Sequence record: PZ445450.1
Reading direction: 5' to 3' (one strand)
Origin: a phage
DNA length: 64,000 nucleotides
Part shown: positions 1 to 64,000 of the stretch, piece by piece
Numbering within the stretch: position 1 is the first letter of the stretch
How the letters are laid out: every line of letters starts with the position of its first letter
Translations under genes and position numbers: made by a program
The notes under the pieces: generated by a model
The model's database searches: none
What the model was told of the DNA's origin: nothing
The model's input: the letters and a program-made list of their open reading frames with translations, nothing else

Positions 1-18
1 ATCCGGGTTTAACACTAG

Positions 19-46
19 GCCCTGCCCGAAAGGGTGGGGCTTTTTG
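19..46 (+). terminator. Rho-independent terminator (GC stem, GAAA loop, T-tract)
   Basis: ccctgcccGAAAgggtgggg followed by cttttt; near-identical copy at 10168-10198. Confidence 0.6.
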
Positions 47-63
47 CATTAGGAGACAGCAAA

Positions 64-828
64 TTGAAATTCATCTACAAAGAACACTACCACAAAGGTG
101 TTGTGTGGAGTCTATTTGACGGGTCTGGTGGTGCAGTTATTGACTGGGCAAAAGCTGGGTACCTGTGCCTGTGCTTTAATGCAGAAGGTGCTGACCACGG
201 CAGTTATGCAGAGGTGATAACCGATCATCCTAACATTCACTATGTGGATTATTGGATTGACCCATGGTTCCCTCAAGAAACTTTTTGCATGTATCCAGCT
301 CCAGACTTTATTCTTGCATTTCCTCCGTGCACGCATTTAGCAGTATCCGGAGCTGCACACTTTAAGAAAAAGCTGGCTAAGGACCCACTGATCCAAATTA
401 ATGCTGTGAAAGATGCTCGGGTTGCGGAAGAGTTGGGAGAGATTTACGATTGCCCGTGGCATGTAGAGAATCCTGTAGGGGTTATGTCCACACTGTGGCG
501 AAAACCTGATTACCGTTTTCATCCTTCGGATTATGGTGGGTATTTACCGGAGGATGATGTAAACCCCTGGTTTCCTGAATTTATAGCTCCACGTGATGCC
601 TATCCAAAAATAACTTGCGGCTGGATAGGCAATGGATTTATAATCCCGGCCACAAAACCTGTCCCGCAAATAGTTGACGCGGTTAGCGGGTATTCCATGC
701 AACACGCCAAGCTGGGTGGAAAGAGTGCAAGAACGAAGATGATCCGAAGCCTCACGCCACGTGGCTGGGCAAAAGCCGTATTCTTAGCAAACGAGCCTGT
801 AGTAAGGAGCAGAATTAATGGGAAGTAA
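64..828 (+). CDS. DNA cytosine-C5 methyltransferase-like protein
   Basis: Motif I LFDGSGG, motif IV FPPCTHLAVSGA (PPC catalytic Cys), motif VI HVENPVG; start placed at TTG 64 after AGGAGA RBS because the GTG at 34 lies inside the terminator hairpin. Confidence 0.5.
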   Translation: MKFIYKEHYHKGVVWSLFDGSGGAVIDWAKAGYLCLCFNAEGADHGSYAEVITDHPNIHYVDYWIDPWFPQETFCMYPAPDFILAFPPCTHLAVSGAAHFKKKLAKDPLIQINAVKDARVAEELGEIYDCPWHVENPVGVMSTLWRKPDYRFHPSDYGGYLPEDDVNPWFPEFIAPRDAYPKITCGWIGNGFIIPATKPVPQIVDAVSGYSMQHAKLGGKSARTKMIRSLTPRGWAKAVFLANEPVVRSRINGK

Positions 829-2896
829 ATTTATGGCATCTGCATACAACCGTTTCGGTGAGCCAAACCCGAAAGCAACTAAGTATAAAAGTGGGGGAAG
901 TGTGAAACGAGACTATCGTGATGAAAAAGAGGTTGAAACTGTAGAGACTGTTTTAGAAAATACTAAAATCGTCCCTGTCCCACAACAAAATATCGGTCTG
1001 ATGGCTGCACAATATTTTGGTGTGCGATCAGCATTGTCCCAAGAAGACGGTGTGACAGTTACTGCAACATATTTCCCATATTACGACCGCTACGGAAATC
1101 TGTCCGGTTTCAAAAAGCGTGACTGGACGATTCCTAAAGAGCAAAGAGGCCATTTCTCCGTTGTTGGCATAGTAAAGGCTAACTCTCAGATGTTTGGTCA
1201 AAAGCTGTGTGCATCTTCCAACAACCGTAAGCAGATTAACGTTTGTGAGGGAGAAGGTGATGTTATTGCAGCATGGCAGGCTGCATATCAGATACAAGTA
1301 AAAGGGATTCTCACCAACGCTAAAGCCCCAGCAAAGGTGAAGCAGTGGGCTAAAGAGGTCCAGGACGGGATCGACGCAGTTATCAACGGTGGTGATCTGG
1401 CAGGAAAACCCTGCCTGCCTTTTGTTGGAATTAACTGTGGATGTGCAAACGCAGTAGATACTTTTGCAAACAATGAGAAGTTTATCCGTAGCTATGGAAC
1501 AGTTGTGCTGGCAATGGATAACGATGCAGCTAACGAGGTAGAGAAGCAAAAACACGTCATTAAAGGTGTTGAGGCTACGCACAATATCGCAGCATTTTTG
1601 ATGGCTGATAACGTTTACCACGTAGAGTACCCTGGTGAAGTAAACGATCCTGACGGTGTAAAAGATATCCGTGACATGCTGAAGGCTAAAAAGCTGGAAG
1701 ATATTGTAAACATGTTCCGGCATCCTGTTAAGTATGTACCGGATGCTGTATCGGATTTAGAAGACTTCTCTATCGAATCTTTGCGGAAAAAGACTTCCAA
1801 CGGGGTAGATATCAGCGCAGAGTTCCCAAAACTGCAAAAAATGCTAAAAGGCTTGCACAAAGGGACACTCGTAATGCTTACAGGTCCATCAGGAGGCGGT
1901 AAAACAACTGTAGCTAAAAAACTGGAACACTGTATTGCAAGATACCTAATGGACCCGACATGTCCAAAGGCTGATGATTACGAAGAGGATGATCGTCTAT
2001 GCATGATTCATCTTGAGGAGGACCCAGAGGAAGCAATTAACTCCTTGTATGCAAACCAGTTAGGGTTTGATGTTAAAGAGTTTGTTGAAGATCCTAGCCA
2101 GTTTTTAACTGATCAAGAACACGCAGAGATTCACCAATCATGGGCAAAAGCTGGAAAAATCAAAGTGTTCAAACATTTCGGGTCTATTCCGGTGGACGAG
2201 TTGATTACCAAGCTTAAGCAAATGGTTTGCCTGTACCATTGTCGTTATATTGTGCTGGATCACCTGTCCATGGTAATTTCGGGGCTTAATGTTAAGGATG
2301 AGCGAAAAGAGCTGGACATGGCTATGACCCAACTGGCTGCGTTTTGTAAGCAGTTTAACGTGTTTATCTTGGTGATCGCTCACCTCAAACGTACAGAGAT
2401 TGTGCCTCCTAAAGACAAGGATGGTAACCCGTTACCTTTCTGGTATCCTGTGCGAAAAGAGAATTTGCGAGGATCGGCTGGGCTTGAACAGTTGAGTTGG
2501 GTAGTCATAGGTGTCGAGGCCGAAGAAATGGTGGATCGTTCTCGTGGGCGTGTCCGTTTAGTAGGTCTTAAAAACCGTCCAGCAAAAACATTGGGTATTG
2601 CAGACACTTTGGTTATGGACCCACATACAGGTAAGTTTCATGATGCCAGTAATTGGTACTGGGACAAAGAAATGCAAATGTTTACAGATGGAGAAGGTGG
2701 GGAGGTTGTTTGGAGACCTCAGGCTATGTTTGAGGATCAGGAGCATGCAGTTGTAGAAACACCTATGGGCAAGGTTGTGGCTGATAAGGTTGTAACTCCT
2801 ACTGTTAAGCCTGTTGACACACAAGAAGACCTTCCGTATGATGATCCGTCCTCTGACCCTGTTCCTGGTTTTGAAGACGATGAAACACCTTTTTAA
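818..2896 (+). CDS. Primase-helicase (toprim plus DnaB/T7 gp4-like helicase)
   Basis: Toprim-like CEGEGDVIA and MDNDAANE; Walker A GPSGGGKTT; acidic C-terminus ending EDDETPF; RBS AGGAG upstream. Confidence 0.8.
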   Translation: MGSKFMASAYNRFGEPNPKATKYKSGGSVKRDYRDEKEVETVETVLENTKIVPVPQQNIGLMAAQYFGVRSALSQEDGVTVTATYFPYYDRYGNLSGFKKRDWTIPKEQRGHFSVVGIVKANSQMFGQKLCASSNNRKQINVCEGEGDVIAAWQAAYQIQVKGILTNAKAPAKVKQWAKEVQDGIDAVINGGDLAGKPCLPFVGINCGCANAVDTFANNEKFIRSYGTVVLAMDNDAANEVEKQKHVIKGVEATHNIAAFLMADNVYHVEYPGEVNDPDGVKDIRDMLKAKKLEDIVNMFRHPVKYVPDAVSDLEDFSIESLRKKTSNGVDISAEFPKLQKMLKGLHKGTLVMLTGPSGGGKTTVAKKLEHCIARYLMDPTCPKADDYEEDDRLCMIHLEEDPEEAINSLYANQLGFDVKEFVEDPSQFLTDQEHAEIHQSWAKAGKIKVFKHFGSIPVDELITKLKQMVCLYHCRYIVLDHLSMVISGLNVKDERKELDMAMTQLAAFCKQFNVFILVIAHLKRTEIVPPKDKDGNPLPFWYPVRKENLRGSAGLEQLSWVVIGVEAEEMVDRSRGRVRLVGLKNRPAKTLGIADTLVMDPHTGKFHDASNWYWDKEMQMFTDGEGGEVVWRPQAMFEDQEHAVVETPMGKVVADKVVTPTVKPVDTQEDLPYDDPSSDPVPGFEDDETPF

Positions 2897-2954
2897 TGTT
2901 TAACCAAGAGTGGGAGGGGTAGTACAACCGCCTCCCCTTTAAGGAGAACACTTT

Positions 2955-5732
2955 ATGAGTATGTATAGCTTCGATTTTGAGGCCTCTGGGCTTTTGGAAG
3001 ATCCAGACCTTTATTATCACTGCGGCCTGTTTAAAGCGTTGAATAAGAACCGTTTTATGCTGTTCCTTCCTCTGAATGACCGCACACACTACTCCGAGGA
3101 GGATATAGAAAAGGCTAAGAACTTCATTCTGGCAAAGAAAACTCTTTATAAAGATTTTGAAGTTCGCATAGCAGATTTTTCGGAGTTGGAAGGTTGGCTT
3201 ACAGGCAATTCTGACTGGTCACCAACAGCTTTGAACTGCCATAACTGCTACAGTTATGACTTTATGCTAATGGAAAGATTATCCGGTATTCATTTTGATA
3301 TGTTCCGTGATCCTAAATGCATGGGGACTATCAACGACCACCAGGTTAACCTGTTTGATACGTTGGCTATGAGCCGAATCTTGTGGCCTGATCGCCCTTT
3401 ACCAAAAGGTTGTCCGGACGCTGTATTCAACCCGGTTACTAAGAAAATGCAACCTGTTGGTCCTCACGGCCTTATGGCATGGGGCTACGCCCTTGGTAAC
3501 CAGAAAGTTCAAATTGATGACTGGCGCGATCTTCCGCTGTGGAAATATGTGGATCGTGTGTTCGAGGACGTTATCATCCAGGAGTTGCTCTGGAAAGAGT
3601 TGGTAGCGGAATCAAAAGGTGTATTCTACGGCAAATCTGACATGCAGAACTTTATGTATGACCCTGCCAAAGAGAAGCCTAAAGGATTCAAGAAGATTAC
3701 CTGGAAGAATGCATTACGCCGAGGCATGCTGCAGCATTTCCTGATGGAGTTGCAGGCTCGACAGGGTGTGTATTTCGACATAGATGGGGCTATTGCTTTA
3801 CGTGACCGCTGCGATGCGTGGATGAAAGAGATCGCTGATCGTGTTGAACCACAACTTCCTTTAAAAGAGTTATCAATGTCTCAGCGGCCTAAGTTCCCTG
3901 AAAAGCCGTTTAACCAGGATGGGACAATCTCCAATAATGGTTGGAAATGGTTAAAAGACAAGCTTGGCTACCCTGTGGACATGAGTGCTTTAGAATTCAA
4001 AGCTCCTCCTAAGCGAGCATTTACCTCCACAGGAGATGTCAGTAAGATGGGGATAAAATGGTGTGAAGAGATGGGCTGTAAAGACCCTGATAAGATGGCG
4101 GATTTCTTGAGGGGCTATATCAAGGGCACCTCCACACCACAACCTTTACCTAAAGAGCTAATGGATCAGGCAATAAGCGATCTACAGCAGAAGCGAATGC
4201 CTGACTGCAAGATACCTATGAAAATCAGCAATCAGGACGATATTAAGCGATACCTGATCAGTGCTGGTTGGCTTCCGACAATGTGGAGAACTAAGGATGT
4301 AACTAAAGACAGCAAGAAGAAAGCTCTACCTGATGCAGATGTTGATGCACGAGTGTATGCATATATGGACGAGCTTTTAGAGTCAGAGTATTGTGACCTA
4401 ATTATCAACTTCTGGAACAAAACTGATGCTAAGTTCCAGACAACCGTGCACAAGTTCCGAAGCTTTCCTAACTCCGAAAGGATTAAAAAGGAAGTATTCG
4501 GGAAAATACGTAGAAAAGCTAGGGCACTTATTACTTCTCCGCAACTGAAAGATACGTTTGGACACCTATGCCCGAATCTTGAAAAATTGAACGGAGAGAT
4601 GGCTAAAGATATCGTCTTGTGGTTATCATTGCGAAACCGCAGATCGGTCCTTGATCCAATCAAGGAGGATAAGGTTGATACTGGTCTTCTTAATCACCCA
4701 CGTTTGAAGATTGACCATAAGCTTCCTGCTAAAAGTTCTGGATTAACAAACACTTCCCGACAGAAACACAGTATTTGTGCAAACATGCCTAAACCATCTC
4801 CTAAAGTGGTTATGGGTAAAGAGATGCGTAGTCTGTGGGGTGTTCCTCCAGGATACTTTGAGATCGGTATTGACGGGTCCAACTTAGAGCAGCTTATCGG
4901 GGCTTGGGGTGCCTTTGAGTTCGACAACGGCTTGTACTATGATGTTGTAAGTAACGGAGACGCACACCAAAACAATGCTGAGGCATATACAAAAGTAGCA
5001 GGCAAAGAGGTGTCTCGTAACGACGGTAAACCTATCACGTATGGGGTTATGTACGGGGCACAAAAAGATAAAGTTGCAGATATGCTGGATATCTCCCCAG
5101 AGTTGGGGCAAAGGGTGATCGATGCACTTTGGGATGCCAACCCCGGTCTTAAGGGGCGCAAAGAGGATCTGGAGAAATTCTGGGAAGCAACAGGTAAGAA
5201 GTTTATCTACTCTTTTGATGGTCATGCTATCTGGACCCGATCTAAACACTCTTTACTTAATGCATACCAACAAAATGGTGGTGCATCGCTGTGTGACTTA
5301 GTTGGGATACTCATGCACCACCAAATGGTGAAGCGTGGGTGGTACGATGAAGGTGTCCGTCGTATTATTTATTACCATGATGAGTACCAACTTCAGGTCC
5401 CTGACACACCTAAGTATAAGACTGTGTACACCTTCGACACAATTGAAGAATTGGAAGCATTTAAGGCAGAGCAGGAGGCCAAACTTCATGTGTTCGACGG
5501 TCATAAGTACAAAAAGGCACGCAAGGATGAAAACGGAAACGAAGTGGTTGACAGAGACGGAAACACGGTGTACGATCCTATCCTGAACGATGACGGAAAG
5601 CTTGAACTTATCTGGAGCCCTGTGGGTGAAATGGTGGTGCATTGCTTCTGGCAAGCTTCTAAAATGATGGGCGTTCCATTCCAGATCACAGGTGAATACT
5701 TGTGCGGTCGTAACTGGGGTGATTGTCACTAA
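2955..5732 (+). CDS. DNA polymerase, family A, with 3'-5' exonuclease domain
   Basis: Exo I FDFEASG; motif A IDGSNLEQL; motif B RNDGKPITYGVMYG; motif C YYHDEY; RBS AAGGAGA. Confidence 0.9.
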   Translation: MSMYSFDFEASGLLEDPDLYYHCGLFKALNKNRFMLFLPLNDRTHYSEEDIEKAKNFILAKKTLYKDFEVRIADFSELEGWLTGNSDWSPTALNCHNCYSYDFMLMERLSGIHFDMFRDPKCMGTINDHQVNLFDTLAMSRILWPDRPLPKGCPDAVFNPVTKKMQPVGPHGLMAWGYALGNQKVQIDDWRDLPLWKYVDRVFEDVIIQELLWKELVAESKGVFYGKSDMQNFMYDPAKEKPKGFKKITWKNALRRGMLQHFLMELQARQGVYFDIDGAIALRDRCDAWMKEIADRVEPQLPLKELSMSQRPKFPEKPFNQDGTISNNGWKWLKDKLGYPVDMSALEFKAPPKRAFTSTGDVSKMGIKWCEEMGCKDPDKMADFLRGYIKGTSTPQPLPKELMDQAISDLQQKRMPDCKIPMKISNQDDIKRYLISAGWLPTMWRTKDVTKDSKKKALPDADVDARVYAYMDELLESEYCDLIINFWNKTDAKFQTTVHKFRSFPNSERIKKEVFGKIRRKARALITSPQLKDTFGHLCPNLEKLNGEMAKDIVLWLSLRNRRSVLDPIKEDKVDTGLLNHPRLKIDHKLPAKSSGLTNTSRQKHSICANMPKPSPKVVMGKEMRSLWGVPPGYFEIGIDGSNLEQLIGAWGAFEFDNGLYYDVVSNGDAHQNNAEAYTKVAGKEVSRNDGKPITYGVMYGAQKDKVADMLDISPELGQRVIDALWDANPGLKGRKEDLEKFWEATGKKFIYSFDGHAIWTRSKHSLLNAYQQNGGASLCDLVGILMHHQMVKRGWYDEGVRRIIYYHDEYQLQVPDTPKYKTVYTFDTIEELEAFKAEQEAKLHVFDGHKYKKARKDENGNEVVDRDGNTVYDPILNDDGKLELIWSPVGEMVVHCFWQASKMMGVPFQITGEYLCGRNWGDCH

Positions 5733-5781
5733 TGTAAACTATCAGCACAGGGAGGTGCTGTTGAGCAAAGAGGAGACTTTT

Positions 5782-6066
5782 ATGGTAGTAGAGCCAACAA
5801 AAACATTTACATCCATGACCATTCCTGTTATTATGCAGGTGGAGTGTGTTCAGGTATCTCAAGTGTGGCCTGGCACCAAAATCCCAACAGGGCCTGATTT
5901 CTTTCAGGTTGGGAAAGTGTACAATGTCTGGAAGGCACCAGATTGTTACCCTTTCATTAAAGATGACCGTGGGATGCTGTGGTATCTTGGAAATGACTTG
6001 ACACTGCACCTTGGGAATGCTATTATTGCAGTATTCAGACTTAACAAGAAGGAGACCGATCAATGA
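5782..6066 (+). CDS. Hypothetical protein
   Basis: ORF with AGAGGAGA RBS; start refined to ATG 5782. Confidence 0.5.
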   Translation: MVVEPTKTFTSMTIPVIMQVECVQVSQVWPGTKIPTGPDFFQVGKVYNVWKAPDCYPFIKDDRGMLWYLGNDLTLHLGNAIIAVFRLNKKETDQ

Positions 6067-6290
6067 CGACTTTGGTTAAAGCTACCTTTGTAGAAGAAAA
6101 GATGACAGACCTGTCATTCTTTAAAGAAGGAAAGACCTACGAGGTTTATTACGATAAAGCTCGTGCAAACAAAATGATTAAAGACGAGGAAGGGGTTGCC
6201 TGGTATATCTCTCACCTGGCAAACGGTGAGTATCATATCTACGGAACCACTTTGCTTGCCAAGTTTGTAGTTGTTGAAGAGGACCTATGA
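6063..6290 (+). CDS. Hypothetical protein
   Basis: ATGA start/stop overlap with upstream gene (translational coupling). Confidence 0.5.
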   Translation: MTTLVKATFVEEKMTDLSFFKEGKTYEVYYDKARANKMIKDEEGVAWYISHLANGEYHIYGTTLLAKFVVVEEDL

Positions 6291-6481
6291 AAGTAAAGTA
6301 TCTTGCTGAAGGTATGAATAGGTATTTTACCCTTGGTGAAGAATATTGGCCCTTTACAAACAACGGTGATGTCTACGTGAAAGATAATTTCGGCACGCCG
6401 TGGTTTCTGCACTCTAATGGGCTGGGATACTCCATTTACTGCGGTGCAGTGAACAACACAACTCTTGCAGAGTTCGTTTAG
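6287..6481 (+). CDS. Hypothetical protein
   Basis: ATGA overlap coupling. Confidence 0.45.
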   Translation: MKVKYLAEGMNRYFTLGEEYWPFTNNGDVYVKDNFGTPWFLHSNGLGYSIYCGAVNNTTLAEFV

Positions 6482-6491
6482 AGGAGGTAGG

Positions 6492-6863
6492 ATGTTAGTA
6501 AAAGGTACCCACACAGTCAAACAACGTATTGAAGTTGAGATTGATGATTGTGAGCTGAAGCATATTTTACGGTCATGCTCCAACGTTTTGCTCCTTAGTA
6601 TTCTCCAGGAGCGAGCGGAGAACGAGTTCTTAAATGCACTGGCAGGCCGCCCTGGTGATTTCTGTGTGCGTAAGCGTGGTGACAACAAGTCATGGCTGTG
6701 GGAGATAGACGCAGAATGGGATTACCATAAAAATGAGGGTATAGATGAACCTATTCGTGAATTGACGGACAACGAGGTTCAGATGTACAATGAAGTTTGT
6801 CAGTGGGCAAAAAGTCAACAAACTTATCTTGATCCTTGGTGGATGATCGAAAATAGTCGTTGA
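6492..6863 (+). CDS. Hypothetical protein
   Basis: GAGGAGGTAGG RBS before ATG 6492. Confidence 0.5.
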   Translation: MLVKGTHTVKQRIEVEIDDCELKHILRSCSNVLLLSILQERAENEFLNALAGRPGDFCVRKRGDNKSWLWEIDAEWDYHKNEGIDEPIRELTDNEVQMYNEVCQWAKSQQTYLDPWWMIENSR

Positions 6864-6886
6864 CAGGAAGTAAGATTAGATATAAG
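6860..6886 (+). promoter_or_regulatory. Sigma70-like promoter
   Basis: TTGACA, 15 nt spacer, TATAAG. Confidence 0.4.
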
Positions 6887-6939
6887 ATGCTTCACACAAA
6901 CAGAGCGTTGATTGTTTAACACTTAAGGAGACCGCTAAG

Positions 6940-7194
6940 ATGAAAATTACTCTGAAGCCAGAATGCGTTGAAAATGACCGAGCTTTTAAAGATTGCACAA
7001 TCGGTGCAATTTATGAAGCAGAGTTTTGTGAGAACCCTTTGGTAAAAGCCCTTCTGGAAGAAGGAGCTCCTCTATCACAGGAAGAGCTTGATGAGTTGGA
7101 AAACTCAGCACAGTGCCTTACCTTTAAAGATGATGAAGGAGACTCTGTCTGGTGCACTGTTAATGAAGTAGTTTTTGTAAAACCTGAACATTAA
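6940..7194 (+). CDS. Hypothetical protein (tandem paralog A)
   Basis: AAGGAGA RBS; shares AF.DCT...DD.GD..CT pattern with next gene. Confidence 0.55.
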   Translation: MKITLKPECVENDRAFKDCTIGAIYEAEFCENPLVKALLEEGAPLSQEELDELENSAQCLTFKDDEGDSVWCTVNEVVFVKPEH

Positions 7195-7197
7195 TGC

Positions 7198-7226
7198 TTG
7201 ACAACAGTCATAGGGCTTACTATAAT
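7198..7226 (+). promoter_or_regulatory. Consensus sigma70 promoter
   Basis: TTGACA, 17 nt spacer, TATAAT. Confidence 0.6.
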
Positions 7227-7257
7227 GGCCCTATCAAAACGAAAGGGGACCACAGCA

Positions 7258-7530
7258 ATGACCAAACAATATCAACGAATTAAAGCCAAGGTTAAGCCAG
7301 ACTATCTGGAGAAGGACTCTGCTTTTCGGGACTGCACAGCTGACAAAGTTTACACAGGGGCCGTCCTGTTGAACGATGAACTTGAAGTAGATATTCTGGG
7401 TAAAGAGGCCACTATTAAGGACGACCAAGGCGATTATGTTTGCTGCACCACACGTGAGCTAGAAATCTTAGAATACTTCGGTGAAATCTTCACCTCTCTT
7501 GATGATTACTTAGATGATGAGGAAGCGTGA
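7258..7530 (+). CDS. Hypothetical protein (tandem paralog B)
   Basis: Start refined to ATG 7258, downstream of the promoter at 7198. Confidence 0.5.
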   Translation: MTKQYQRIKAKVKPDYLEKDSAFRDCTADKVYTGAVLLNDELEVDILGKEATIKDDQGDYVCCTTRELEILEYFGEIFTSLDDYLDDEEA

Positions 7531-7919
7531 TGAAAAATATTTGGGATATCGATATCTTTGAAGCCTCTAAGCTTGATGGTGCTGATGGAGTGATTATGGT
7601 GTCTGATGGCAAGGCAACACTAACTTCCGGAGATATCATCTATGCCTTGGACGAGCTGGCGCTTCTGAAATCTACCGGTAACACTTTAGAGGAGCGTCTT
7701 CAAGGCTTCGCCTTCAAAGAAGGCACAAATACCGCCATGATGTGCACCACACGGACAGTTCAAGTTGGTAACGGTGTCTATATGATCATTGCTGTGTGTC
7801 CTAAATTCAGCAACGTCAACAAAGATGATGCTGACGCTGTCAACGATGTGGTTGTTCTCTTCGTGGGTGACGCTATGGCAGATCTGATGAATGCAGGAGA
7901 AGCAGCAAATGAAGACTGA
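7527..7919 (+). CDS. Hypothetical protein
   Basis: ATGA coupling; 130 aa ORF. Confidence 0.5.
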   Translation: MMKNIWDIDIFEASKLDGADGVIMVSDGKATLTSGDIIYALDELALLKSTGNTLEERLQGFAFKEGTNTAMMCTTRTVQVGNGVYMIIAVCPKFSNVNKDDADAVNDVVVLFVGDAMADLMNAGEAANED

Positions 7920-8211
7920 AAACATCACCCCCGCAGGGTTCTTAAAAGTATACCGTGAACTGCTATATACTACAGAGGACAGTGTTCTAGAGTATCCAGA
8001 ATATCTTTTGCTGTATAAGTATCTGCAGGAGGCTGGTGAAAATCTGCCAGTTAGTGCAGAAGGTGGTCCGAACTGGATATACAGCGCATGGAGAAAGGTT
8101 GACATTCTCCCCGACCCAGGTAAAGATATGGTAGTTTGGCAGCTTATTAACAACATCGGGATTCCAATCTTTGATGAAGCTGTTAAAATCTATTTTGAAC
8201 TTGACGATTAA
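7909..8211 (+). CDS. Hypothetical protein
   Basis: AGGAGA RBS before ATG 7909. Confidence 0.45.
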   Translation: MKTENITPAGFLKVYRELLYTTEDSVLEYPEYLLLYKYLQEAGENLPVSAEGGPNWIYSAWRKVDILPDPGKDMVVWQLINNIGIPIFDEAVKIYFELDD

Positions 8212-8228
8212 TATCAGGAGACCTTAAG

Positions 8229-8474
8229 ATGACTGAAGTAGTTGCTCGCGCAGGACAGAAAGTACGTTGTGTTGAAGTAGGTTTTGGTGGCAAAGGGTGT
8301 CAAAACTTGACTCAAGGTAAGGAATACGCTGTTATTTCTGGTGGTGGCGACGAAAGTATTGTGTTCGAGGGCCACATCCTGGATGCTGAAAACTTTGAAA
8401 TCTTTGACGACGATGGGGATCCGATCACCTGCCTGCTGGACGGGAATTGGGGAACTTTCGAAGTGATTGGCTAA
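8229..8474 (+). CDS. Hypothetical protein
   Basis: CAGGAGA RBS. Confidence 0.5.
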   Translation: MTEVVARAGQKVRCVEVGFGGKGCQNLTQGKEYAVISGGGDESIVFEGHILDAENFEIFDDDGDPITCLLDGNWGTFEVIG

Positions 8475-8557
8475 CAAATACCTATTGTAATTTACAGAAG
8501 GAGATGCTAAAATAGTGTCTCCTTCTATGTTGTTCAAATAAAATCGGAGATTCCATA

Positions 8558-8923
8558 ATGGAACAAATGAACGATCAAGCGTCGGTTGCGATGAACGAGC
8601 AAGAACAACCTCAAGAATTTTTCTTAGGGTTAAGTAAAGATCAAGTGTCTCTTTTGCTAGTGCTTTCTTCTTTCATGGGAAGACTTCAGGAGCTCACACA
8701 ACAACCGGAGGCTGAACAATTATTTCAGGCTCTGCGTGAAGAAGAAAAATATCGTCGTTTGGACTATGCCTTAGGTTGGGTAGCTCAACAACGAGATATG
8801 CTGATGGCCCTCTCTGGGACCACAAGTTTTGCAATGGGCCTGTTGGCTCAAGTTCAGGACAAATTAATTCAAGCAGGGTTTGCACACACGGCAAACACTA
8901 ACGAAGAACAAGGAGACAAATAA
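8558..8923 (+). CDS. Hypothetical protein
   Basis: GGAGA RBS. Confidence 0.5.
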   Translation: MEQMNDQASVAMNEQEQPQEFFLGLSKDQVSLLLVLSSFMGRLQELTQQPEAEQLFQALREEEKYRRLDYALGWVAQQRDMLMALSGTTSFAMGLLAQVQDKLIQAGFAHTANTNEEQGDK

Positions 8924-10152
8924 TGAGCGTTATTCAACAATTCGCTAACCCGATGAATCCGCGTGAAACTGTTTTACTGGCTCACGGCATGATTAAACGC
9001 GTCAGCATCAAGCCTATCAAAGGTGCTGATCCTACAACAGGTATTAAAACCACTGTGTGGCAAGGTAAGAAAATTGAGTCCAGCCACACCATCTCTTTAC
9101 TGATTTCTGAACTGGATTCCTCTGATAACCTGCTTCAAGGTGGTGAAGAAGTCTGGATCAGCATGGGTGATAAACTGCTTAAACCGGGTCATCAAGACTC
9201 TGTCTCTGTTAAGATTGATGACAAGTGGGAAACCGTAACGCCAGGATGGATCGTAAATATCCCTTTGAAGGCAAACGAGCATAACGGTAAGACCTACTAC
9301 AAAGGCTCACTGGCTAAGATGGTTAAGCTGGGCGCAGGAGAGGCTCCAGCAGCGACTCAGCAGCAAAAACAGCAACAAGGTGCACAATCACAAGGCCAGA
9401 AGCAGAAACCTCAGCAGAATGCCAATCAGGACGTTTTACGCATCTATGGTGATGTGACTCAGATTGTTGGCAACGTGGTTACTGTAAATGACCACAAGAT
9501 TGGCGAAGGTGCTATGGTTGTAACTGATGAGCAGCTTAAAGACCTGGTGGTAGGCGGTCGTGTTGCAGCCATTGTGGACAAAGACACCGGAAACATTATC
9601 AGTGGTTTCAAAGCCTACCCACCTAAGGCAGAGAACGGCACTCAAGGCCCTGGTGGCAAGCGTAAATCCTCTTACGACCCTATTGGTGTGGAGACGGGGC
9701 ATAGCATCAATGCGTTGCAGATCATCCTGGATCGTGGGTTTAAGGTAGACGACCCACTAGGCGTGGCTAAAACACTGCACGTAGTCACCATCGAGCTTAA
9801 GAAAGAGTATGCTCAAGCCACCAACCGAACTGAAGATGAAGTAGGTGCCAGTGTCGGTAATGCGGTGTTGAACGCTTGTCGCCGTATTGACAAGAAAACG
9901 AAAGTTGATGATTTTGCAGCGGCAATTACTGCAGAAGCAAAAGATGTTTTGACTAATCTGGCTGAGCCGTTGTACGATTGGATCAAGAACGGTGCTGAGT
10001 CCACTGACCATCAAGAACCTCAAGCTGCCAAACAGGAAGAAGCCGCTCCACAGCAAAACACTGTAGACGCCCCTCCTGTAAATGATGAGGAAGATGACCC
10101 GATGGATCAGAATCCAGCACAGTACGCCTTTGATGATGACATCCCTTTTTAA
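8923..10152 (+). CDS. Putative ssDNA-binding protein with host-SSB-like acidic tail
   Basis: Gln/Gly-rich linker and C-terminus DDDIPF, identical to the E. coli SSB tip; the N-terminal fold is not verified. Confidence 0.5.
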   Translation: MSVIQQFANPMNPRETVLLAHGMIKRVSIKPIKGADPTTGIKTTVWQGKKIESSHTISLLISELDSSDNLLQGGEEVWISMGDKLLKPGHQDSVSVKIDDKWETVTPGWIVNIPLKANEHNGKTYYKGSLAKMVKLGAGEAPAATQQQKQQQGAQSQGQKQKPQQNANQDVLRIYGDVTQIVGNVVTVNDHKIGEGAMVVTDEQLKDLVVGGRVAAIVDKDTGNIISGFKAYPPKAENGTQGPGGKRKSSYDPIGVETGHSINALQIILDRGFKVDDPLGVAKTLHVVTIELKKEYAQATNRTEDEVGASVGNAVLNACRRIDKKTKVDDFAAAITAEAKDVLTNLAEPLYDWIKNGAESTDHQEPQAAKQEEAAPQQNTVDAPPVNDEEDDPMDQNPAQYAFDDDIPF

Positions 10153-10167
10153 CATCTAGTCAACATG

Positions 10168-10198
10168 GCCCTGCCCGAAAGGGTGGGGCATTTTTGTA
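10168..10198 (+). terminator. Rho-independent terminator
   Basis: Same hairpin as at 19-46, followed by a T-tract. Confidence 0.65.
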
Positions 10199-10214
10199 TA
10201 AGGAGATCTGAAAA

Positions 10215-10631
10215 ATGACATTAGAAGATATCATTGTTAAGCCTGAGAACTATGACCAATACAACCTGTCAACTCAATCTGTAGACCTTGGATGCGCCAC
10301 GGTCAGTGCGTGGCTGGTTAACGGAAAAGAGTTGGATAAATGCTTGGAAGCCCACATGTCTGTTAACAAGTTCCTGGATGAAAACACTCACTGGCTTGAG
10401 GGTGCAGGCGTATATGCTTCATGGTTGGAGAGTATGGGATTCGACTACCAATCTGAAGAGGGGTGGTGGAGCTATTTAGCTATCTGCCCAGAGACGCTAC
10501 AATGCTTCATGAAATATTCTGAAGATTTGGAGTACCGTGCGGTGGTTGATAGTGCTATTGCCCGTTATAGCCGTAAACCTTTTTCCCACGACATTAAAAC
10601 TGTGGAAGAATTTGTTGAAGTTTTCTGTTGA
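10215..10631 (+). CDS. Hypothetical protein
   Basis: AAGGAGA RBS; 138 aa. Confidence 0.55.
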   Translation: MTLEDIIVKPENYDQYNLSTQSVDLGCATVSAWLVNGKELDKCLEAHMSVNKFLDENTHWLEGAGVYASWLESMGFDYQSEEGWWSYLAICPETLQCFMKYSEDLEYRAVVDSAIARYSRKPFSHDIKTVEEFVEVFC

Positions 10632-10727
10632 CACGGATTGAAAGGTGTGCAATTATAACTTCATAGAACGGGAGGACGTGATGAACGAAGAAAACTGGGA
10701 TGTATAACTAACAGGAGGCCACTGCCC

Positions 10728-10925
10728 ATGATTTATCGAATCCGTGTAAGAGAAGATGCACCAGGCTGTTACTTTGACTGGCGTGGGTGGTGGTTTCTCC
10801 ACCCGATGGATGGACTCACAGATAGAATGCTGGATGCTGCCCTTTATACAGATACCGATATAGAATATAATCTCTATCTGAAGGACGGTATAGATAACGG
10901 TCTATTTGAAGCAATTCCTGTGTAA
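10728..10925 (+). CDS. Hypothetical protein
   Basis: AGGAGG RBS. Confidence 0.5.
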   Translation: MIYRIRVREDAPGCYFDWRGWWFLHPMDGLTDRMLDAALYTDTDIEYNLYLKDGIDNGLFEAIPV

Positions 10926-10993
10926 GAGACTGTGATAGCCATGTTTTATGATCTTCCTGTAGCACCACCACCTGTTGAACCCGGAGAACTAAG

Positions 10994-11419
10994 ATGATCT
11001 ATGAAATGCCAAAACTGATTCGTGACGATGCCCAAAACGCTCACACCATTATTATGGGCAAACGCATGGATATTATTTGTCATAAAGATTTCTGGGAAGG
11101 AAGTTACTTCACAGAGTATTTTGGTAAACTGGACAATGGTCTGCTGATCCAGTTCTACACCGATGCGGAAAACAACATTCACTGGGAGTTCGAAACTGAA
11201 GATATCCATAAACTTTTCACCTTCCTCGGTATTAAGGTTGAGGCCAAGTTTGAAGAAGGTGAGTGCGACGATTGTGGATTCTATGAGGTAACAGATTTCT
11301 ACCTTCCAAGTGGTAAAAATCTCTACTACGAAAGCCACTTCGGCAACTCAAATATGCCACAGGGTTGGGATGAGTTTTTGGAAATTGCAGAAGAGGAGCT
11401 GGAATACCGTGATTATTGA
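10994..11419 (+). CDS. Hypothetical protein
   Basis: GGAGA RBS; 141 aa. Confidence 0.5.
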   Translation: MIYEMPKLIRDDAQNAHTIIMGKRMDIICHKDFWEGSYFTEYFGKLDNGLLIQFYTDAENNIHWEFETEDIHKLFTFLGIKVEAKFEEGECDDCGFYEVTDFYLPSGKNLYYESHFGNSNMPQGWDEFLEIAEEELEYRDY

Positions 11420-11867
11420 TACTGTAAAGGGAGATCTAATCTCCATTTTCAAGAAAGGGTCAGGCCACATGATCCACGGTTGTAACTGCTTTCACACAAT
11501 GGGTGCAGGTATAGCGAAAGATATTGCCCGTGAGTTCCCTCAAGCACTGGCAGCCGACAAAGAGACTGCTTATGGTAATCTAGACAAGCTGGGTATGTTT
11601 TCTTGTTGGGAGCATTTTGCCAAGGCCAGGGTCGTATATGGAATCAACCTGTATACCCAGTTCTACCCAGGGCCCAATGCTGAATACTTCTCAATCATGA
11701 AAGGTTTTGAGCGAGTCAACGAGGTATTCAAAGGTATGTCATTGCCGTTCTACATTCCTAAAATCGGATGCGGTATTGGAGGTCTAAAGTGGGAACATGT
11801 AGAAGATGTAATTAATCTTGCAACCACAGATATTGATGTGGTTGTAGTAGAGTACAAAAAGTGTTGA
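11409..11867 (+). CDS. Macro-domain (ADP-ribose-binding/processing) protein
   Basis: GDLISIF..HGCNCFHTMGAGIA and IPKIGCGIGG glycine motifs; start set at GTG 11409 after GAGGAG RBS. Confidence 0.6.
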   Translation: MIIDTVKGDLISIFKKGSGHMIHGCNCFHTMGAGIAKDIAREFPQALAADKETAYGNLDKLGMFSCWEHFAKARVVYGINLYTQFYPGPNAEYFSIMKGFERVNEVFKGMSLPFYIPKIGCGIGGLKWEHVEDVINLATTDIDVVVVEYKKC

Positions 11868-11872
11868 CGACC

Positions 11873-11901
11873 ATCTTCTGAGGTGATATAGTTTCCACAA
11901 C
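11873..11901 (+). promoter_or_regulatory. Sigma70-like promoter
   Basis: TTGACG, 17 nt spacer, TATAGT. Confidence 0.45.
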
Positions 11902-12118
11902 AACTAAGAGAGGAGAGCACTGTGGAGACTAAAATCTTAATTCTTGCTGTGGTAGATACAACCGAAGGAGCTATATTCGAATCTGCAGGAGGGTATTTCT
12001 ACCTACCATACGGAAAAAGAACTTCCGAGCCAAGTAAAGATTCAATCCTCAAAGTGTTCCCGTGTGCTTTCTGGCTGGAGATTTTGGTATAAGATTGCAG
12101 ATGATTTGGGAGAGAATT

Positions 12119-12313
12119 ATGAGAAACAAGAAAGAACTTTACTCTGGTGAGTGGATCAACGATCAACAGGTGGGAGAGGTAACCTGCTTCCGATGTTTTA
12201 CCAGGTACAATCTTAAAACTGCACCAAAAAGTGTTCCAAAGACTGATGGTTATTATATAAAAGAACCCCATTGCCCAAAATGTAAATGCCGATTGTACTG
12301 GAGCAATCTGTAA
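12119..12313 (+). CDS. Small zinc-ribbon protein
   Basis: CxxC...CPKCKC cysteine pairs; GGAGAG RBS before ATG 12119. Confidence 0.45.
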   Translation: MRNKKELYSGEWINDQQVGEVTCFRCFTRYNLKTAPKSVPKTDGYYIKEPHCPKCKCRLYWSNL

Positions 12314-12317
12314 GAGG

Positions 12318-12345
12318 TTGACATCTGAAAACTGCAGTGTATAAT
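12318..12345 (+). promoter_or_regulatory. Sigma70-like promoter
   Basis: TTGACA, 16 nt spacer, TATAAT. Confidence 0.55.
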
Positions 12346-12376
12346 ATACGCATAAACTAACAGAGAGCGATGTATT

Positions 12377-12568
12377 ATGGTAATTTTTAACCGAGATGGT
12401 ATCATAGTTAGACAGCACCCGTTCCTTGAATACTATCAAATTGAGCAATGGTGCTACGGGGATTGCAGTCACTCCTATGGGCAAAGTTGGGGATACCGTA
12501 CAGTTTTTGAATCCACAGACCTTGACAAAGTAAGACAGAAAGTTTTAGAACTTATTAACAACAAGTGA
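12377..12568 (+). CDS. Hypothetical protein
   Basis: ORF downstream of the promoter at 12318. Confidence 0.45.
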   Translation: MVIFNRDGIIVRQHPFLEYYQIEQWCYGDCSHSYGQSWGYRTVFESTDLDKVRQKVLELINNK

Positions 12569-12575
12569 GTATGAT

Positions 12576-12908
12576 ATGGTAACATTGGAAAGACGTAAAG
12601 CTATCGCCGCCACACTGGCAGACATCTTTTGGGATTGCAACTTAAAAGATACCAGAAATTGTGGCGCATCTGTAGATGTATTATTCTCACGGCCCACCAT
12701 TGTTGCAATGGGAAACCTGTTAAACGTAGTGTACGGAGCATGGGATAAAGAGGGTGGATTTTACATCTGGCAACCTGACTACGGGACCTGGAAAGAGGTA
12801 AGGGGTGCGGATGACTTTGGGCCTGCAGCTGCTAAGATGGATGGCTGGCAAATTTATGTTGGAAACGACATGAAGCTGAAAGGCGAGATTGTTTACTGGT
12901 TACCTTAA
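12576..12908 (+). CDS. Hypothetical protein
   Basis: 110 aa ORF with weak RBS. Confidence 0.4.
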   Translation: MVTLERRKAIAATLADIFWDCNLKDTRNCGASVDVLFSRPTIVAMGNLLNVVYGAWDKEGGFYIWQPDYGTWKEVRGADDFGPAAAKMDGWQIYVGNDMKLKGEIVYWLP

Positions 12909-12928
12909 GAGAATGCAGGAGATAAAGT

Positions 12929-13174
12929 ATGAACAAAGGGTGGACATTTGTAGACGGCGTTAAAAACATGCCTCTAGGGAAGTATATTGTAGCCATGGCA
13001 GATGAGAATGGCAAGGTGGATTTCGGAGTTTGCGAGGTTGTTCTTGCAGGATCTGGTGACTATGCTCACAAAACTGGGATAATTAACGGTCATTTCTACT
13101 TTGATTACAACCCTGTTGTGGCGTATATGGCTATGCCAGAGTTAGAGCTCCCAAAGGAGGGTGCAGATGTTTAA
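12929..13174 (+). CDS. Hypothetical protein
   Basis: CAGGAGA RBS. Confidence 0.5.
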   Translation: MNKGWTFVDGVKNMPLGKYIVAMADENGKVDFGVCEVVLAGSGDYAHKTGIINGHFYFDYNPVVAYMAMPELELPKEGADV

Positions 13175-13364
13175 GCTTAAATCTGCATGGAACATCGCTG
13201 TGGGGGACGAGATCCGCATCCCAGGTGGAAAGACCATTATGAAGATATCACGTATCGAGTATGAAGGTGATCGTGTATTTCATATCTTTGCAGAAGATGG
13301 TCGAGAAATTTATATACAGGCAGGCTCTCACATCTATATCCGTAAGAAAGGGGACGACAAATGA
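13161..13364 (+). CDS. Hypothetical protein
   Basis: AAGGAGG RBS. Confidence 0.5.
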   Translation: MQMFKLKSAWNIAVGDEIRIPGGKTIMKISRIEYEGDRVFHIFAEDGREIYIQAGSHIYIRKKGDDK

Positions 13365-13693
13365 CAGAGATCATCGTTTCAACTGCAGGGTATGTATTCC
13401 TGACAATCATTGCGTTGGCTATTCTGGTGGCGGTGTATGGATTTGTTATCCTGCCTATTCTTGAGACATTTAGTTTGTGTCGGTGTTGGAGAAAAGCTTA
13501 CGGACCACAACCGTGGAAAGACTGGTTCCATTTGGTGCGTATAGCGTTCTCTTATGCCTATGACCACTCTAGCAGTGCATGCGTAACCGGGTACCATGCC
13601 TACAACTGGAACTGGGAAGGGCTGGGGAGATGGACTGTTACAAAAACTATACCCTTACGGTTGTATAAAGGAAAGAACAAACTGGGCACCTGA
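13361..13693 (+). CDS. Putative membrane protein
   Basis: N-terminal hydrophobic helix; ATGA coupling. Confidence 0.5.
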   Translation: MTEIIVSTAGYVFLTIIALAILVAVYGFVILPILETFSLCRCWRKAYGPQPWKDWFHLVRIAFSYAYDHSSSACVTGYHAYNWNWEGLGRWTVTKTIPLRLYKGKNKLGT

Positions 13694-14005
13694 TATTTTT
13701 AAGTTATCAGGTTGCTAGAGATCAGGAGGATTTCTAAAATGGATTTCCTCCTTTTGATATTTCACCGGACCAGATATTTTAAAATTCTTAGAAAATCAGA
13801 AAATGGATCGAAAACTAAAATGGATTTTTCAGAGTAGGCGCGACAAGCTGAATCGCTCATCCTATCGTTTGCACCATATTCTAGACCACCATTACAGATT
13901 TCCCGCACATGCTCACATCCTTCTACTAGAACTTCCTCCACTTACCCTTGACTTTTTATGGTAATAGTCTAACCACTATCTTGAGGTTGCGGTACAGCTT
14001 TCCGG

Positions 14006-14092
14006 GTACTCGATCTGTTTTTCGTTTCAAAGATTGAATTTTCTGAAAATTTTTCTCGATAAATTTCTCAGTACTCGATCTGTTTTTCGTTT
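14006..14092. repeat. Direct repeats of gtactcgatctgtttttcgttt (2 copies 65 bp apart) within an AT-rich, repeat-dense intergenic region
   Basis: Exact 22-nt copies at 14006 and 14071; flanking aaatggat(t)ttt and ttttctgRaaat motifs repeated. Confidence 0.6.
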
Positions 14093-14328
14093 TCTGAATC
14101 GGATTTTCTGGAAATCGTTCCGGAGCTCGACCTGAAATTTTTGGGGACGAAATCGATTTTTCGTTTTCAGAAATGGATTTTTAAAATTTCTATATGGGAA
14201 TATTTTATAGGATACTGTTTTATAGGAAATTGTTACGGAGGGTAATTAGCATGCTAATTAAATTTATTAAATGCGAGGAGTTCTCATTTAGAATTTTGAA
14301 TGATAATCATTCTCGTTTGCAGAATAAC

Positions 14329-14359
14329 GGGCAGGCCCGGTGATTGTCTCCCGGCCCCT
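14329..14359 (+). repeat. Conserved 17-nt element CCCGGTGRTTGTCTCCC, copy 1
   Basis: Same core at 14469-14505 and, inverted, at 23697-23743. Confidence 0.55.
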
Positions 14360-14468
14360 GTTGCCCCGGCTTGTTATTATAGTATCACACAGGACAAAGA
14401 AAGCAAGGACTTTTTGCATAAATTTTTAAATGATAATGATAACCGTTCTCATTTTATGCAGCGCCCAT

Positions 14469-14505
14469 CCCCGGTGGTTGTCTCCCCCGTCACCGGTGCC
14501 TGCCG
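14469..14505 (+). repeat. Conserved 17-nt element, copy 2
   Basis: cccggtggttgtctccc flanked by ccggtg/caccgg inverted repeat. Confidence 0.55.
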
Positions 14506-14675
14506 TCCTTTCGATAGGTATATTGTGCCACCTGGCGGGGCCGCTGTCAACACTTTTCAAAAAATTTTTCTAACCTGATGCGCTAACCGTTGCAACCTGG
14601 CGGGGCCAGCCTGGCAGGGGGGTGAAAGCTTGCAAACCTGGTAGTAGGGTAAACAATTGAAGAGGAGGTACAAAA

Positions 14676-14849
14676 ATGAAAGGTAATGCTACTCACCTGG
14701 AGAATGTAGCGATTAATGACGCTGAGGCTATCGCCCTGGTTGAAAAGGCTATGGCGGGAGCGTTGGAACATAAAGAAGAGTACGAAAAAATGGTGGTTAA
14801 CCTAGCGGGGGCGGCAGGTGGATTCTATCATAAAAATAATTTAAAATAG
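14676..14849 (+). CDS. Hypothetical small protein (57 aa)
   Basis: Strong GAGGAGG RBS; absent from the ORF track because under 60 aa. Confidence 0.5.
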   Translation: MKGNATHLENVAINDAEAIALVEKAMAGALEHKEEYEKMVVNLAGAAGGFYHKNNLK

Positions 14850-14852
14850 TCG

Positions 14853-14880
14853 TTGACAACAAGGTTAATCATGGTATTAT
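14853..14880 (+). promoter_or_regulatory. Sigma70-like promoter with extended -10
   Basis: TTGACA, 16 nt spacer, TG-n-TATTAT. Confidence 0.55.
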
Positions 14881-14930
14881 TACCCTACAAGGTGAACAAC
14901 ACCGCACTAACCAGTAAAGAGGATAAATTT

Positions 14931-15128
14931 ATGAACGCATACGGGATCAAAGTACGTTGCAACACTCGCCAGGTGGTCACCAATCAAGTGATTTGCCGGG
15001 TGGATGTAACCATCAACAACGGGCAAGGCCTTTATAAATTTCGTCGCGGTCATAGCTATACCCTGCAACAGCTTAATCGTTGCGCCCTGACAAAAGGTCA
15101 GATCAACCACTGGTTTAATAAAAAATAA
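14931..15128 (+). CDS. Hypothetical protein
   Basis: AGAGGA RBS before ATG 14931, downstream of the promoter. Confidence 0.5.
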   Translation: MNAYGIKVRCNTRQVVTNQVICRVDVTINNGQGLYKFRRGHSYTLQQLNRCALTKGQINHWFNKK

Positions 15129-15132
15129 ATAT

Positions 15133-15160
15133 TGACATGTAGTCTGAAACAAAATATACT
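15133..15160 (+). promoter_or_regulatory. Sigma70-like promoter
   Basis: A-tract, TTGACA, 16 nt spacer, TATACT. Confidence 0.55.
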
Positions 15161-15192
15161 GAAAGCACAAAAGACACTAAGAGGATAAAATC

Positions 15193-15591
15193 ATGAAAAC
15201 CACAACCTTTAATTTTGACAATGCTGACTTCTCTTTTTCTGATGTTAAAAGCTGCCGCCGTGATCGCGGATTCTACAAGGCCTATAATCTGGTTGGCCTG
15301 GACGATGATAATAATTTGCACGAAGTAGCGGAGATCCGGTACTATGCCGCCGCCAGCGGTAACACTCACTACTGTGTATTTTGGATTCACGACAACAAGA
15401 ACAATAAGTACGGTTATACTGGCGGCAAGGCGAGCGGTCACGGTTATGATAAAGCCAACGCTGCACTTGAAAGCGCATTAAGTGCCATGGGAATCACTGC
15501 CGACGGCTGGATCTATGAAGAAGAGTTTTTGGCGGCACTTGCTAACCACCTGGGCTATAAAAAGCACATTGTAACATGTGCCCACGAATAA
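15193..15591 (+). CDS. Hypothetical protein
   Basis: AAGAGGA RBS; 132 aa. Confidence 0.55.
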   Translation: MKTTTFNFDNADFSFSDVKSCRRDRGFYKAYNLVGLDDDNNLHEVAEIRYYAAASGNTHYCVFWIHDNKNNKYGYTGGKASGHGYDKANAALESALSAMGITADGWIYEEEFLAALANHLGYKKHIVTCAHE

Positions 15592-15599
15592 AAAAATTA

Positions 15600-15627
15600 T
15601 TGACACGCTGCAAAATTCAAGTAAACT
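15600..15627 (+). promoter_or_regulatory. Sigma70-like promoter
   Basis: A-tract, TTGACA, 16 nt spacer, TAAACT. Confidence 0.45.
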
Positions 15628-15675
15628 ATACACAAAAGGCGGGAATGTTTCCCGCCAACACAAAGGAAAAAGATC

Positions 15676-16071
15676 ATGAATAAGAACGTACGCCGCATCA
15701 TGAACGAACTGGCAAACGATGAAAAAATTATTGACATGCATTTAGTCAACATTTGCCGCCGTTGTGTAACATATAACAACCGCGCCGCAAAAGCGCGTGA
15801 GATGAACGCAAAAGGCACCTTAAAGCCTTTTCAGGTGGTTGTAAAATCTATAACTAATGCAGCAGGCCAGGCGCATGACCACAACAACGAGAGCACTAAT
15901 ATTGATCCGTCTTACGTAATGAAACGGATCCGGACTTGCAAGAATAAAGAGCAGGTGTATAACGTCATAGATTGGCTGGACTCCCTGGGCGATGTGGTTT
16001 ACAATAGGTTTTCTGCAGCCATCGAGATCCAGCTTGACAGATTGGACGGGAAAGTACTAAAAACTTATTGA
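15676..16071 (+). CDS. Hypothetical protein
   Basis: Leader hairpin gcgggaatgtttcccgc, then CAACACAAAGGAAAAAG and ATG. Confidence 0.55.
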   Translation: MNKNVRRIMNELANDEKIIDMHLVNICRRCVTYNNRAAKAREMNAKGTLKPFQVVVKSITNAAGQAHDHNNESTNIDPSYVMKRIRTCKNKEQVYNVIDWLDSLGDVVYNRFSAAIEIQLDRLDGKVLKTY

Positions 16072-16073
16072 GT

Positions 16074-16119
16074 TTATTTTTAGATGGCCTTGACTCCAGG
16101 GCCATCAATAAAGTAAACT
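16074..16119 (+). repeat. Intergenic palindromic repeat (GATGGCC-n10-GGCCATC), copy A
   Basis: ttatttttagatggccttgactccagggccatcaataaagtaaa; identical at 16695 and 20439. Confidence 0.7.
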
Positions 16120-16151
16120 AACCACAATTAAGCGGAAAAGGAGGCTTAAAG

Positions 16152-16271
16152 ATGAGCACTACACGCCAGCACACAAAGGTAACTATTATCGTTTGCATCA
16201 TTGGTTACATCCTGGCGCAAATGTTGATGGGTAGCGCCAACGGTGTAGCAAAATTTTTCTTAAACTTTTAA
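16152..16271 (+). CDS. Small hydrophobic peptide (39 aa)
   Basis: AAAAGGAGG RBS; one predicted TM segment. Confidence 0.4.
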   Translation: MSTTRQHTKVTIIVCIIGYILAQMLMGSANGVAKFFLNF

Positions 16272-16272
16272 T

Positions 16273-16300
16273 TGACAAGCTAACTTAGATCAGTATACTA
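16273..16300 (+). promoter_or_regulatory. Sigma70-like promoter
   Basis: TTGACA, 15-16 nt spacer, TATACT. Confidence 0.5.
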
Positions 16301-16350
16301 AGCACATAGACGGGAAAACTTCCCCAGACACACGAAAGGAGAAAAACACC

Positions 16351-16692
16351 ATGACTACTATGACCGCCGAAGAAAAAGCCCTGCAGATCGCCGCTCTGAA
16401 AAAACAGATCGCAGACCTTGAGAATAAGATCGATAACTTTGAAATCGACGAGGACAAGTACGACGAAAACTATGATGAATGGCTAGACGAGGTTTATGGC
16501 GAAATTATGATCGGAAACATTTCTTTTCTTCCGTCGCGTATCCTCAAGGAGTTAGATCCTATCGCTTACCGCTGCGGATTTAGCGACTACATCGACAGCC
16601 TGGATATTGAGGACGATGAAGAATACCGGGAATTACAGACAGAGTTGGAAGAAGCAAAAGAAGAGCTTGCGGAGCTGGAAGAAAACGAGTAA
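16351..16692 (+). CDS. Acidic coiled-coil protein
   Basis: AAAGGAGA RBS; Glu/Asp-rich C-terminus. Confidence 0.55.
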   Translation: MTTMTAEEKALQIAALKKQIADLENKIDNFEIDEDKYDENYDEWLDEVYGEIMIGNISFLPSRILKELDPIAYRCGFSDYIDSLDIEDDEEYRELQTELEEAKEELAELEENE

Positions 16693-16694
16693 GA

Positions 16695-16740
16695 TTATTT
16701 TTAGATGGCCTTGACTCCAGGGCCATCAATAAAGTAAACT
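16695..16740 (+). repeat. Intergenic palindromic repeat, copy B
   Basis: Identical 44-nt core. Confidence 0.7.
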
Positions 16741-16781
16741 TTATACTGTTAACACTGAACTAATGCATAGGAGTTAAAACC

Positions 16782-17027
16782 ATGGCAGCACTAATCACTA
16801 AATATTACGCCCCTACCAACACCAAAAGCGCCCGTATCATGGTAAAAGGCTTCGGACGTAAAAAGGTTTACACCTGGGATTATGCCTTAGACACGGAAGA
16901 CAACTACACCAACGCGATGACAGATTTTATTAATGAGCTGAACACGCGGATCTTGACAAATTATAAAATTACCGATATTGCCTATATAGGGGAAGGCGGG
17001 ATCTGTTTTGTCGGTATCGTCAAATAA
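16782..17027 (+). CDS. Hypothetical protein
   Basis: TAGGAG RBS. Confidence 0.5.
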   Translation: MAALITKYYAPTNTKSARIMVKGFGRKKVYTWDYALDTEDNYTNAMTDFINELNTRILTNYKITDIAYIGEGGICFVGIVK

Positions 17028-17103
17028 ACTGTTTTTTCGGTGGTCCTGGTAGCAGGGCCATCTATAAAGATAGTTTATCAATACAATGAAAGGAGAAAGT
17101 AAC

Positions 17104-17451
17104 ATGATCAGTGGGGCAAGTTTTATTATTGGCGCTATTGCTACGGCTTTAATTGTAAACAAGATCCAATCTAAAAACGAAAAAGAGAGCAACGCGCTCA
17201 CAGAATACCCATTTTGGATATTCAACGACAATGAAGACTACATTATCAAGTACAAGAATGAGAAGGGCGACCAGGTAACACCGCGACCGATCCCGGCCTA
17301 CAAGATGCAAGAAACACTATACCGCCTAAAGGCTGGAGGCGCAAAAATCGTAGACTTTTGGGGATATGATTGCAAGGATCAGGAGGTTATAAAACGGCGT
17401 ATCCGGGCTATTCAGGCCAATATTGAAGTTAGCAAGGGGGGGAATATATGA
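17104..17451 (+). CDS. Putative membrane protein
   Basis: AAAGGAGAAAG RBS; N-terminal TM helix. Confidence 0.5.
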   Translation: MISGASFIIGAIATALIVNKIQSKNEKESNALTEYPFWIFNDNEDYIIKYKNEKGDQVTPRPIPAYKMQETLYRLKAGGAKIVDFWGYDCKDQEVIKRRIRAIQANIEVSKGGNI

Positions 17452-17645
17452 AGATTAATTTTGAGAAGATTGTAAAGCGATCTCATGTTTCCGAAGAGCT
17501 GCCGGAACGACGCCAGCGTAACAATAAACTGAATAAGCCAAAAAGATTTGGAAAGATCTGGCGAAATCATTATGATCGTAAATTGCCTGGCCTACTTTTG
17601 GAACGTGAACGACAGGCAGAACGATACCGCCATAAAGACAAATAA
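17448..17645 (+). CDS. Small basic protein
   Basis: ATGA coupling; Arg/Lys-rich. Confidence 0.45.
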   Translation: MKINFEKIVKRSHVSEELPERRQRNNKLNKPKRFGKIWRNHYDRKLPGLLLERERQAERYRHKDK

Positions 17646-17652
17646 CAACCAA

Positions 17653-17683
17653 CGCCCCGCCATTGTGCGGGGCTTTTTATTTC
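17653..17683 (+). terminator. Rho-independent terminator
   Basis: gccccgc-cattgt-gcggggc followed by ttttt. Confidence 0.7.
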
Positions 17684-17826
17684 TATCCTACGAATAGCGC
17701 CCCTGGTTGGCCCTGTAAGCGCCAAAAAGGCCCCACCTATGCAATCGCCCCCCTTTAACCTGAAAACATCGCTTAGGGCCGTTTTATGGCGTTAAAAATA
17801 TCATTGACAGTGATTTTATTTAAAGC

Positions 17827-17854
17827 TTGACATCTTAAACAGGTTAGCTATACT
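17827..17854 (+). promoter_or_regulatory. Sigma70-like promoter
   Basis: TTGACA, 16 nt spacer, TATACT. Confidence 0.55.
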
Positions 17855-17886
17855 AACCACATCAAAGAGAGAAAGGAGTAAACGCC

Positions 17887-18147
17887 ATGCGTAAATTAAA
17901 AAATTTTGATAAAGTTGATGTTGTCCTGAATAATTTTTACTACTGCAACAACAAGGCCATTTGGTGGCGTGATAGTTCCACCGATAAAGTCAAGGCGCGC
18001 TTTCTCCAGGGGCACTGGCAAGGCCGCCCAGTGATTAAAATCATGGGGCAATTGGTAGCGTTTAAAAATTGCCGCCGTGTTGATGACGTTGAGGAGATTT
18101 TAAACATTTTGCGCCACAATAATTTAAAAAATAGTGTTGACAAGTAA
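17887..18147 (+). CDS. Hypothetical protein
   Basis: AAAGGAG RBS. Confidence 0.5.
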   Translation: MRKLKNFDKVDVVLNNFYYCNNKAIWWRDSSTDKVKARFLQGHWQGRPVIKIMGQLVAFKNCRRVDDVEEILNILRHNNLKNSVDK

Positions 18148-18164
18148 ATCTCAATAAGTATAAT
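18137..18164 (+). promoter_or_regulatory. Sigma70-like promoter
   Basis: TTGACA, 16 nt spacer, TATAAT. Confidence 0.55.
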
Positions 18165-18221
18165 TAAACACACAGGCGGGAAAACTTACCGCCACTAACA
18201 AAGAAAACAGGAGAAAATATC

Positions 18222-18845
18222 ATGACCACCGTTAACATTACCACAGGTTACAATTTATCTTTCGACGTGCTGACCGACGAACAAAAAGAAAAAGCCATTG
18301 AAATGGTACGCGAAAGAGAAGAACACAGCGGGGATGACTTTTTTGCAGAAAGTGTAATTGAACACTACAAAGAATATATCTTTCCAGAGTACGGCCTTGA
18401 AGATACCGAAGTACATTGGTCCGGCTTTTGGTGCCAGGGTGACGGCGCGTCAATCAGTGCTGAAAACGTGGATTTAGAAAAATTTTTGCGTAAAGTAAAG
18501 GCCCTGACCAAGTTCCGATCAATTCGTCACTTGTTCGGCACAATGCACGATGGCGAGTTATCAGCCAGTGTTGAACGCGACAAGTACAGCCATTACAGCC
18601 ATGAAAACACTGTAAGCGGATACATTGATACCACCTGGCTAGATCTGACCGCCAAACAAGAAAACAAAGTGGAAGACCTGGAAGAGCTGATCACCGAGAC
18701 GGTACGGGAGCTATCCCGCAAGGTTTACGTAGACCTGGAGGAGGCCTATCTAGAACAGTTCACTACCGAAAACCTGATCGGCCTTATTGAGGCCAATGAT
18801 TGGCGGTTTGATGTGGATGAATATGGAGAGATGAGTTTTTCATAA
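18222..18845 (+). CDS. Hypothetical acidic protein (207 aa)
   Basis: Leader hairpin plus CACTAACAAAG plus CAGGAGA RBS. Confidence 0.6.
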   Translation: MTTVNITTGYNLSFDVLTDEQKEKAIEMVREREEHSGDDFFAESVIEHYKEYIFPEYGLEDTEVHWSGFWCQGDGASISAENVDLEKFLRKVKALTKFRSIRHLFGTMHDGELSASVERDKYSHYSHENTVSGYIDTTWLDLTAKQENKVEDLEELITETVRELSRKVYVDLEEAYLEQFTTENLIGLIEANDWRFDVDEYGEMSFS

Positions 18846-18934
18846 ATAAAGTGTTGCAATAATCTAAAAACCTGCTATATTAAAACTCAAGGGGGCAAGA
18901 CGTTTGCCCCACACAAAACAAAGAGGAAAACATT

Positions 18935-19315
18935 ATGAAAAACACTACTAAAGCTATTGACACCGTTATGTTTAACCTGGTTACCTTTCGCGAGGATATG
19001 AAAGATCTTCCACGTGAAACAGTGTGCGATCACATTGAAAACTATCGCAAACTAATCAAAGAGTTGCCTTTAAAACGTGACCAGTATGCGGCTAACGCTA
19101 TGCTCAACGCCATGATCAAAAAGATGATTCAGTGTGATTTAACCCTGGCCTATGATTATGCAGGTGGTCGTTTTGCAGTATACAATCAGCCCGTGCCTGG
19201 TATGGGCACCACTGAAGAATTGCACGCGCTCAATCTAAAACAAGACGTGTGGGATAGTATGCCCCGCGTGGTGGTGTGGGCAGAAAGCGGAAAGATTTAC
19301 GGCGATAATTTTTAA
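18935..19315 (+). CDS. Hypothetical protein
   Basis: Leader hairpin plus AAAGAGGAAAA RBS. Confidence 0.55.
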   Translation: MKNTTKAIDTVMFNLVTFREDMKDLPRETVCDHIENYRKLIKELPLKRDQYAANAMLNAMIKKMIQCDLTLAYDYAGGRFAVYNQPVPGMGTTEELHALNLKQDVWDSMPRVVVWAESGKIYGDNF

Positions 19316-19325
19316 TCAGGTAACA

Positions 19326-19352
19326 GGCGGCATATTTGCCGCCTTATTGTTA
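19326..19352 (+). terminator. Rho-independent terminator
   Basis: ggcggcatatttgccgcc followed by ttattgtt. Confidence 0.5.
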
Positions 19353-19379
19353 AACAGAACTGCAAAAGAGGTACATAGA

Positions 19380-19751
19380 ATGGAATTTATTATTTTGGCC
19401 GTATTAGTTGCCTTGTTTAACGCCTGGATCGCTGGCAAGATGGGTAGATCCGCCTTTTTATGGTTTATTATATCTATTTTCCTGGGGGTGGTTGCAACTA
19501 TTGTACTTGTTATCCTTGCAATTGTTGACAAAGGCGATAATAGAAAGGGTAAAGTATTTTCCGACCTGTATGACGCGCAAACATTTGTCAACGCCTATTA
19601 TAGTGATCTTCCAGTCTCCCTACGCTGCAGCCTTGCACAACAGGTTTTCGATGAAGCTAAAACCAGAGATCACGCCCATGAGATTTGTTTAACTGAGGCG
19701 GATCGCCTATTTGAGAGGAATAGAAAATATGTGGGCCAGCCGTTTAAATAA
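19380..19751 (+). CDS. Putative membrane protein
   Basis: AAAGAGG RBS; two hydrophobic helices. Confidence 0.5.
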   Translation: MEFIILAVLVALFNAWIAGKMGRSAFLWFIISIFLGVVATIVLVILAIVDKGDNRKGKVFSDLYDAQTFVNAYYSDLPVSLRCSLAQQVFDEAKTRDHAHEICLTEADRLFERNRKYVGQPFK

Positions 19752-19974
19752 TACCACGTTAATTAATCCCTTTGATGAAGATTTGAAGCCAGCCGCCTGG
19801 CGTGATGGATTCAATAACGAACGCTTTATTTTCAGGCCTGATCTTAAGGAATTTTATAACAATGGATCGAACAACGACAGAGATAATTTTTCTTGTGATG
19901 TGCGTGGTGATGGTACTCCTGGGGGCCATTGTAAACCACGTCACTACTACCAGGATGAAAGGGGGAGACGATGA
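19729..19974 (+). CDS. Hypothetical protein
   Basis: GAGAGG RBS; stop overlaps next start (ATGA). Confidence 0.35.
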   Translation: MWASRLNNTTLINPFDEDLKPAAWRDGFNNERFIFRPDLKEFYNNGSNNDRDNFSCDVRGDGTPGGHCKPRHYYQDERGRR

Positions 19975-20090
19975 CAACCAAGGATAAGCCCCGCACCGAT
20001 AAGGTGCGCCGGGTTATGGTATGGCTTGAGATCATCGCCCTTGAAATATTGTTAGGCGTAGGGATGTATTTTATCGCTGTAAGTAACTGA
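19971..20090 (+). CDS. Small membrane peptide (39 aa)
   Basis: GGGGGAGA RBS; hydrophobic core; terminator follows. Confidence 0.4.
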   Translation: MTTKDKPRTDKVRRVMVWLEIIALEILLGVGMYFIAVSN

Positions 20091-20093
20091 TAA

Positions 20094-20126
20094 CGGCCCC
20101 CGATCCCTGGGGGCCTAACTTTTTCA
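20094..20126 (+). terminator. Rho-independent terminator
   Basis: ggcccccgatccctgggggcc followed by taactttttc. Confidence 0.65.
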
Positions 20127-20234
20127 AAAAATTTTTCTTCCGGGGTGTTGCAATCCGGTCCGAAATATGGATAATAATAATAATCAACGGGGAGCTAATC
20201 CCCACCAACACAAAAACCAGAAAGGAGAAACAAA

Positions 20235-20435
20235 ATGAGCAACAATATCCGCGTTATTAACTTCAAAAAAGAAGAAAAAATTGCCGTGCTGATTGACGGT
20301 CAAGAAATCTTCAAGGGCGACTATGAAGATCATCAAACGGCGATTAGTATCACTCGCGTGATTGGTTACCATAATTTTTACCCCCAAGGCGCTGAGGCAG
20401 CTGTTAAACGAATCAAAGAGATTGTAGGCCTGTAA
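20235..20435 (+). CDS. Hypothetical protein
   Basis: Leader hairpin ggggagctaatcccc plus ACCAACACAAA plus AAAGGAGAAA RBS. Confidence 0.55.
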   Translation: MSNNIRVINFKKEEKIAVLIDGQEIFKGDYEDHQTAISITRVIGYHNFYPQGAEAAVKRIKEIVGL

Positions 20436-20438
20436 AAT

Positions 20439-20484
20439 TTATTTTTAGATGGCCTTGACTCCAGGGCCATCAATAAAGTAAATT
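20439..20484 (+). repeat. Intergenic palindromic repeat, copy C
   Basis: Identical 44-nt core. Confidence 0.7.
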
Positions 20485-20528
20485 TAAACCCTGTTAAAAT
20501 ACCACGCAGTTAACAAGGAGTGATAGAC

Positions 20529-20828
20529 ATGTTTATCCAGGCTAATAATCTTTATTTCTTTGATGGTCAGATCGTAGACGGCGTGGAAGTAGAGATCACC
20601 GGGTGCCCTGGCGGTCAGGTTATGACTTTTCGGAATAATGCCTTTGATGATTCTCATATCGTTATGAGAATGGAAGTTAGTAAGCTGGACGATAAGAAAA
20701 CACTCATTGATTATTCCGTGAAAGATCATCCAGACTACCACATGATCTATGGCGATTTGTGCATTGTTGACCGTGACAAGGTGAACGGCATTGTGATCGC
20801 TATTGTGAACGATGTTTTCTCAAACTAG
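20529..20828 (+). CDS. Hypothetical protein
   Basis: AAGGAG RBS before ATG 20529. Confidence 0.5.
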   Translation: MFIQANNLYFFDGQIVDGVEVEITGCPGGQVMTFRNNAFDDSHIVMRMEVSKLDDKKTLIDYSVKDHPDYHMIYGDLCIVDRDKVNGIVIAIVNDVFSN

Positions 20829-20845
20829 TTTCAGCAGGTTATTTT

Positions 20846-21196
20846 ATGAAAGTAAAACTATATTACCTTAATGAGCTTAACCCCCTTGCCCAGGTCCGCG
20901 CCCTGGCTAATACCTTGATTTGTGAGAAATCTGTATATTGTGTTGAGATTAACGCCATGCGTGAACGTCTCAAAGGTGGTTACTTTGACATCCATGCTGC
21001 AATCAACGGCCTGAATATGGAATTTATCCGCTTACGTAACAGCCGCCAGAGTCTGGCAAGAATGGAACAAGATCCGGCCCACCTTCGTAAGCTGGTTATT
21101 GAAAACCATCTGATGTTCAATGCCGATGGCGATTATTACCATTTTCACCGTAAACGCTGGTACCGTAGCGGCAATATAGGAAATAATGCAAAATAA
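20846..21196 (+). CDS. Hypothetical protein
   Basis: 116 aa ORF, weak RBS. Confidence 0.4.
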   Translation: MKVKLYYLNELNPLAQVRALANTLICEKSVYCVEINAMRERLKGGYFDIHAAINGLNMEFIRLRNSRQSLARMEQDPAHLRKLVIENHLMFNADGDYYHFHRKRWYRSGNIGNNAK

Positions 21197-21397
21197 GGCC
21201 CCCGGCAGGGCCTACAGCGATATAATCATCTAAAGGCTATGCAACCGCATGGCCTTTATTATTTTGGCGTTACAGCGGCCCCAAGGCGCTTAAAAATTTT
21301 TTTAAAGAAGTGCTTGCATCAAGTCCTACAATATGGATAATAGGACGTGTCAGGGGGCGGCCCCCAATCATTAACCGGATAGATAGGAGTTAAAACT

Positions 21398-21682
21398 ATG
21401 GCTATTGTTACCGTTGGCGATGTAGTAGAAATGGAAGCCAAATACTTAAAAGCGGGTATGCATATCCTACGCAACGATCTTGAGCTAGTCCTGACAATGG
21501 TCGACTATAATCCCGGCCAGGATTATCCAAGCATCGACTACTTTTTTGAGTATGTTGATGAAGAGCTAAAAGAAGACGAAGCCTATTGCGGTGAATTTTG
21601 CAACTTCTTTTGCCCTGATGAGGTTGTAAAAGTTATCTATCAACCTGGCGTACCTTTCCCGTTGCACGCCATCAATAAATAA
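21398..21682 (+). CDS. Hypothetical protein
   Basis: Leader hairpin gggggcggccccc; TAGGAG RBS. Confidence 0.5.
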   Translation: MAIVTVGDVVEMEAKYLKAGMHILRNDLELVLTMVDYNPGQDYPSIDYFFEYVDEELKEDEAYCGEFCNFFCPDEVVKVIYQPGVPFPLHAINK

Positions 21683-21744
21683 GCCTAGCGGGGCCGAAAA
21701 GGCCCCTCCTGAAATTATGAAAAAATAAAGAGGGGTAAATCATC

Positions 21745-21981
21745 ATGATTGAACAAATTAAAAGCACTAAACCGAACGTTAACGGCAATGTTTCTCACTT
21801 TATTGGTGATAATGAAAGAGGGACACCGTACGCTGCGGTAACAGTTCAACCGAACGGGGATTATTGGTTTACTGTATACGGATCTTATTCTTTTGGGCGT
21901 CCGGTGCATGATAGAATTTTAAAAGTAGCTAATCCGACCGGGAAGAATATCACAGCAGAAAAATTTTTTGAAAATAGTTGA
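21745..21981 (+). CDS. Hypothetical protein
   Basis: AAAGAGGGG RBS. Confidence 0.5.
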   Translation: MIEQIKSTKPNVNGNVSHFIGDNERGTPYAAVTVQPNGDYWFTVYGSYSFGRPVHDRILKVANPTGKNITAEKFFENS

Positions 21982-22005
21982 CATGACCGTATAAGACTGT
22001 AGTAT
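21978..22005 (+). promoter_or_regulatory. Sigma70-like promoter
   Basis: TTGACA, 16 nt spacer, TAGTAT. Confidence 0.5.
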
Positions 22006-22053
22006 ATAAATCAAAGGGGGCAAGCCCCACCAACCACAAAGAGGATAAAAATC

Positions 22054-22233
22054 ATGGCTATTATTGCAAAGACCGAGATTGTAGGGTTAGATTCTATTCT
22101 CCTGGCATATGAGGAAGCTATAGAAATGTATGTGGTTTCCTACGGTGAGTATATCCGTGAATATAAATCTGTTGATCTAGCTTTTGAATGTTATATTCGC
22201 CAGGTCAATAAAGCATATGATGATTATCGTTAA
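22054..22233 (+). CDS. Hypothetical small protein (59 aa)
   Basis: Leader hairpin gggggcaagcccc plus ACCAACCACAAAGAGGA; absent from the ORF track. Confidence 0.5.
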   Translation: MAIIAKTEIVGLDSILLAYEEAIEMYVVSYGEYIREYKSVDLAFECYIRQVNKAYDDYR

Positions 22234-22318
22234 AATAGTTTGACAACAATTATAAATCGGGTAGAATGTATTTCGTAGGGCGGCAATGATGCCGCTCACA
22301 ACTAGAAGAGGGGTCATC

Positions 22319-22513
22319 ATGGCGCTTAAAAAACTAACAAGCAATACTCGTTGGGATGAAATCGACGGGGAAGTTTACATTTTCGCCCGTAAACCAGGGG
22401 ATCAAAAATGGTCAAAGGCTTTTACTTGCCACCCTGCAACAATAGACCTGATAAAAAGGGAAGGTCTACGTGAAGCAGTATCAAGAAGCCTACTGATCCC
22501 TTGTAAAAAATAG
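22319..22513 (+). CDS. Hypothetical protein
   Basis: AGAGGGG RBS before ATG 22319. Confidence 0.4.
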   Translation: MALKKLTSNTRWDEIDGEVYIFARKPGDQKWSKAFTCHPATIDLIKREGLREAVSRSLLIPCKK

Positions 22514-22709
22514 TTGGACAATACGCGGTTACCTGGTAAAGTGTACGACATAGGGCGGGGCAATAAGGCAACGCCCATTAATGAGGGTGGAATCATGTTA
22601 GAGAAAATTTTCACGGTTGTAGTAGTGGGCCTGGCGTTATCGGTTGGAGTAGTTGCAACTATGGCTAACATGATCCTATCTTCCCACGGTATTGGATAAG
22701 GTGAATCAA

Positions 22710-22925
22710 ATGATCACGAATAAAACAGGTAAAACAGAATTTTTACGCGGCTTGCAGATCGGCAAGCCTGAGATCTGGTATTGCACTAAAACACCACGTG
22801 ACGAAATGAAAGACTTCACCGCCACGCTACAACGGGTAAAGATATCCATCACACAGAAAAAGGCCTTGATAGTGGTGGAAGGTGAGATCCCCCAAGCCGT
22901 TGTTATAGTTGAGCGTACAGCATAG
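22710..22925 (+). CDS. Hypothetical protein
   Basis: ORF with weak RBS. Confidence 0.35.
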   Translation: MITNKTGKTEFLRGLQIGKPEIWYCTKTPRDEMKDFTATLQRVKISITQKKALIVVEGEIPQAVVIVERTA

Positions 22926-23014
22926 TTTAATCTATACCGTACACCCCATTAACTAACAAAGCATAAACAGGCGGCGGTGACCGCCTTAAACGCAACAGAA
23001 AGAGGATAGACACA

Positions 23015-23299
23015 ATGAAAAAGATGATCGCAGTGGTTGCCCTGGTTGTTGGACTTAATGCGCCTGCAATGGCTAAAGAGCTGGCAAAAGAGGTAGATCT
23101 AACTGATATCCATGCCGTCAATCAAATCGGGGTTACTTATCGCTTATGCCTTGCCGCTAAAACTTTTAAGGACGGCACTACAGAGTACTACGGATTCGAG
23201 GGCGTCCGGTGCGGTGAACTTGCTCGCGACCTTAAAGAAGATCCAGACCTGGAGGATCTGCCGATAACCGTAAACGGGAAAACTTACGTGAACCGTTAA
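23015..23299 (+). CDS. Putative secreted/periplasmic protein
   Basis: N-terminal signal-peptide-like MKKMIAVVALVVGLNAPAMA; AAAGAGGA RBS. Confidence 0.55.
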   Translation: MKKMIAVVALVVGLNAPAMAKELAKEVDLTDIHAVNQIGVTYRLCLAAKTFKDGTTEYYGFEGVRCGELARDLKEDPDLEDLPITVNGKTYVNR

Positions 23300-23301
23300 C
23301 C

Positions 23302-23436
23302 ATGAGAAAGATAATTATTACCATAGGGATCGTGGCGGCAATGTTGGCGATCTTTCCCCTTATGGTTAGGTATGTGCTGATCAGTGTTGTCCTGGTAGTC
23401 AGCGATCTAATGTTATATATTAACTCATTGTTTTAG
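23302..23436 (+). CDS. Small membrane peptide (44 aa)
   Basis: Hydrophobic; directly follows the upstream stop. Confidence 0.35.
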   Translation: MRKIIITIGIVAAMLAIFPLMVRYVLISVVLVVSDLMLYINSLF

Positions 23437-23444
23437 GTGGAATA

Positions 23445-23636
23445 ATGACAGCAGAAGAAGTTAAAAAAGTACTGGCAGTACTACGTTACCATAATCATTG
23501 CAAGGTGAAGAATGATCCTGATTATCTCGATTCATCCCTTGAAGAGGATACACTGCAAGCCATAAGCAACATGCAAGAATTGCTTAAGCGTATGACAGAG
23601 AAAAACCGACCGGACTATATAGGCGAAAAAATATAA
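23445..23636 (+). CDS. Hypothetical protein
   Basis: AGGTGG RBS. Confidence 0.45.
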   Translation: MTAEEVKKVLAVLRYHNHCKVKNDPDYLDSSLEEDTLQAISNMQELLKRMTEKNRPDYIGEKI

Positions 23637-23652
23637 TCTTTATAAACCATAA

Positions 23653-23682
23653 AACAGGGCTTGTAATGGTCCTGTTTTTTGT
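23653..23682 (+). terminator. Rho-independent terminator
   Basis: acagggc-ttgtaatg-gtcctgt followed by tttttt. Confidence 0.6.
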
Positions 23683-23696
23683 TATACTTATTTCAC

Positions 23697-23743
23697 GGCA
23701 GGCACCTGGCGACGGGGGGAGACAATCACCGGGGGTGCCTGTC
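23697..23743 (-). repeat. Conserved 17-nt element, copy 3 (inverted), within a perfect 8-bp inverted repeat
   Basis: caggcacc...ggagacaatcaccggg...ggtgcctg. Confidence 0.55.
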
Positions 23744-23765
23744 ATATAAAAAACTATAAAAACCG

Positions 23766-23794
23766 TTGACACCTGCCAGGCGGTGGGGTAACAT
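23766..23794 (+). promoter_or_regulatory. Sigma70-like promoter
   Basis: TTGACA, 17 nt spacer, TAACAT. Confidence 0.45.
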
Positions 23795-23848
23795 TTATCT
23801 TGAAGGGGCAAAAGTGCTCACACAACAACCAGAAGAGAGGAAAACGCC

Positions 23849-24121
23849 ATGTTAAGCTGGATTAACCAAGAAGTCGAATCACGTTTTAATACTATTTAGG
23901 ATCTCATCGAAAAAGAGGACGGAACATCAAGCCCTTATCTCAATAATCTTGAATTCCATTTCGTGGAAGCGATGAACGCAGAACATGATCACGAAGGTGG
24001 TGCGGACGAGTTCGCTAAAGGGTATGGCTTCAACAATGCCAACGAAATGATCGAGGCGGTTGTACTCCAGGCTGAGGAAGATTATCAATTAAAAACGCTT
24101 GAATTCTGCCGCCGTAAGTAA
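23849..24121 (+). pseudogene. Small ORF interrupted by an in-frame TAG at codon 17 (23897-23899)
   Basis: Strong RBS AGAGAGGAAAA plus ATG; reading frame stays open for 73 codons after the TAG to a TAA at 24119. Confidence 0.4.
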
Positions 24122-24183
24122 TAAGATAATGACACGGGCCAAAAGGCCCACTAATCAGAACCGCACAAAAAGAGAGAAAGAAA

Positions 24184-24402
24184 ATGGCAACCCGTAAAAT
24201 TAAAGTTGTTTGCATTGAATCAACTGGTAGCGCTTTTGTAGTTGGTCAGAAATATAATGCGGTTTTAATGGGTACGGATTGGAAGGTTAAAGGCCTTGAT
24301 GGTTACGAATACGGCACTACTCGGGGATTGCGTGGTCGAATCGGATACGTGAGTTTTGACAACAAAGAAAAATTTGTTTTCGATATTGTTGTGAGTAAAT
24401 AG
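24184..24402 (+). CDS. Hypothetical protein
   Basis: Leader hairpin gggccaaaaggccc; AAAGAGAGAAAG RBS. Confidence 0.5.
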   Translation: MATRKIKVVCIESTGSAFVVGQKYNAVLMGTDWKVKGLDGYEYGTTRGLRGRIGYVSFDNKEKFVFDIVVSK

Positions 24403-24458
24403 CAATTCATGCTATATTATCAACTAATCAAAACGAACCGCATAAAGAGGAAAACATC

Positions 24459-24722
24459 ATGAAACGTCTTGACCAGCTCAAACTAGTTCAGTACATGGCT
24501 TACAGAATTCTTGAAGTCCAAAAAGGTAGCAAAAAAGAAGTTTGCGAGAAAGCGTACAAGATCTTTACTCGCAAAAAAGACGATTGGATGTTACGCCAGA
24601 CCAAAAAAGCCGATATCTTGGGGTACCTGGAAGAAGAGATCCGGCTTGAAGAACAAGAAGAGATCCGCCGTAGTGAGGCAGATTATCAGGCAGCTTGGGA
24701 AAACTGGATGAGCAACAAATAA
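24459..24722 (+). CDS. Hypothetical protein
   Basis: AAAGAGGAAAA RBS; charged, helical composition. Confidence 0.5.
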   Translation: MKRLDQLKLVQYMAYRILEVQKGSKKEVCEKAYKIFTRKKDDWMLRQTKKADILGYLEEEIRLEEQEEIRRSEADYQAAWENWMSNK

Positions 24723-24788
24723 TACAACAGGTTGCATGGTCAGGGGCGATAAAGCCCCTTGATCACATAAAAATTATGCTATCCCTTG

Positions 24789-24817
24789 TTGACAGGGATC
24801 GGCAGTTTTGCTATATT
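24789..24817 (+). promoter_or_regulatory. Sigma70-like promoter
   Basis: TTGACA, 17 nt spacer, TATATT. Confidence 0.55.
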
Positions 24818-24866
24818 CTTTTTTGAAGGGAAGTTGTAAGAAAATTAACTAAGAGGTAAAAACACC

Positions 24867-25286
24867 ATGAACATTAAATCTGATAATCCGGCATATAGCT
24901 TTGATAACGCTTTTTGTCACGGTCCGGCGGCGAAAGGATTCGAAATCGATGGTAAACTAATTATTGTCAATGTTGACGGGGAAGAGGTTGCAGTATATCC
25001 GGTGGCAGACGTTAAAAGCCGTCTACAATGCCGCATAGATGTTACCGCCTATCAGCTTGATCCGGTCCGGGTAGTTGCCCTGGTCCTGGAAGAAGAAATT
25101 AAAGCAATGCACCACAGCAACAAGTTTATTGGTGACGCTCAAGATAATATGCAGGTATGCCGCTATAAAGTTAATGAAGTGCTTAAAGAGTACGGCTATA
25201 AGGATTTAATGATCAAGCGCGATGAAAAATTCCGCTACCGTAACAACCTGGCAAATCGGATTTTTGAAATATACGAATCATTATAA
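24867..25286 (+). CDS. Hypothetical protein
   Basis: AAGAGGTAAAAA RBS; 139 aa. Confidence 0.55.
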   Translation: MNIKSDNPAYSFDNAFCHGPAAKGFEIDGKLIIVNVDGEEVAVYPVADVKSRLQCRIDVTAYQLDPVRVVALVLEEEIKAMHHSNKFIGDAQDNMQVCRYKVNEVLKEYGYKDLMIKRDEKFRYRNNLANRIFEIYESL

Positions 25287-25305
25287 TTTCTTAACTGAAT
25301 TATCA

Positions 25306-25332
25306 AGGGGCTTAAAGGCCCCTTTCTTTTTG
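25306..25332 (+). terminator. Rho-independent terminator closing the + strand arm
   Basis: ggggcttaaaggcccc followed by tttcttttt. Confidence 0.7.
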
Positions 25333-26237
25333 TCTGCTCTTCTCCTACCATAAACGGCCCTACCTGGCAAGTGGAATAATTGACTAGCCATCAATCCCAC
25401 ATACTGTACAAATATACATGGAAAATAACTATTGCATAATCTTTCATTGTGCGGTAGCAGGGCCATTTTTACCCGTTTTCTCTCCCAAAAGTGCACGTAA
25501 TGCCGCTATTGCACAAATTTTAACCTGATGCACATATCCAATATCTTGTCAACAACTAAAAATCTTTATAAGTCATACACTTATACAGCATCGAAAGCGT
25601 GTTCTACGTGAAAAATCGAGTATAACTATAGCCGCCAGATCTCAGAATTCACGTACGCACGCCATTCTATAGCCTGCAAAGTATTTATTCCAACCACAGA
25701 ATAACGGAATAGTCAATACCTGCATAAAATAATTATTCGTGTAAACTGCATAACATAAATCAGCTCAGGTGTCAACATTTTTCGTAAACAGTCCGAAATT
25801 ATCACGATGAGTTATCATAAACAGAGAAATCTTTAGTCGTCTAATGTTTACTGTACATTACTATACTGACTGGAATCATTAGATGACTAAGAAAAAGATA
25901 AGAAATAATTAATAATGTAATTGTTTTATCTGTAACAATAAGGCAACCATGCAAACGAATGTCATGGCGCGACGGAGTCGCGACATAATATAAAAGCAGT
26001 AACCATCACCCCCGTGATAGTTTGTCTGCAATCTATTATTCAGATCATAGTTGCCTTGTATTTAGTTAATCATGACATAACAAGCAAGGCAACTATAGCT
26101 CTGATAATAGTTGCCCTGCTTTTATATTATGTCATAGATTGTTAGCTTGTTAACTGTCAGCCTGTTGGCTGTTAGCTTGTCAATTATTAAATTGCTAATC
26201 TTTATCATGCAAACGAATGTCATGGCTTATCATCTCT

Positions 26238-26294
26238 GTGTAAACAGTTTGGGCGTAAACTATTCAGGCGTAAACAGTCTATGCGTAAACAGTG
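26238..26294. repeat. Tandem approx 15-bp repeats with core GCGTAAACAG (4 copies)
   Basis: tgtgtaaacag / gcgtaaactat / gcgtaaacagt / gcgtaaacagt in tandem; GTAAACAG occurs at least 7 times between 25.7 and 27.4 kb. Confidence 0.6.
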
Positions 26295-27837
26295 AGATAT
26301 GGAATAGTAACAGCCGTTATTGTGTCATATTGTGTGACATTGTGTCCGGTGTCTGGTGTCCAGTGTGTCAGACAAGTTTTTCTCCTCTTTGTCAAGTGCT
26401 GCATGAAAAATTTACAAACTGGTATGGTAGCATTTTTGCGGCCCTGTTTACATTCAGTTGTGTATGTATAACCCTTGTTGTGTGGGCGTTTAGACGTCTA
26501 GACGGTTGGAAGTCTGCAGGTCAATATCTAATCTATCGGCTGCTAACTATATCCCACACAAATAGTAAGAAATATAATTGTTATGTGCGTAAACAGTAAC
26601 TCATGTTATCAATCCCTGTATGTATCGCCAGTGGTGCGCATAATGGGTATTATGTTAAATTGCCCGTAATGATAATGGTTCTCACAATGATAGGTATTCT
26701 CATTCATCCACACAAAATAGGTTGCAAATGTTGTGCCACTGTGTGAACGGCCTGGCCTATTAATTTCCCTCACTGCCTCGATATTTGAGAATTGTTATAA
26801 GAATGAGAAGTATTCCCATTTCGTCCGCCTGGCAGCACTCCTGTAGTCCTACAAGGACTCTAGCTGAAAGCTAGACCCTTCGGGCCTCCCTGCAGGTCAG
26901 GTCAAAATCGTGGTAGAATTGGGCTTATTCAGATATTTCTGGCCGACTCTTCAGGTCTGTGTGGGAAAAGCCAACCTCTCCGGCGGGGCAGGGGGAGGTC
27001 AATTAAAAAATTTACGTGGTGTATGAAGCGCTCTTCAGGTAAGGCAGGTATTATGGGATGAAACCCTCTTCAGGCAATGATATTTGTGGGTGTGATATTT
27101 GCTGGAAAGCCAGATATGACGGGACTCCCGGCGGGGATGGGGCAGTACAGACAGGGAAAATATGGGGATGTAGTTGGGTAAATTGATCAGACAGGTAGAG
27201 TATGGAATATGTTACAAGTATGTTAAATATGGAGGGTGAATATCTGTAGGATTTGTGTGTAAAATCAAAGACTTAAGCGGTGTTGTGGTATTTTCTATAA
27301 ATAATTCAAGTTTAATAGGTAATATTTGTCTCTATCCACTCTGTGTGGTAAACAGATTCAGATGATATTGGTTTGCAAGTGTATACATAATATACAAATT
27401 AAAGATACAAGAAACCCCCCTCCCCCTTCGGCTACCATTCACCTTTTCCTCTGACTGGTACTTAAACACTTATTCAGACTCTTCAGGTTATCACCCATAT
27501 ATCATATGGCAGTGACTGGTGTCCTCCGGCCCCTCTTTCGTCACCCGTCCGCTTCGCCATGCTAATGCCATAGCCAAATGTTCGGTTGTTCACCCTGTTC
27601 ACTCAGGTGTATCTCCATACCCCTTCAAACCGAAGAGAACAGAAAACCCGAATTACTCGGTAAAAGAAAAGAGAAGAACTTAATTTTATCATGATAGGCA
27701 AGAATGTCAAGGCATGACTGCTCACTAAACAAGCAAACAGTCATGTGTGGAAGGTAAGTGATTGTGGTGGTAGGAAATTTAGTTGAAAGATGTGTTATAG
27801 GTGCTCCCAGCACTTTAGCCGGGTAGCTAATTGTGTG

Positions 27838-28053
27838 TCAGTCCAGTGGTTCATCACCTACTTCACTGAAATCAATGTTCATGGTCTCCTCCCAACCATC
27901 AATCTCAGCACCAGAGTAGAGATCTTTAGGACTTACTCCCAAAGCCTCAGCAACAGAGTCTATATTTAACACCTCTGGCAGGTATGATTCATCGAATTCA
28001 AGGTAAATCAGGCCACGAGTGTTGTCAGCTCCACCAAATATTTCTATCTTCAT
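27838..28053 (-). CDS. Hypothetical acidic protein
   Basis: GAGGAG RBS before the internal ATG (MKIEIFGG...); start refined from the ORF track. Confidence 0.45.
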   Translation of the reverse strand: MKIEIFGGADNTRGLIYLEFDESYLPEVLNIDSVAEALGVSPKDLYSGAEIDGWEETMNIDFSEVGDEPLD

Positions 28054-28173
28054 GAAATCTCCTCTGGAAATGAGAATGTGAACAGGGTTTATATGTTCCA
28101 ATGCACTGGAATTATGCACGTTTGCCTCTTCAGGCCATGCTTTAGCATGAGGAACCTGTGTGGGCTCGGTGCT

Positions 28174-28386
28174 TCATAGTCTACCACCTCTGAACTCTTC
28201 GTGCTCAGGCATAATAGAGAACCAGATATCTACGATGTCTTCCCACGTTAGGTCATCAGCCTCAGGATCTACCTGGAGCGAAGATGGAGAATCTTCAGAA
28301 TTGAAGTTTTCCTCTTGCACTGGCTCAGTCAAGGGACATATAGTCACTCCTTTGGATGTCTCTTCAGACGCATGTGTGGTAGTCAT
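28174..28386 (-). CDS. Hypothetical acidic protein
   Basis: ATGA-coupled to the upstream small peptide. Confidence 0.4.
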   Translation of the reverse strand: MTTTHASEETSKGVTICPLTEPVQEENFNSEDSPSSLQVDPEADDLTWEDIVDIWFSIMPEHEEFRGGRL

Positions 28387-28484
28387 GTTCCACCCGTGAG
28401 TATTCCGGCAACAGCCGCTATGGAAGTAATGATCATCAGGATCACCACTAAAACTTCAGACAATGTTCTCATTGTGTATTCCAT
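28383..28484 (-). CDS. Small TM peptide (33 aa)
   Basis: GGAG RBS; hydrophobic; promoter immediately upstream. Confidence 0.35.
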   Translation of the reverse strand: MEYTMRTLSEVLVVILMIITSIAAVAGILTGGT

Positions 28485-28504
28485 ATTCTCCAAACTGTGT
28501 GTGG

Positions 28505-28533
28505 ATACTATCACGGGAGCGGTAATGTGTCAA
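28505..28533 (-). promoter_or_regulatory. Sigma70-like promoter
   Basis: TTGACA, 17 nt spacer, TAGTAT on the - strand. Confidence 0.45.
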
Positions 28534-28691
28534 CAGCAACGCCGCGAGGGTTTGGTTAAAATCCGAGCGTATGGTGATTTGGGTCAAAACGGACGTGCGT
28601 TCTCGCTACGCTCGAAAGAGAGGTTTGTTTATAGACCGTCCTTAAACGCTCTGTAACGAGATTATCTGTCCAAGGTATGCAATCGTGCACC

Positions 28692-28722
28692 AGATAAAGA
28701 AAAGGACGCCATAGAGCGTCCT
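28692..28722 (-). terminator. Rho-independent terminator
   Basis: ggacgctctatggcgtcc followed by ttttctttat on the - strand. Confidence 0.6.
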
Positions 28723-28752
28723 AGGTGTCTTAAATTTGATATTTTGCTATAC

Positions 28753-29046
28753 CTATGAGGGCTTATCAAGGTTGGAGTAGCTGAAAGGTGTCAAAAGGTG
28801 ATTGTCAAAATCTCTCAAACTGTCCAGATCTTTTTCCTCGTCCTGACACCATCTGTGCCTACATTTATTGTTGTAGTGCATAGAATGCATAGCGTTCTGC
28901 AACTTAACAGGCACAAGTGATTCAGGAGTGGATAGTATTGTTGGGTATGCCAGAACCACCTCAAATAGTGGGAACACATCGAAACTAAAGTCTACCTCTG
29001 CAGAGGTTGATGGCATGTAGGAGTATTTAGCCGCCTTTGTAGACAT
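28753..29046 (-). CDS. Hypothetical protein
   Basis: GAGGTGG RBS. Confidence 0.45.
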   Translation of the reverse strand: MSTKAAKYSYMPSTSAEVDFSFDVFPLFEVVLAYPTILSTPESLVPVKLQNAMHSMHYNNKCRHRWCQDEEKDLDSLRDFDNHLLTPFSYSNLDKPS

Positions 29047-29054
29047 AATCCACC

Positions 29055-29381
29055 TCACACAGGTTTGATAATACCTTTACCGAATAATTCTTCGTATCTA
29101 ATCTTATCCGGATCCCACTCCTGGATAATTTCGAAGACAATATCCAACCCAGGGATAATCACTTCTCCAGTGTCAAGTTTGGCAAGAACAAAACCAGAAG
29201 GCTGAATGGTTTCCCAGTTGCGACGATTGGAATAGAAGACCTCGAAAATATCACCGACCTTGATCTGTTGATCAAGATGTTCAAGATTCTCTTTCATATA
29301 GATGCAGCGGATTTTTCGTGCAGGCCATAGACCGCCTGCATCACGTTCATTTAGTTCTTTTACAGTAATCGGTATACCCAT
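29055..29381 (-). CDS. Hypothetical protein
   Basis: 108 aa ORF. Confidence 0.5.
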   Translation of the reverse strand: MGIPITVKELNERDAGGLWPARKIRCIYMKENLEHLDQQIKVGDIFEVFYSNRRNWETIQPSGFVLAKLDTGEVIIPGLDIVFEIIQEWDPDKIRYEELFGKGIIKPV

Positions 29382-29399
29382 CTCAAATCTCCTTCATGG

Positions 29400-29427
29400 A
29401 TAGTAAAAGAGGGGCTTGGGCCCCTCT
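29400..29427 (-). terminator. Rho-independent terminator
   Basis: agaggggcccaagcccctct followed by a T-tract on the - strand. Confidence 0.6.
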
Positions 29428-29433
29428 TTGTCA

Positions 29434-29739
29434 TTATTCTACAGAGCGTTTGAACAGAATGTCTGCCTCAGACATGTGCTCAACCTCTTCTTCGATTTTA
29501 GCTCGACGTTTTTCAGCCTCATAGCGAATATCGAACTCGGTAGCCACCAGAGATTTGATGAATTTAGGAGAATACAGATGATCCTGCTTCTCAACAAGAA
29601 TGATATCCTTGATGGCATCTTTCAGATCTTTAATCTGAAGCTGGAGTTCCACCAGTTCTTCGATTGTTTTGCGAAGGCGATCACGTTCTGCAGTGTCAGA
29701 AGGAAGAGAGGTGAACAGTTCAACTTTAGATTTAGCCAT
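29434..29739 (-). CDS. Coiled-coil protein
   Basis: GGAGAC RBS; charged heptad-like sequence. Confidence 0.5.
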   Translation of the reverse strand: MAKSKVELFTSLPSDTAERDRLRKTIEELVELQLQIKDLKDAIKDIILVEKQDHLYSPKFIKSLVATEFDIRYEAEKRRAKIEEEVEHMSEADILFKRSVE

Positions 29740-29767
29740 AGTAGGAGTCTCCTTATGTTGTTTTAAA

Positions 29768-30019
29768 TTAACGTTCTACAAAAATACCATTCAGTTCAAT
29801 AACCAGGAATTTCTGGTCTTCACTATCGTCTCGTGCCAGTACCTCACAGACGTATCGGTCATCCCCATCATCATCGCAGTCAAATACAAGACTGAGGACT
29901 TTATCATGGTAAACCTTCGCCACTACCGCCTCGTAAGTATTGCCGATTGTGAATCCAAGATAATCTCCGATGCATTTGACAACAACATGGTCTCCAGCAT
30001 TTAAGTCAATCTTTGTCAT
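29768..30019 (-). CDS. Hypothetical protein
   Basis: AAGGAG RBS before the internal ATG. Confidence 0.45.
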   Translation of the reverse strand: MTKIDLNAGDHVVVKCIGDYLGFTIGNTYEAVVAKVYHDKVLSLVFDCDDDGDDRYVCEVLARDDSEDQKFLVIELNGIFVER

Positions 30020-30174
30020 TACTGCGCTCCTTGGGTAATAATACTGTATGTAAAACTTTAACCAGAGATGTGAATAACGCCCCAAAACACACCGATAGCA
30101 CTAAAACAGACAAGGCCATCATTAAAGCTTCAGTAAAATCAGTCACTCCTCACCTCTTGTTAGTCACTATACTG

Positions 30175-30438
30175 TCATTTATCCTTGCCGTCAAGAACTT
30201 TTTTAAATCTTTCAGGGATATCTCCTGTTCTTAGATAGTTCATGACCTCGCAAGGTTCCCACTTGAATTTCTTACAGAGCAGGACGGCTGAGATTGTTTC
30301 ATTGCGAAAAGAAAGGATATTAATATCCCACTCTGAGAACCCCAACTTCCGAAGGGTAGCTATAGAAATCCTCACCGCAACCCAGCAGCAAAAACATGCA
30401 ACAAACGCCACTGCTACAACCCACATCAGGATGTTCAT
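30175..30438 (-). CDS. Putative membrane protein
   Basis: N-terminal TM helix with Cys cluster. Confidence 0.45.
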   Translation of the reverse strand: MNILMWVVAVAFVACFCCWVAVRISIATLRKLGFSEWDINILSFRNETISAVLLCKKFKWEPCEVMNYLRTGDIPERFKKVLDGKDK

Positions 30439-30447
30439 ACAAGCACC

Positions 30448-30531
30448 TTACTGAAATACAAGACACAGTGTTAAGGTTACTGACCAGCAAATAATTAACA
30501 GAACTGTTGCAACCTTGGCAAGATTTATCAT
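30448..30531 (-). CDS. Small TM peptide (27 aa)
   Basis: ATGA coupling to the upstream gene; hydrophobic. Confidence 0.3.
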   Translation of the reverse strand: MINLAKVATVLLIICWSVTLTLCLVFQ

Positions 30532-30815
30532 AGTGCCTCTAAGATTTCATATCCATCTGGTCGGAATACAAGCCACTCCGTGGCTCCGTTTGGTCGATAC
30601 GCTTTATACAGAACAACCTGATCTCGGCACATGCACATAGCTACATAGTTTTCATCCACACCTGCAGCCTGCATTGCAGCTTCTTCTCCGGCAACTGCTT
30701 TGCTTACAACCTCCTTGGTAGGCAGGTGTGCGATCAGTTCGTCACCATCATTAACTCCAAAATGGCTGAGCTCCCCATTGGTATCTTTAATCTTAATCTT
30801 AACCAGATCTTTCAT
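30528..30815 (-). CDS. Hypothetical protein
   Basis: 95 aa ORF; start overlaps the stop of the upstream gene. Confidence 0.5.
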   Translation of the reverse strand: MKDLVKIKIKDTNGELSHFGVNDGDELIAHLPTKEVVSKAVAGEEAAMQAAGVDENYVAMCMCRDQVVLYKAYRPNGATEWLVFRPDGYEILEAL

Positions 30816-31144
30816 TAGTCTTCCTCCAGGTTCAAAGGCCCTAAGATTTCATATGCCAGATTAGAAGTTACCAGAGGGTCTTCTGCATCTTTAGTATTAT
30901 ACCACCCGTGAATAACCAGAGTCCCACTCTGTTTCATATCCAACTGGAACTGTTCTGCAGTTTCCTCCTCCATCTCTAAGATTTCCATAAGGTATTTGAT
31001 GTTAGGAAGGTATGCAGCTGTTACAGTCCCCTCTACCAGACCTTCAGGCCAACCTACATCTGGATGACAAGTAGGAACCAGGTTGGTCAGCTTAATGGTG
31101 TACGCTTTTTCTGCACGAGCCTTCAGTAACGGGTCAATCTTCAT
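30815..31144 (-). CDS. Hypothetical protein
   Basis: Start overlaps the stop of the upstream gene. Confidence 0.5.
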   Translation of the reverse strand: MKIDPLLKARAEKAYTIKLTNLVPTCHPDVGWPEGLVEGTVTAAYLPNIKYLMEILEMEEETAEQFQLDMKQSGTLVIHGWYNTKDAEDPLVTSNLAYEILGPLNLEED

Positions 31145-31494
31145 TATTCGTCCTCCTCTTCGGTGCCTGCTTCCAGTAATAAGTTAAGAATATCTTCTGC
31201 ACAAGGCTCATAGAACTCTTGGCCTTCATTATCGATGATTTTGTAGTCATCTCCACGAATAATCAGGGGATCACTCTCAAAATTATCGAGACCTTTAACA
31301 ACGACAACACGATCGATTGCCATCATTGTAAGAACTTTATCGACATCTTCCTCTGCTACACCATACTGCAGCAGAATGTCCTTGGTAGGAGGAACAGCAT
31401 CCACCACAACACCGTTACCAAAACCTTCCGGCAAGTTAGCTAAAATATCTTCCGGAACCACATTAGTATCAAAACCGGTAATTTCTACTTTCAT
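31144..31494 (-). CDS. Hypothetical acidic protein
   Basis: MKVEITG... N-terminus; Glu/Asp-rich C-terminal tail. Confidence 0.5.
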   Translation of the reverse strand: MKVEITGFDTNVVPEDILANLPEGFGNGVVVDAVPPTKDILLQYGVAEEDVDKVLTMMAIDRVVVVKGLDNFESDPLIIRGDDYKIIDNEGQEFYEPCAEDILNLLLEAGTEEEDE

Positions 31495-31755
31495 TTACAG
31501 CACCTCTTCGTCAACTACTTCATAAAAATGGCCTGGGATTGCAATAGCGTTCTCACCTTCACCTACAAACACAGTTCCATCAAGAATCAACATCATAAGA
31601 ATTTCTGTAATATCCTCTTCCGGAACGTTGCCAAAACCTTTAATCAGCTCGTAGGTTGGGAGATTTACCTCTAAGATGTCACCATCTTTAGAACGGAAAT
31701 CAACACCGTCCTGAATCTCTGCCGTTTCAAGGTTTTTCAATTTAATCTTCATCAA
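31495..31755 (-). CDS. Small acidic protein, paralog family member
   Basis: MKIKLKNLE... N-terminus and ...FYEVVDEEVL C-terminus. Confidence 0.55.
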   Translation of the reverse strand: MMKIKLKNLETAEIQDGVDFRSKDGDILEVNLPTYELIKGFGNVPEEDITEILMMLILDGTVFVGEGENAIAIPGHFYEVVDEEVL

Positions 31756-31831
31756 TCAGTCTCCTGTCTTGTTAAGATGAAGGTATTATTTCACACAGGG
31801 TTGGCGTTGTCAACACCTGTGTGCAAGAAAA

Positions 31832-32227
31832 TTACTGAAACAGTGTGAATAAATTACCTTCCGGTGGGAACTTATCTGCCAAAAACGGTGTTAGCACAGT
31901 AGCCTTCTGAAGATCTGGGGTCCACTCGTTGTTCAGAACATCCCAATAGTACGCAATGTTGCTGTGTGGGTGCCGCATTACGAACTTTTTCCCTTCGTAG
32001 TCAGTTGAAACCTCTACAGAAGAAATAACAACAGAATCTTCAAGAGTTTCTTCATAGAAAGATCCGCCCTCGAATTTCCAACGAGATGCAAGAGCTCCTG
32101 CCTTAAACGCTGCAGATAACGGACTGTCTGCAAGAACATACATTTCTTGCACTCTGTCACTGCGATCTTTGCTTCTTACGTTGTATACAGTGTCTGAGCT
32201 ATACTCAACACGGTATAGACTTACCAT
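31832..32227 (-). CDS. Hypothetical protein
   Basis: 131 aa ORF. Confidence 0.5.
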   Translation of the reverse strand: MVSLYRVEYSSDTVYNVRSKDRSDRVQEMYVLADSPLSAAFKAGALASRWKFEGGSFYEETLEDSVVISSVEVSTDYEGKKFVMRHPHSNIAYYWDVLNNEWTPDLQKATVLTPFLADKFPPEGNLFTLFQ

Positions 32228-32586
32228 TACCGAACCTCCTCAATAACTTCCACATCTGAACCTACTATAAATGCAAAAGGACAGGTTTCAGGAAAGACAT
32301 CCGGATCGCCGCCAAGCTTGCTAACAATTTCTCCACCACTAATAAACACAAGCTCACCGATATTCATCAGGTTGCTGAAATAGTACCCATAATGATTAAA
32401 GAATGCAGCAGGGTCAGGTAGACTAGTGGCCTCAAGCTCTACATCGGTTGAGGTTACTTTCTTATCATAACCTCTCGCCTTTTGAGATGCAAGATCTGCA
32501 GAATCCTCAGGCGACCGGAGATGCACAGGAATTGTTTCACCAATAAAACGTACTTTCATATTATCACCCAACAACCATAGCTTCAA
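32227..32586 (-). CDS. Hypothetical protein
   Basis: 119 aa ORF; start overlaps the stop of the upstream gene. Confidence 0.5.
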   Translation of the reverse strand: MKLWLLGDNMKVRFIGETIPVHLRSPEDSADLASQKARGYDKKVTSTDVELEATSLPDPAAFFNHYGYYFSNLMNIGELVFISGGEIVSKLGGDPDVFPETCPFAFIVGSDVEVIEEVR

Positions 32587-32827
32587 AAGGAGTCATGAAC
32601 GAATAAACGGCATCATCATCTGCTTCAGGGAATGCTCCCAATGACTTCAGGTCTAAGCCCTTGACAAATACAAGGTTTTGATCAAAAGCTTCTTGCGGAT
32701 CAATCCGATACATATCCCGTAGGATATCGCTTACCTCCTCATCAAGAGGTGAGTATGCTGTGCACGTTTTTCCGATCAAGCTTTGAGAATCAGGGTATCC
32801 ACCTGAAGTTTTAAAATAAACAATCAT
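32564..32827 (-). CDS. Small acidic protein, paralog family member
   Basis: MIVYFKTSGGYPDSQSLIGK resembles MKVKFLTDLGYPSLVDCVGK of 34509-34742. Confidence 0.5.
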   Translation of the reverse strand: MIVYFKTSGGYPDSQSLIGKTCTAYSPLDEEVSDILRDMYRIDPQEAFDQNLVFVKGLDLKSLGAFPEADDDAVYSFMTPFEAMVVG

Positions 32828-32920
32828 ATAGTATCACCTCTGGCAAGAATGGGGATTCCTTTCCCACAAGTAATTACAAACTTTTCTTCTTATTGAGGCA
32901 GTATGCTAATCCAAGCAGGA

Positions 32921-33190
32921 TTATTCCTCTACAACCTCATACACATCAGGAGTTACAATCAACTCTTCTCCGTTACCCGGTGCAACAAACACCACCAAAC
33001 CTTCAGGTGTGTGCTTTTTAGCCATCTCGATAACATCTTCTCGCAGAGCTGGCTCCATCAGATCAAAACCTTCACCCAGGGCATCACGAACCACCTTCAT
33101 GTAGTCTACTGGTTGTGCTTCAACGATCATGCCTTCAACCAGTCCACAGTTTTTGTCTGCCAGCTCAGTTTTGAATAATTTAATTTTCAT
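32921..33190 (-). CDS. Small acidic protein, paralog family member
   Basis: MKIKLFKTEL... and ...VYEVVEE. Confidence 0.55.
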   Translation of the reverse strand: MKIKLFKTELADKNCGLVEGMIVEAQPVDYMKVVRDALGEGFDLMEPALREDVIEMAKKHTPEGLVVFVAPGNGEELIVTPDVYEVVEE

Positions 33191-33216
33191 TTAGAGGTCT
33201 CCTCAATTATTTGATA

Positions 33217-33318
33217 TTAATAGCCGTAACCTAACACATTAACTACAACTGCGATTGCAAACATAATTTCAAAGCATGCAATCTCTACATTTGGGACTAG
33301 TTTCTTAATCACGCCCAT
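33217..33318 (-). CDS. Small TM peptide (33 aa)
   Basis: GAGGTG RBS; hydrophobic. Confidence 0.35.
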   Translation of the reverse strand: MGVIKKLVPNVEIACFEIMFAIAVVVNVLGYGY

Positions 33319-33327
33319 TGTAGCACC

Positions 33328-33645
33328 TCATTCTCCAAAGTCAATCTTTACTTTGCCTTTCCCCTTACCTTTCTTTCCACCACATTTAGCCAACTGACGT
33401 GCTGCAACATCTACCATACGGTCAGTTGCCTCGTAAGCATCACTGCCTTTAGCTTTGGCAATAACTTCTTTTCCGGAAGTGTCAAAAATGAACGCCATAA
33501 CTTCCTGGTGATCATTTTCAACTTTTACACTCACACGTGCATAGTTGGCAGAGGGGTGCAAACGCTCCAGCTTAGACATTTTGTGGGAAATGAAAGACAC
33601 CATACCTTCAGTGATTTCTACGTTGCCAGTGATTTCAATTTGCAT
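33328..33645 (-). CDS. hpf: Ribosome hibernation promoting factor (HPF/RaiA/YfiA family) homolog
   Basis: MQIEITGNVEITEG...KLE...VSVKVE...ARQLAK aligns along its length with E. coli HPF (MQLNITGNNVEITEALREF...); Lys/Gly-rich tail. Confidence 0.8.
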   Translation of the reverse strand: MQIEITGNVEITEGMVSFISHKMSKLERLHPSANYARVSVKVENDHQEVMAFIFDTSGKEVIAKAKGSDAYEATDRMVDVAARQLAKCGGKKGKGKGKVKIDFGE

Positions 33646-33654
33646 AACGTGTTC

Positions 33655-33684
33655 CTTTTAAAGAAGAGGGAACCAAACCCTCTT
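33655..33684 (-). terminator. Rho-independent terminator
   Basis: agagggtttggttccctct plus T-tract on the - strand. Confidence 0.55.
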
Positions 33685-33727
33685 TGAAAACAATGATACT
33701 AAATCTGAAGCGTTGTGTCAACAGTTT

Positions 33728-34018
33728 TTACAGCTTGTTGTCGATAGTTTTTAAAATATCTACAGCAAGATCTGCCATTTTTCGAACATACTCTGCAAAC
33801 TCAACAGGATCCTTGATCAAAGAATTCACAGGGTCGTACCCTAGAGCGTTCAAAATGGCTGCAGCATCTACAACCTTCTCATCATTTGCGAAGATCTCTC
33901 CGTCAAACTTGTAGGTCCATTTTGAGTCAACCTTAGCAGAGCAGGGTTTGTCCATGCTTGTTACACCATCGTCTTTAAACTCTCCTGCGTTATCCATATT
34001 CAGAACTAAATCCATCAT
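33728..34018 (-). CDS. Hypothetical protein
   Basis: 96 aa ORF. Confidence 0.5.
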   Translation of the reverse strand: MMDLVLNMDNAGEFKDDGVTSMDKPCSAKVDSKWTYKFDGEIFANDEKVVDAAAILNALGYDPVNSLIKDPVEFAEYVRKMADLAVDILKTIDNKL

Positions 34019-34035
34019 AGTGGCACCTCACTGTT

Positions 34036-34512
34036 TCAGTTTAGCTTTTCTTCAACAACCCCATAGCTTGGGACAGAGTCAAGAGCTTTCTGGTTTAAAA
34101 GTGGTGTAGCAGGATCTGCAATGACATCCCAAGTCTCATACAGACCGCACTCATGATACCCCCAACGCTGCTCAATTGTCAAGCTGAGTGGCAAATCTTT
34201 ACCGTCACAAACAACCTTCCATCTACAAATGCTGGTATCTGGGCGTATCTGTGCACGGTATATCTGTACAAAATCCAATTTGAATTTGAGGTACTCGTCA
34301 TACAATTTAAGCACAAAGCTCTCGATTTGTGGAGACACTTTTGCAGCAAACTGTGCGTATTTGTACTTGCACTGGATGATCTTTCTGCGTTTTGCAGTTA
34401 AATTTTTTGCCGCCAGTTGTTCTTCAGTGTATCTCCACCTACGATCAACAAACGCAACAGGGTCTTTGTCCCCATAGAGGTCTTCCCAGTTAATCAGAAG
34501 CATACCTGTCAC
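34036..34512 (-). CDS. Hypothetical protein
   Basis: 158 aa ORF. Confidence 0.5.
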   Translation of the reverse strand: MTGMLLINWEDLYGDKDPVAFVDRRWRYTEEQLAAKNLTAKRRKIIQCKYKYAQFAAKVSPQIESFVLKLYDEYLKFKLDFVQIYRAQIRPDTSICRWKVVCDGKDLPLSLTIEQRWGYHECGLYETWDVIADPATPLLNQKALDSVPSYGVVEEKLN

Positions 34513-34742
34513 TCCTCCACAACTTCAAGGCCTTTACCGCCTCGCTCTGGCAGATTACTTAAAGATAGGTAATACATATAATCAGGAGAGATCCTGCCAG
34601 ACTCTGCACCTGCAGCTAGTAAATCCTTCCCTTTAACCAGGACAACATTCTCGTTTGCAGATAGCCGTTTTGCTTCCACAATTTTACCAACACAGTCAAC
34701 CAAGGAAGGGTACCCTAAATCTGTAAGAAATTTAACTTTCAT
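34509..34742 (-). CDS. Small acidic protein, paralog family member
   Basis: GGAGG RBS; MKVKFLTDLGYP... and ...LEVVEE. Confidence 0.55.
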   Translation of the reverse strand: MKVKFLTDLGYPSLVDCVGKIVEAKRLSANENVVLVKGKDLLAAGAESGRISPDYMYYLSLSNLPERGGKGLEVVEE

Positions 34743-34781
34743 GCTACCTCCTGCTTCTACCGTCCCTGGTAAGATAAATTA

Positions 34782-35183
34782 TTACTGAACAGAGCGCGGG
34801 GCTGGGAAGGATAACTCTTCTAAAGAGAAGATTTCATTTCCTACCACCCAAGTTGCTGGATCATCTGGGTCAACAGGCTGGATAATCATTACCTCATCCG
34901 CCTCGCACACACGTTTCCCACCTATAGTAGCGGAGTCAGCCACTAGCATACGAGGCTCTTCAGAAATGCACAGGTAACCTCCTCGGCCCACTGTTCCTTC
35001 CACAGGATCCTGCCCTTTGACCACAATGAATACCTTCTCTCCTGTGGCGATATTACTTTGCACACTAACAGTTTGACCAACTTTAGATGTACCGATCTTA
35101 GTGGCTTCAAACATTAAATCCCGAATTACTGTTGCATAGTTGCCGGACACTTTCTTACCTTCTTTAGTAATCTCAATCTTCAT
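34782..35183 (-). CDS. Hypothetical protein
   Basis: AAGGAG RBS; MKIEITKEG... Confidence 0.55.
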   Translation of the reverse strand: MKIEITKEGKKVSGNYATVIRDLMFEATKIGTSKVGQTVSVQSNIATGEKVFIVVKGQDPVEGTVGRGGYLCISEEPRMLVADSATIGGKRVCEADEVMIIQPVDPDDPATWVVGNEIFSLEELSFPAPRSVQ

Positions 35184-35419
35184 AATCTAGGCTCCTTAAA
35201 TGAATCTATGTAATCAATTAAATCCCAAACATCGCGATGGGCTGTCAGAGGGTATACTTCTCCGAGAGGGATCATAGCAATAAGTCTATCAAAAACCCAG
35301 TCTGGACGCAACATTTTATGGTGATATTCCCACTCACCTTCCACAGATTTTTTCTGAGTGATCAGGATCTCTGTGTAGTGTTTCGCCTGTCTTGAGTAGA
35401 TTGAAAATGACTTGTACAT
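35180..35419 (-). CDS. Hypothetical protein
   Basis: AGAGGGGG RBS before the internal ATG. Confidence 0.45.
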   Translation of the reverse strand: MYKSFSIYSRQAKHYTEILITQKKSVEGEWEYHHKMLRPDWVFDRLIAMIPLGEVYPLTAHRDVWDLIDYIDSFKEPRL

Positions 35420-35455
35420 AAATGACCCCCTCTTGTTGAAAACAACAATACACAA

Positions 35456-35740
35456 CTACCAGGTTACTGTCAAGTAGGCAACCGTATTATTTTTCTCTGG
35501 GGAGATGCCAACAACATCTACCTGCAGACCTCCTGCCCTTAAATCTCCAACAATGTGCGGGAAGTAATCTGAGAGATGCGAGGGTAGATTTATCGAAAAT
35601 CCGCACCCCAGAAAGCCTGCTAACGCTTTATTTTGTATCTCTCCTACAATCGCATCATAAATGGAGTTAAGCTCGTCAGGAAGCGTTACAGGACGTTTTA
35701 GCGCTAACTGGTGTAATTTGTCCTTAGCACTCATTTTCAT
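35456..35740 (-). CDS. Hypothetical protein
   Basis: ATGA-type coupling with the upstream methyltransferase. Confidence 0.45.
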   Translation of the reverse strand: MKMSAKDKLHQLALKRPVTLPDELNSIYDAIVGEIQNKALAGFLGCGFSINLPSHLSDYFPHIVGDLRAGGLQVDVVGISPEKNNTVAYLTVTW

Positions 35741-36270
35741 TTCAGGTCTACCTCTGGGGGTGCCAACCACATAAACGGCGGCAAGTCTAAACGGTTTTTC
35801 TTATCCCACACAAAATATGCATATGCTTGCCCGTCAGTTCTGCCGTTTGATTGAAATGATGGACGCTTAGATATTGTGATCACAGTAGTAGGTGCATTAT
35901 CAAGCCACCATTCAAATCTGGCTTTGCTTTCCAGAAAATTAAGACGCAAAAGCATAATAACTACGTCAGCATCTTTCAACGCCTTGTCTACAAACTCACG
36001 AGCCAGGCTGTATGGTGGGTTGGTGATAATACAGTCAACATGGTTGTATTCTGTATTCAGATAGTCAACACCTTCTTGGATTTCTCCCCATGCAGATCCT
36101 AACGGCATACGGGAGTAGAACACACCTGAGGCACTATTCCTGCAAGGCTCTAAGTAGGTCCAGTCTTCTGGGAACGGAATAAGGTCATACAGCCCTTCTG
36201 CACACCACTCCGGTGTCACATACTCATCGTAGGCGTTACGTTGTTCATCAGGTTTTCGAGCACAAGTCAT
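35737..36270 (-). CDS. Small phage-type DNA N6-adenine methyltransferase
   Basis: Motif IV DCIITNPPYS (NPPY); about 177 aa, the size of phage Dam-like enzymes. Confidence 0.65.
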   Translation of the reverse strand: MTCARKPDEQRNAYDEYVTPEWCAEGLYDLIPFPEDWTYLEPCRNSASGVFYSRMPLGSAWGEIQEGVDYLNTEYNHVDCIITNPPYSLAREFVDKALKDADVVIMLLRLNFLESKARFEWWLDNAPTTVITISKRPSFQSNGRTDGQAYAYFVWDKKNRLDLPPFMWLAPPEVDLK

Positions 36271-36282
36271 GCAAATCTCCAG

Positions 36283-36311
36283 ATCATAAAAGCCCTCCGA
36301 AGAGGGCTTTA
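36283..36311 (-). terminator. Rho-independent terminator
   Basis: aaagccctcttcggagggcttt followed by tatgat on the - strand. Confidence 0.55.
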
Positions 36312-36321
36312 GAATTAATGT

Positions 36322-37371
36322 TTAAGCTTCTTCGATAATTCCTGCACCCAGGATTTTTTCATTGAGCTCTTTTGCTGTTTTAATAATATTGTCCACCAGA
36401 CGCTTGCGAGTCTTATCTTTTACCTTAACCTCTTCACCGCCGTTCAGGGTTGTCTTCAATTGGGACAGAATGTCTTGAAGTTCAACGACAGAGAATCGCT
36501 GCAGATCTTCTGAGGTAATCTCGCCTAAGGCAATCTTAACGGTCTCACCACTTTCCATCTGCAGGTTCAGGAACACAGTGTGAACATCACCTTTCGAACC
36601 ACCCGCTTTTGCAGATTCAACAGCATGAACTAGCTCATCTAAAGAGGTGCACTGGTGAATCTCCGGAAGACCTGCTTCACCTAGCACACCTTCTTCATCA
36701 CCTTTTGCCAAAAGCTTTTTAGGTTTTTGTCCGTTCTGGATGCGTTGTATGTTGCCTTCATCCAGAATAATAGCTCCAGTACGTGCTGCCAGCTCTTCTC
36801 CGTCCAACCACACTTCGCCACCAGCTGTGATGGATGCGATCTCATCTTCTGTCAGCACTCCACCGTAGTATTTTTCAATCAGGCGTTCAAAACGTTTTTT
36901 CCAGTAGCTGACCTGAGTATTCATGTTCACACCGTTACCATAAGTGCCACCTTGATAGTAGTGGAACATAAATTCTGTGTCCGGAGCCACAGTGCGTTCT
37001 TTGCAACCCAGCCATAAGATTGTTCCCGCAGAGCAGCACATCCCTTCAGCATGTGCAACAACGCTTGCCTGAGACTCGCGGAATGCCTGTAGATAAGCCA
37101 TTGCAATGTGCACGCAACCCCCAGGGCTATTGATGATCACCCGAATGCTTTCTTCCGGCTGAGCCATACGGATCGTCTGCAGACGAGACATATGATCCTG
37201 CAGGTCTTCCAAATCGTCGATATAAAGAACGTGGTCAACAACAGGTGTTGGGTAGCTGTATGTTTCCATGATACCGCCCGGCATACCAAACATTTTATTA
37301 CTCATAGGTTCGAAACCGTTCTGTTTTTCTTTCATGCCGTGTACCATGGTGCTGCGAGGTGTTAAATTCAT
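36322..37371 (-). CDS. ClpP-like serine protease with a C-terminal extension
   Basis: INSPGG motif, Ser in MCCSAGT, His in FMFH; about 150 extra C-terminal residues. Confidence 0.65.
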   Translation of the reverse strand: MNLTPRSTMVHGMKEKQNGFEPMSNKMFGMPGGIMETYSYPTPVVDHVLYIDDLEDLQDHMSRLQTIRMAQPEESIRVIINSPGGCVHIAMAYLQAFRESQASVVAHAEGMCCSAGTILWLGCKERTVAPDTEFMFHYYQGGTYGNGVNMNTQVSYWKKRFERLIEKYYGGVLTEDEIASITAGGEVWLDGEELAARTGAIILDEGNIQRIQNGQKPKKLLAKGDEEGVLGEAGLPEIHQCTSLDELVHAVESAKAGGSKGDVHTVFLNLQMESGETVKIALGEITSEDLQRFSVVELQDILSQLKTTLNGGEEVKVKDKTRKRLVDNIIKTAKELNEKILGAGIIEEA

Positions 37372-37431
37372 GAGAAATCCTTAATATTGGAAGTTGAAAG
37401 CTATTTATTTAAACCTGATTCACATTTACCT

Positions 37432-37743
37432 TTATTTAGCAATCACTATAGAATACTTACGATTGTCAGAAGCATCACAACTCAATGATTGCCAGTCTAC
37501 CACATACCACGTATCATTGTCAACAATTACTTTATCGCCTGTTCTGTAGCAAGTGCTGCTTTCAATAATGCGAGACTCGATAAAGAATCTGTGTCGGCGC
37601 TCACGTAGCAACGCTAAGTTGATTATATTACCACCGCTGTCCTTGGTCCACACATTCTTGGATCCTTTATTTGCCAAAATTGTCTCGCCGTTATAGACAA
37701 ACAGGCAGTATATTTTATTCAGTTTCTCTTGTATTGTAGCCAT
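37432..37743 (-). CDS. Hypothetical protein
   Basis: AAGGAGAAGG RBS before the internal ATG. Confidence 0.45.
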   Translation of the reverse strand: MATIQEKLNKIYCLFVYNGETILANKGSKNVWTKDSGGNIINLALLRERRHRFFIESRIIESSTCYRTGDKVIVDNDTWYVVDWQSLSCDASDNRKYSIVIAK

Positions 37744-37844
37744 ACTGTCCTTCTCCTTGTTTTGTCCGATAATAATATCTAAAGCTTGCCTATTTGTCAA
37801 CAACTGTTTTAGATATTTAAGGGTGGAATAACCACCCTTCTGTA

Positions 37845-38633
37845 TTACTCGGAAACAGGGGTCCAAATATGATTTGCACGATCCTCGATAAGATTGAGTG
37901 CGATCTGACGACCCAACCCGGAACGAACGACATCGTCTGGACTATCAAAGCTGATCATTCCAACCTCAGGATCTGGATGGCGAGTAAAGAAATCCGTCAC
38001 CCATGCAAGGCCAGATTTGCCAGGGATGTCACGTTGGCTATTATCACCCATAATTACAAGAGTGGCCTGATCAGAGATCCTTGTGATAATTGACAACATT
38101 TCTTCAGGGTTAGTTTGCTGTGCCTCGTCAATCAGAACAAAGCATCGCTCATCGAAACTACGACCACGAATGCTTTCAACTTCACAAATCTCGATACGAC
38201 TGTTCTGACCGTCTCCCAGCATTGCGGCAAAAGCACCTTTGCCAACACGACGACAAATCGTGTCCATCATGCTTCGAAGATAGGGCCACAGTTTCTGCAT
38301 TGCATTCCCTGGTTTAAATCCTGAAGTTTTTCCTGTCTGGACGTAAGGACGTGCAACAATAATCTTATCAATCTCGTTCTTACGCAGAAGATCACCTGCA
38401 TATGCAGATGCCATGAATGTCTTACCGGATCCAAACACACCGTTTACAATAATAATCTTACGTGACCCTAGATAATCAAGATACTTTTGCTGCTTCTTAT
38501 TCATTGGTCGGAGAGCTGGAGCGGTGTGCTCTCTTTCGTCAGCAAATTTCTCAGCAGCCTTACGCAGGCGATCAGATTTGCGAGCCTCTCTAGCTTCATC
38601 ACGCATGCGTTTTGTTTCTTTAGCTCGACCCAT
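37845..38633 (-). CDS. phoH: PhoH-like ATPase
   Basis: Walker A GVFGSGKTF; Walker B-like VLIDEAQ; AAGGAG RBS. Confidence 0.8.
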   Translation of the reverse strand: MGRAKETKRMRDEAREARKSDRLRKAAEKFADEREHTAPALRPMNKKQQKYLDYLGSRKIIIVNGVFGSGKTFMASAYAGDLLRKNEIDKIIVARPYVQTGKTSGFKPGNAMQKLWPYLRSMMDTICRRVGKGAFAAMLGDGQNSRIEICEVESIRGRSFDERCFVLIDEAQQTNPEEMLSIITRISDQATLVIMGDNSQRDIPGKSGLAWVTDFFTRHPDPEVGMISFDSPDDVVRSGLGRQIALNLIEDRANHIWTPVSE

Positions 38634-38671
38634 GTTGGGACTCCTTTCAGATTGAGATGTGCCAAGTACTT

Positions 38672-39022
38672 TTACTGCAACAGTTTTTCAATAGCCGCTT
38701 CCATGCTGCTTGCAACAGCCTGAACTCGGATATTCATCTCTTCTTGGTGGATCAGCTCCTTAAGCTCTTTAATGGTAAATTCTTTAGAGAAACCTTCCAC
38801 CATAATCTTGTGCAAGGCTTCTTGCGTGTCTACTTGCAAGAACTTTTCCAGTTTGTTGGCAGAGGCTTCTAAATCAGCCCGAATACGAGGGTCATCTGTG
38901 CGATTCAGCATTAGGCGTAAGCCATCAAGATTAGTAGAAATAGCATCTGCATGTTGAGTAACTAACCGTGGCAAAATGAGATCTACAAACTTATTAGCCA
39001 AATCGATACGTTCTTGTGTCAC
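38672..39022 (-). CDS. Hypothetical protein
   Basis: GTG start overlapping the stop of an upstream micro-ORF. Confidence 0.45.
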   Translation of the reverse strand: MTQERIDLANKFVDLILPRLVTQHADAISTNLDGLRLMLNRTDDPRIRADLEASANKLEKFLQVDTQEALHKIMVEGFSKEFTIKELKELIHQEEMNIRVQAVASSMEAAIEKLLQ

Positions 39023-39132
39023 TGTTGCACCCCCTCTTCATCTTCATGATGTTTCTTTTCACGCTTGTGTTTTTTCTTAAGCTCAAGCGCAATCTCTTTC
39101 TTGTACGCCTTCTTCAAGGCTTTTTTAGCCAT
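39019..39132 (-). CDS. Small Lys-rich peptide (37 aa)
   Basis: Strong GAGGAGGTG RBS; absent from the ORF track. Confidence 0.35.
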   Translation of the reverse strand: MAKKALKKAYKKEIALELKKKHKREKKHHEDEEGVQQ

Positions 39133-39194
39133 TTGGCACCTCCTCTGCTTTCATTACGACAATTATAACCAACTTAACAAAGATTTGTCAACAA

Positions 39195-39668
39195 CTAGTC
39201 TACCTGAACCCAACCGCCTGATACTTTTTTAAACATTCTTTGGTTATCACTACCTCGGAACGGTTTCTTGGTTGGTAAATCTTTTACATACTTACCGTCA
39301 ATGATGATATCAGCCAGTTTAAGAACATCACTAGAGATATGGTCAAATGTGAACCCAGTATATACAAGAATAGTTTTCTTGTCACCAAATTTTTCCTTAA
39401 TTTTCTCCATCAGGCTAATAATATCTGGCTCATTATAGTATGCTAAGGGTTCTCCACCCAGCAGAGAGATACCGCACACAGACGGGTTATCTAAATCTGA
39501 CAAGATTTTTTGCAAGTCTTCTTCAGTGAACTCCCTCCCCTTATCTTTTGACCAAAATGCCTGATTAAAGCAACCATGGCAAGCGTGTGGGCACCCAGAT
39601 ACCCACAAGGCAGTTCTAATACCTGGCCCTTCGGTGTAAGATATTTCTGTGTATCCGACAATGTTCAT
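39195..39668 (-). CDS. nrdG: Anaerobic ribonucleotide reductase activating protein
   Basis: Radical-SAM cluster CPHACHGC; lies directly downstream of nrdD. Confidence 0.85.
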   Translation of the reverse strand: MNIVGYTEISYTEGPGIRTALWVSGCPHACHGCFNQAFWSKDKGREFTEEDLQKILSDLDNPSVCGISLLGGEPLAYYNEPDIISLMEKIKEKFGDKKTILVYTGFTFDHISSDVLKLADIIIDGKYVKDLPTKKPFRGSDNQRMFKKVSGGWVQVD

Positions 39669-39781
39669 AGATACTCCGCATCACATTTAGGGCAATGCCA
39701 AATAAAATCGTCTAGTGCCTTGCACCAACGAAGATTGCAACTACAGCCGCACTTGCAAATTTTATAAATACCTGATGACAT
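39665..39781 (-). CDS. Cys-rich micro-protein (38 aa, 7 Cys)
   Basis: TAGGAGGTG RBS; CKCGCSC...CPKC; stop overlaps the nrdG start (ATGA). Confidence 0.4.
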   Translation of the reverse strand: MSSGIYKICKCGCSCNLRWCKALDDFIWHCPKCDAEYL

Positions 39782-39844
39782 ACTGCACCTCCTAGCTCAC
39801 TGTGTGTCAATAATATGCCACATCCTTGTGGCTTTTGTCAAGTA

Positions 39845-41968
39845 TCAGCAACTACAACTTCCATAGTGCTTAACTCGCTCGATAACTTCCGCTTGCTTAC
39901 CTTTATTGTAAGGACGGGAGTTAGGACTGGAAAGGTATCCAGACACACGTCGAATTACACTGATCGTTCCCTCTTCATGGTTTCCACACTCTGGGCACAC
40001 AAAGCCTTTAGCTGTTGCACTGAACTCACCAGAGAAACCACACTTAAGACATTTATCCACAGGTTGGTTAATACCAAAATACATAATGTGTTTATACCCG
40101 AAGTCAACAAGAGCCTCTAAAGCATCAAGGTTGTTTTTCAGGTTAGGTGTCTCTACGTATCCGATGTTGCCACCGGAGGAGATCATAGCAAAACCTTCCT
40201 CATACTCCCACTTATCAAAAGGAGAGCTATTGATCCATACTGGCTGATGGAAACTGTTGGTGAGATATTCATGCTCGTGCTTTAACACTTCTGGATATTC
40301 ACGATCCAGACAGGTTGCAGCTTTATAGCATAGACTCTCAGAAGGAGTGCCGTACAAGCTAAATGCTAGTCTACTTTCCTTCTTGTATCGCTCACAAGCA
40401 TCTCTCATGTGCTGAAGGATTCCAAGAGCTAAAGCCTTGTCACCCTCTCTACCCAAAATCTGACAGGTTTCATACACACCGATATACCCAATACTAATGG
40501 AAGCGTACCCGTCATAGAAGAGTTTATCAATACTCTCTTCAGGATCCAGGCGAGCAAGAGCGCCTTCACACCACATGATGGGATTCTGCCCTGCCTTTGT
40601 TCCTTTTAGACGATTAACCCTTACAAGGTGAGCCTCGTATGCAAGATCCAAGTATTCGTCAAGAACTGCAAAGAAATCAACACCTTCCGTCTTGGCTTTT
40701 GCCGCAATCATTGGCAGGTTAAGGCTAACAACGCCTAAGTTAAATCTGCCAAGGTATTTCTCCTCACCTGTTTCCAAGTCATTGTATTTGCTAAGAAAAC
40801 TCCGGCAACCCATGCTCGTTACTTTGCCATCTGTCGAGCCTGTCACTTTTCTATTTAGTGGTACAGATACGAAGTCAGGGTAGATACGTTCTGCACAGCA
40901 TTCCAGAGCTAATCGTTTCAAATCATAGTTAGGATCCCCAGGGTTCATGTTGACACCCTCTTCTAGGAAGAACAGCACTTTAGGGAACACAGGTGTAATA
41001 CGTTCTTCACCAAGACCCATTTTGTGGACTTTCAGGTAGTTTTTGGTAATCATTCTACCAAAGACCGAGGTATCCAGTCCTAAACTTAATGTGATAAATG
41101 GAGTTTGCCCGTTGACAGAAGTTAACGTATTGATTTGATAGAGCAAAGTCTGCATGCTGTCAAATACGTCTTTATCTGTCATTTGCATTGCAACAGTCTC
41201 AGCATCCGGCAACCAATGTTCCTGGCAAAATTTAAGGTTCTTCTCATAGGTTGCTTCAGCATACTGTGCCAGATAATGATCAATATGGCTCATAGTCTGA
41301 CCACCATATTGAGCACTAGCTACCGCACTAGAGATTTGGCTAAGGATTGTTGTTGCAACCCCTATTGACTTCGGCTTACTGACATGGGCGTTACCAATGT
41401 TGAATCCGTTTTCCAACATATCTGGATAATTTACCAAACAACAGTTTGTTAACGGACTGATCAAGTAGTCAAGATCATGCACATGGATGAAGCCTTTATT
41501 GTGCTCTTCGGAGACACGGTCTGGCAGGATCTGTGTTGATGCAAGGTGTTTGCTAAGAATACCTGCAAGCAGGTCGCGATGAGTGTGTACATGATTAGTA
41601 GGCTTATTTGCGTTTTCTTTTGTAAATTCATCACAAGTTCGATCCAAGAAGCCACTAATATCTGCAAGCAGTTTTCCACCTGCCTCTCTGTTATTATCTC
41701 TTGTCTGTCTATACTGGATGTATTCTCTGGCTGCACATTTTAAACCCATATCCATAAGAGCATCTTCAACAAGGATATGGATATTTTTTACAGAGATCGT
41801 GCACTGGTCGGTTGGTAGATTGTTAGCCACAACTTCATTAACCGCGCAGGCGATCCGGTAAGCTTCTTCTTCAGTATGTCCAGACTCAAGTAAGGCGGAC
41901 TCTGCCGCCTTGATCACCTTAATTCCGTTATAGAACTCTTCTCTACCGTCCCGTTTTACAACTTTCAC
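39845..41968 (-). CDS. nrdD: Anaerobic ribonucleoside-triphosphate reductase (class III)
   Basis: ATP-cone N-terminus; C-terminal zinc ribbon CLKCG...CPECG and glycyl-radical motif RRVSGY. Confidence 0.9.
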   Translation of the reverse strand: MKVVKRDGREEFYNGIKVIKAAESALLESGHTEEEAYRIACAVNEVVANNLPTDQCTISVKNIHILVEDALMDMGLKCAAREYIQYRQTRDNNREAGGKLLADISGFLDRTCDEFTKENANKPTNHVHTHRDLLAGILSKHLASTQILPDRVSEEHNKGFIHVHDLDYLISPLTNCCLVNYPDMLENGFNIGNAHVSKPKSIGVATTILSQISSAVASAQYGGQTMSHIDHYLAQYAEATYEKNLKFCQEHWLPDAETVAMQMTDKDVFDSMQTLLYQINTLTSVNGQTPFITLSLGLDTSVFGRMITKNYLKVHKMGLGEERITPVFPKVLFFLEEGVNMNPGDPNYDLKRLALECCAERIYPDFVSVPLNRKVTGSTDGKVTSMGCRSFLSKYNDLETGEEKYLGRFNLGVVSLNLPMIAAKAKTEGVDFFAVLDEYLDLAYEAHLVRVNRLKGTKAGQNPIMWCEGALARLDPEESIDKLFYDGYASISIGYIGVYETCQILGREGDKALALGILQHMRDACERYKKESRLAFSLYGTPSESLCYKAATCLDREYPEVLKHEHEYLTNSFHQPVWINSSPFDKWEYEEGFAMISSGGNIGYVETPNLKNNLDALEALVDFGYKHIMYFGINQPVDKCLKCGFSGEFSATAKGFVCPECGNHEEGTISVIRRVSGYLSSPNSRPYNKGKQAEVIERVKHYGSCSC

Positions 41969-42243
41969 TTTTTCTCTCCAAAACCATTCTTAACAAAAGA
42001 GATGAAATCGTCGGCACCGCCTATATGGACACTGTCAAGATCGCTTTCTAAGAAGATCTGCGGCAACGTTCTGGGGACAATTGGACTGCACTTCTCAATA
42101 AGCTCTTCTTTTGTGTAGCCCTCGCCAAGTGTCTTATATACAAAAGGCAGACCTTTGCTGATTGCAAATTCTTTTGCTCTGACACAATGTGGGCAGTTAT
42201 CCTTACCGTAAATGATGATGAAAAAAGATTTTTCGCAGCTCAT
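41965..42243 (-). CDS. Glutaredoxin/NrdH-like redoxin
   Basis: CPHC active site near the N-terminus; about 90 aa. Confidence 0.75.
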   Translation of the reverse strand: MSCEKSFFIIIYGKDNCPHCVRAKEFAISKGLPFVYKTLGEGYTKEELIEKCSPIVPRTLPQIFLESDLDSVHIGGADDFISFVKNGFGEKK

Positions 42244-42246
42244 ATA

Positions 42247-43335
42247 TTAAAACTCCCAAATTTCTTCTTCAGCGTCGTTAACAGTTGTGTTGACGCGGTA
42301 GTCAGTGTTCGACATTTCTTGGTTCGCCGTCTGTTGCAATGAAGGTTTCATCCACACCTGCATAAACGGTAGCGGGTCCTTTGTTGGCGGCACAAAGTCT
42401 TTGTCGATGTCGTAGTAATCATAAATCGGTGAGCAGTTATAGTCAACCCACTCTTTAAGCAACGGTGAGTTAAGACCTATAATCGCTCTTCCTTCGCTGA
42501 AAATATAGTCACTCCAACCGTACTCTTTGGTTCGTACTTCATCAAGAATCTCTTTTAACTCCCCCTTTATCTCAAGGAAGCTTTTCTCCCATGCGGGATC
42601 ATTAAGCAGGATATCAATGATGGCAAAATCACCTTTCGAATGTAGCATTTCGTCAAGCATGATTTTTTGAACAAGCTGCGCCACCTGAACAAAGATACCC
42701 TGTTCAGCTACTGCGAAAGTGCATGCAAAACTTGCAATAAACTCAATACTTTCCAGAGCTAAAAGTGCAAAAAGCGCTCTAAGAATGCATTTCCGCACAA
42801 CATCTTCTTCAACACTAGAAGGATCCAGTCGATATTTTGCACCAATAACCTCAAGCTCTTGCATGTATTTAACAATAACGCCGGATCTGCTCAGAACGTT
42901 TTGGTTTTCCTGAATCTCTTCTATAATCTCACGGGCATTGGGGAGGCATTGTCTAACAATCTCTGAGTAAGTTAGTGCGTGAAGAACTTCAATCTCTGAC
43001 TGTTTCATCAATAGAGTGAAAAGCTCACTATTAGTGATGAATGGTGAAAAGAGGCAGATGATCGATCTTGCCGCAACGCTATCAGCCTCCCATTGCCACA
43101 TCAAGGTCTGCACCATTACATCATAAGTTGACTTGGAGCATGTTACAAAATCTGAAATAGATTGCGACAAATCCACTTCATCCTCTGCCCAGTCTTGTTC
43201 TTTTTGTTTTTTGTACAGTTCGAACAGTTGTGGATATTTTTTGTTGATAGAGTCGTACATACCCATTTGCTGTCCCAGAAACAGCGGATAGTCACCAGTT
43301 TTATGAGCGGTGTTCTCAGCATTAAATACAGCCAT
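42247..43335 (-). CDS. nrdB: Ribonucleotide reductase class Ia beta subunit
   Basis: Iron-ligand E..H patterns (EIEVLHALTYSE, DEMLH); start refined to the internal ATG with GAGGTAG RBS. Confidence 0.8.
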   Translation of the reverse strand: MAVFNAENTAHKTGDYPLFLGQQMGMYDSINKKYPQLFELYKKQKEQDWAEDEVDLSQSISDFVTCSKSTYDVMVQTLMWQWEADSVAARSIICLFSPFITNSELFTLLMKQSEIEVLHALTYSEIVRQCLPNAREIIEEIQENQNVLSRSGVIVKYMQELEVIGAKYRLDPSSVEEDVVRKCILRALFALLALESIEFIASFACTFAVAEQGIFVQVAQLVQKIMLDEMLHSKGDFAIIDILLNDPAWEKSFLEIKGELKEILDEVRTKEYGWSDYIFSEGRAIIGLNSPLLKEWVDYNCSPIYDYYDIDKDFVPPTKDPLPFMQVWMKPSLQQTANQEMSNTDYRVNTTVNDAEEEIWEF

Positions 43336-43373
43336 TATTCTACCTCTAAAATGGGGCCGAAGCCCCTTTAAAA

Positions 43374-45689
43374 TTATAGTGCACAGCTTTCGCAATACGG
43401 ATCTTCAACTGAACTATCTGCAATCAAAGGATAGTTCTTTCTGGTTTCATCTTCAGCCTGTTTCTTGGCATGAAGTTCCTCTGCCAAGGAGTCACCCGCA
43501 CCAACCCTAGAGTTTAAATAATACCATGTCTTCATTCCGAATTTAGTGGCACGGATAAGGTACCCTAGCTGCTCCTTCATTGAAATTTTACCATCTTTCA
43601 ACTTGGTGTAGTCTATGTATAAATCCGCGCTGATTGCCTGACCTGTGAATTTTTGAATCACAGCATACATATCGATCATGTCGTTAGTATCAACGTCCCA
43701 AGCCGAAGTGTAATACTCTTTCAACTCATCATAGTCAGGAACGATAAACAGCACCTGCCCTTGTGGCGACTTTTTAAAGATAATGTGCTCACGGACAGGA
43801 TAAACCCCGTTAGTGGTGTTTGTTGCCAGCGAAGAGCTTTCATTAGGCATGTATGCTTCAAGAACGCTATTACGTAGCCCACCATTTTCAACGATTTCTT
43901 TACGTAACCCTTCCCAATCCTGCTTAAGAGAAGGATCTTTCACCACACTATCGACCTCTTTGTTATAAGTATCGATTGGTAACCAACCCTCTGGGTATTT
44001 TGTTTTATGCATCCACTCGCAGACACCACGCTCTTTTGCCAATCGTAAACTTGCCTTATGCAAGCTGTAGCTGTGGAGCTCTGCAAGATCGTGAACAAGC
44101 TGTTTACTTTCAGGAGACCCGTAAGCAACCTTGTGGCTGGCAATAAAATGTGCAACATTGGTAAGGCCAACCCCGATGGATCTGCGTTTTTTAACAGTGC
44201 TCTCCATATTTTCATACGGATATGTCATGATTTCCATAACATTGTCAATCATAAGCACAGTGTAGTATGCAACATCCTCATACTCCTCTGGAGTAACCCT
44301 TCCAGCTACAAGAGATGACAGGAAGCACAATGCAACTTCGCCATCATCAACATCGTACTTGAAGATATTACGCATATCTGAATAGCCTTTTGTCGGGAGG
44401 GCTATTTCTGCACACAGGTTACTTGAATAGATCACATCTTTAAAAGGTGTATGTCTATTCATCTCATCTGTCCAGTACACATACAGCCTGCCAACCTCGG
44501 TACGCTGAGTGATCAGCTCAACAGCAAGATCTCTAGCTCGGATCCATGTTTTAGGAATACTGTCATCTTTAGCGATACGATCAACCTCTGCATCGAACTC
44601 CTCCATAGACATGGTGAAGATACCCTCATGCAGTTGAGGCGCGTGCTTATAAGAAACAAGCATCCAATCCAAATTCTTAGCCACACGGTTGATAAACGAC
44701 CTATTAATACCTATAGAGTAGTCCATGGTGTTGATTCTTTTTGAAGCAACAGTCATAGGGTTTCTCAAACGGATTAGCTCATCAATCTGCGGGTCCAGTG
44801 CAAGGAATGATACTGTTGCAGAACCGCCACGTGATTGTTGTCTGTTCTCCTTAACCCCAGCATCAATACCTCGATAATATGGAATCTTGCCCATATGTTT
44901 AATAGTGTTACCACGAACACCATCACCTGCAGATCTTGATGATAAATAGTAGCCAATACCTGCTTGGTTAACCGTCATTGTGTATGCAACTTCACGTGCC
45001 ACACCAATAGATTTTGCTGTATCGTCAGCTTTTATTACACAACAAGATGCATACCCTGTCTTGCCTGTGCGTAGACCGTTTAAGTACGGTGTCGGGGCAT
45101 TGATCTTTAAGTCTGACAGATAAGTGTATAATTTTACAACATCTTCAATACGGCGTTCTTTCGGCATATTTTTCATGACAGCCATCGCTATCCCCATAAA
45201 CATCATCTGTGGAGATTCGAACAGGGTGTCTTTAAGAGTATCCTTGATCCCGTATTTGTCTCGAAACTGTTTAAGGACTGCATAGCCATAACCAAGGTCT
45301 TTACTGTGATCAATAACAGTGTCTAAAGTGTTTAACTCGGTAAAGCTATATCCCATATCCTCCCAATACCCTTTATCAACCATGGTATTGTAAAATGATG
45401 GTAAGGAAGGGATCTTTGTGAATCCTCCAAAAGCCTCTTTATAAATCTGACCGATAAGAACACGACCAGCCATACGAGAATGTGCTTCGTCCTTACGGCT
45501 AACACAGGAGTCTATAATAGCTTGGTTAACTTCTTTGGTTGTGCATCCATCATACAGCCGTTTGTATGCATCAAGTGCAATATGTGACCAATTGCCGTTA
45601 CCGTCGTCACCGAAAATAGCTGCCTTATTTAAACGTTCCGGATCGAATGCTACTTCACATCCGTTGCTTTTAATTACCTTGGTGATCAA
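43374..45689 (-). CDS. nrdA: Ribonucleotide reductase class Ia alpha subunit
   Basis: ATP-cone N-terminus; active-site NLCAEIALPT; C-terminal Cys pair. Confidence 0.9.
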   Translation of the reverse strand: MITKVIKSNGCEVAFDPERLNKAAIFGDDGNGNWSHIALDAYKRLYDGCTTKEVNQAIIDSCVSRKDEAHSRMAGRVLIGQIYKEAFGGFTKIPSLPSFYNTMVDKGYWEDMGYSFTELNTLDTVIDHSKDLGYGYAVLKQFRDKYGIKDTLKDTLFESPQMMFMGIAMAVMKNMPKERRIEDVVKLYTYLSDLKINAPTPYLNGLRTGKTGYASCCVIKADDTAKSIGVAREVAYTMTVNQAGIGYYLSSRSAGDGVRGNTIKHMGKIPYYRGIDAGVKENRQQSRGGSATVSFLALDPQIDELIRLRNPMTVASKRINTMDYSIGINRSFINRVAKNLDWMLVSYKHAPQLHEGIFTMSMEEFDAEVDRIAKDDSIPKTWIRARDLAVELITQRTEVGRLYVYWTDEMNRHTPFKDVIYSSNLCAEIALPTKGYSDMRNIFKYDVDDGEVALCFLSSLVAGRVTPEEYEDVAYYTVLMIDNVMEIMTYPYENMESTVKKRRSIGVGLTNVAHFIASHKVAYGSPESKQLVHDLAELHSYSLHKASLRLAKERGVCEWMHKTKYPEGWLPIDTYNKEVDSVVKDPSLKQDWEGLRKEIVENGGLRNSVLEAYMPNESSSLATNTTNGVYPVREHIIFKKSPQGQVLFIVPDYDELKEYYTSAWDVDTNDMIDMYAVIQKFTGQAISADLYIDYTKLKDGKISMKEQLGYLIRATKFGMKTWYYLNSRVGAGDSLAEELHAKKQAEDETRKNYPLIADSSVEDPYCESCAL

Positions 45690-45916
45690 TTTGCTTCCTC
45701 CACTTCATCAACGTATTTATCAAGGCAGGTATCAGTATCTTGTTGGGTAAAGGTATCCTCTTCTACAGAGATATTTATAATTTTACCTGTATACTCGTCA
45801 TAATAAACATCATCATACATTTTAATATCGTTTGTCAGGCCATTGAACCAAAGCCAACCAACATATTCTGCCCGACTTGCAAAACCAAGATCCTTCCACT
45901 TGGAGTTATGACTCAT
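45686..45916 (-). CDS. Hypothetical protein
   Basis: AAGGTGG RBS before the internal ATG. Confidence 0.4.
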   Translation of the reverse strand: MSHNSKWKDLGFASRAEYVGWLWFNGLTNDIKMYDDVYYDEYTGKIINISVEEDTFTQQDTDTCLDKYVDEVEEAN

Positions 45917-45926
45917 CTTCACCACC

Positions 45927-46388
45927 TTAGCTTTCAATACCGAATAATTTTTCCAGGCGATGCAGATCTTCAAAATTGAAAGGTTCATCAACAATATGAA
46001 TATCTTCAGCCTTTTCAGATTGTTTTGTATACTTTCTTACATTGACACGATCCTCTACGGGGATATCATACGGAAGATCTTGAACAAGCATTGTCTCACC
46101 GGGTGCTTTATCTACATCTAGAATATCTACACCATTATACATTTGTGGGTATCTAAAGTCTGCACGCATGACACCAGCAAATACATCGGCCTTTCGATAA
46201 TGAGTTGGTTTATTTTTGCATCTAACGTTTTTTCCACGAAGAACATCAATATTTTTTAAATCAAACCCTACGGCAAAGAGTGCAGCTCGAAGACCGTTTC
46301 GTGTGCGAACGTTAAACCCAGGAACGGTAGATAGGAAATCTAAAGTAACTGAAATAAATGTCTTTTTAGGAATCATAACATCACTCAT
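45927..46388 (-). CDS. Hypothetical protein
   Basis: AGGGAG RBS before the internal ATG. Confidence 0.45.
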   Translation of the reverse strand: MSDVMIPKKTFISVTLDFLSTVPGFNVRTRNGLRAALFAVGFDLKNIDVLRGKNVRCKNKPTHYRKADVFAGVMRADFRYPQMYNGVDILDVDKAPGETMLVQDLPYDIPVEDRVNVRKYTKQSEKAEDIHIVDEPFNFEDLHRLEKLFGIES

Positions 46389-46486
46389 ATCTGTCTCCCT
46401 TTCTGGCTCACCAACAAAGTGAGCCACTATTATAGATTATCTAATGCTATTAGTCAACACAAAAATTACCTATCGCTGTGATAGGC

Positions 46487-47470
46487 TTACCCTTTCATGA
46501 AGTGGTTATTAAGCAACTGTCTGTGCTGAACCCACCCACAAAAGTTGGCAGACCAGAATTTACCATCACGGTCTTGATGGGTTACACCTTCCTGCCAAAC
46601 ACAACTATCTTGTGTGATTTCACATGAAGACAGGTAGTAGTTTAAACGTTCCATTGCATTATCGTGATCCATAGGTGTCGCCTGGTGCTCGTAAGGGCTT
46701 GCATGAATACGATCCCCACCAATCAATTTTTTAGCCACACTATCTGCTTTTTCAAACGTGCTGTCAATATTGCGATAAGATACTTGTGCACAGCAGCTCG
46801 CACTAATAGATAGAGCTTCTCCAGTATCGAGAATGCATAGCTTCCCTTCTGTGTCACGCACGGCATAGTTAAACTCACCGTCCAAATAAACGTGCTCTAC
46901 ATATGGGGTGTGCCATTGGCCTGGTTTAAGGGTTTCAGGAGTGCTATTCATAAGAGCATCCCACATACAATTAGCCAGCATCTGAATCGTAGGATCAGCA
47001 TCGTGCCAGCAACGCAGATGGAAAAAATTATTCCACTCGGTGCTTGTTACAACTGTTTTCATGCGCTGAAACGGCTCCACTAAGCGATTACATACTTGCT
47101 TATGGTAACCAGCAAGGGCGAACTTCTCTGCATGCCACGCGGCGTTTTTTGCAGCTTCTTTCCAAAACTCTTCAGGAGTTAACTCCATGTCGGTATACTC
47201 TACACGGATCTTTTGATCGTGTTCCCCACCATCTTCCATCCCTCGCTTATTTACACCGAAGCGAACTGGCATTGCCGGATTCTCCACGATCTGCTGCAGC
47301 ATCTTACCGACAGGAACTGCACGAGAAGACATGGCGTTTCGGCTGAACACTCGATGTGTCATAAGCTCTGAGTGAATAATTCGAGGATACTCTAGCTCAA
47401 AAGTGGTGATACGCTTACCTTTCTCGGAAATGCTGTCGGCAATAATCTTTGCAGTGCACAGTTTTAGCAT
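46487..47470 (-). CDS. thyX: Flavin-dependent thymidylate synthase
   Basis: ThyX signature HRVFSRNAMSSRA (RHR...S...R motif). Confidence 0.8.
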   Translation of the reverse strand: MLKLCTAKIIADSISEKGKRITTFELEYPRIIHSELMTHRVFSRNAMSSRAVPVGKMLQQIVENPAMPVRFGVNKRGMEDGGEHDQKIRVEYTDMELTPEEFWKEAAKNAAWHAEKFALAGYHKQVCNRLVEPFQRMKTVVTSTEWNNFFHLRCWHDADPTIQMLANCMWDALMNSTPETLKPGQWHTPYVEHVYLDGEFNYAVRDTEGKLCILDTGEALSISASCCAQVSYRNIDSTFEKADSVAKKLIGGDRIHASPYEHQATPMDHDNAMERLNYYLSSCEITQDSCVWQEGVTHQDRDGKFWSANFCGWVQHRQLLNNHFMKG

Positions 47471-47670
47471 TATTTAGCTCTCCTTGTTTTAATTTTGGAA
47501 ATTTCGTCTGGGTTTATGTTGGCCTTAAATGCAAGGTATCTGTTAAACATATCAGAGCACATGTCTTGGGTGATCCTGGAGGCATACACTAGCTTACCTC
47601 CAAGATCATATACCTCTAGCCAGTCACCGTATCTGACTACAGGATCGCCACCTTTAGAACATCTGCCCAT
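47470..47670 (-). CDS. Hypothetical protein
   Basis: 66 aa ORF, start/stop overlap. Confidence 0.4.
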   Translation of the reverse strand: MGRCSKGGDPVVRYGDWLEVYDLGGKLVYASRITQDMCSDMFNRYLAFKANINPDEISKIKTRRAK

Positions 47671-47671
47671 T

Positions 47672-48265
47672 TCAAATACCTTCTAAAAACTTTCCTATTT
47701 TATACCAACTATTGGTGGTATAGTCAACACTGACCTTCAACTCCTCGAATTGCTCATAAGGAGTGTCTTTTAAGATTTTAATAACTTCAGGGCGTGAAGC
47801 GAATTGGTTCAGGTATTCATGCCTGTCGTCAATTATAACATCTACAGCCACATTCCCTTTGAAATGTGTGGCGTAGAAGCCGTGGCCCTGGGTGTGATCG
47901 TCCAGATCCATAAAATCGCTGGTCCAACGCTTTAAGAACCTTGATTTAGATGCAAGGTGACCTTTCTTGCATACCGAGATAAATGCAAGCTTGTGACCAC
48001 GAGCAACCAAATCTTTCATAACCTCAATAGCCCCCTCTTCAGGCTTAAGAAAGTCGTAGAGGAACGGATCACTCCAGAAATCAAAAGGTCCTATGATGTT
48101 TTCTTTGGGGCGATCAGGCCAATACTTTGACAGATCGTAATACATCAGTCCGTTAGAAGGTTTAGCGACTGTCTTACTGGCTGGACCATACAAACGCTCC
48201 AACCACTCCCACCATGCTGTTCCTGAATCTACCAGTGTCAAATCTACATCAATTCCGATTAACAT
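47672..48265 (-). CDS. HAD-family 5'(3')-deoxyribonucleotidase-like protein
   Basis: DxDxT motif IDVDLT; later VIIDDR. Confidence 0.55.
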   Translation of the reverse strand: MLIGIDVDLTLVDSGTAWWEWLERLYGPASKTVAKPSNGLMYYDLSKYWPDRPKENIIGPFDFWSDPFLYDFLKPEEGAIEVMKDLVARGHKLAFISVCKKGHLASKSRFLKRWTSDFMDLDDHTQGHGFYATHFKGNVAVDVIIDDRHEYLNQFASRPEVIKILKDTPYEQFEELKVSVDYTTNSWYKIGKFLEGI

Positions 48266-48873
48266 TCTTCTTGGGCCTCTTTAGCATCAATATACTTGCA
48301 CACAATCTCCGATGCACATTCCCAAGGTGCACCTTCAGGGTTTACAACATCGAACTCAATTCCTTTTATTCCGTTCTTTTCCAGGCTTAGATAGGTTCTG
48401 GAATCATTTCCCCAGTCATATCCGGCCCGGTGAATACGGAACAACAACAGATCTCCACCTGTGCTGTATGCGTACTCGCTAAGGCATGCCAGCTCCTCTT
48501 TGAAGCCACCATCGGAGTAAACAACAACCCCTTTACCTTCTGGGAAATCTTTCTCCAGAGAAGCAACACTGGCCTTTCCGAAGGCATCACTGCCGAATAC
48601 AGGTTTAATCAGGGCCTCGCTACAATGGATCATCCACTCACGAGGAGAAACGTGCTTGCCATCGATCATCAAGAACGGGCACGGCTCTTCTTTATAGCGG
48701 CGATCATAGAATGCATTCCACAACTGTGGTGAAATACCTGCTGCCTTAATTGCCACGCTGAATAGCATTTCCTTTACCTCGCGGTGATGCGAGTTTGGAA
48801 TAGCTTCCAACAAAAGATCTGCGATATGGTCTTTTCCAGAACTTGGTGGAGCATTAAGAACAATAATATCCAT
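48259..48873 (-). CDS. dNMP kinase-like P-loop protein
   Basis: N-terminal MDIIVLNAPPSSGKDH resembles T4 gp1 MKLIFLSGVKRSGKDT. Confidence 0.55.
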   Translation of the reverse strand: MDIIVLNAPPSSGKDHIADLLLEAIPNSHHREVKEMLFSVAIKAAGISPQLWNAFYDRRYKEEPCPFLMIDGKHVSPREWMIHCSEALIKPVFGSDAFGKASVASLEKDFPEGKGVVVYSDGGFKEELACLSEYAYSTGGDLLLFRIHRAGYDWGNDSRTYLSLEKNGIKGIEFDVVNPEGAPWECASEIVCKYIDAKEAQEEC

Positions 48874-49076
48874 TAAAAACCTCCGTGATATTCTTCGACT
48901 GCATCAATAATACTTTTACACTTATCTACCAGCTCGTTAGCCACTACAGCATCATCTTCCCAAACAGCCTCCTCAATCTGATCAAGCAGTGATCGCATCT
49001 TCCCCATCATCTCTGGAACAAAGTCTTCTGAAAAGCTGTCTGGAATTGTTAACTCTGGTGTCATTGCGGTCTCCAA
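48873..49076 (-). CDS. Hypothetical acidic protein
   Basis: 67 aa ORF, start/stop overlap. Confidence 0.4.
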   Translation of the reverse strand: METAMTPELTIPDSFSEDFVPEMMGKMRSLLDQIEEAVWEDDAVVANELVDKCKSIIDAVEEYHGGF

Positions 49077-49091
49077 TCATACTGTGCGTTA

Positions 49092-49550
49092 TTAGAAGTT
49101 TGTTTTTACACGTCCCTTTTCATCTACTTCGTTGTTAGCTAAAAGCGTTACAAAGTCTGTAAAACGAACATGAAGAACTCTTTTCTTATCTAGATATCCT
49201 AAAGCCACACCTGAGAAATTTATCATCAAAGGGGCTAAAGAAGCTCTAGCATTAAAATGCTGCTGCTCCACTCTCCCAACACCCTTAGTATAAGAAGGGT
49301 TGAGATTGTAAGTTCTGAATCCAAGTTTTGTTGGAGCTTTAGAATTAAAAACAACTTTATAACGTTTCTTACTCAGCTTATGTTCCAGAATAAGCATACC
49401 CTTTTCACCTCGGATAAGCTGAAAATCTGTAAAATGCTCTTTTAAGACAAAAGGTAGTGCCAGCCCCATAGCCTGCCCCCTTTGCACGGCTGTCTCACCA
49501 AAAGCTTTTGCATCGGTAAGCTCTTTAGTCAAGTCTATGCTTTTGATCAT
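49092..49550 (-). CDS. Hypothetical protein
   Basis: 152 aa ORF. Confidence 0.5.
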   Translation of the reverse strand: MIKSIDLTKELTDAKAFGETAVQRGQAMGLALPFVLKEHFTDFQLIRGEKGMLILEHKLSKKRYKVVFNSKAPTKLGFRTYNLNPSYTKGVGRVEQQHFNARASLAPLMINFSGVALGYLDKKRVLHVRFTDFVTLLANNEVDEKGRVKTNF

Positions 49551-50331
49551 ACCTGGTCTCCAAAATGTATTGTAGTTCTTTCTTGCCTATACTCTTCATT
49601 CCAGCAGTCTTACCTGCTTCTTCTTGAAAAGAAGAATAGCACTCAACAAACACTCTGTCAACACCATCAACTAAAGATTTTATGAAATATGTTGATTCTT
49701 CAGATTTTGGGTCATCATCTCCCAATACTTTCCCAGCATTATACCCAACACGTCTTATACAGAAGTCGTAATCGTCCGGTGTGCTAAAAGAAAATAACTT
49801 ATTCTCCCCGATCTCTACAGGGTCCCTATTGCACACCTTTTTCTCCCAAATTTGGAAAACACATGGCACGTCATAAGGTTTGCCGTTAAGTAAAAACGAG
49901 TTCTTGGGGCACCTTTCGCTGTAAATAAGGTGCATCGACATGTCCAGTTTGTTTGCAAAAAATATTTTTTCAAAAGTTCGTGGCAAGATGAAGGCTATAG
50001 CTCCACCAGGCTCTAGCAATGATGCACAGTGGTTAAAGAACTTGCAAGCTAAAGACGAATTTTTGCCGAATGGAGGATTACCTATGAATACATCAGCCTT
50101 GGGATACACCTCTAAGAAGTTTGCCTTAATACACGGGGTTGGGCCTTCAAATTCAGGATCTGGTACCAAATCATACGACAGTATCTCTGAAAATAGTTTT
50201 GAAAAAGAACCCTTTCCAGCAGAAGGCTCAACGTATGCACAATTCCCATACTTACCTTTTACTTTACCAACAAGATATTCTGCATACTCGGGGTCTGTGT
50301 AATATTTGTCGTTGGACTCTTTCTTGCTCAA
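49525..50331 (-). CDS. DNA N6-adenine methyltransferase (gamma-class order of motifs)
   Basis: Motif I YVEPSAGKGSF, motif IV VFIGNPPFG; start set at TTG after GGAGG RBS because the ORF-track ATG lies inside a terminator hairpin. Confidence 0.65.
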   Translation of the reverse strand: MSKKESNDKYYTDPEYAEYLVGKVKGKYGNCAYVEPSAGKGSFSKLFSEILSYDLVPDPEFEGPTPCIKANFLEVYPKADVFIGNPPFGKNSSLACKFFNHCASLLEPGGAIAFILPRTFEKIFFANKLDMSMHLIYSERCPKNSFLLNGKPYDVPCVFQIWEKKVCNRDPVEIGENKLFSFSTPDDYDFCIRRVGYNAGKVLGDDDPKSEESTYFIKSLVDGVDRVFVECYSSFQEEAGKTAGMKSIGKKELQYILETRYDQKHRLD

Positions 50332-50340
50332 AGTACCTCC

Positions 50341-50370
50341 AAAAGGAAAAGGGAGGCGCAAGCCTCCCTC
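50341..50370 (-). terminator. Rho-independent terminator
   Basis: gggaggcttgcgcctccc plus T-tract on the - strand. Confidence 0.6.
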
Positions 50371-50376
50371 TATTTG

Positions 50377-51360
50377 TTAGATTATCTGAATAAGGGTGTT
50401 TTTCATCTCTTCCCTAGTACGGATGTTGTTACGATCACGAACAACAGATCCACAACCTTCGCAGCGGTATGTTTTAAATGCACTCAGCTGAGTATACGCC
50501 AAAGCTTCTTCCTCGTGAAGGTGTTCTCCACCACAACGTGGGCAACGAACTTTTGACTCCTCATCTTGGTAGTACAACGACATGTTAGGGTGCTGCTTAG
50601 CAAACGGACGCGCCAGCAAATACAGGCCTTCAAGAGACAAGATGTCCCCAACATTATACTCCCGCATCTGTTTAAACGCATCAAGATCACCATGAACACA
50701 CTTGATCCACATTTCAAATGTGTGGTCAATCAGCTTCTGTCGGGCCAGTTGGAAGTATTTACATGCATACTCTAACGTGTTTGCATTCAAACGGAATGCC
50801 TTTTTAATCATCTTGAGGGTGTCAACCTCTTTGTATGGACTTGTTGGCGGTAAGCCGTGAAATGCAAATCGTTGGTTGGCCCATCCACAGTCAAAACCAG
50901 AGTTGTGCGCTACTGCAACATCACATTTATCCAGATAATACCACAAATCTTGAATCAGTTCAAGATCGTTGTGGATATCCTCGCCCCACATTTTGTAATC
51001 AGGAAGAGCACAGTCAACCACGCTAGGGCTGTCTAACCATTTACCTGCGAAAGTTAGCATATAAGGCATAATTTCAATACCGCAGGTTTGAATGTTGGTC
51101 TTATAGTGCCCAAAGAACCAGCCGTTTGTTGGGGATGTCTCTGTATCATACACCCAAACTTTAGCGCCTTTGTGTTCTTCAAGGAAGCGCTCCGTTGCCT
51201 CTCCTACAATCTCTGACATATTCTCTTGTGCACGTTTAAGCTGTAGTCGGATCCAGCTCTCACGCGACTCACGCCCTAAAAATTCACGAGCAATTTGTCT
51301 ATTAGTGTATCCCTGTTGCTTTAGTGTTAAAATTTGCTCAAGAGTTAACTTTGTCATCAT
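50377..51360 (-). CDS. DEDDh-type 3'-5' exonuclease with C-terminal zinc ribbon
   Basis: Exo I VYDTETS, Exo II VAHNSGFDCGW; CPRCGG...CEGCGS. Confidence 0.6.
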   Translation of the reverse strand: MMTKLTLEQILTLKQQGYTNRQIAREFLGRESRESWIRLQLKRAQENMSEIVGEATERFLEEHKGAKVWVYDTETSPTNGWFFGHYKTNIQTCGIEIMPYMLTFAGKWLDSPSVVDCALPDYKMWGEDIHNDLELIQDLWYYLDKCDVAVAHNSGFDCGWANQRFAFHGLPPTSPYKEVDTLKMIKKAFRLNANTLEYACKYFQLARQKLIDHTFEMWIKCVHGDLDAFKQMREYNVGDILSLEGLYLLARPFAKQHPNMSLYYQDEESKVRCPRCGGEHLHEEEALAYTQLSAFKTYRCEGCGSVVRDRNNIRTREEMKNTLIQII

Positions 51361-51372
51361 CGTTAAGATTCC

Positions 51373-51594
51373 TTAGTAAAACTGAAGAATGTCTTTTAAA
51401 GCGAAGTCACGGTATTCGCCCTTATCTACGTCAAATGCATGCATCAACCACTGCTCTTCTTTATGATACTCTGTAGAGCCAAACCATAAATTAGGCTCAG
51501 TAACGCAGCGATCTGCAACAACACCTTTCCAGTTACGGTATTTCATCCTGATCAGAACTGAATAGCAAGGATTGAATACCTTTTTCGTCCCCAT
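51373..51594 (-). CDS. Hypothetical protein
   Basis: GAGGAGAG RBS; overlaps the 3' end of the upstream gene. Confidence 0.35.
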   Translation of the reverse strand: MGTKKVFNPCYSVLIRMKYRNWKGVVADRCVTEPNLWFGSTEYHKEEQWLMHAFDVDKGEYRDFALKDILQFY

Positions 51595-52012
51595 AGAAAT
51601 CTCTCTCCTCAGTTTTCTTTATAAACTCCTGCATGTAGGCCTCAATAGCCTCATGCTTGGTATACTCTGAATTAATGACAAGACCGAGATCCGATTCTGC
51701 ACGTGCAATAATCGTAGCTTTAGAGCATCTCCTCAAGAACTTTGTCATATCATCTCTGTAATTTTTGTGGAGCGGGAAGTCGCTGTAGTCTTTCTCCAGA
51801 TAGTCAGCCATCCGGCGTAACGCCTCTGATAAACTGCAATCTGTATACTCGTTACAGTATTTCATCCAGTATTTAAGCACATACCCCTCAAAGGTATTAG
51901 TGCATTGGGACAAAACACCCCTGCAACGACCAGTCAGATGATCATGATCTAAACAAGGCTTACGAAGTGGTTCGCACAAGATTGGATCAAGACCATCCTG
52001 CTCTTCTGACAA
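51533..52012 (-). CDS. Endonuclease VII-family junction-resolving/debranching nuclease
   Basis: CEPLRKPCLDHDHLTGRCRG matches the endo VII C..C..HDH.TG..RG signature. Confidence 0.65.
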   Translation of the reverse strand: MSEEQDGLDPILCEPLRKPCLDHDHLTGRCRGVLSQCTNTFEGYVLKYWMKYCNEYTDCSLSEALRRMADYLEKDYSDFPLHKNYRDDMTKFLRRCSKATIIARAESDLGLVINSEYTKHEAIEAYMQEFIKKTEERDFYGDEKGIQSLLFSSDQDEIP

Positions 52013-52089
52013 TTCTTTCCGAAAGTCGGCTATGTCCTTAGAATCTTTTAGCCACCCGCTATGGACGGGGGCTTTGACAGCTTTCTTTC

Positions 52090-52719
52090 TTATTTTACGC
52101 TTTGCGATAATCCCTCCAGATGCGCCCTACCTATCCAATAAGCATCTGCGAGATCGGCCTTACCTTGTACCAAGTTGATCCCATCCAGGAACCCAGGTTC
52201 AGATACTTCGCAGGCCTTAACCATCAACTTTTTATCCATCGTAACAGGTTTCTTCACAGTATGCTCTTTACCTGTCCTTTTGTCAAGCTTTTTCTTCTCC
52301 TCAAAAGCAAGTTCTTCAGGAAGATGACTACGAGCAAACTTTTTGGCAGTTGTTGGTGTCACTGTGTGAACCTTAAACAGGCCGTCATTTTCACAATCTG
52401 CTAAAGCATCCCAAAGCATAACTTCAAGACCGTAAAACAACCCAGCCAGCTCACGTGTGGCATCACCTCGCGATCCAAAGGAAAGCCCTTCCATAACCAC
52501 AGTATCGACTCCGTGCGTGTGGATATAATATCTAACCTGTTTGCAGATCCAGTCAATACGCTCAGCAGCTGTTGCAAAAGAAACCGTCCCTGGTTTCTTC
52601 TCTTTTGCAGATGAGCTTTGTGTGCGTAACACAACCTTATGAACAGGCCTACCATCGTCCCATACAACACAGGCTGTGTGGGTAAGAGACTGGTCTATAG
52701 ACAGCAGTCTTTCTCTCAT
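52090..52719 (-). CDS. RuvC-like Holliday junction resolvase
   Basis: N-terminal LLSIDQS; VVMEGLSF; C-terminal ADLADAYWIGRAHL typical of the RuvC fold. Confidence 0.5.
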   Translation of the reverse strand: MRERLLSIDQSLTHTACVVWDDGRPVHKVVLRTQSSSAKEKKPGTVSFATAAERIDWICKQVRYYIHTHGVDTVVMEGLSFGSRGDATRELAGLFYGLEVMLWDALADCENDGLFKVHTVTPTTAKKFARSHLPEELAFEEKKKLDKRTGKEHTVKKPVTMDKKLMVKACEVSEPGFLDGINLVQGKADLADAYWIGRAHLEGLSQSVK

Positions 52720-53042
52720 GCTGTTTCCTCTTCATCTGGAGAATAAGCTTTGTCTTTGAATAGCACAAGAGAGCAAAGCTTAACGTCTGTTTCCACGCTG
52801 GTAAACATGCATAACCGCTCGCCCTCAATCAGCTCGCAATCCTCTTTTAAAACAGCAGACCATACACGATCATCTGCGTAATCATCAGTATACAGGATGT
52901 ATGCAATAGTGTCATCTTCATACAACCGCCACATACCTGTGGCAACAATAAATGTATTTTTTGTTTTAAGGGTCCCTGTTGTATGATCATCCTCAAAAAC
53001 AGCTTCCATAATTGCATTATCTACAGAATTTTTAGTCATCAA
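52716..53042 (-). CDS. Hypothetical protein
   Basis: 108 aa ORF; start overlaps the stop of the upstream gene. Confidence 0.45.
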   Translation of the reverse strand: MMTKNSVDNAIMEAVFEDDHTTGTLKTKNTFIVATGMWRLYEDDTIAYILYTDDYADDRVWSAVLKEDCELIEGERLCMFTSVETDVKLCSLVLFKDKAYSPDEEETA

Positions 53043-54178
53043 ATTGCTCCAACATTTCTAAGAACGTTAACAAGTTTTGTTTGATCATTGAATGTTCGCT
53101 TCATATACAAACAGTCAAAAATTATACTCATCCACTGACCTACGGAAATCCTACGGTCGATACCATTGAAATCAGTATACTTAACAGCACCTTTCGGAAA
53201 CCATTTTTTATACTGATCAATGATTGTTAACCACATCTCTTTCGGTGTGCTGCACTGGGACAGCAAGGAGAATGCAGATGCATCTCCAAACTTCCCTTTA
53301 CCAATAAGACCTTGGTAAGGCTTAATATTGTCAGCTGAGTCACCACATAGCATTTGATAACCGAAGAACAACATTCCATACCCACCAACATCGCCGTTTG
53401 GTTTCATGAATATGTTACCCATACCGTTATCAATGAGCATAGGTGTCTCTCTTACAAAATCACCTTTATCGTTCCTCATCGGATCGAATACAAGCCCAGG
53501 AAGTGTTCGCTGGTCCTTATCTATAGAGATAATAAACTTGTTGAACTTGCCTGTTTTCTGGTAGTGGTTCCAACCTTCAAATTGCTGGATAGCTAACCAG
53601 TCGTCAGCTTCAATACCGTTGATCACTTGAGCGTTATATTGCTTTTGGAGATACTGTCTTGCATCTTCAAGCAATAGTGGTCGAAGAGTATTGTTACGGT
53701 TGGCTTTATATCGTTCCGGCATGGGAAGATCTAGTCTGAAATTACCAGTACCCCCAAGCACTCCTACGCACCGATCTTCAGGAATACCGAGATAGTTAAG
53801 GACTGCATTAGCTTTACACTTAATTGTGTGCAAGCAGTTCTCTACAGGATCAGGGGTTTGGATATCCAAGACATCGAAATCTTCTCGTGTCCACGGAATA
53901 AACTCCTTGCCAGCTTTTTTACATGCAGCTTCACGGTTGGTGTTCTCAGCCTTTAACCAACCACCAACTGCGTTCTTCTGCCTCCCCCAAAACTCTGTTC
54001 GTGTTTTAAACACCTTCTTACGTCCTGAGGCTTTATGTGTTACCTCAATTGTCCTTTTTTCACAACTTGCTGCAGCTTGGTATGCAACCTGATCGAAGTC
54101 ATAATAAACTATAGCGTCAGGTTCAAGAAGATCAGCTAGACAATCTATGGACTCAATAAGCGGATATTCTCTACTCAA
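53039..54178 (-). CDS. 5'-3' exonuclease / flap endonuclease (FEN, RNase H-like)
   Basis: RYKANR, GIEADDWLA, SIDKDQRTL and GDSADNIKP motifs. Confidence 0.8.
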   Translation of the reverse strand: MSREYPLIESIDCLADLLEPDAIVYYDFDQVAYQAAASCEKRTIEVTHKASGRKKVFKTRTEFWGRQKNAVGGWLKAENTNREAACKKAGKEFIPWTREDFDVLDIQTPDPVENCLHTIKCKANAVLNYLGIPEDRCVGVLGGTGNFRLDLPMPERYKANRNNTLRPLLLEDARQYLQKQYNAQVINGIEADDWLAIQQFEGWNHYQKTGKFNKFIISIDKDQRTLPGLVFDPMRNDKGDFVRETPMLIDNGMGNIFMKPNGDVGGYGMLFFGYQMLCGDSADNIKPYQGLIGKGKFGDASAFSLLSQCSTPKEMWLTIIDQYKKWFPKGAVKYTDFNGIDRRISVGQWMSIIFDCLYMKRTFNDQTKLVNVLRNVGAI

Positions 54179-54479
54179 AGACCCTCCTGTTAGTTATTCT
54201 GCAAGATGGTTGGATGCTGTAATGGAATGCATCATCACTCTCTGCAATAAGCGACTCAACATCCCAATATTTTTCAAAAAGGAACGGATTAGACCCCCAG
54301 TGGTGGGTTATTTTCATCAAGGAGTCTGGTATCAGATAGCCACAGATCTTAATTACATCGCCAGGTTGAATTGTGTTTTCATGAAGGTTGCTTGCCTTCT
54401 TCAGAATCATACCTTTATGATTCTCGTTTGCATACAACTGGACAATATCTTTATCTTCAACAATAAAAATTTTAAGCAT
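54171..54479 (-). CDS. Hypothetical protein
   Basis: 102 aa ORF. Confidence 0.45.
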   Translation of the reverse strand: MLKIFIVEDKDIVQLYANENHKGMILKKASNLHENTIQPGDVIKICGYLIPDSLMKITHHWGSNPFLFEKYWDVESLIAESDDAFHYSIQPSCRITNRRVFE

Positions 54480-54538
54480 ATCTAGTTCTCCTAGTTTATA
54501 GATATCTGACCGATAATATCAGATTAATAACACTTTTG

Positions 54539-54832
54539 TCAAGACTTTTTAGTCTTTCTTGGAGAGCTTTTTGTTGATCTTTTCCTTTTGTGGTAGATTC
54601 CAAGTGCAGCATTTTCTTGGGCGCACGTTTTAACAGTTCTCAGACAAGAACTTTCAGCTTTAGGCAGGTTTAACTCCCACCAACCAAGCCAGTAAAGTTC
54701 TGATTCAGACAACTGCTCAGATTCAGCCTTCCGATACAAGGCTTGCATACCTCTGATGATATCGTCCAGAGGTGTATCGAATACAAAAGCTGTCTTATCG
54801 AATTTCTCTTTTACAGGTCTCTTAGCCATCAA
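54539..54832 (-). CDS. Hypothetical basic protein
   Basis: 97 aa ORF with Lys/Arg-rich tail. Confidence 0.45.
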   Translation of the reverse strand: MMAKRPVKEKFDKTAFVFDTPLDDIIRGMQALYRKAESEQLSESELYWLGWWELNLPKAESSCLRTVKTCAQENAALGIYHKRKRSTKSSPRKTKKS

Positions 54833-55286
54833 GGTAACCCTCTATCCACGAAAAGTCAGTCTTCCATTCTGGAACTTTACTAAGCTCACGCCATTCTGCA
54901 AAGCAGTCTCGGTAATACGCCTCTGCCATACCCTTGGTGATCTTATTCACCTTAGCCAACTGATTAACTGCCTGAGCATACTTTCCACGAATATTTGCTA
55001 ACCCAGGATGCACCGATGTGTGACAATCTGGGCACAACGCTATCAGTCCGACAAGCCGGATCACTCCCTCTTCGAAAGTGTAAAGTTCATGACACTCCAC
55101 TGGATGTTTGCTGCCTTTACCTCCGCACACCTCACAAGTGTAGTTGGCTTCTCTATAGCACTTCTTTCGGATCTTATCCCACTCGCTCTTCTTCACAGCG
55201 TTCCGGAGGTTATTATACCAAGCTGTTTCTGGGATCAGCTGCACAATAAGCCTGCGTTCAGACTTCATTAAACGTCCGTCTTCCAC
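54822..55286 (-). CDS. HNH-family endonuclease-like protein
   Basis: CEVCGG...HPVECHE...CPDCH metal-binding pattern. Confidence 0.45.
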   Translation of the reverse strand: MEDGRLMKSERRLIVQLIPETAWYNNLRNAVKKSEWDKIRKKCYREANYTCEVCGGKGSKHPVECHELYTFEEGVIRLVGLIALCPDCHTSVHPGLANIRGKYAQAVNQLAKVNKITKGMAEAYYRDCFAEWRELSKVPEWKTDFSWIEGYLDG

Positions 55287-55295
55287 GTATCCCCC

Positions 55296-55502
55296 TTATT
55301 CAAAGAAATGGGTGCGAGGGCAGGAACCTGCCTCGCCTTGTTTCACAAGCTCGTAGAGCTCACCTTGGCTTGTCTCATAAAGGCAAATACGTTTACCATT
55401 GTCCCGATATACATCGACAAGATACGCTGTTTCACCTGCAAACACGACACCACAGGCCAGACATGCTACCATGAACAAAATTGCCAACAGAAAATCTTTC
55501 AT
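55296..55502 (-). CDS. Small lipoprotein/secreted protein
   Basis: Signal-peptide-like MKDFLLAILFMVACLACG with lipobox-like Cys. Confidence 0.45.
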   Translation of the reverse strand: MKDFLLAILFMVACLACGVVFAGETAYLVDVYRDNGKRICLYETSQGELYELVKQGEAGSCPRTHFFE

Positions 55503-55565
55503 GGTTAAACCCTCCCAAACATTTTATGAGGTGACAATACCACGTCCGTGTGGTTATGTCAACCA

Positions 55566-56045
55566 TTAATCCAGTACTGTGCCTCCGGCTTTTCGGAAGA
55601 CGTCCAGCATCTTCTCTATGTTTTCTACACGCTGATCATACAGTTTACCAGCCCCCGGTGGTGGTGGGAAACTTGCCCAACGGCTACGGCATTTATAGAT
55701 AGCTGAACGGATCCTTCCTTCATAAATGTCATCAAGGGCTTTACATTCGCGGATCAACTGTTTTGCTATGGCATCCTGACTTGCCGGACCAAAATCTCTT
55801 AAGCCAAGCTGCTTCATGTAATGCTTAGCGTATTTCTCCAGAATTTGGTATCTGCCAAATGCTGAAGAGGTAAGGCCTGGTCTTAATTTGACATAAATAC
55901 CGGGATGCCTGCTGAGATCCTCTATGTATTTTCCACCAACAAGGATGTGGTACGAAGCATCTTCGCCACCATACCTGTCAGTACCTTCTGAATGTGAAAT
56001 CATCGAAAAAAATGCTCTCAATTGTACATTTTTATCTAGCTTCAT
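55566..56045 (-). CDS. Endolysin, lambda R-like lytic transglycosylase
   Basis: Aligns along its length with lambda R (AFLDMLAWSEGTD..., GRYQ, FSPKSQD); ours AFFSMISHSEGTD...GRYQ...FGPASQD. Confidence 0.85.
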   Translation of the reverse strand: MKLDKNVQLRAFFSMISHSEGTDRYGGEDASYHILVGGKYIEDLSRHPGIYVKLRPGLTSSAFGRYQILEKYAKHYMKQLGLRDFGPASQDAIAKQLIRECKALDDIYEGRIRSAIYKCRSRWASFPPPPGAGKLYDQRVENIEKMLDVFRKAGGTVLD

Positions 56046-56758
56046 TTAAACCTCCGATTAAACCACTCTTCCAACGAATCATCATGTTTTGCATATTCTG
56101 CGGATTTTCTGACGCATACAGCATCCCACCACTCCGTGTATTGCCCCAAATGATACCTTTTGCTGTTTTCAGCAATCTGAACTTGCCACTTGTCAGTATC
56201 GTGTCTCCATTTAACACCTGTACACCCAGATGTGTTATTAAGTTTTAGTATTTTGCCTTTATAAGTACCTGAAACTAGCTGTTTTCTTGCCTCTACAGCC
56301 TCATCTTTGGTCTTAAAGTACCCAGCAAACCTATCTCCTTCGAGGGTGTTATATACTGCATACCATAAACCACATTTCTTATAAACGCCTAAGTTACCGT
56401 GCGGGTTATTTTTCGGGAGTAAATTATTTCTTATGCGGTCCTTGTTGTTATCACTGTAGGTGCCCATAGAAAGATTTTCTATATTATCCTGGCCTTTTAT
56501 ATCATTTAAATGCCTGACAAGAAAGTTTTTTGTTAAAGAGTTATAAAACATGTCGTAAATAATTCTATGACGCTTCTTATCACCACCTTTATGAGAGTTG
56601 ATTATAACATACCCTTGTGCATCATTACAACCAGCTTTTGTGCCAGCTTTTATGAAGAGTTGATTTTTACCTCGGCCTCTATAATGATTCTTTGTCCAAA
56701 CTAGCTCCCCATCTTTGTACCAAAATGCAAAATTATCATTGAAGAAGAAATTAATCAT
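56042..56758 (-). CDS. HNH homing endonuclease with two AP2 DNA-binding domains
   Basis: HNH_3 pattern GYVIINSH...RHRIIYDMF...VRHLNDIKGQDNIENL; AP2-like GVYKK.GLWYA and GVKWRHDTDKWQVQI. Confidence 0.8.
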   Translation of the reverse strand: MINFFFNDNFAFWYKDGELVWTKNHYRGRGKNQLFIKAGTKAGCNDAQGYVIINSHKGGDKKRHRIIYDMFYNSLTKNFLVRHLNDIKGQDNIENLSMGTYSDNNKDRIRNNLLPKNNPHGNLGVYKKCGLWYAVYNTLEGDRFAGYFKTKDEAVEARKQLVSGTYKGKILKLNNTSGCTGVKWRHDTDKWQVQIAENSKRYHLGQYTEWWDAVCVRKSAEYAKHDDSLEEWFNRRFK

Positions 56759-56911
56759 TTTTTTTACTCTCCAATCTACTTATAGCATATCCGATCAACA
56801 ACACTGTACAGCATGGTTATATTGCACAGTGCGAATATCAAGGCATATGCAGGTGCCAATTGAAAAAACCCTCATTCAATTGGCTACCGTTACCTACTGA
56901 ACCTTCCTACA

Positions 56912-58195
56912 TCATTCCAGCACCTCCCAAGTGTCTGGGTCAACATTTCGGACGCAGATACCGACAGGGAATTGGTAGTTGTTGTCTTCTGTCCTTGATT
57001 GATATTTGAAGGTGACAAACTTGCCGATCATTTCCTGCATCCTGTCATAGCTACGCTCCTCGTGCGTGCCTTTCATCTTCATTTTAACAACTATACCTTC
57101 CTTGTCAACGCAGATAAGAACACCTTCATCATTCTTATCTTTCTCAACGTCAATAACTTTCACCTCAGCATCGTTGAACTTTTTCCATTTCAATGCTTCA
57201 GATGTTCGCTGACCATATTCATATTTACCACAGAAGTTACGCATGATAGTACCTTCATATCCTTCGGACATGAATACACCAACAGATTCTTCGCAATGAT
57301 CAACTGTGTACGCAAGCTCTGCGTCAACAACCTTGATATGGTCAAGCATCAGGGTGGTAATGGTATCTTCTGCATCCATAAGATCCTTGCATCGTCCAGA
57401 TTCTGTTTCCGGATCCCACCATACCTTGTCACTAGGAATGTCGAAAATATGATACTCTAAGTCATAGCTACAGTACCCTCCGTAACGCAAATCATCACGA
57501 ACAGGCTCAACATCAACAGGAATATCTACCTTATTGAAGTTTTTGTATGTTGATAAGCCTGCCTTAATTGCGGCATGACGGCGTTTTTTATCTGCCTCGT
57601 AGTCTTTATCGATCTCGGCCTGAATCTCTTCCTGTGTGCGCCAACGTTTAGCAAGAGACACTATTTTCTGCAGAGGCAGACCATGAATATAGATCTCTCC
57701 GTCGAGCTGTTTAATCCCGGTGGTGAAGTGGAAAGAACGAAGTTGCTCCAGAAGCTTTCCTTGAATAGGGTAGGACTTATTACCACGGGAAATAAATTTA
57801 GGCTCACCGTTTTGGAAAACAACCAGTAGACGAAGGCCATCTAACTTACGCAAGATCCAGCAGGGTAATTTAAGTGCCTTTCCACGCTTCAGGTAGTCAT
57901 GCACCAGCATGGGTAAAAGGTCAACACCCTGCTCGCAATCTTCCATATTTTCAACATACCCCAGACGGACTTGTTTTTCCCACTTACTGATCGCTTCCAG
58001 CTCAGCCTGTTGCTCAGCTGTAGTTTCATTGGCACGGCCCACGTTCTTAGGTGTGCAGATCGTCTCTTTGTATTGCAGTTTACCATCAAGCTTGCCAAAC
58101 TCTACGATAACCTTATCACCATCCGTGAATACTTTCCACTGTTGGTAGCTGCCATCTTTGTTCAGTGCGTACAGTGTTGTTTTGATCTGATGCAT
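56912..58195 (-). CDS. ATP-dependent DNA ligase
   Basis: Motif I LRKLDGLR (KxDG); motif III LDGEIYIHG; motif IV EGTIMR; motif V LKWKK. Confidence 0.8.
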   Translation of the reverse strand: MHQIKTTLYALNKDGSYQQWKVFTDGDKVIVEFGKLDGKLQYKETICTPKNVGRANETTAEQQAELEAISKWEKQVRLGYVENMEDCEQGVDLLPMLVHDYLKRGKALKLPCWILRKLDGLRLLVVFQNGEPKFISRGNKSYPIQGKLLEQLRSFHFTTGIKQLDGEIYIHGLPLQKIVSLAKRWRTQEEIQAEIDKDYEADKKRRHAAIKAGLSTYKNFNKVDIPVDVEPVRDDLRYGGYCSYDLEYHIFDIPSDKVWWDPETESGRCKDLMDAEDTITTLMLDHIKVVDAELAYTVDHCEESVGVFMSEGYEGTIMRNFCGKYEYGQRTSEALKWKKFNDAEVKVIDVEKDKNDEGVLICVDKEGIVVKMKMKGTHEERSYDRMQEMIGKFVTFKYQSRTEDNNYQFPVGICVRNVDPDTWEVLE

Positions 58196-58464
58196 TACTC
58201 GGCCTCTTCCTTAAAAATTTTAAACATCTCTTCTTTGCTCATTACCAACCAGTCTCCCATAAAGTCAACTAGCCAATCTCCCTGGTACAAGACAAGGTTA
58301 CCAAAAGGCTCGACAAGCTCACACATGCGACGAAGATCTCTGGTCCGAACAGGTGACGATGTAAACACACCTGTATCAATCCACCGTTGCAGATCAGATA
58401 CTGATGAAGAGCTTCCGTCAAACTGATGTGCTTCTACAGGTTTAGCAAGATTAAATAACGGCAT
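58195..58464 (-). CDS. Hypothetical protein
   Basis: 89 aa ORF; start overlaps the stop of the upstream gene. Confidence 0.45.
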   Translation of the reverse strand: MPLFNLAKPVEAHQFDGSSSSVSDLQRWIDTGVFTSSPVRTRDLRRMCELVEPFGNLVLYQGDWLVDFMGDWLVMSKEEMFKIFKEEAE

Positions 58465-58759
58465 TGCAGTCCTCCTTCTGTAGTAGGTCTTTTATAGGAT
58501 AAACAAGTAAGTGTGGGTCGTAATAACGTATAGTCCTATTCTGCCACACTATGAACTTTATTACAACCAAATTTACAATATCTTTATCACCATGTAGCCC
58601 AACACACACATTTGTCCATATTTTGTGGTTGAAGACCTTGCTATCGATGTAGATTTTAGTGTCAAACTTATCTTCCATTCTACCAATAAGTTTGATCAGC
58701 TCCTTCATCTGGTCGCCAAACACAGCATCTTTTTCAAGATCTCTGGAATGCTTGTACAT
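58451..58759 (-). CDS. Hypothetical protein
   Basis: 102 aa ORF. Confidence 0.45.
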   Translation of the reverse strand: MYKHSRDLEKDAVFGDQMKELIKLIGRMEDKFDTKIYIDSKVFNHKIWTNVCVGLHGDKDIVNLVVIKFIVWQNRTIRYYDPHLLVYPIKDLLQKEDCNAVI

Positions 58760-58785
58760 AACTGACTACCTCACTGCATACTTTC

Positions 58786-58816
58786 CATAATAAGTAAAGC
58801 CGGGTAATCCCGGCTA
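58786..58816 (-). terminator. Rho-independent terminator
   Basis: agccgggattacccggct plus T-rich tail on the - strand. Confidence 0.55.
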
Positions 58817-58821
58817 TGTTG

Positions 58822-59535
58822 TTAAATATACTCTGTTACATCCTTGAAGCTCGAAGGCTTCATAATCTTACCTTTACTGTCAAGGAATATAATAACTTTA
58901 TTGCCGTTGTAGAACTCCTCTTTAGCAACGAAACCTTCGTAGCGACCACCAAAACGACGCTCAAGATCTTTAATCTCCAACTCGATGAGTTGTTCAGCAG
59001 GCATATCTGCACTGGCACCGTGTGAATGCCGTAGATGGTTGATCCGTGCAAACTTACTGTCATTAGATTTTAGAACCTTCCGCATCATCCCACACACATC
59101 CCCGCTAAGCTGGAACAGTAAAGCTGTTGATAACTCCGCTAGTCGGTAAGCTGACGCTCTTTGCTTGGATGTGTTTTTCGCAGCGATCAGTGTATCATAG
59201 AACTCACCGATCTTGAACTTAAGACCTCGCGGATTATCAAACAGGTTTGACCACTTTTCGTGGTTATCATTAACAAGATAAGCTGCATAACTTGTGACAA
59301 CGTGAAGATCGCAGGCCTCTTTTAGCAGGTGATCTCCACCATCACCTTTCTCCAGCTCTTCCAAAACCTCATTGAACTCTTCCTCAATGAAGCTAAGCTG
59401 TAATTCGAATGGTGTGTATGATTTTTTCACTTTAGCTGCCACACGGTTCCAGTTTTCCACCCAGTTGGCAGACCAAAGGTAGTTTTCAGGCTGGGACAGT
59501 TTTTCCAGGTTGTCGATCAGTTTAGTATTCAGCAT
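58822..59535 (-). CDS. MazG-like nucleotide pyrophosphohydrolase (putative)
   Basis: FIEEEFNEVLEELEKGD fits the E..E...E..D all-alpha NTP-PPase motif; remainder unassigned. Confidence 0.35.
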   Translation of the reverse strand: MLNTKLIDNLEKLSQPENYLWSANWVENWNRVAAKVKKSYTPFELQLSFIEEEFNEVLEELEKGDGGDHLLKEACDLHVVTSYAAYLVNDNHEKWSNLFDNPRGLKFKIGEFYDTLIAAKNTSKQRASAYRLAELSTALLFQLSGDVCGMMRKVLKSNDSKFARINHLRHSHGASADMPAEQLIELEIKDLERRFGGRYEGFVAKEEFYNGNKVIIFLDSKGKIMKPSSFKDVTEYI

Positions 59536-59548
59536 TAAAGGTCTCCTT

Positions 59549-60310
59549 TTAAAGTTCCATAAAGTTTTCTACAGTTTCAATAAATGCTTTATCAGAGAAA
59601 GCGTCAACAGCACCGTTAAACCATACAGGGATCCCGCGATCCTCATATTGATAAAGGTCGCTACGTGAAATGCCACTTCCATCTGCACTCTGCGAATCAT
59701 ACTTGTTTACAATCAGCAGTTTTGTGCCTTTACAAGTAGCAGGAAACAATTCCCAGTTAAAATTAATAACTGTGTTAGAACAACCTACCAGGATCACCAT
59801 ATCATTGCTTGTGAGAGATGTCAACAGGTCATACATGTCTGTATACTTAGGAGCAACCTCACCGAAGAACACTACATTGGGCTTAACCCAGGTATACTTG
59901 CCTGTATCTACCTCCGTGTATCCGATATTTTTAATTACATCATTACCTTCAGCATCTTCGTAGGTGATTTCAGGCAAATACCCGTGGACATGTAAAATAT
60001 CTTCATGTTTTACACCAGCACGCTCCAGCAAATCATCTACATTGGTAGTAAGGTTGATCACACGACCAGACCAGCGGGAATACCACTCAGCGATCCGAAG
60101 ATGTGCAAGGTTAGGATCAACACTGCCCAGAGCTACACGACGTGCATTGTAAAAGTCATGCACCTTATAGTAGTTCTTGGCAAAGGTGTGGATGTTGCAC
60201 ACCTCATCGATGCTGAAATTCTCCCACATTGCAGTGCTACCAGATCGGAAAGTGGGAATACCAGATTCAGCGCTCAAACCAGCACCGGAGATAATAATCA
60301 GTCGTCGCAT
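59549..60310 (-). CDS. Sir2 (sirtuin) family NAD-dependent enzyme
   Basis: GAGLSAESGIPTFR, TTNVDDLLERAG, HVHG, PNVVFFGE and VGCSNTV motifs; no CxxC...CxxC zinc module. Confidence 0.75.
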   Translation of the reverse strand: MRRLIIISGAGLSAESGIPTFRSGSTAMWENFSIDEVCNIHTFAKNYYKVHDFYNARRVALGSVDPNLAHLRIAEWYSRWSGRVINLTTNVDDLLERAGVKHEDILHVHGYLPEITYEDAEGNDVIKNIGYTEVDTGKYTWVKPNVVFFGEVAPKYTDMYDLLTSLTSNDMVILVGCSNTVINFNWELFPATCKGTKLLIVNKYDSQSADGSGISRSDLYQYEDRGIPVWFNGAVDAFSDKAFIETVENFMEL

Positions 60311-60318
60311 AAGTGTCC

Positions 60319-60699
60319 TCAGTAGATGTTTTGTTTAATCTCTATTCCAAACTTCTTGAATGAGTCAGCAGCAAGCATAAATTTACGAGCTGCCGATGGA
60401 TTAGAAGTATGCACGAAAATAATCACGTTGTCAATAAGTGGTGGCTTTCCGAATACAAGTTTCTCCTCTAGCGCAGAGAAGCAGTCGTACCCTTCAAGCA
60501 CTTCACCTAGATCATTGTCAAAATGCCACTCAGAAACGCTCCTGTAGAGCTTTCTATTATCGTTAATAAAATCCATGAACTCAGAAGAGTTCTTCAGCCA
60601 AAGAGCATCTTGGATTCCGTAATTTGACGGATCTCTCAAGTCATCTAGCCACACAATCAACTTCTTCATTGCATATAGTCCTCGTTGTGAAAATAGCAA
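60319..60699 (-). CDS. Hypothetical protein
   Basis: 126 aa ORF lying between the Sir2 and ligase-like genes. Confidence 0.45.
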   Translation of the reverse strand: MLFSQRGLYAMKKLIVWLDDLRDPSNYGIQDALWLKNSSEFMDFINDNRKLYRSVSEWHFDNDLGEVLEGYDCFSALEEKLVFGKPPLIDNVIIFVHTSNPSAARKFMLAADSFKKFGIEIKQNIY

Positions 60700-61583
60700 T
60701 CAAGTATCTCACGGCGTTCCTGCTCCAGGAGGCAGTTCCACACATCTTCTGTGTAATTGCTACGAATGAAGTTTACCATGCCATAAAACTCTTCGTCAAT
60801 ACGTTTAAAGATATCATCATCCCAAATCTTCCAAGCTTTACCCCTCATTACGGCCTTCCGTGCCAAATAGTATGGAGACTTGATCTTCAGCTGCAGGTCA
60901 TAAGGGTAGTAAGGCTTACGGATCATATACCCTTCGCCCCTTGTTTCTGCAGCTAATTCTTTTGCATAGCTGAACGGGATTTCACGCACAGTGTGAGGAC
61001 GTTTTGCACCAAGGTATTTGGCAATTCCATCTAAAGCTGCTTCTGGTAGCATTATTCCAGAATCATTATATCTGCAACCTATCAAATATGCGCCATGGTC
61101 TTCTTGAACAATATGCGGATCTGAAGGGTGACAAATTTCAAACATGAATGTCATGTTTTCATTGCCCATAACCTTCTTGATAAGATCTAAATTACCACAT
61201 TGCTCTTGGATGGTTTCCTTTGCAAGGTTACAATATGGAGAATCAAGAGACCCGGTTGTTGAGAACAATAGGTCACCTTTATGAGATGATACCACACCAA
61301 GGAATCCGTTCTTTTTCTCTACCGCAGTCACAAGCTTATTGTCAGGCAGGTTGGTGGAGTTTTCTCCCAAGTTAAACACTTTTGTGAAGGGCCATGCCAC
61401 AACATTTCCTTCATTACCTACAACAATGCCTCGGCACTCCAGTAAACGAGGGGACAAATGCCATAAATTGTTGTAAAATACTTTTCTAGCATATTTATAG
61501 ATCTTTAACCCGAGATCTGGGTAATACCTACTGGTTACAAGACCTTTGTCAACTAGGTCGTCTGCATTAAAATACTTCATCAT
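60666..61583 (-). CDS. RNA ligase-like nucleotidyltransferase (Rnl2-like motifs)
   Basis: Motif I VEKKNGF (KxNG), motif IV EGYMIRKPYYP, motif V LKIKSP, compared with T4 Rnl2 EKIHGTN / EGYVLKP / IKCKN; GAGGA RBS. Confidence 0.55.
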   Translation of the reverse strand: MMKYFNADDLVDKGLVTSRYYPDLGLKIYKYARKVFYNNLWHLSPRLLECRGIVVGNEGNVVAWPFTKVFNLGENSTNLPDNKLVTAVEKKNGFLGVVSSHKGDLLFSTTGSLDSPYCNLAKETIQEQCGNLDLIKKVMGNENMTFMFEICHPSDPHIVQEDHGAYLIGCRYNDSGIMLPEAALDGIAKYLGAKRPHTVREIPFSYAKELAAETRGEGYMIRKPYYPYDLQLKIKSPYYLARKAVMRGKAWKIWDDDIFKRIDEEFYGMVNFIRSNYTEDVWNCLLEQERREILDCYFHNEDYMQ

Positions 61584-61701
61584 ACGTTCCTCATTTGTCA
61601 TTTTGTCAGTCTATCCTGTCACACAAATAACCTAGTGTCAACACTTGAAATTAACAAAACAGTTAGATATACTATCGTTGAAATTAAAACGGAGGGTCAC
61701 T

Positions 61702-62112
61702 ATGTCTAAAATGCTATATATCGTGCGTGGTCTACCAGGGTCTGGCAAATCAACACTGGCAAATGCGCTATCTTTAGAGGGTCTGTATCCACATTTTGAG
61801 AAAGACATGTTCTGGTATGACGATGACGGCAATTACAACTGGGATGCAAGTAAAGTAACACTCGCAGCGAAATGGTGCAAAGATAACGTAGAAGATATGA
61901 TGCGTATGGGATACGACCGTATCGTGGTAAGTAATACGTTTACAAAAGAAAAACATGTGCAGGAATATGTTGACATGGCAATCAGTCATGGGTATAGTTA
62001 TACCGTGATCGTGGTTGAAAACCGCCACGGTAATAAAAGCATTCATGATGTTCCAGACAAGGTTGTGGATCGTATGGAACGCCAGCTTAAAAACTGCATT
62101 AAACTTAAATGA
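61702..62112 (+). CDS. Polynucleotide 5'-kinase (T4 Pnk kinase-domain-like)
   Basis: P-loop GLPGSGKST; VVSNTF matches Pnk IISDTNL; VPDKVVDRMERQL matches Pnk VPIDVLRSMYKSM; GGAGGG RBS. Confidence 0.7.
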   Translation: MSKMLYIVRGLPGSGKSTLANALSLEGLYPHFEKDMFWYDDDGNYNWDASKVTLAAKWCKDNVEDMMRMGYDRIVVSNTFTKEKHVQEYVDMAISHGYSYTVIVVENRHGNKSIHDVPDKVVDRMERQLKNCIKLK

Positions 62113-62119
62113 GGAATGT

Positions 62120-62674
62120 ATGAAATACTTTGTAACAAGCGACACACACTTTCTCCACCAGCGGGTCATGGAGTTTGATTCATGTCAAAAACACAGATCT
62201 CAGTATGATCACAATCTTGACAGTATGAATGCGGGAATCATCGCCGAATGGAACTCTGTTGTGTCACCTGCAGACACTGTGTTCCACTTGGGAGATATTG
62301 CGTGCACTAATGATAAGAATATCAACAACTTACTTCCAGATATTCTAAATATGTTGAACGGACATATTATTCTTGTTCGTGGCAACCATGACACAAGGAC
62401 GACTGTCAGAATTATGAAAGAGTTCGGTCATGAGGTTGTAGATTATTACGAGCTTCGCCACAACAAGAATTTGATCTGTATGAGCCATTACCAATTTGCA
62501 AAGTGGAACAGAAAGCCTCACGGATCAGTCCAACTGTTCGGTCATGCTCACGGAACCACACAACAGTTGTTTGGCAGGCAGCTTGATGTCGGTTGGGATG
62601 TGTGGGGGAGACTCTTACCATTAGAAGAGGCATACCGTATTGCAATGAGTTTTGCTATTGACAGCGGGGAGTAA
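62120..62674 (+). CDS. Calcineurin-like metallophosphoesterase
   Basis: VTSDTHF, HLGDI, RGNHD and GHAH motifs; GAGGAA RBS; start refined to ATG 62120. Confidence 0.75.
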   Translation: MKYFVTSDTHFLHQRVMEFDSCQKHRSQYDHNLDSMNAGIIAEWNSVVSPADTVFHLGDIACTNDKNINNLLPDILNMLNGHIILVRGNHDTRTTVRIMKEFGHEVVDYYELRHNKNLICMSHYQFAKWNRKPHGSVQLFGHAHGTTQQLFGRQLDVGWDVWGRLLPLEEAYRIAMSFAIDSGE

Positions 62675-62721
62675 TCCCTGCTATTTTAAAGAAAATTGCC
62701 ACACAAGGAGAATCAGGAGAT

Positions 62722-63072
62722 ATGAAAGATGGGGATAAGCTGCTATATCTTAAAGTCCCCCTTGAAATACTGTCTATGTCAAAAGTTTTGAATGACACAA
62801 CTGGAGAGGTTGTTGTTCTTGACTTATATGACAAGATCGTATACTGCTACCTGCACAACTGGTACAAGCTTGGAGGAAATTCACGCTTCACACCCAGCAC
62901 AAGGAAAATTGCAGCAGATGTTGGGATAAAGAAAACAAAAGCAGCAGCGTGCGTTAAAACTTTAGAATGTGCAGGAGTGGTTGAAATATCCACACAAGGG
63001 AGAGGTAAAAGATGCACATTTTCCAAAGTTTTGCCACCAGAAGAGGTTATTCGAATGTCAACAACTGGTTAG
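62722..63072 (+). CDS. Winged-helix/HTH DNA-binding protein (putative initiator or regulator)
   Basis: TRKIAADVGIKKTKAAACVKTLECAGVVE HTH-like segment; AAGGAGA RBS; followed by a 4x palindrome array. Confidence 0.5.
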   Translation: MKDGDKLLYLKVPLEILSMSKVLNDTTGEVVVLDLYDKIVYCYLHNWYKLGGNSRFTPSTRKIAADVGIKKTKAAACVKTLECAGVVEISTQGRGKRCTFSKVLPPEEVIRMSTTG

Positions 63073-63147
63073 ACCAGTAAAAACTTAAATATCTGTACTA
63101 TAAGGATTCGTATGTTTTATGTCCACCCCAGAGCAGAGGATAGTAAC

Positions 63148-63228
63148 TGTCCGTGATACGGACACTACTGTCCGTCACGCGGACACATCTGTCCGTAATA
63201 CGGACACTAACTGTCCGTGATACGGACA
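63148..63228. repeat. Array of four 17-bp palindromes TGTCCGT-nnn-ACGGACA at 21-22 bp spacing
   Basis: Copies start at 63148, 63169, 63190 and 63212; followed by an AT-rich tract with a 9-bp inverted repeat. Confidence 0.8.
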
Positions 63229-63734
63229 CATAAAGAATATAACTAAAATAACTAAATAATAAAAAAATAAAAGATCTAGTACTTATGGTACTAAAGTGCA
63301 TATACTTAACTTATGTAGAATATACTAGATCCTAAGTACCATGTTTTAAATTTATTACTTATTGTTGGTAGTGTCGGCCCTTCATTGGCACTCGCCTACG
63401 AGGGGCGAGATGCCGGGCCTCCATAGTGCACACAATGACAGAAGTGCATACATGCAGGACTGTTAACATGTGTGGGAGCGAAGCGATAGCGCAGGCCAAA
63501 GGCAGAGCACTAATGTTGACCACCGACGAAAGCTTGCCAGCGCCGGAAGGAGTCGGTTGAGAGACTCCCGCGCGAGTTCTGATAAAGTTTATGTGTGGAA
63601 ACTGACAAGAAGGCTCCTAAATCGCTCCACAGCTATATAAACTATACCAAGTAAGGCAATCGCACCAGTTTGATAGAAAAGCTCGTTACAAAGCGATACA
63701 GTGAGTTTTTCTATAACTTGAAGAGGAGGCTGCT

Positions 63735-64000
63735 ATGAGTTCACGCAAAGATGCCCGTGAAAAGATTGCAAAACGTTATCAGGATGAAGAACAGATGGAG
63801 AAAACTTTCAAGTGGAAGCCAGGTTTCCAGCGTAATCATTCTAACGCCCGTGATCGTAAGCATCCTGATAAGTGGCTAACACCGCCAAATGATGGCATGC
63901 AGGTTGGTGATGAGAAGGAGCTATCACCTGGAAAAGATGGCAACTACATTCGCACTAAGGACGCCAGTCCAAAGGATGACAGCTATCTTGTAGATAAGGT
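63735..64000 (+). CDS. Hypothetical protein (5' partial, runs off the window)
   Basis: Strong GAAGAGGAGG RBS plus ATG; open to the window end. Confidence 0.5.
   Translation, partial: MSSRKDAREKIAKRYQDEEQMEKTFKWKPGFQRNHSNARDRKHPDKWLTPPNDGMQVGDEKELSPGKDGNYIRTKDASPKDDSYLVDK

Follow-up and report, generated by a model that had tools for sequence, protein, structure and literature searches.

What function is served by a sequence that recurs letter for letter between the small early genes of an rV5-like phage? Such phages are commonly used as candidates for phage therapy and biocontrol, and to our knowledge the control of their ~100 small early genes has not been studied. The window analysed here (the whole stretch of DNA, 64 kb) corresponds to the region of the early genes in a Vequintavirus (rV5-like coliphage). 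The recurring sequence could be a promoter with an operator, a terminator, a site acting in the mRNA or a repeat with no regulatory role.

Copies of the cassette and their genomic setting

The 44-nt sequence reported in the first-pass annotation was recovered as three exact matches on the + strand (16074, 16695 and 20439), with 0 expected from 100 shuffles, and a repeat search extended the repeat unit to 49 nt. The degenerate fourth copy suspected at about 17041-17070 was also found, as a diverged copy of 65% identity. The four cassettes are as follows.

16071-16119, + strand: cassette S1, a 49-nt bipartite hairpin beginning at the stop codon of ORF 15676-16071
16692-16740, + strand: cassette S2, same hairpin type as S1, right after the stop codon of ORF 16351-16692
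17027-17075, + strand: S4, the diverged fourth copy, which keeps the two-tier hairpin and has no TTGACT
20436-20484, + strand: cassette S3, same hairpin type as S1, after the stop codon of ORF 20235-20435

The stop codons upstream of S1, S2 and S3 lie at 16069-16071, 16690-16692 and 20433-20435, and each exact 44-nt copy begins 3-4 nt past one of them, in agreement with the earlier description of a position directly after a stop codon. A short gap to the next start codon had likewise been described, but it measures 34-46 nt rather than 40-60 nt. All four copies fall within 4.4 kb, the genes around them are on the + strand throughout, and they sit between small early ORFs in the same region where the indels and allele swaps of related phages are concentrated.

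The cassette was matched by ~110 database records, and the four sites were occupied at the same orthologous positions in the 16 phages examined, save for one cassette-mediated deletion; among the fetched genomes all four sites were filled, with the exception of phage magaca and the IMG/VR contig L009. An apparent variation of 1-4 copies per genome by megablast was an artefact, since single-base variants in the loop break the 28-nt seed. The copy survey comprised 35 distinct copies, from the 16 phages and two IMG/VR phages (three contig stretches). A covariance model of the hairpin, run unfiltered, detected only the four known copies in the whole window and none in 22 kb of phage phi92. In the IMG/VR scan with CAGGGCCATCNATAAAG, genuine matches were limited to two Vequintavirus genomes, and the remaining 15 loci were chance matches within coding sequence, without the hairpin. 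An Rfam 15 search of positions 14000-22000 at a permissive E-value gave nothing near the gathering threshold of any family, the sole match over a cassette being rhtB (23 bits against a threshold of 55, E = 2.3). The cassette is absent from both the promoter and the terminator list in Table S4 of the rV5 genome paper. In current annotations it is either absent or labelled merely as a predicted promoter.

The two-tier hairpin and its conservation

The palindrome GATGGCC-N10-GGCCATC is present at the three sites as first described, and a version with two mismatches lies in S4 at 17039-17062. Its arms, however, are really 10 bp and not 7 bp (GATGGCCTTG and CAGGGCCATC, with one G.T pair and a 4-nt loop between them), and the AT-rich flanks of the cassette pair together in a second stem below the first. 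On the + (mRNA) strand, every copy forms a bipartite hairpin of 49-55 nt that begins at the upstream gene's stop codon and consists of an AU-rich lower stem of 10-13 bp, a 2x3 internal loop, a GC-rich upper stem of 10 bp and a tetraloop, with the internal loop directly under the upper stem in all four copies. The parts given by the fold are listed below.

16071-16080 / 16110-16119, + strand: lower stem of S1
16081-16082 / 16107-16109, + strand: internal loop of S1
16083-16092 / 16097-16106, + strand: upper stem of S1
16093-16096, + strand: loop of S1
16704-16727, + strand: upper stem of S2
17039-17062, + strand: upper stem of S4, GGUGGUCCUG-GUAG-CAGGGCCAUC, above a lower stem of up to 13 bp
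20448-20471, + strand: upper stem of S3

The RNAfold energies were -25.7 kcal/mol for S1 (z -5.96), -23.5 kcal/mol for S2 (z -4.5), -25.2 kcal/mol for S3 (z -4.56) and -28.8 kcal/mol for S4 (z -6.06), and the covariance-model scores were 78.5 bits (match at 16068-16122), 77.1, 80.8 and 69.5 bits, respectively. Folds of the - strand, computed for two copies, reached -15.8 and -19.5 kcal/mol, so that the + strand folds 6-13 kcal/mol better.

Across the 35 distinct copies the upper stem was 100% paired, and the four upper-stem pairs that vary do so solely to G.U; all imperfect pairs are G.U on the + strand only, where the other strand would read A.C. Pairing was nearly constant in lower-stem columns 4-13, and two-sided changes were observed at four pairs of this stem (GC/AU/GU, UA/CG, UA/GU/AU and AU/UA). 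In S3, for example, the lower-stem G-C of S1 and S2 becomes A-U (TAAACT to TAAATT, with g to a opposite), and three of the ten left-arm positions in the upper stem of S4 differ from S1-S3, with no change in the right arm and no loss of pairing. The proposed structure has 92% paired cells, against 35-55% when the register is slid, and the 1-nt insertions in a distant S1 copy from IMG/VR are confined to the loop and the internal loop. Nucleotide diversity (pi) was 0.035 in the cassette and 0.147 and 0.207 in the flanks, i.e., the cassette is ~4-6x less variable. In the loop, A11 and C12 of TTGAC are invariant among the S1-S3 copies with a 4-nt loop (variants ACTC, ACAC, ACTT and ACGC), and three of the four loop positions vary in S4 (GTAG, GTGG, GTTG, GCTG and GTAA). 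Since the copies are related to one another as paralogues and close orthologues, the number of independent events behind the compensatory changes is small. The 81-aa ORF between S2 and S4, used as a protein query, gave matches in unrelated phage groups alone, and therefore no deeper orthologous intergenic regions were available for covariation.

Predicted processing, a possible embedded promoter and other readings

The hairpin is probably an intercistronic site for mRNA processing or stability, as predicted from its likeness to RNase III substrates. Under the substrate rules for the E. coli enzyme (Pertzev & Nicholson 2006, PMC1540722), about two helical turns of dsRNA are required, and the covariation-supported helix of 10 + 10 to 13 bp provides them. 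Cleavage on one strand calls for an internal loop or bulge ~11 pairs from the hairpin loop, and in all four copies the 2x3 internal loop is placed directly under the 10-bp upper stem. In the proximal box, for which GC; AU/UA; AU; AU/UA or non-Watson-Crick pairs are preferred and GC/CG at position 2 is strongly inhibitory (PMC1540722), positions 2 (A-U) and 4 (A.A mismatch) are compatible with these preferences, whereas positions 1 (U-A) and 3 (G-C) differ from the preferred GC and AU and count against the predicted cleavage. There is no GC/CG at position 2, and pair 11 is non-Watson-Crick, as in T7 R1.1. The distal box of S1-S3 reads UA/UG, the canonical form, just below the loop-closing pair (U9-A16, then U8.G17), and that of S4 reads UA/CG, lacking the UG; S4 is therefore expected to be the poorer substrate, yet its conservation is no lower.

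When folded, the five early RNase III sites of T7 show the plan of the cassette: a lower stem, then a mismatch or interior loop (four of the five are asymmetric here), an upper stem of 9-13 bp (9-10 bp in four of the five) and a loop of 3-5 nt. The cassette shares with these sites (R0.3, R0.5, R1, R1.1 and R1.3) the intercistronic position in an early + strand operon of a coliphage, the length of ~two helical turns, the asymmetric internal loop 10-11 pairs below the tetraloop and a promoter nearby (putative in the cassette); with R1.1, S1-S3 also share the UA/UG distal box directly under the loop-closing pair. Unlike the T7 sites, it has a 2x3 internal loop (~4x5 in T7) and a longer, AU-rich lower stem, and there is no sequence homology, the best covariance-model match in 6.6 kb of T7 being R1 with E = 9.

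On this basis, early + strand transcripts that continue past the upstream gene would form the 49-55-nt hairpin, and a single cut by host RNase III would fall at its internal loop, on the 3' side. The predicted cuts are 16109/16110, 16730/16731 and 20474/20475, with a less efficient one at 17065/17066. Cleavage would leave a protective 3' hairpin on the upstream message and a free downstream leader. No Vequintavirus transcriptome was found in the literature; we infer processing, promoter activity and read-through at the cassettes from the features described here.

A hairpin which is stable and lies right after stop codons might instead be a terminator or attenuator that insulates adjacent early gene cassettes from one another, the role suggested for the stem-loops of promoter-early stem-loop (PeSL) cassettes; one such stem-loop cut reporter expression as much as rrnB T1 (PMC2839356). 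The GC-rich hairpin just past a stop codon is indeed a trait of intrinsic (Rho-independent) terminators, but on both strands a U-tract is missing, whether behind the GC-rich stem or behind the complete hairpin, as the first-pass annotation had recognised in regarding it as no canonical terminator, and the hairpin is closed at its base by a weak, AU-rich helix. The phage has ordinary terminators in the same region (also in rV5 Table S4), and the terminator scan that skipped the cassette called canonical ones at 17654, 19325, 20095 and 21231. Termination is thus an unlikely role for the cassette.

S1-S3 also carry a promoter-like sequence, in which a T-rich tract (TTATTTTTA) is followed by TTGACT-N18-TAAAYT. 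The two hexamers had been named earlier as TTGACT and TAAACT; the spacing is 18 nt rather than about 17 nt, and the third copy reads TAAATT.

16090-16119, + strand: putative sigma-70-like promoter in S1 (TTGACT at 16090-16095, 18-nt spacer, TAAACT at 16114-16119)
16711-16740, + strand: equivalent promoter-like site in S2 (TTGACT-N18-TAAACT)
20455-20484, + strand: equivalent promoter-like site in S3, with TAAATT as the -10-like hexamer

In S1, the -35 hexamer is formed by the 5' arm of the upper stem and the loop, and the -10 hexamer lies in the 3' arm of the lower stem. The scan gave 9 of 12 consensus matches for these sites, a quality found 68 times in this AT-rich region against 41 expected by chance, and neighbouring promoters score 10-12 of 12, above the cassette. 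The -10 hexamers lie 33-45 nt from the start codon, like those of the strong promoters nearby, and the GenBank record of phage Gotham (MT682716) carries PhagePromoter annotations at the S2 and S3 cassettes. The -35 is absent from S4, where the hairpin is present, and a divergent S1 copy from IMG/VR has a -35/-10 spacing of 20 nt. S1-S3 may plausibly act as moderate sigma-70 promoters; they would then initiate transcription of the next gene anew, with moderate strength, from predicted starts near 16125-16128, 16746-16749 and 20490-20493.

The leading idea of the first reading went further, taking the element as an early sigma-70 promoter whose -35 lies under a DNA palindrome that is the operator of a dimeric (phage) repressor. 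The TTGACT-N18-TAAACT behind a T-rich tract, the inverted repeat spanning the -35, the PhagePromoter annotation and the very strong conservation are consistent with such a site, but several observations speak against it. The imperfections of the palindrome are always G.T on the + strand and never A.C, the + strand RNA folds better by the 6-13 kcal/mol given above, and in S4 the left arm has changed at three of ten positions opposite a fixed right arm with pairing kept and no -35. Covariation also reaches the second stem beyond the palindrome, and conservation of half-sites with two-fold symmetry was not found at the DNA level. The centres of the 7-bp arms are 17 bp apart, and operator half-sites would therefore lie on different faces of the helix. 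The operator is quite unlikely; of the functions first proposed, the RNA site fits the conserved, covarying, T7-like + strand hairpin, and the promoter is plausible.

The near-invariance of unpaired bases in the loop and internal loop, beyond the needs of a bare helix, and the several terminators in the same early region would suit an RNA operator recognised by a phage-encoded protein (for example a translational repressor or nut/put-like antitermination) in place of a nuclease site. This is quite improbable, as no resemblance to an Rfam family was found, known antitermination RNAs included, the loop varies among copies in which the element is retained, and no candidate binding protein was identified. 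N4-type hairpin promoters and single-strand (Frpo-like) promoters, which have short 5-7-bp stems or the -35/-10 inside a duplex stem, were set aside because their architecture differs.

Exchange between cassettes and likeness to PeSLs

The DNA between S1 and S2 forms a module that is lost in some relatives.

16120-16691, + strand: two-gene module between S1 and S2 (ORF 16152-16271 and ORF 16351-16692)
16272-16299, + strand: strong promoter inside this module (rV5 P192)

This module and one cassette (621 bp) are precisely missing in phage magaca and in contig L009. The HSPs at the deletion junction overlap by exactly the cassette, the junction alignment agrees, and magaca matches the junction in one piece, where every other record listed matches in two pieces spanning ~920 bp. 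The cassettes are near-identical 49-nt direct repeats and therefore sites of homologous exchange, and the exact S1/S2 deletion in an isolated phage and a metagenomic contig shows such exchange. It is the only type of cassette-bounded deletion seen (magaca and L009); both may have it from a common ancestor, and there is a small residual probability that the repeat caused an assembly error. Loop variants common to different copies within a genome (S2 and S3 in rV5, S1 and S2 in JeffSchatz, S1 and S2 in slur16/inoa, S1 and S3 in PDX) suggest gene conversion. Near-identical copies that recombine and share variants in this way would also be expected of a selfish or neutral palindromic repeat (MITE/REP-like) spread by recombination without a regulatory role, which is very unlikely given that all four orthologous positions are kept in 16 phages bar one deletion, with ~110 matching records, that conservation of the cassette exceeds that of its flanks several-fold, with substitutions that preserve pairs, and that no further copies were found in the 64-kb window or in 22 kb of phi92.

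The cassette is best read as a PeSL-like promoter/stem-loop element with a putative RNA processing or stability hairpin. PeSLs were described in the T4-like phages RB49/phi1, PST/T4 and nt-1/KVP40 (Arbiol et al. 2010, PMC2839356; Comeau et al. 2014, PMC4122927), and a stem-loop overlapping the -35 is one of their five subclasses (PMC2839356). Measured promoter activity, terminator or attenuator activity and the formation of mini-circles are further traits that define PeSLs. As in PeSLs, the cassettes are intergenic, between small early ORFs of a plastic region; an AT-rich tract lies at the stop codon upstream and is followed by sigma-70-like -35/-10 boxes (putative in the cassette), a stable stem-loop (here overlapping the -35 and also the -10) and, further downstream, the next gene's SD and start codon. 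Several near-identical copies per genome (here three identical and one diverged), inter-copy recombination that removes intervening genes (here S1/S2) and degraded copies with the stem-loop only (here S4) are further shared traits. The differences lie in the phage family (Vequintavirinae against T4-like), in the copy number (only four, in 4.4 kb) and in the hairpin: the cassette has a two-tier hairpin of 20-23 bp which encloses the whole putative promoter, resembles an RNase III site and bears no sign of terminator design, in contrast to the short, terminator-like G(n)-loop-C(n) hairpin of PeSLs.

Other cassettes of the same phage group (TTGACA...TAnAnT...GGCGGG-loop-CCCGCC) are likewise repeated, intergenic combinations of an early promoter and a stem-loop, found at 15600-15656 and 22240-22296 in the window and many times in phi92. 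Their promoters are near-consensus, and the -10 precedes the hairpin, which forms part of the leader of the new transcript. In the 49-nt cassette, the hairpin instead surrounds the putative promoter and is located upstream of the predicted start.

Taken together, the balance of evidence leans somewhat towards a composite module that is a T7-type processing/stability hairpin, a promoter in three copies and a site of homologous exchange. More tentatively, the same 49 nt could be dual-coded, as an early promoter in the DNA and an RNase III site in the read-through RNA, and serve besides as a portable recombination linker. If so, the upstream message would be ended or stabilised at each cassette and the following one begun there, and as a linker the cassette would let single early genes be lost, gained or swapped. 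The four hairpins, with their predicted cleavage sites and predicted transcription starts, make up a testable cassette map. The PeSL idea of regulatory cassettes doubling as recombination linkers extends past the T4-like phages, with the natural S1/S2 deletion as the supporting example; under the dual-coded reading, modular shuffling of this type would be not a T4-like peculiarity but a general design of independent origin in an unrelated family of large coliphages.

Structure of the repeated cassette

A repeat search of the window, from the rV5-like coliphage (Vequintavirus) PZ445450.1, gave an intergenic unit of 49 nt. It contains the 44-mer of the first-pass annotation, for which three exact copies (16074, 16695 and 20439) were confirmed, none being expected by chance, and the degenerate fourth copy proposed there was found to be 65% identical. 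The units are as follows.

16071-16119, + strand: copy 1 (site S1)
16692-16740, + strand: copy 2 (site S2)
20436-20484, + strand: copy 3 (site S3)
17027-17075, + strand: copy 4 (site S4), degenerate
Each copy, + strand (RNAfold): two-tier hairpin of a lower stem (7-13 bp), a 2x3 internal loop, an upper stem (10 bp) and a tetraloop

The earlier observation as a whole was upheld with small corrections. The cassette directly follows a stop codon, as described (it starts 3-4 nt past it), but the gap to the next start codon is 34-46 nt instead of 40-60 nt. The hexamers TTGACT and TAAACT are present, but with a spacer of 18 nt, not 17, and with TAAATT in the third copy. The palindrome is real, but its arms are 10 bp, not 7 (GAUGGCCUUG / CAGGGCCAUC, with one U.G), around a 4-nt loop, and the reported lack of a T-tract 3' of the cassette holds for both strands.

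The T-rich 5' flank of the cassette pairs with its A-rich 3' flank to give the second, lower stem, and the identical two-tier hairpin was predicted in all four copies on the + strand (-23.5 to -28.8 kcal/mol, z-scores -4.5 to -6.1). For the - strand, the two copies folded gave -19.5 and -15.8 kcal/mol. The always-paired part of the hairpin is exactly the 49-nt repeat, and the base of the helix holds the stop codon of the upstream gene. In phage Gotham (MT682716), copy 1 (~8390-8410, window 16097-16106) carries a 5-nt deletion (GGGCC), so that the upper stem has lost its 3' arm and the -35/-10 spacing is reduced to 13; either the loss is real or the hairpin was misread in sequencing.

Selection on the hairpin and its candidate functions

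The claim best supported by this analysis, and made with high confidence, is that selection acts on the + strand RNA hairpin. The four sites were gathered from 16 phages and two IMG/VR phages (three contig stretches), giving 69 copies, or 35 distinct sequences when the 55-nt structured part is compared, and pairs were counted for the two-tier structure. Among the distinct copies, 100% of the upper-stem cells are paired, the four upper-stem pairs that vary doing so on one side only and each to G.U, and pairing is nearly always kept in lower-stem columns 4-13, with two-sided changes at four pairs (GC/AU/GU; UA/CG; UA/GU/AU; AU/UA). Overall, 92% of cells are paired, compared with 35-55% when the partner was slid by 1-3 columns, and the covariation score was 0.163 versus 0.014-0.061 for the slid versions, with the observed value reached in 0/500 shuffles, the independent events being few (about five two-sided changes) because the copies are paralogues and close orthologues.

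The sole difference within the repeat between copy 3 and copies 1 and 2 (TAAATT versus TAAACT) is matched by a g-to-a change opposite, and the two alleles of copy 4 have C-G versus U-A at one pair. The imperfect pairs (about seven cases) are all G.U when read on the + strand; on the - strand they would be A.C. By our own estimate, this bias would arise about 1 in 100 times if orientation were random. In copy 1 of a more distant relative (~85% identity), both 1-nt insertions are unpaired, one in the loop and one in the internal loop. Nucleotide variability is several-fold lower in the cassette (pi 0.035) than downstream (0.147) or upstream (0.207, inflated by small indels).

From their sequence, copies 1-3 have about an even chance of promoter activity, and would then act as early sigma-70 promoters. 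The motif TTGACT-N18-TAAAYT matches the consensus at 9/12 positions, compared with 10-12/12 for neighbouring promoters, and matches of this quality are common by chance in the region (68 found versus 41 expected). The motif is preceded by a T-rich tract, its -10 is as far from the start codon (33-45 nt) as those of the strong promoters nearby, and the record of Gotham has PhagePromoter predictions at the cassettes of copies 2 and 3. Loop positions A11 and C12, which complete TTGAC, are invariant in 50 copies of S1-S3; in the same genomes, copy 4 has 3/4 variable loop positions. The exception to this invariance is a divergent IMG/VR copy of S1 with a 5-nt loop, which reads TTGATA. A recurrent variant also turns TTGACT into the consensus TTGACA. 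Against this, copy 4 is without a -35 yet equally conserved, the spacing is 20 nt in the divergent copy 1, and the site is absent from the list of the rV5 authors. Promoter activity cannot explain the existence of the hairpin. Of the earlier interpretation, a repressible promoter with operator or an RNA processing site, the RNA site is supported and the promoter is possible, but the operator is not supported.

In model folds, the hairpin has the plan of phage T7's early RNase III sites. The five sites were folded in the T7 genome at the cleavage positions published for them, giving an upper stem of 9-13 bp (9-10 bp in 4/5), a loop of 3-5 nt, an interior loop or mismatch (asymmetric in 4/5) and then a lower stem. 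In R1.1, the sole site checked base by base, the published cleavage position is in the internal loop, on its 3' side.

E. coli RNase III substrates typically span two helical turns, and internal loops limit cleavage to one bond, leaving a protective 3' hairpin (Pertzev & Nicholson, PMC1540722). The cut and the tetraloop must be at least 11 bp apart, the distal box consists of UA followed by UG, and the proximal box prefers GC, AU/UA, AU and AU/UA, with GC/CG at position 2 being strongly inhibitory; position 4 of natural R1.1 is a non-Watson-Crick pair (PMC1540722). In copies 1-3, the pairs right below the one that closes the loop are U-A and then U.G, exactly as in R1.1; the middle box contains C-G and G-C, and the proximal box has A-U at its second position and mismatched A.A at its fourth. 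Proximal positions 1 and 3 of these copies (U-A, G-C) are non-preferred pairs, and in copy 4 a C-G replaces the U.G of the distal box. By this analogy the hairpin is a tentative candidate for an RNase III-type processing site, with a likelihood somewhat short of even, and the cut is predicted right after base 3 of the 3' internal loop (16109|16110, 16730|16731, 20474|20475 and 17065|17066).

Two other roles of the hairpin are possible, that of a stabiliser of 3' ends in general and that of an RNA to which a protein binds. The intrinsic-terminator reading was rejected, since the hairpin lacks a U-tract and nearby the phage has terminators of the normal type.

Recombination between copies and plasticity of the region

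The 5.5 kb around the cassettes has 90-98% identity to more than 100 Vequintavirus genomes (rV5, FFH2, FV3, SophiaRose and others), and no DNA-level relatives of it were found outside Vequintavirus except one short gene fragment. From ~10 kb to 27 kb, the window is a series of small + strand ORFs, nearly all annotated as hypothetical and set apart by strong sigma-70 promoters and ordinary terminators (scan; rV5 Table S4); this is the early, plastic portion of the genome.

It is highly probable that the cassette copies recombine. The IMG/VR contig L009 aligns to the window until 16119 and restarts at 16692, the alignments overlapping by exactly the 49-nt cassette. When this junction was searched against all GenBank phages, magaca (MN850612, isolated on K-12) matched in one 301-nt piece, and the other records among the matches listed all need two pieces spanning ~920 nt. 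The junction alignment consists of the upstream flank of copy 1, a single cassette and the downstream flank of copy 2, which points to copies 1 and 2 having recombined, with loss of the following module, in a phage that is viable.

621-bp module (junction alignment): ORF 16152-16271, promoter P192 (rV5 name), ORF 16351-16692

Across the junction, magaca and L009 share 96% identity, with different cassette loops, and the deletion may be a shared or a recurrent event. Assembly collapse at the repeat is a residual possibility for the apparent deletion. Besides exchange, rare variants recurring within one genome suggest gene conversion between copies: the loop ACTT in rV5 (copies 2 and 3) and JeffSchatz (copies 1 and 2), the loop ACAC in slur16 and inoa (copies 1 and 2), and a G after the stem in PDX (copies 1 and 3). 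Alternatively, the few free positions may have mutated recurrently.

Other indels of the region also terminate in promoter sequences. Phage YP-6 is without the 207-aa ORF 18222-18845 (window 18139-18844), its deletion fusing two promoters (at 18137 and 18854) at their -35 regions (common ..AGTGTTG..). A perfect 21-nt direct repeat, CATGCAAACGAATGTCATGGC, at 25948-25968 and 26206-26226 brackets a 238-bp segment missing in phage FV3, another repeat-mediated deletion.

Further observations concern the same neighbourhood and the rest of the window. The 81-aa ORF 16782-17027, between copies 2 and 4, has homologues in unrelated phages, with 31-47% identity: Seuratvirus (e.g. CAjan), Pseudomonas KIL-like phages and Klebsiella podophages. 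It appears to be a small early gene moving between phage groups. A second cassette type (15600-15656 and 22240-22296) has a 5'-leader hairpin, GGCGG(G/C)-loop-(G/C)CCGC(C/T), behind a near-consensus early promoter, and is common to two phage subfamilies, since many copies also occur in phi92 (locus L035, 11500-19700, families D1-D7). At 13999-14194, where convincing ORFs are lacking, three direct repeats of ~57-74 nt (TTTC..GTACTCGATCTGTTTTTCGTTT..) are possible iterons, or the region may be origin-like. The palindrome GTCCG-N4-CGGAC, in four tandem copies ~21-22 nt apart at 63138-63229 near a coding-strand switch, looks like an array of putative operator or binding sites. Near-identical terminator hairpins (GGCCCTGCCCGAAAGGGTGGGGC plus a T-run) at 18-45 and 10167-10194, 10 kb apart, correspond to the rV5 terminators t232 and t213. 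Between 17 and 22 UNVERIFIED 'Campylobacter phage' GenBank records (MG0656xx; e.g. our L027 and A147) are 93-98% identical to E. coli Vequintaviruses, so their host attribution looks doubtful.

Relation to PeSL cassettes

The closest described system is the promoter-early stem-loop cassette (PeSL) of T4-like phages, in which AT-rich sequence at the stop codon upstream is followed by a sigma-70 promoter, a stem-loop able to overlap the -35 and then the SD/start (PMC2839356, PMC4122927). PeSLs occur in multiple copies within hyperplastic regions and give rise to deletions, swaps and mini-circles, and degraded copies keeping only the stem-loop are on record (PMC2839356, PMC4122927). Position, stem-loop, multiple copies and cassette-bounded deletion are all shared by the cassette described here; its predicted promoter fits the PeSL pattern only moderately. 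In contrast to PeSLs, it comes from an unrelated phage family and has only four copies, and its hairpin is two-tier, resembles an RNase III site, lies around the whole predicted promoter and has no terminator design. No report of PeSLs outside T4-like phages was found in the searchable literature. Because the differences are those of phage family, copy number and the two-tier hairpin, the cassette was filed as a variant of the described PeSL kind and not as categorically new. It represents a testable regulatory and recombination module, with clear precedents, in a therapeutically relevant phage genus.

Follow-up and report, generated by a model that had tools for sequence, protein, structure and literature searches.

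The question raised by this locus is whether a small phage gene with an amber codon close to its start is a broken gene, a gene whose stop is decoded, the source of a shorter internal product, or an intact gene with a wrong base in its sequence record. The window, that is, the whole stretch of 64,000 nucleotides that was analysed, contains an ATG at 23849-23851 opening a frame that meets TAG as codon 17 (23897-23899); past it, 73 more codons follow without a stop up to a TAA at 24119-24121, with a second TAA directly adjoining. This arrangement was read directly in the sequence and confirms what the sequence-only reading had described: a ribosome-binding site, the ATG, the amber codon, the 73 codons, the TAA and then a hairpin. 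An internal ATG had been placed at about 23975; an in-frame ATG does exist, but at 23972, and an in-frame GTG is also found at 23963. The features of the locus are as follows.

23651..23678, plus strand: intrinsic terminator of the preceding unit (terminator scan; fold -16.1 kcal/mol, z -4.4)
23766..23794, plus strand: predicted sigma-70-type early promoter, TTGACA-17 nt-TAACAT (consensus scan, 10 of 12 matches)
23835..23841, plus strand: Shine-Dalgarno sequence GAGAGGA, 8 nt spacing to the ATG, invariant in five aligned phages
23849..23896, plus strand: codons 1-16 (MLSWINQEVESRFNTI), the sole part expected to be translated (translation; identical to ECP32 residues 1-16)
23897..23899, plus strand: amber codon TAG (codon 17), with the derived base A at 23898 and ancestral TGG (Trp17) by alignment
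23900..24121, plus strand: codons 18-90 and TAA, the presumably untranslated but undecayed remainder of the gene (identity to ECP26)
23963..24121, plus strand: internal in-frame ORF, the sole conceivable C-terminal product (ORF list: 52 aa from GTG 23963, 49 aa from ATG 23972)
24136..24149, plus strand: hairpin GGGCC-AAAA-GGCCC between the interrupted gene and the next (fold -10.7 kcal/mol, z -2.8)

The promoter matches the annotated rV5 promoter P168 in position, and the interrupted ORF is the first gene of the transcription unit behind it; it would head its own transcript because the terminator at 23651-23678 ends the preceding unit. The hairpin at 24136-24149 is kept in relatives and in metagenome contigs. 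It was considered as a canonical intrinsic terminator and discarded as such, the T-run being absent. The next gene begins past it, at 24184.

By its matches to deposited genomes the window is assigned to a Vequintavirus, an rV5-like E. coli myophage. The closest deposited record over 23400-24500 is phage vB_EcoM-ECP32, with 99.4-99.5% identity locally, and 173 phage records match this region. Over 24 kb the best relatives are only about 95% identical and the region is, on these alignments, a mosaic. The interrupted ORF is identified by similarity as the ortholog of rV5 gp162/ORF167 (YP_002003664.1), a 90-aa hypothetical protein of phrog_7287; the profile match has an E-value of 3.2e-46 over residues 2-86, and rV5 gp162 aligns with the window at 95.6% identity by tblastn across the stop. 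An uninterrupted CDS of 273 nt is annotated at the corresponding position in ECP32 (QDB73780.1), ECP26 (QDB73596.1), rV5 and EmilHeitz (bas49_0132). In the neighbourhoods of these four phages the gene lies, as in the window, after a P168-type promoter and upstream of an 87-aa and a 139-aa gene. Since relatives annotate an intact 273-nt CDS there and the difference at codon 17 is of a single base, the two open stretches belong to a single interrupted gene and do not adjoin by chance. The family is characterized by an uninterrupted frame of about 90 aa with an invariant Trp17, which the window gene lacks, so that the locus is best described from its alignment as a phrog_7287 member by descent but a disrupted allele.

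No Pfam family scored above threshold for this protein (DUF2218, with E 0.019, fell under its cut-off), PADLOC and PDB sequence searches with it gave no match, and a profile search of 1.8 billion representative proteins returned just nine clusters. By tblastn the protein was identified in 147 phage records: 116 have a Vequintavirus-type copy, in most cases at least 95% identical, and the other 31, from T1-like and other phages, have a diverged one (below 60%), all annotated as hypothetical. The AlphaFold2 model, made from the family alignment, is a confident four-helix structure (pLDDT 88.9, pTM 0.79) with helices at residues 7-24, 29-47, 51-58 and 64-88, and its structural neighbours are generic helical bundles only. 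The product of the gp162 family is thus predicted to be an all-helical early protein. As a separate observation, the gene is also present in 17 records named as Campylobacter phages (host C. jejuni), where its DNA is 95-98% identical to that of E. coli Vequintaviruses; this points to wrong host labels or to contamination of the records with coliphages.

The surroundings of the gene are variable, and comparison of the neighbouring genes depicts a highly mosaic early region. The 72-aa gene just downstream (24184-24402) varies by an indel: ECP32, rV5 and EmilHeitz have it, ECP26 and many others do not, and phAPEC8-like phages share it at about 85-87%. The upstream 63-aa gene (23445-23636) is common to jumbo phages such as PBECO4, at 82-88%. 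Between them lies an intergenic element (23651-23743) formed by the terminator listed above and a strong GC-rich hairpin at 23697-23743 (-24.6 kcal/mol, z -3.8). It gives an isolated match of about 82 nt, at about 78-83% identity, in Phapecoctavirus, Cronobacter, Salmonella and Pectobacterium phages without the flanking genes. No Rfam family was found for it and EmilHeitz annotates a 30-aa CDS across it; the element could represent a mobile terminator or else a module of sRNA type.

The interruption itself comes down to one base. At codon 17 the sole difference between the window and the four aligned relatives (ECP32, ECP26, rV5 and EmilHeitz) is G to A at 23898, which turns TGG (Trp) into TAG. 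Over all 273 nt the ECP26 allele differs at this base only (99.6%), and reading codon 17 as Trp gives a protein 100% identical to the ECP32 one. All 13 close homologs compared have Trp17, and so do all 17 members of a wider set that includes four distant ones (about 35% identity), where it is one of only ten invariant columns; in the predicted model it lies in the middle of helix 1. Full-length orthologs have 90 aa, so the gene does not naturally end at the equivalent point, and the proposal of a nonsense allele gains support from a TGG to TAG transition at an invariant Trp with all orthologs intact.

The TAG allele was found in the window alone. A 61-nt probe gave no exact match among the 116 gene-carrying records. 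A 30-nt megablast probe, designed so that every 28-nt seed word must contain base 23898, gave 84 matching records with G and none with A in 50,697 phage records. Degenerate exact-pattern scans of viral, metagenome and genome contig collections gave no match either. Gene calls of 52 and 49 aa in public assemblies (P0014, P0017 and P0019) are identical to the internal ORFs and were considered as possible copies of the same allele; this was discarded, as they derive from other causes: an N-gap (L005), a TGA stop (L008), a 13-bp deletion (L007) and 5' replacements (L006, L009-L011). L005 reads TGG at codon 17 and its short call is an artefact of the N-gap. A literature search on amber or nonsense alleles or escape mutants of rV5 and the Vequintaviruses found nothing relevant. 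Further lesions after the stop, as expected in a decaying pseudogene, were looked for and not found: the remaining 222 nt are those of ECP26, and therefore the lesion is either very recent or an error.

The most likely reading, judged probable although far from assured, is a recent and real null mutation (Trp17 to stop) of a conserved accessory early gene. A G to A transition at 23898 would have turned the invariant Trp17 codon TGG into amber TAG, ribosomes starting at ATG 23849 would terminate after 16 residues, and the remaining 73 codons would not be translated to a useful extent, making the allele null. With no other lesion in the gene, the change would be recent, and an accessory, non-essential role of the gene would explain why it is tolerated. 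On this account the phage DNA itself would have A at 23898, as the consensus states, no functional product would come from the TAG allele, and the gene would be dispensable under the propagation conditions. Against this, practically every one of the 116 records from cultured Vequintaviruses keeps the gene at full length, which argues for a selectable function and makes a null in an isolate somewhat unexpected.

Exactly the same picture would be given by a single consensus base error, in which the A at 23898 arose in base calling or polishing and the codon in the phage itself is TGG. Such an error is considered a serious possibility, though clearly a less probable one than a real mutation. It would account for a lone substitution on an otherwise identical background, for a TAG that is unique across all collections searched and for the striking of an invariant residue in a gene intact in 116 isolates. 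The local context also fits, as 23898 lies at a T3/G3 homopolymer junction 2 nt upstream of GATC and a second private G to A is found at 23325 in the same G-run/GATC context, where the first G of a G-run running into GATC is changed (atAgggatc versus ttAggatc). A third private G to A, at 25245, adjoins CCWGG. Methylation-linked miscalls, suggested by these three positions, were nevertheless rejected when the 567 private substitutions of the window (called against rV5, ECP32 and SophiaRose) were taken together. These substitutions are not enriched near GATC or CCWGG (0.90-1.07% versus 1.09-1.10%, Fisher p 0.27-1), the G-run/GATC context has two matches at 159 sites where 1.7 are expected (p 0.50), and the spectrum is symmetric, as natural divergence predicts (C to T 124, G to A 110, A to G 105 and T to C 102).

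The state of the other genes also argues against a generally error-prone assembly, since no other conserved gene in the 64 kb has a stop or a frameshift. In a scan for broken genes, the window was compared with the coding-strand ORFs of rV5 that reach 60 aa, 128 in all; 105 are cleanly intact, and start-extension artefacts, alternative frames, mosaic ends or the window edge account for the others. An error-prone assembly was therefore rejected, the interrupted gene being the sole convincing broken gene in the 64 kb relative to rV5. There is no sign of a systematic artefact, although the base may be a one-off error.

Three loci that came up in the same comparison deserve mention. In the ortholog of rV5 gp157 (ORF 162; 28177-28479, minus strand) ATA replaces the annotated GTG start and a stop falls at "codon 8", with a conserved ATG about 30 codons further on; a second nonsense allele was considered here and dismissed, the rV5 start being probably over-extended. 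Between nrdD and nrdG (39665-39781, minus strand) there is a Cys-rich ORF of 38 aa (CxxC...CxxC, zinc-ribbon-like), and rV5 gp109, a 75-aa ORF in a different frame from it, is interrupted in the window; the gp109 annotation is probably spurious. The equivalent of rV5 gp163/ORF168 (23766-23972), which lies in another frame and overlaps the gp162 start, is interrupted by a stop in the window as well, and rV5 ORF 168 is probably not a real gene.

If the A at 23898 is real, the amber codon might still be decoded, giving a full-length protein through a suppressor host, a phage suppressor tRNA or programmed readthrough. The 73 codons downstream of the TAG are perfectly preserved, in keeping with decoding, and the host fields of the matched records include DH5alpha and MG1655. 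The glnV44 (supE44) allele is found in many laboratory strains of E. coli K-12, and K-12 derivatives frequently serve as hosts for growing Vequintaviruses. A very recent mutation would, however, leave the downstream codons just as intact, and Gln, Ser or Tyr in place of an invariant and probably buried Trp may not restore function. The base after the TAG is G, and UAG followed by G is reportedly a comparatively efficient termination context in E. coli (Poole et al. 1995), which speaks against decoding of codon 17.

Stop usage in the window points the same way. Among its 100 conserved genes TAA ends 59, TGA 32 and TAG 9, the last including the adjacent gene at 24184-24402 and nrdG, so that TAG serves here as an ordinary terminator. 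A search for tRNA genes within the 64-kb window found none, and in rV5 no tRNA with a CUA anticodon was found, the anticodons being tgg, cat, tgt, tga, gta and tct together with one odd ARAGORN call. This call (L013, 16221-16319, in the rV5 tRNA cluster) is a seventh, unannotated tRNA-like gene of 99 nt with a four-base anticodon (atcc); it sits between tRNA-Thr and tRNA-Ser and could be a false positive, or else a tRNA that has degenerated. The phage side of the amber-suppressor question thus came out negative for both the window and rV5. Conservation of the stop among orthologs is the defining property of programmed readthrough, and the stop at codon 17 is conserved in no ortholog, which rules out a programmed and selected readthrough signal. 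The programmed stop-codon readthrough offered earlier, and with it a reassignment of amber, was accordingly rejected on three grounds: the unshared stop, the normal terminator role of TAG and the lack of a suppressor tRNA in these sequences. Decoding in any form, host suppression included, is the least probable of the explanations weighed here.

Another explanation maintains that the allele is not null but truncated, with a functional C-terminal fragment of 52 or 49 aa made from GTG 23963 or ATG 23972 and the C-terminal half acting as an independent module. Its evidence comes from elsewhere: several environmental contigs contain C-terminal-only versions of the gene with differing upstream sequence joined at about codon 25-26 (L006 versus L009-L011), the version in L009 lies directly behind its own TTGACA promoter, and P0015 is an unrelated N-terminus fused to the last 42 or so residues. 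Remnants left by deletions would explain these truncated contigs just as well. At the locus itself the internal starts have no usable Shine-Dalgarno sequence (aattccatttcGTG; GGAAG lies just 2 nt before ATG 23972, and GTG 23963 is preceded by aattccatttc), and at 64-73 nt past the stop they are too far for termination-reinitiation coupling. Measured against the compact four-helix model, such a fragment would be left without helix 1 and the greater part of helix 2, at the cost of six of the ten invariant residues (M1, W17, Y30, N33 and E35, with N43 borderline). Internal reinitiation, which had also been put forward, is therefore unlikely to matter, and a functional fragment is very improbable, only marginally less so than decoding.

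The join point in these contigs is an observation in its own right. In L006 (1200-1225), L009 (1165-1225) and L016 (1501-1755), at positions equivalent to about 23922-23925 of the window, two different upstream sequences meet the gene at the same place, which may be a recombination junction or a module boundary inside the gene.

A null allele would be easier to accept if the gene can be lost elsewhere. Among cultured Vequintaviruses it is nearly always present and full length; frequent absence in relatives was considered and rejected, the records without the gene being other genera that share only the neighbouring modules. Disrupted copies were identified in environmental contigs: L008 has TGA at the same Trp17 codon together with an ATG to GTG change of the start, L007 and L015 have out-of-frame deletions of 13 bp and 76 bp, and in L006 and L009-L011 the 5' part is replaced by different upstream sequences. 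That L008 shares codon 17 with the window is unremarkable, because two of the seven transition routes to a stop in the gene fall there. Taken together these disruptions suggest that loss of the gene is tolerated, although the contigs are short, come mostly from low-coverage metagenome or Logan data and may include assembly errors, which weakens them as support for a null allele in the window.

Being scattered and independent, the disruptions hint that loss is sometimes tolerated or even favoured. The null allele would be adaptive if the protein harmed the phage on some hosts, for instance because an abortive-infection or other defence system senses it, and phages would then escape by inactivating the gene. 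This would explain several independent knockouts of an otherwise highly conserved gene, but it is regarded as improbable.

With a recent null mutation as the preferred reading, the appropriate annotation for the locus is that of a disrupted gene of the rV5 gp162 family (a pseudogene or an amber allele). Annotation as a 16-aa gene, as a 52-aa gene or as a recoding event would be wrong for it. The finding matters little beyond annotation; if the allele is real, the phage is a ready-made natural knockout for studying the early protein of this family.

The closest comparison is with the orthologs of rV5 gp162 already named, which share with the window gene the position first behind a P168-type promoter, the length of 273 nt and 95.6-100% protein identity with codon 17 read as Trp. 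These orthologs are uninterrupted, whereas the TAG at codon 17 is present in the window alone. The disrupted environmental alleles (L008, L007, L015, L006 and L009-L011) are alike in carrying independent inactivating lesions in the same small gene, but the lesions are TGA, deletions and 5' replacement, and none is TAG.

The readthrough of Qbeta A1 and the amber-recoded gut phages resemble the window in having an in-frame stop followed by a long, coding-looking open frame. In those systems relatives share the stop or TAG is rare as a terminator across the genome, and many of them encode suppressor tRNAs; here none of these three features was found.

The classical amber mutants of phages T4 and lambda are the nearest in type of lesion, with the same G to A change from TGG to TAG. 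Such am alleles commonly arise by transition from TGG or CAG, and a TGG to TAG allele is expected to be suppressible on supD, supE or supF hosts. The am alleles of the classical collections were obtained after mutagenesis by selecting conditional lethals, and lie in essential genes. In the window there is no evidence of mutagenesis, the spectrum being symmetric and the change single and isolated, and the gene appears to be non-essential, so that a mutant in it would not be recoverable in a conditional-lethal screen; the proposed origin as a laboratory amber mutant is thus left without support.

Follow-up and report, generated by a model that had tools for sequence, protein, structure and literature searches.

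The genome of phage T7 begins and ends with one and the same non-coding sequence, an exact repeat that is a few hundred bp long, as we propose below for the locus described here, and the processing of T7 concatemers makes use of a hairpin end that derives from a palindrome close to the junction, as well as of a promoter (phiOR) that reads across the junction. A "hairpin end" intermediate of T7 was reportedly described by Chung, Nardone and Hinkle in 1990. Oriented clusters of short repeats next to a cut site are also known from the cosB R sites of lambda, the pac hexamers of P1 and pacL/pacR of SPP1, though these phages differ from our locus in having cohesive or headful ends and not exact terminal repeats. 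Among T7-like phages, arrays of short repeats with variable copy number adjoin the terminal repeat (PMC5923468).

Closer to the phage studied here, a 459-bp terminal repeat has been published for Vequintavirus (PMC7471380), and Korf et al. reported phages EdH4 and HdK5 with terminal redundancies of 458 bp (PMC6563267). Klebsiella phage KPP-1 of Mydovirus, a sister genus in the same subfamily, has a 514-bp direct terminal repeat (DTR) that PhageTerm assigned to the T7-type class (PMC9862379), and the boundaries of this DTR are corroborated by the records of the Mydovirus phages DP and KP12. More broadly, the terminases of Vequintavirinae are related to those of the DTR-bearing Vandenendeviridae, and Pakpunavirus phage Adele, which has a related terminase, carries a DTR of 1165 bp (PMC12846349). 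The presence of a DTR is already known for Vequintavirus, and what is new in our analysis is the fine anatomy around it together with a candidate cut-site motif.

The non-coding zone between the two gene arms

The window analyzed here is a stretch of 64,000 nucleotides of phage DNA (PZ445450.1) that is, by sequence similarity, a Vequintavirus (rV5-like E. coli phage). Its zone at 25333-27837 matches 121 phage records at ca. 87-96% identity, all of which are Vequintavirus phages of ca. 137 kb with rV5 and the BASEL phages among them, and a blastn search with short words for relatives beyond the genus returned the same 121 records and no others. Since this search at DNA level led to the genus only, we reached other genera via published DTR coordinates; comparisons within the genus rest on an alignment of the window with 14 relatives (15 sequences).

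As the first-pass annotation had claimed, two gene arms converge on this zone in the window, the last gene on the + strand stopping at 25286 and the last gene on the - strand at 27838. The + strand arm is closed by a canonical intrinsic terminator at 25305-25324 (+ strand; AAGGGGCTTAAAGGCCCCTT followed by a T-run), the stem of which persists in the 14 relatives, where changes in loop and stem leave the pairing intact, and which is already annotated in the records of phages Murica, Alma and Gotham. Between the arms, a scan for tRNA and tmRNA genes detected none, curated annotations of rV5 and the BASEL phages place no genes, and the rV5 genome paper draws the stretch as a grey box marked "non-coding" (PMC3606486).

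Some automated annotations do put ORFs of 30-100 aa into this zone (16 in NHEP1; also Murica gp129, Pr121lw_1 and Pr121lw_2), which might be taken to indicate small protein genes that gene callers have missed in other records. However, 14 ORFs at 25333-27837 reach a length of 40 aa or more, and most of these are interrupted in most of the 14 relatives (the one at 25281-25496 in 13 of them). Those that remain open sit in near-invariant DNA without an excess of substitutions at third codon positions, unlike the adjacent real gene, where 13, 10 and 28 columns vary at the first, second and third codon position, respectively. These results agree with the earlier description of the zone as non-coding, and together with the empty zone in curated records they led us to reject hidden genes as exceedingly improbable.

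Outside its repeat arrays, the 2.5-kb zone is conserved in related phages at a level that equals or exceeds that of the coding flanks. Its first part at 25333-25947 is a non-coding spacer that is 84-97% identical across relatives and contains one copy of the short repeat GTAAACAG at 25784. This conservation bears on the idea that the zone merely keeps two convergent transcription units apart, as a passive spacer or a buffer for termination, with repeats that arose by slippage. Such a reading would fit the convergent arms, the strong terminator that closes the + strand arm and the variation of the arrays, which resembles the products of slippage. It is contradicted by the conservation profile, by specific short motifs that are invariant across relatives and by the physical ends that map inside the zone (see below), so that we hold it to be hardly tenable.

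The terminal repeat and its boundary motif

We consider it very likely that the genome ends of a Vequintavirus, or its concatemer junction, lie in this zone. The GenBank record of phage Gotham opens and closes with an annotated 459-bp repeat (positions 1-459 and 136567-137025), and BLAST places its position 1 at window position 26829 and its final base at 26371. Another eight records (ECP2303, ECP2309, YN3, EdH4, Pr121LW, bov11CS3, bov25_3 and EcoIv14a_Aya) have a terminus exactly at 26371 or 26829, which brings the number of records sharing these termini to at least nine from several laboratories. In the records of relatives and the papers about them, the ends are fixed on both sides and the repeat is exact and a few hundred bp long, as expected of a short DTR. 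Based on these deposited ends and the published repeats of 458-459 bp, 26371-26829 is by homology the 459-bp DTR with which the linear DNA in the virion begins and ends. We infer the physical ends of this phage from the same homology, with virion 5' ends predicted at 26371 on the + strand (5'-GACAAG...) and at 26829 on the - strand (5'-GGCGGACG...). As counter-evidence, one paper used PhageTerm on another Vequintavirus and arrived at headful packaging with partial permutation.

The putative DTR aligns over 459/459 bp at 95-97% identity to Gotham, ECP2309, Pr121LW and others, its conservation across the relatives is 93-99%, and conservation shifts sharply at both of its boundaries, where the junction cores are invariant in the 14 relatives. 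The repeats of Gotham (459 bp), EdH4 and HdK5 (458 bp each) are homologous to it, have the same boundary bases and lie in the same place between the last genes of both arms; these phages differ from the window only in the copy numbers and cassettes of the flanking arrays and in that the repeat of the window is single. The single copy can be attributed to an assembly that is circularly permuted relative to the physical ends, and so can the apparent convergence of the arms, which in the virion would each be transcribed outward to one end. Out of several functions that had been suggested for the zone in the first-pass annotation, a packaging or terminal-repeat junction is the one that now finds strong support, given that the physical ends of close relatives map to 26371 and 26829.

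Both boundaries fit the motif TGYYA/RRC (the slash marks the boundary) when they are followed inward from the flank, in each case on the strand that would supply the 5' end of the virion DNA there. On the left this is TGTCA/GAC at 26366-26373 on the + strand, and on the right it is TGCCA/GGC at 26827-26834 on the - strand, inverted relative to the left. Within 25333-27837 the motif has just two matches, namely the two DTR boundaries, and it fits all four boundaries of Vequintavirus and Mydovirus (in KPP-1, TGCTA/GAC and TGCTA/AAC), though it was derived in part from the very sites that it describes. As an independent test, the left end of the DTR of phage Adele is a full match (TGTTA/AGC) and the right end agrees at six of eight positions. 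On its own the motif is not specific, with 40 occurrences in the window against 36 expected. The inverted arrangement of the two sites fits staggered nicks followed by fill-in.

Beyond this motif, the boundaries of Vequintavirus and Mydovirus resemble each other, one end having G(A/G)CGGAC and the opposite end CTTGACAA(A/G)GAG...TTGT. At one boundary KPP-1 reads GCTA/GACGGACAG where the window reads GCCA/GGCGGACGA, and at the second boundary CTTGACAAGGAGAGAGAATTGTGTT/ in KPP-1 corresponds to CTTGACAAAGAGGAGAAAAACTTGTC/ in the window. The DTR of Mydovirus likewise lies in a gene-poor convergent zone with short repeats alongside, whereas the DTR interiors of KPP-1 and the window barely align (best local E-value 3.6e-4) and their repeat families differ, suggesting that the architecture is conserved where the sequence is not. 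A terminator-like hairpin at 26350-26374 was considered as a mark for the cut and dropped because local folding is not significant at either boundary segment.

Most of the ca. 120 deposited Vequintavirus genomes have been linearized at arbitrary points, and deposited records leave this zone blank or hold spurious small ORFs there. Ends at 26371 and 26829 would give the correct genome start for annotation and would explain the apparent convergence of the arms by transcription outward to both ends. They would also mark DNA that is required for packaging, which is relevant to the engineering of these phages as candidates for therapy.

Repeat arrays and a compound palindrome on the left flank

Conservation drops to the left of the DTR, reaching 39-63% at 26160-26359 within a hypervariable zone of repeat arrays at 26136-26365. 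The first-pass annotation had listed a set of ordered repeats here and elsewhere in the non-coding zone, and all of them are present far above chance with positions correct to within 10 bp. The most frequent is GTAAACAG, which has eight copies in the 64-kb window against 2.1 in shuffled sequences and seven within the non-coding zone against ca. 0.08 expected (+ strand: 25784, 26240, 26270, 26285, 26589, 27348; - strand: 26444). The count of at least seven copies with a tandem array thus stands, with the array running from 26240 to 26293 and not from 26238 to 26294. This array is built of units with a GTAAAC core (GCGTAAACAGTnnnn; + strand) at a period of 15, of which Tandem Repeats Finder counts 3.6 copies. 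Among close relatives the copy number varies from one to about nine and column identity is 60-63%. We regard the units as candidate protein-binding iterons, for which the terminase is possibly a ligand. Those parts of the window that we inspected contained no recognizable terminase gene.

On either side of the GTAAAC array lie further arrays on the + strand that had been absent from the earlier list of repeats (26135-26180, 26318-26346 and 26342-26366). The first has a period of 8 (TAGCTTGT) with about six copies according to Tandem Repeats Finder, and roughly half of the relatives carry an unrelated GC-rich double-hairpin cassette in its place. The other two are the calls of the same program, at periods of 10 and 7, respectively, within an array of GTGTC(A) units at 26318-26370 that has an overall period of 7-10 and varies among relatives. 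The final GTGTC(A) unit stops exactly at the DTR boundary, and the junction ...GTCA/GACAAGTTTT is invariant in all 14 relatives.

Two copies of the 21-mer CATGCAAACGAATGTCATGGC on the + strand (25948-25968 and 26206-26226, the latter one base to the left of where it had been placed before) bracket a compound palindrome of 152 bp at 25982-26133, 238-389 bp from the DTR boundary. The first copy is retained with one or two substitutions in 13 of the 14 relatives. The palindrome consists of outer arms of 18 nt that are 100% complementary and enclose a 22-nt hairpin as well as a long hairpin of ATAGTTGCCTTG and CAAGGCAACTAT, the 12-bp inverted repeat that had been noticed earlier at about 26053-26103 and that we find at 26047-26058 and 26085-26096 as the core of this larger structure. 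As single-stranded DNA the palindrome folds with -47.9 kcal/mol (z = -10.6 compared with shuffled sequences), and its arms are identical in 13 of the 14 relatives. An unrelated compound palindrome (z = -11.1) is found in KPP-1 on the same side of the DTR, 309-514 bp from the boundary.

These same elements could be read as a replication origin, with an initiator bound to the GTAAAC iterons and unwinding at an AT-rich patch and the palindrome, and this reading would be compatible with a terminal repeat at the same locus. Iteron origins such as lambda ori and plasmid oriV indeed share with the zone direct repeats in tandem, a patch rich in AT and dyad symmetry: the zone has more than three tandem iterons, GTAAACAG is dispersed but nearly confined to it, its AT-richest patch is at 25850-25949 (26% GC), the palindrome is large and conserved, and the cumulative GC skew has its maximum at 25-29 kb. 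The turn in GC skew coincides, however, with the switch of the coding strand, as the authors of the rV5 genome paper also concluded (PMC3606486). The iterons do not form a conserved set, as they range from one to about nine copies among phages of 90-96% identity with cassettes swapped, which would be unusual for an essential origin, and their 15-bp period is out of helical phase. A search for DnaA boxes in the zone revealed no cluster but a single DnaA-like site that departs from the consensus at one position, and no initiator gene was recognized in the flanking ORFs at 24867-25286 and 27838-28119, which have no Pfam match. The earlier suggestion of a replication origin or terminus thus has circumstantial support, and we consider an origin in this zone rather unlikely.

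The right flank and a possible packaging apparatus

To the right of the DTR, 10 bp outside its boundary, lies an indel hotspot at 26840-26888. Eight of the 15 aligned sequences have a hairpin-containing cassette of 49/50 bp there, bordered by the direct repeat CCTGTAGGTC, whereas the insert that Gotham carries in this place is a different one. The short motif CTCTTCAGG follows at 26947, 27031 and 27066, that is, 118-245 bp outside the DTR, and these sites are identical in 13-14 of the 14 relatives; a fourth site at 27479-27487 is identical in all 14. Four copies between 26.9 and 27.5 kb had been reported before and are all found. In the whole window the motif has eight copies against 0.5 expected, all of which are on the + strand. 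An additional copy lies beyond the zone at 28126, and those at 40-48 kb fall into coding sequence of the - strand and are probably driven by codon usage, for which reason we excluded them from the feature. Two related GC-rich motifs of the form CCGGCGGGG(N)(A/T)GGGG, less conserved among relatives than the CTCTTCAGG sites, are located at 26980 (copy CCGGCGGGGCAGGGGG, among these sites and previously placed at about 26990) and at 27128.

The outermost part of this flank is an ultra-conserved non-coding block at 27400-27837, whose 438 alignment columns include just 36 that differ between any of the 15 phages; it is more conserved than the neighboring genes, with 96-100% identity at 27410-27659. 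We rejected the idea that this flank imitates host DNA or was lately acquired from E. coli after a search of 5,426 E. coli genomes for homologs of 26830-27837 found none. Inside the block lies a predicted sigma-70 promoter on the - strand (27710-27683) that consists of TTGACA, a 16-nt spacer, TG and TAAAAT with 11/12 matches. It is the best promoter match across the scanned 3.6 kb (24800-28400), and its TG and -10 elements are identical in all 14 relatives and its -35 element in 13. By its position and strand, this promoter is aimed at the DTR and would read across it.

A promoter that is so close to the consensus, includes an extended -10 element and is so well conserved might also drive a conserved non-coding RNA from the block at 27400-27680, which lies downstream, is more conserved than the neighboring genes and has no ORF that is both conserved and marked by substitutions of a coding type. 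Yet Rfam 15 gave no match at gathering score in the whole window and no family in the zone up to an E-value of 5, while the palindrome had chance-level miRNA matches only (E above 0.4). Folding of the block is similar to that of shuffled sequences (z = -1.2 for the - strand and -0.3 for the + strand), its variation is too low for a covariation test, and a convincing terminator is lacking, the sole candidate being a hairpin of 5 bp that follows after some 20 nt. The former proposal of the zone as a source of non-coding RNAs therefore retains one good promoter but neither an Rfam match nor a significant folding signal, and we hold such an RNA to be distinctly unlikely. A literature search on the transcriptomes of these phages and on details of T7 pacB yielded nothing usable.

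Returning to the terminal repeat, we propose only tentatively, as a possibility that we ourselves regard with some doubt, that the surroundings of the DTR constitute an undescribed apparatus for concatemer processing in this clade of large myoviruses. It may comprise the inverted TGYYA/RRC motif for nicking, the fast-evolving arrays as candidate sites for terminase binding, the palindrome and the host-type promoter. In the probable course of packaging, which belongs to the terminal-repeat reading itself, replication or recombination would generate head-to-tail concatemers with one DTR per junction, and the flanking arrays (those of GTAAAC and GTGTCA to the left of the DTR and the CTCTTCAGG sites to its right) would position the packaging nuclease, for which they are natural candidates given that TGYYA/RRC alone is too common. 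The nuclease would cut at both boundaries, each with TGYYA/RRC and on opposite strands, and these nicks would leave 5' overhangs of 459 nt with recessed 3' ends that a polymerase would extend into a complete DTR for each daughter, as in the classical model of Watson for T7. For helper roles in this process like those in T7, the conserved palindrome beside the arrays and the junction-crossing promoter would be candidates.

If true, this apparatus would mirror the repeat arrays, the hairpin and the phiOR promoter of T7 without sequence homology. The setting differs from T7 in that the phage is a 137-kb myovirus without a phage RNA polymerase, that its genes would be transcribed outward to both ends while those of T7 all point in one direction, and that the predicted promoter is of the host sigma-70 type. 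Arrays, palindrome, boundary motif and promoter are testable candidates for how exact terminal repeats might be made in a phage that is not T7. As a side observation on the coding flank, the - strand arm to the right of the zone carries the nucleotide-metabolism genes NrdD, NrdA/B and ThyX as well as a ligase gene.

Variable sequences beside the genome end

The 459-bp direct terminal repeat (DTR; window 26371-26829) of this Vequintavirus phage is neighbored by a hairpin-rich cassette of 49/50 bp that lies 10 bp outside the repeat, at 26840-26888, and carries the 10-bp direct repeat CCTGTAGGTC on both of its flanks. Presence or absence of the cassette varies among relatives, and in phage Gotham an insert of 32 bp with unrelated sequence occupies the same site. 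This position is an insertion hotspot. We further found that the slot at 26135-26200 holds either of two alternative cassettes depending on the phage, namely an 8-bp array of the TTGTTAGC type or a GC-rich double hairpin (GAAACGCCCGAAGGGGTGACC...GGTCACCTGGCATAGCCAGCGAAA), and that both occur together in SYGMH1.

The 139-aa ORF on the + strand at 24867-25286, which borders the non-coding zone (25333-27837), is missing in Alma, WM, HMD-6, SYGMH1, FV3, slur16, A142, and Gotham, which make up around half of the relatives, and is therefore an accessory gene inserted beside the genome end. No Pfam match was found for this ORF, and a "Rel homology domain" is noted for it in the record of phage Murica. 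The terminator of the + arm at 25305-25334 displays many loop and stem variants across 14 aligned Vequintavirus relatives with the hairpin itself being kept, which is a small natural case of compensatory change.

Four further copies of CTCTTCAGG lie inside - strand genes (28126, 40535, 47168, and 48035), every one of them on the + strand and none on the - strand. A codon effect is the probable cause, since genes on the - strand carry the complement CCTGAAGAG as their sense-strand sequence.

The terminal repeat and its database records

The interior of the DTR contains a palindrome with a perfect core, CGTTTAGACGTCTAGACG (26487-26504), that overlaps with GACGTC and TCTAGA sites and is located in a stretch of 93-94% identity across the 14 relatives. 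In the record of Shigella phage CM1 (MK962749), 64 bp of the GTGTCA array together with the whole DTR are duplicated in tandem at 1914-2960, with copy one stopping exactly at the terminal ...CGTCCGCC. The duplication, across which two "hypothetical proteins" have been annotated, is probably an assembly artefact produced by reads ending at the physical terminus. We also note around 19 UNVERIFIED records of "Campylobacter phages" (MG0656xx; stated host C. jejuni) that share 93-97% identity with this region of the coliphage and are classified as Vequintavirus; their attribution to C. jejuni looks doubtful.

Terminal repeats and ends in other genera

In Mydovirus, the DTR's right two-thirds and the sequence beyond it (3969-4530 of Klebsiella phage KPP-1) show 70-75% identity to regions of Seunavirus (PVP-SE1 and SSE121), Certrevirus-like Cronobacter phages, and coliphage 4MG. 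Conservation of terminal-repeat sequence thus extends over several of the subfamily's genera, though none is detectable with Vequintavirus. The left genome end of Pseudomonas phage Adele (PV469300), TGTTA|AGCGACAG, fits the motif TGYYA|RRC found at both DTR boundaries and resembles the G(A/G)CGGAC(A/G) of Vequintavirus and Mydovirus, though Adele belongs to another family (Vandenendeviridae).

What the first reader, a model, noticed from the sequence alone, without database searches (positions are those of the whole stretch)
33328..33645. Phage-encoded ribosome hibernation factor (HPF/RaiA) homolog inside a cluster of small acidic proteins
The 105-aa product aligns along its whole length with bacterial HPF/YfiA and adds a Lys/Gly-rich tail. 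A phage copy suggests direct manipulation of host ribosome activity or 100S dimer state. It sits among about 25 small - strand ORFs (27.8-35.8 kb), several of which start with a similar MK(I/V)(E/K)(I/L) beta-strand-like N-terminus.
Basis: partly seen in the sequence, partly recalled or inferred. Interest (0 to 1): 0.6.

Follow-up and report, generated by a model that had tools for sequence, protein, structure and literature searches.

The report
Known phage copy of ribosome-hibernation factor
The gene is a genuine but diverged copy of the bacterial ribosome-silencing protein HPF carried by rV5-like E. coli phages; it is already annotated and published, and what it does during infection is still unknown.

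Summary
Window 33328-33645 (- strand) encodes a 105-aa protein that passes the curated thresholds of Pfam PF02482 and TIGR00741 (HPF/YfiA family). It is 42% identical to E. coli HPF over residues 1-89. Its model has the HPF fold, 1.0-1.1 A rmsd to solved HPFs, followed by a disordered Lys/Gly tail.

The window is a Vequintavirus (rV5-like) genome. The gene is present in 118 phage records, many of which already call it a ribosome hibernation factor. Mizuno et al. 2019 reported the rV5 protein, expressed it, and found it neither on salt-washed ribosomes nor changing 100S levels. The finding is therefore already known.

New here:
- Two more lineages (64% and 57% identity) carry the gene at the same position. 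Synonymous sites are saturated while the core is under purifying selection.
- Helix-1 lysines and Arg83/Lys87 are kept, but Lys80, Lys89, Lys93 and His95 are lost and replaced by a fast-evolving basic tail.
- The published negative binding assay did not retain the host's own HPF either, so it is uninformative.
- The acidic neighbours form two paralogous families unrelated to HPF.

Most likely it binds the 30S decoding channel weakly. Its role in infection is untested.

The parts
33328..33645 (-). hpf-like CDS, 105 aa plus stop
   Evidence: ORF listing and sequence. PF02482 48.2 bits and TIGR00741 46.7 bits, both above their cut-offs. 99-100% identical to the Vequintavirus proteins annotated as ribosome hibernation factor, RaiA or sigma-54 modulation factor.
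33382..33645 (-). Core domain, residues 1-88: beta-alpha-beta-beta-beta-alpha HPF fold
   Evidence: The AF2 model has pLDDT 89-96 for residues 1-80, with elements E2-7, H13-29, E33-43, E46-55, E60-67, H70-91. Foldseek against the PDB gives V. cholerae HPF 4hei at rmsd 1.0 A and E. coli HPF 6h4n_x at rmsd 1.1 A, TM 0.90. pN is 0.12-0.24 against pS of about 0.8 between lineages.
33331..33381 (-). Lys/Gly-rich C-terminal tail, residues 89-105 (GGKKGKGKGKVKIDFGE)
   Evidence: pLDDT is below 50 for residues 91-105 and net charge is +4. The sequence is not conserved between lineages (pN 0.46-0.63) but is always basic. It is shortened by frameshifts in the purine run in APECc02 (101 aa) and Murica (99 aa).
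33693..33721 (-). Sigma-70-type promoter-like site, TTGACA-17-TATCAT, upstream of hpf
   Evidence: Consensus scan, 11 of 12 matches. PhagePromoter predicts a promoter at the same place in phage Gotham. The -35 box is conserved in lineage L002 but absent in L005. No experimental evidence.
33664..33684 (-). 7-bp hairpin in the 5' leader (AAGAGGG-TTTGGTT-CCCTCTT)
   Evidence: Sequence. The fold is -9.9 kcal/mol but z = -0.47, so it is not exceptional. It lies in a 26-nt insertion found only in the rV5 lineage. Function unknown.
33653..33657 (-). Shine-Dalgarno AAGGA, 8 nt upstream of the ATG
   Evidence: Sequence.
33317..33344 (-). Promoter-like site (TTGACT-16-TACAAT with TG) overlapping the end of hpf, facing the next genes
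   Evidence: Consensus scan, 10 of 12. PhagePromoter predicts one at the equivalent place in Gotham.
27838..35183 (-). Surrounding block of small, mostly acidic genes of unknown function (context only, not part of HPF)
   Evidence: pI 4.0-5.4 for most products. PHROG families are all 'unknown function' and there are no Pfam hits. The same gene order flanks hpf in two diverged lineages.
30528..31752 (-). Four tandem paralogues (95, 109, 116 and 85 aa) of an acidic protein family, to which the 89-aa gene at 32921-33190 is weakly linked
   Evidence: hhalign probabilities are 95.5% (116 vs 85 aa), 94.5% (109 vs 116 aa) and 56% (95 vs 116 aa); the gene at 32921-33190 reaches only 14-15%. The model of the 85-aa member has pLDDT 82, a topology unlike HPF, and no PDB match (best E 0.7).

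Best explanation
This is a true, vertically inherited member of the HPF/YfiA (RaiA, PF02482) family, carried by rV5-like phages (genus Vequintavirus). It derives from a gammaproteobacterial short HPF but has long been resident in the phage.

Inferred mechanism:
1. Host RNA polymerase transcribes it from a sigma-70-type promoter, together with the neighbouring small early or host-takeover genes.
2. The folded core docks, as HPF does, into the A/P-site channel of the 30S subunit of vacant host ribosomes. It would use the retained helix-1 lysines (K22, K25, R28) and helix-2 Arg83 and Lys87, the residues that contact 16S rRNA around m4C1402 and C1496-G1497.
3. The far end of helix 2 has lost the basic track (K80, K89, K93) and His95. 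Arg33 has also gone; Arg33 and Lys93 touch E-site tRNA in E. coli HPF, and His95 stacks on G693 of h23. A flexible, fast-evolving, strongly basic tail replaces this end of the protein. Binding is therefore expected to be salt-labile, and it need not promote 100S dimers.
4. The likeliest net effect is to occupy idle ribosomes reversibly during infection, protecting them and/or competing with host HPF, YfiA and RMF.

Shown here: homology, fold, conservation and selection. Inferred only: expression timing, ribosome binding and physiological role.
For: Family membership: PF02482 and TIGR00741 scores are above their curated cut-offs. E. coli HPF is the best solved relative, at 42% identity.

Fold: the AF2 model matches V. 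cholerae and E. coli HPF at 1.0-1.1 A rmsd.

Inheritance: the gene is in 118 of the roughly 120 Vequintavirus records that match this region. Two uncultured lineages carry it at 64% and 57% identity in the same gene order.

Selection: pS is about 0.8 (saturated) against pN of 0.12-0.24 in the core. GC is 42.8% and GC3 38.7%, the same as the phage background. The gene is old and maintained.

Contact residues, taken from 10.1101/382572 and 10.1101/2025.10.07.680626: K23, K26, R/Q29, E44, D75, D79, R83 and K87 (E. coli numbering) are kept in all three phage lineages.

Charge: net charge rises from -1 in E. coli HPF to +2, +5 and +7 in the phage forms, which argues for retained nucleic-acid binding.

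Promoter: a promoter-like site scores 11 of 12.
Against: When the rV5 protein was expressed from pBAD in E. coli, mass spectrometry did not find it on 70S or 100S ribosomes, and 100S did not change (PMC6375957). Those ribosomes were pelleted through 0.5 M NH4Cl. Host HPF and RMF were also absent from every washed-ribosome table, although present in the crude extract.

Several positions that are basic in most bacterial HPFs are lost in all three phage lineages: K80 to V/T/I, K89 to G/S/N, plus K93, H95 and R33. E51 is M/S/S and T53 is F/R/R.

The score against the enterobacterial HPF equivalog model is 55 bits against a cut-off of 125.

No expression data exist for this gene. The AF2 alignment was dominated by bacterial HPFs, so fold agreement was partly to be expected.
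Confidence: 0.6

Rival explanations
1. YfiA-like antagonist of hibernation. The protein binds the same 30S site as HPF and YfiA, but its extended basic tail (10 aa longer than HPF) reaches towards the mRNA-exit and RMF region, as the YfiA tail does. It would then evict host YfiA and HPF and block RMF-dependent 100S formation. Being weakly bound, it would leave ribosomes quickly available for phage mRNAs. This refines the best explanation and gives it a specific physiological direction.
For: The tail lengthens the protein to 105 aa, between HPF (95 aa) and YfiA (113 aa). The YfiA tail heads towards the RMF site. Mizuno et al. proposed competition with cellular homologs.

In their tables, host YfiA is on washed ribosomes from cells expressing the two other viral proteins they tested, bS21 and bL12 (Supplementary Data 2 and 3). 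It is absent from the 71 proteins of ribosomes from cells expressing rV5 HPF (Data 4), although present in that culture's crude extract (Data 5).
Against: The YfiA difference is one sample each with 1-2 peptides, so it could be sampling noise. No change in the small 100S peak was reported, although cells were harvested at the end of exponential growth. The tail sequence is not conserved between lineages and is truncated in two isolates, which does not fit a precise RMF-site interaction.
Confidence: 0.25
2. Neofunctionalised fold. The protein keeps the HPF scaffold but no longer targets the ribosome. It would bind another RNA or protein, for example phage or host transcripts, or a host defence or stress factor.
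For: Widely conserved contact positions are lost (K80, K89, K93, H95, E51, T53, R33), and residues fixed only in the phage clade appear (K64, K66, H30-P31, F54). The protein is not recovered on ribosomes. The clade is isolated: only one representative below E=1e-10 among 1.84 billion, and bacterial HPFs are at most 44% identical.
Against: The residues that contact the most conserved rRNA elements (K23, K26, R29, R83, K87, D75) are invariant across three lineages whose synonymous sites are saturated. V at position 80 also occurs in 3 of 23 diverse bacterial family members. The negative assay lacked a working positive control.
Confidence: 0.2
3. Functionless passenger recently picked up from a host.
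For: None beyond its bacterial ancestry.
Against: It keeps the same position in three lineages with saturated synonymous divergence and a pN/pS of about 0.15-0.3 in the core. Its composition is identical to the phage. It is at most 44% identical to any bacterial HPF. It is present in essentially all Vequintavirus genomes.
Confidence: 0.02

Closest known systems
E. coli short HPF (YhbH; PDB 2RQL, 4V8H, 6H4N)
   Same: Same family and fold, with a collinear alignment over residues 1-89 at 42% identity. Shared contact residues are K23, K26, E44, D75, D79, R83 and K87.
   Different: K80, K89, K93, H95 and R33 are lost, and N8 is deleted in this isolate. It has a 17-residue disordered Lys/Gly tail instead of KDKLKQH. 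It scores 55 bits against the 125-bit cut-off of the HPF equivalog model. It is a phage early-block gene rather than a gene in a bacterial chromosomal setting. No effect on 100S was seen when it was expressed.
E. coli YfiA / RaiA (protein Y; PDB 1N3G, 4V8I)
   Same: Same fold. It has a C-terminal extension beyond the HPF length, and it may stabilise 70S rather than 100S.
   Different: Much weaker sequence match: NF007654 18.7 bits against a cut-off of 158, and phmmer E of about 0.2. The tail is basic and unrelated in sequence. From my own recollection of the E. coli sequence, not checked here, the YfiA tail ends in acidic residues.
rV5 gene product ABI79209 and its Vequintavirus orthologues (Mizuno et al. 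2019, PMC6375957; Mathieu et al. 2020, PMC6969025)
   Same: The same gene: 99% identity to the rV5 protein cluster and 100% to phages Gotham and phiWec189.
   Different: Nothing of substance. This isolate has T56 instead of N56 and lacks the second Asn of GNNVEIT found in MaxBurger and Murica.
S30AE proteins of jumbo phages (Cronobacter phage GAP32 K4F6Q6, Escherichia phage PBECO4 L7TII8)
   Same: Phage-encoded members of the same fold family.
   Different: Only 17-21% identity in the structural alignment and a different PHROG (phrog_8990 rather than phrog_12469). They are independent acquisitions, as already concluded in PMC6375957.

Membership tests
HPF/YfiA (RaiA) family, Pfam PF02482 / TIGR00741 | Profile score above the curated threshold over the whole domain | tested here: met
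   PF02482 scores 48.2 bits against 23.7, covering profile positions 1-83 of 88. TIGR00741 scores 46.7 bits against 40.9.
HPF/YfiA (RaiA) family, Pfam PF02482 / TIGR00741 | Beta-alpha-beta-beta-beta-alpha fold | tested here: met
   The AF2 model has pLDDT 84 overall and more than 89 in the core, with the expected order of elements. The top 37 PDB matches are all HPF, YfiA, pY or RafH, with best rmsd 1.0 A. Caveat: the input alignment was mostly bacterial HPFs.
HPF/YfiA (RaiA) family, Pfam PF02482 / TIGR00741 | Conserved basic residues that contact 16S rRNA (K23, K26 on helix 1; K80, R83, K87, K91 on helix 2) | tested here: inconclusive
   K23, K26, R83 and K87 are kept in all three phage lineages. 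K80 is lost in all three (V/T/I). K91 is kept only in the rV5 lineage. K89, K93 and H95 are lost.
HPF/YfiA (RaiA) family, Pfam PF02482 / TIGR00741 | Binds the 30S A/P-site channel and inhibits translation | not testable with these tools
   The published expression test did not find the protein on ribosomes washed in 0.5 M NH4Cl, but host HPF was also absent from those preparations.
Enterobacterial short HPF, equivalog NF007780 | Score at or above the equivalog cut-off (125 bits) | tested here: not met
   55 bits. It is HPF-like in sequence but not an equivalog of the host protein.
Enterobacterial short HPF, equivalog NF007780 | Promotes the 90S-to-100S step together with RMF | not testable with these tools
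RaiA / YfiA, equivalog NF007654 | Score at or above the equivalog cut-off (158 bits) | tested here: not met
   18.7 bits. The RefSeq name 'ribosome-associated translation inhibitor RaiA' given to several phage records is a family-level label, not an orthology call.
Long HPF (two-domain, self-dimerising) | C-terminal dimerisation domain after a linker | tested here: not met
   The protein ends 17 residues after the core, and the tail is disordered with no second domain.

The most novel reading that the evidence does not exclude
The phage protein is a deliberately weak, fast-exchanging occupant of the decoding channel. It would displace the host's own hibernation factors (YfiA, HPF with RMF) and so undo or pre-empt ribosome hibernation, including dormancy imposed by starvation or by defence systems that raise RMF. 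At the same time it would shield idle ribosomes from ribonucleases. In short, a viral anti-hibernation or ribosome-preservation factor built from a hibernation factor.
Probability: 0.2. Interest if true: 0.6.

Novelty: already known. Interest (0 to 1): 0.25.

Why it matters
Phage genes that touch the translation machinery are rare, and an HPF copy kept under selection in a widespread group of therapeutic and gut coliphages implies a real benefit. That benefit may lie in infecting starved or stationary cells, whose ribosomes are hibernating. However, the existence of the gene, its family assignment and a first functional test were all published in 2019. This analysis adds context rather than discovery:
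- the gene is ancient in the lineage;
- its far helix-2 contacts have been exchanged for a basic tail;
- the published negative binding result lacks a working positive control, so the functional question remains open and is cheap to test.

Tried and rejected
1. Neighbours sharing the HPF fold or ancestry. All-against-all blastp and hhalign of three-lineage profiles gave at most 4.2% probability for HPF against any neighbour, limited to the first 7-16 residues. The AF2 model of the 85-aa neighbour has a different topology and no PDB match. Rejected.
2. A structured RNA or riboswitch in the hpf leader. The hairpin has z = -0.47, there is no Rfam hit in 27.0-37.5 kb, and the hairpin is absent from the other lineages. 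Rejected as a conserved element.
3. Recent transfer from the host. Composition is the same as the phage, no bacterial HPF is more than 44% identical, and dS between phage lineages is saturated. Rejected.
4. Newer literature on function. Seven full-text searches were run. Those aimed at a phage or Vequintavirus HPF found only Mizuno 2019 and Mathieu 2020.
5. The word-indexed homolog search with the single protein found only near-identical sequences plus one relative at 64% identity. An alignment query and the exhaustive search were needed to see the rest.
6. The first hhalign batch timed out and was rerun in parallel.

Full report
**What is there.** Window 33328-33645 on the - strand is an ATG-initiated ORF of 105 codons. 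An AAGGA Shine-Dalgarno lies 8 nt upstream. Its product is MQIEITGNVEITEGMVSFISHKMSKLERLHPSANYARVSVKVENDHQEVMAFIFDTSGKEVIAKAKGSDAYEATDRMVDVAARQLAKCGGKKGKGKGKVKIDFGE.

**Family assignment.**
- Pfam PF02482 (Ribosomal_S30AE) scores E=1.9e-12 and 48.2 bits against a gathering score of 23.7, across almost the whole profile.
- NCBIfam TIGR00741 (HPF/YfiA family) scores 46.7 bits against a cut-off of 40.9.
- The two narrow equivalog models are not reached: enterobacterial HPF NF007780 at 55 bits against 125, and RaiA NF007654 at 18.7 bits against 158.
- Against solved structures, E. coli HPF comes first (E about 1e-11, residues 1-89 on 1-89), and YfiA entries are far weaker (E about 0.2).
- Identity to E. 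coli HPF is 42%.

**Fold.** An AlphaFold2 model built on an alignment with 36 enterobacterial HPFs and two phage relatives has mean pLDDT 84, and 89-96 over residues 1-80. Its elements run beta-alpha-beta-beta-beta-alpha, and residues 91-105 are disordered. Foldseek against the PDB returns 37 significant hits, all HPF, YfiA, pY or RafH. The best are V. cholerae HPF 4hei (rmsd 1.0 A) and E. coli HPF in the 100S ribosome, 6h4n_x (rmsd 1.1 A, TM 0.90). One caveat applies: because the alignment was dominated by HPFs, fold agreement was partly to be expected.

**Where the window comes from, and what was already known.** The region is 99.8% identical to Escherichia phage vB_EcoM_Gotham and 95-97% identical to about 120 rV5-like phages of genus Vequintavirus. 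tblastn finds the protein in 118 phage records, all at 95% identity or more. Many of these already annotate it as 'ribosome hibernation factor', 'hpf', 'RaiA' or 'sigma 54 modulation factor'.

Mizuno et al. 2019 (PMC6375957) list the rV5 protein ABI79209 (105 aa) among virus-encoded ribosome-associated proteins. They expressed it in E. coli from pBAD24. Mass spectrometry found it in the crude extract but not in purified 70S or 100S ribosomes, and they saw no effect on 100S. Mathieu et al. 2020 (PMC6969025) note the hpf gene in five further rV5-like isolates. Of seven full-text searches in all, those aimed at a phage or Vequintavirus HPF found nothing newer on its function. As a finding, this is already known.

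**New context: age and selection.** A search with an alignment query, and an exhaustive phmmer search of 1.84 billion cluster representatives, show that the phage clade is isolated. Only one representative scores below 1e-10 (P0004, 64-65% identity). Bacterial HPFs are at most 44% identical.

P0004 and a third form, P0008 (57%), sit on uncultured contigs of up to about 137 kb (P0004; largest read here 126 kb) and about 74 kb (P0008). Neither form is in the phage record collection searched. In both, hpf lies in the same order of small genes as in the window.

Between the three lineages, synonymous differences are saturated (pS 0.79-0.82). Non-synonymous differences in the core (residues 1-88) are 0.12-0.24. 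The tail is nearly unconstrained in sequence (pN 0.46-0.63). GC (42.8%) and GC3 (38.7%) equal those of the phage background. The gene is thus an old, vertically inherited and selectively maintained part of this phage group, not a recent pick-up.

**Ribosome-contact residues.** Contacts were taken from the cryo-EM papers (10.1101/382572 and 10.1101/2025.10.07.680626). Their fate was checked in the three phage lineages and in 23 diverse bacterial family representatives.

| Position (E. coli numbering) | Fate in the phage lineages |
|---|---|
| K23, K26 | Kept in all three |
| Position 29 | R (the commonest bacterial residue there) |
| E44, D75, D79 | Kept in all three |
| R83 (contacts m4C1402), K87 | Kept in all three |
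| K80 (K in 15 of 23 bacterial, V in 3) | V/T/I |
| K89 | G/S/N |
| K91 | Kept only in the rV5 lineage |
| K93, H95 (E-site tRNA; stacking on G693) | Lost; replaced by the tail |
| R33 | S/T |
| E51 | M/S/S |
| T53 | F/R/R |

Helix 2 is broken at C88-G89-G90 and is followed by a flexible basic tail. The tail differs in each lineage: GGKKGKGKGKVKIDFGE, SKSKGIDKRTAKWDY and NLTKSRRASKQEITLY. Overall net charge rises from -1 in E. coli HPF to +2, +5 and +7 in the phage forms. In two isolates, frameshifts in the purine-rich run shorten the tail: APECc02 to 101 aa and Murica to 99 aa. These could be real variants or sequencing errors. MaxBurger and Murica keep the second Asn of GNNVEIT, which this window lacks.

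Taken together, this pattern suggests retained docking in the decoding channel, with a remodelled and probably weaker E-site and mRNA-path end.

**Re-reading the published negative result.** The ribosomes were pelleted through a cushion of 0.5 M NH4Cl.
- In the deposited mass-spectrometry tables, host HPF and RMF appear only in the crude extract (Supplementary Data 5). They appear in none of the three washed-ribosome tables.
- The assay therefore does not retain even the host's own HPF. Absence of the phage protein says little about whether it binds.
- Host YfiA was detected on washed ribosomes from cells expressing the two other viral proteins tested in that study, bS21 and bL12 (1 and 2 peptides). 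It was not among the 71 proteins from cells expressing rV5 HPF, although it was present in that culture's extract.
- This is one sample each with very low counts. It is a lead for competition with YfiA, not evidence of it.

**Expression signals.** A sigma-70-type site (TTGACA-17-TATCAT, 11 of 12 matches) lies at 33721-33693. PhagePromoter predicts a promoter at the same place in Gotham. The -35 box is conserved in lineage L002 but not in L005. A 7-bp hairpin at 33684-33664 sits in a 26-nt insertion specific to the rV5 lineage, and its stability is not exceptional (z = -0.47). No terminator follows the gene, and another promoter-like site overlaps its 3' end. There are no Rfam or tRNA hits nearby. 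Expression timing is inferred only. The rV5 genome paper gives predicted sigma-70-like promoters throughout the genome but no transcript data.

**The neighbourhood.** About 24 small - strand genes between 27.8 and 35.8 kb are almost all acidic (pI 4.0-5.4). HPF is one of only two basic products in the block (pI 8.7; the membrane-like g08 is 8.9). All ten neighbours tested fall in PHROGs of unknown function and have no Pfam match.

The MK[IV][EKR][ILF] start occurs in 7 ORFs of this block and only once elsewhere in the 64 kb. Profile-profile comparison using the three lineages finds two paralogous families:
- the tandem genes at 30528-31752, with probabilities 95.5%, 94.5% and 56%; the gene at 32921-33190 is only weakly linked (14-15%);
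- the pair at 32564-32827 and 34509-34742, with probability 91%.

HPF matches no neighbour beyond its first 7-16 residues (at most 4.2%). A model of the 85-aa family member (pLDDT 82) has a different topology and no significant PDB match: the best is E 0.7, a weak SH3-like resemblance. The shared N-terminal motif is therefore not evidence of a shared fold.

**Verdict.** The feature is real and correctly identified, but already annotated and published. The best-supported mechanism is HPF-like, salt-labile occupation of the 30S decoding channel of vacant ribosomes, with a remodelled C-terminal end (confidence about 0.6). The physiological direction remains open: ribosome preservation, competition with host hibernation factors, or a new target. 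It could be settled by simple low-salt binding and competition assays with host HPF as a control, stationary-phase 100S profiling, and a phage knock-out.

Other phage S30AE proteins, in the jumbo phages GAP32 and PBECO4, are only 17-21% identical and represent separate acquisitions.

Noticed in passing
window 34107-34121, inside the 155-aa ORF at 34036-34503 (-): Relative to phage Gotham, the window lacks about 3.8 kb (Gotham locus L001 positions 1700-5524, about 16 small genes including an HNH homing endonuclease). The two flanks overlap by 15 bp at the junction. The junction lies inside an ORF, so this 155-aa gene is an in-frame chimera of two Gotham genes (F10B_0140 and F10B_0154).
   Followed up: partly
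Supplementary Data 2-5 of PMC6375957 (not in the window): Host HPF and RMF are absent from all salt-washed ribosome tables, so the published 'no incorporation' result for rV5 HPF has no working positive control. Host YfiA is present on ribosomes of the two other samples but missing from the sample expressing rV5 HPF.
   Followed up: partly
window 30528-31752, 32921-33190, 32564-32827, 34509-34742 (-): Two families of small acidic paralogues with MK(I/V)x(I/L/F) starts, many ending in a YE(V/I)(V/L)(E/D)-like C-terminus. All are PHROGs of unknown function. The modelled 85-aa member has no PDB counterpart.
   Followed up: partly
public records MG065647-MG065690 ('Campylobacter phage' C5, C15, A12a and others): Eighteen records labelled Campylobacter phages are about 96.5% identical to this E. 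coli Vequintavirus region and carry the same hpf gene. This looks like mislabelling or contamination of those records.
   Followed up: no
public records OR062528, MT884008, MT884010, KR698074: There are annotation errors on this gene. Three records call it 'ATP-dependent protease La type I'. In APECc02 (KR698074), hpf itself is 'hypothetical protein' and the label 'sigma 54 modulation factor' sits on the neighbouring gene.
   Followed up: no
window-wide, e.g. 28528-28536, 33716-33724, 59819-59827 (-): The extended -35 motif CTGTTGACA (one mismatch allowed) occurs 39 times against 19.3 expected, and none of 100 shuffles reached that number. This is consistent with many host-type promoters across the genome.
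   Followed up: no
protein P0122 (1160 aa, from the representative library): A 1160-aa protein matched residues 35-81 of the phage HPF in nine separate stretches (E=1.3e-08). This may be a repeat protein built from part of the S30AE fold, or a compositional artefact.
   Followed up: no
window 33217-33318 (-): A 33-aa hydrophobic ORF (MGVIKKLVPNVEIACFEIMFAIAVVVNVLGYGY) lies directly downstream of hpf. It is annotated as a gene in MaxBurger and Murica but has no counterpart in the two diverged lineages.
   Followed up: no
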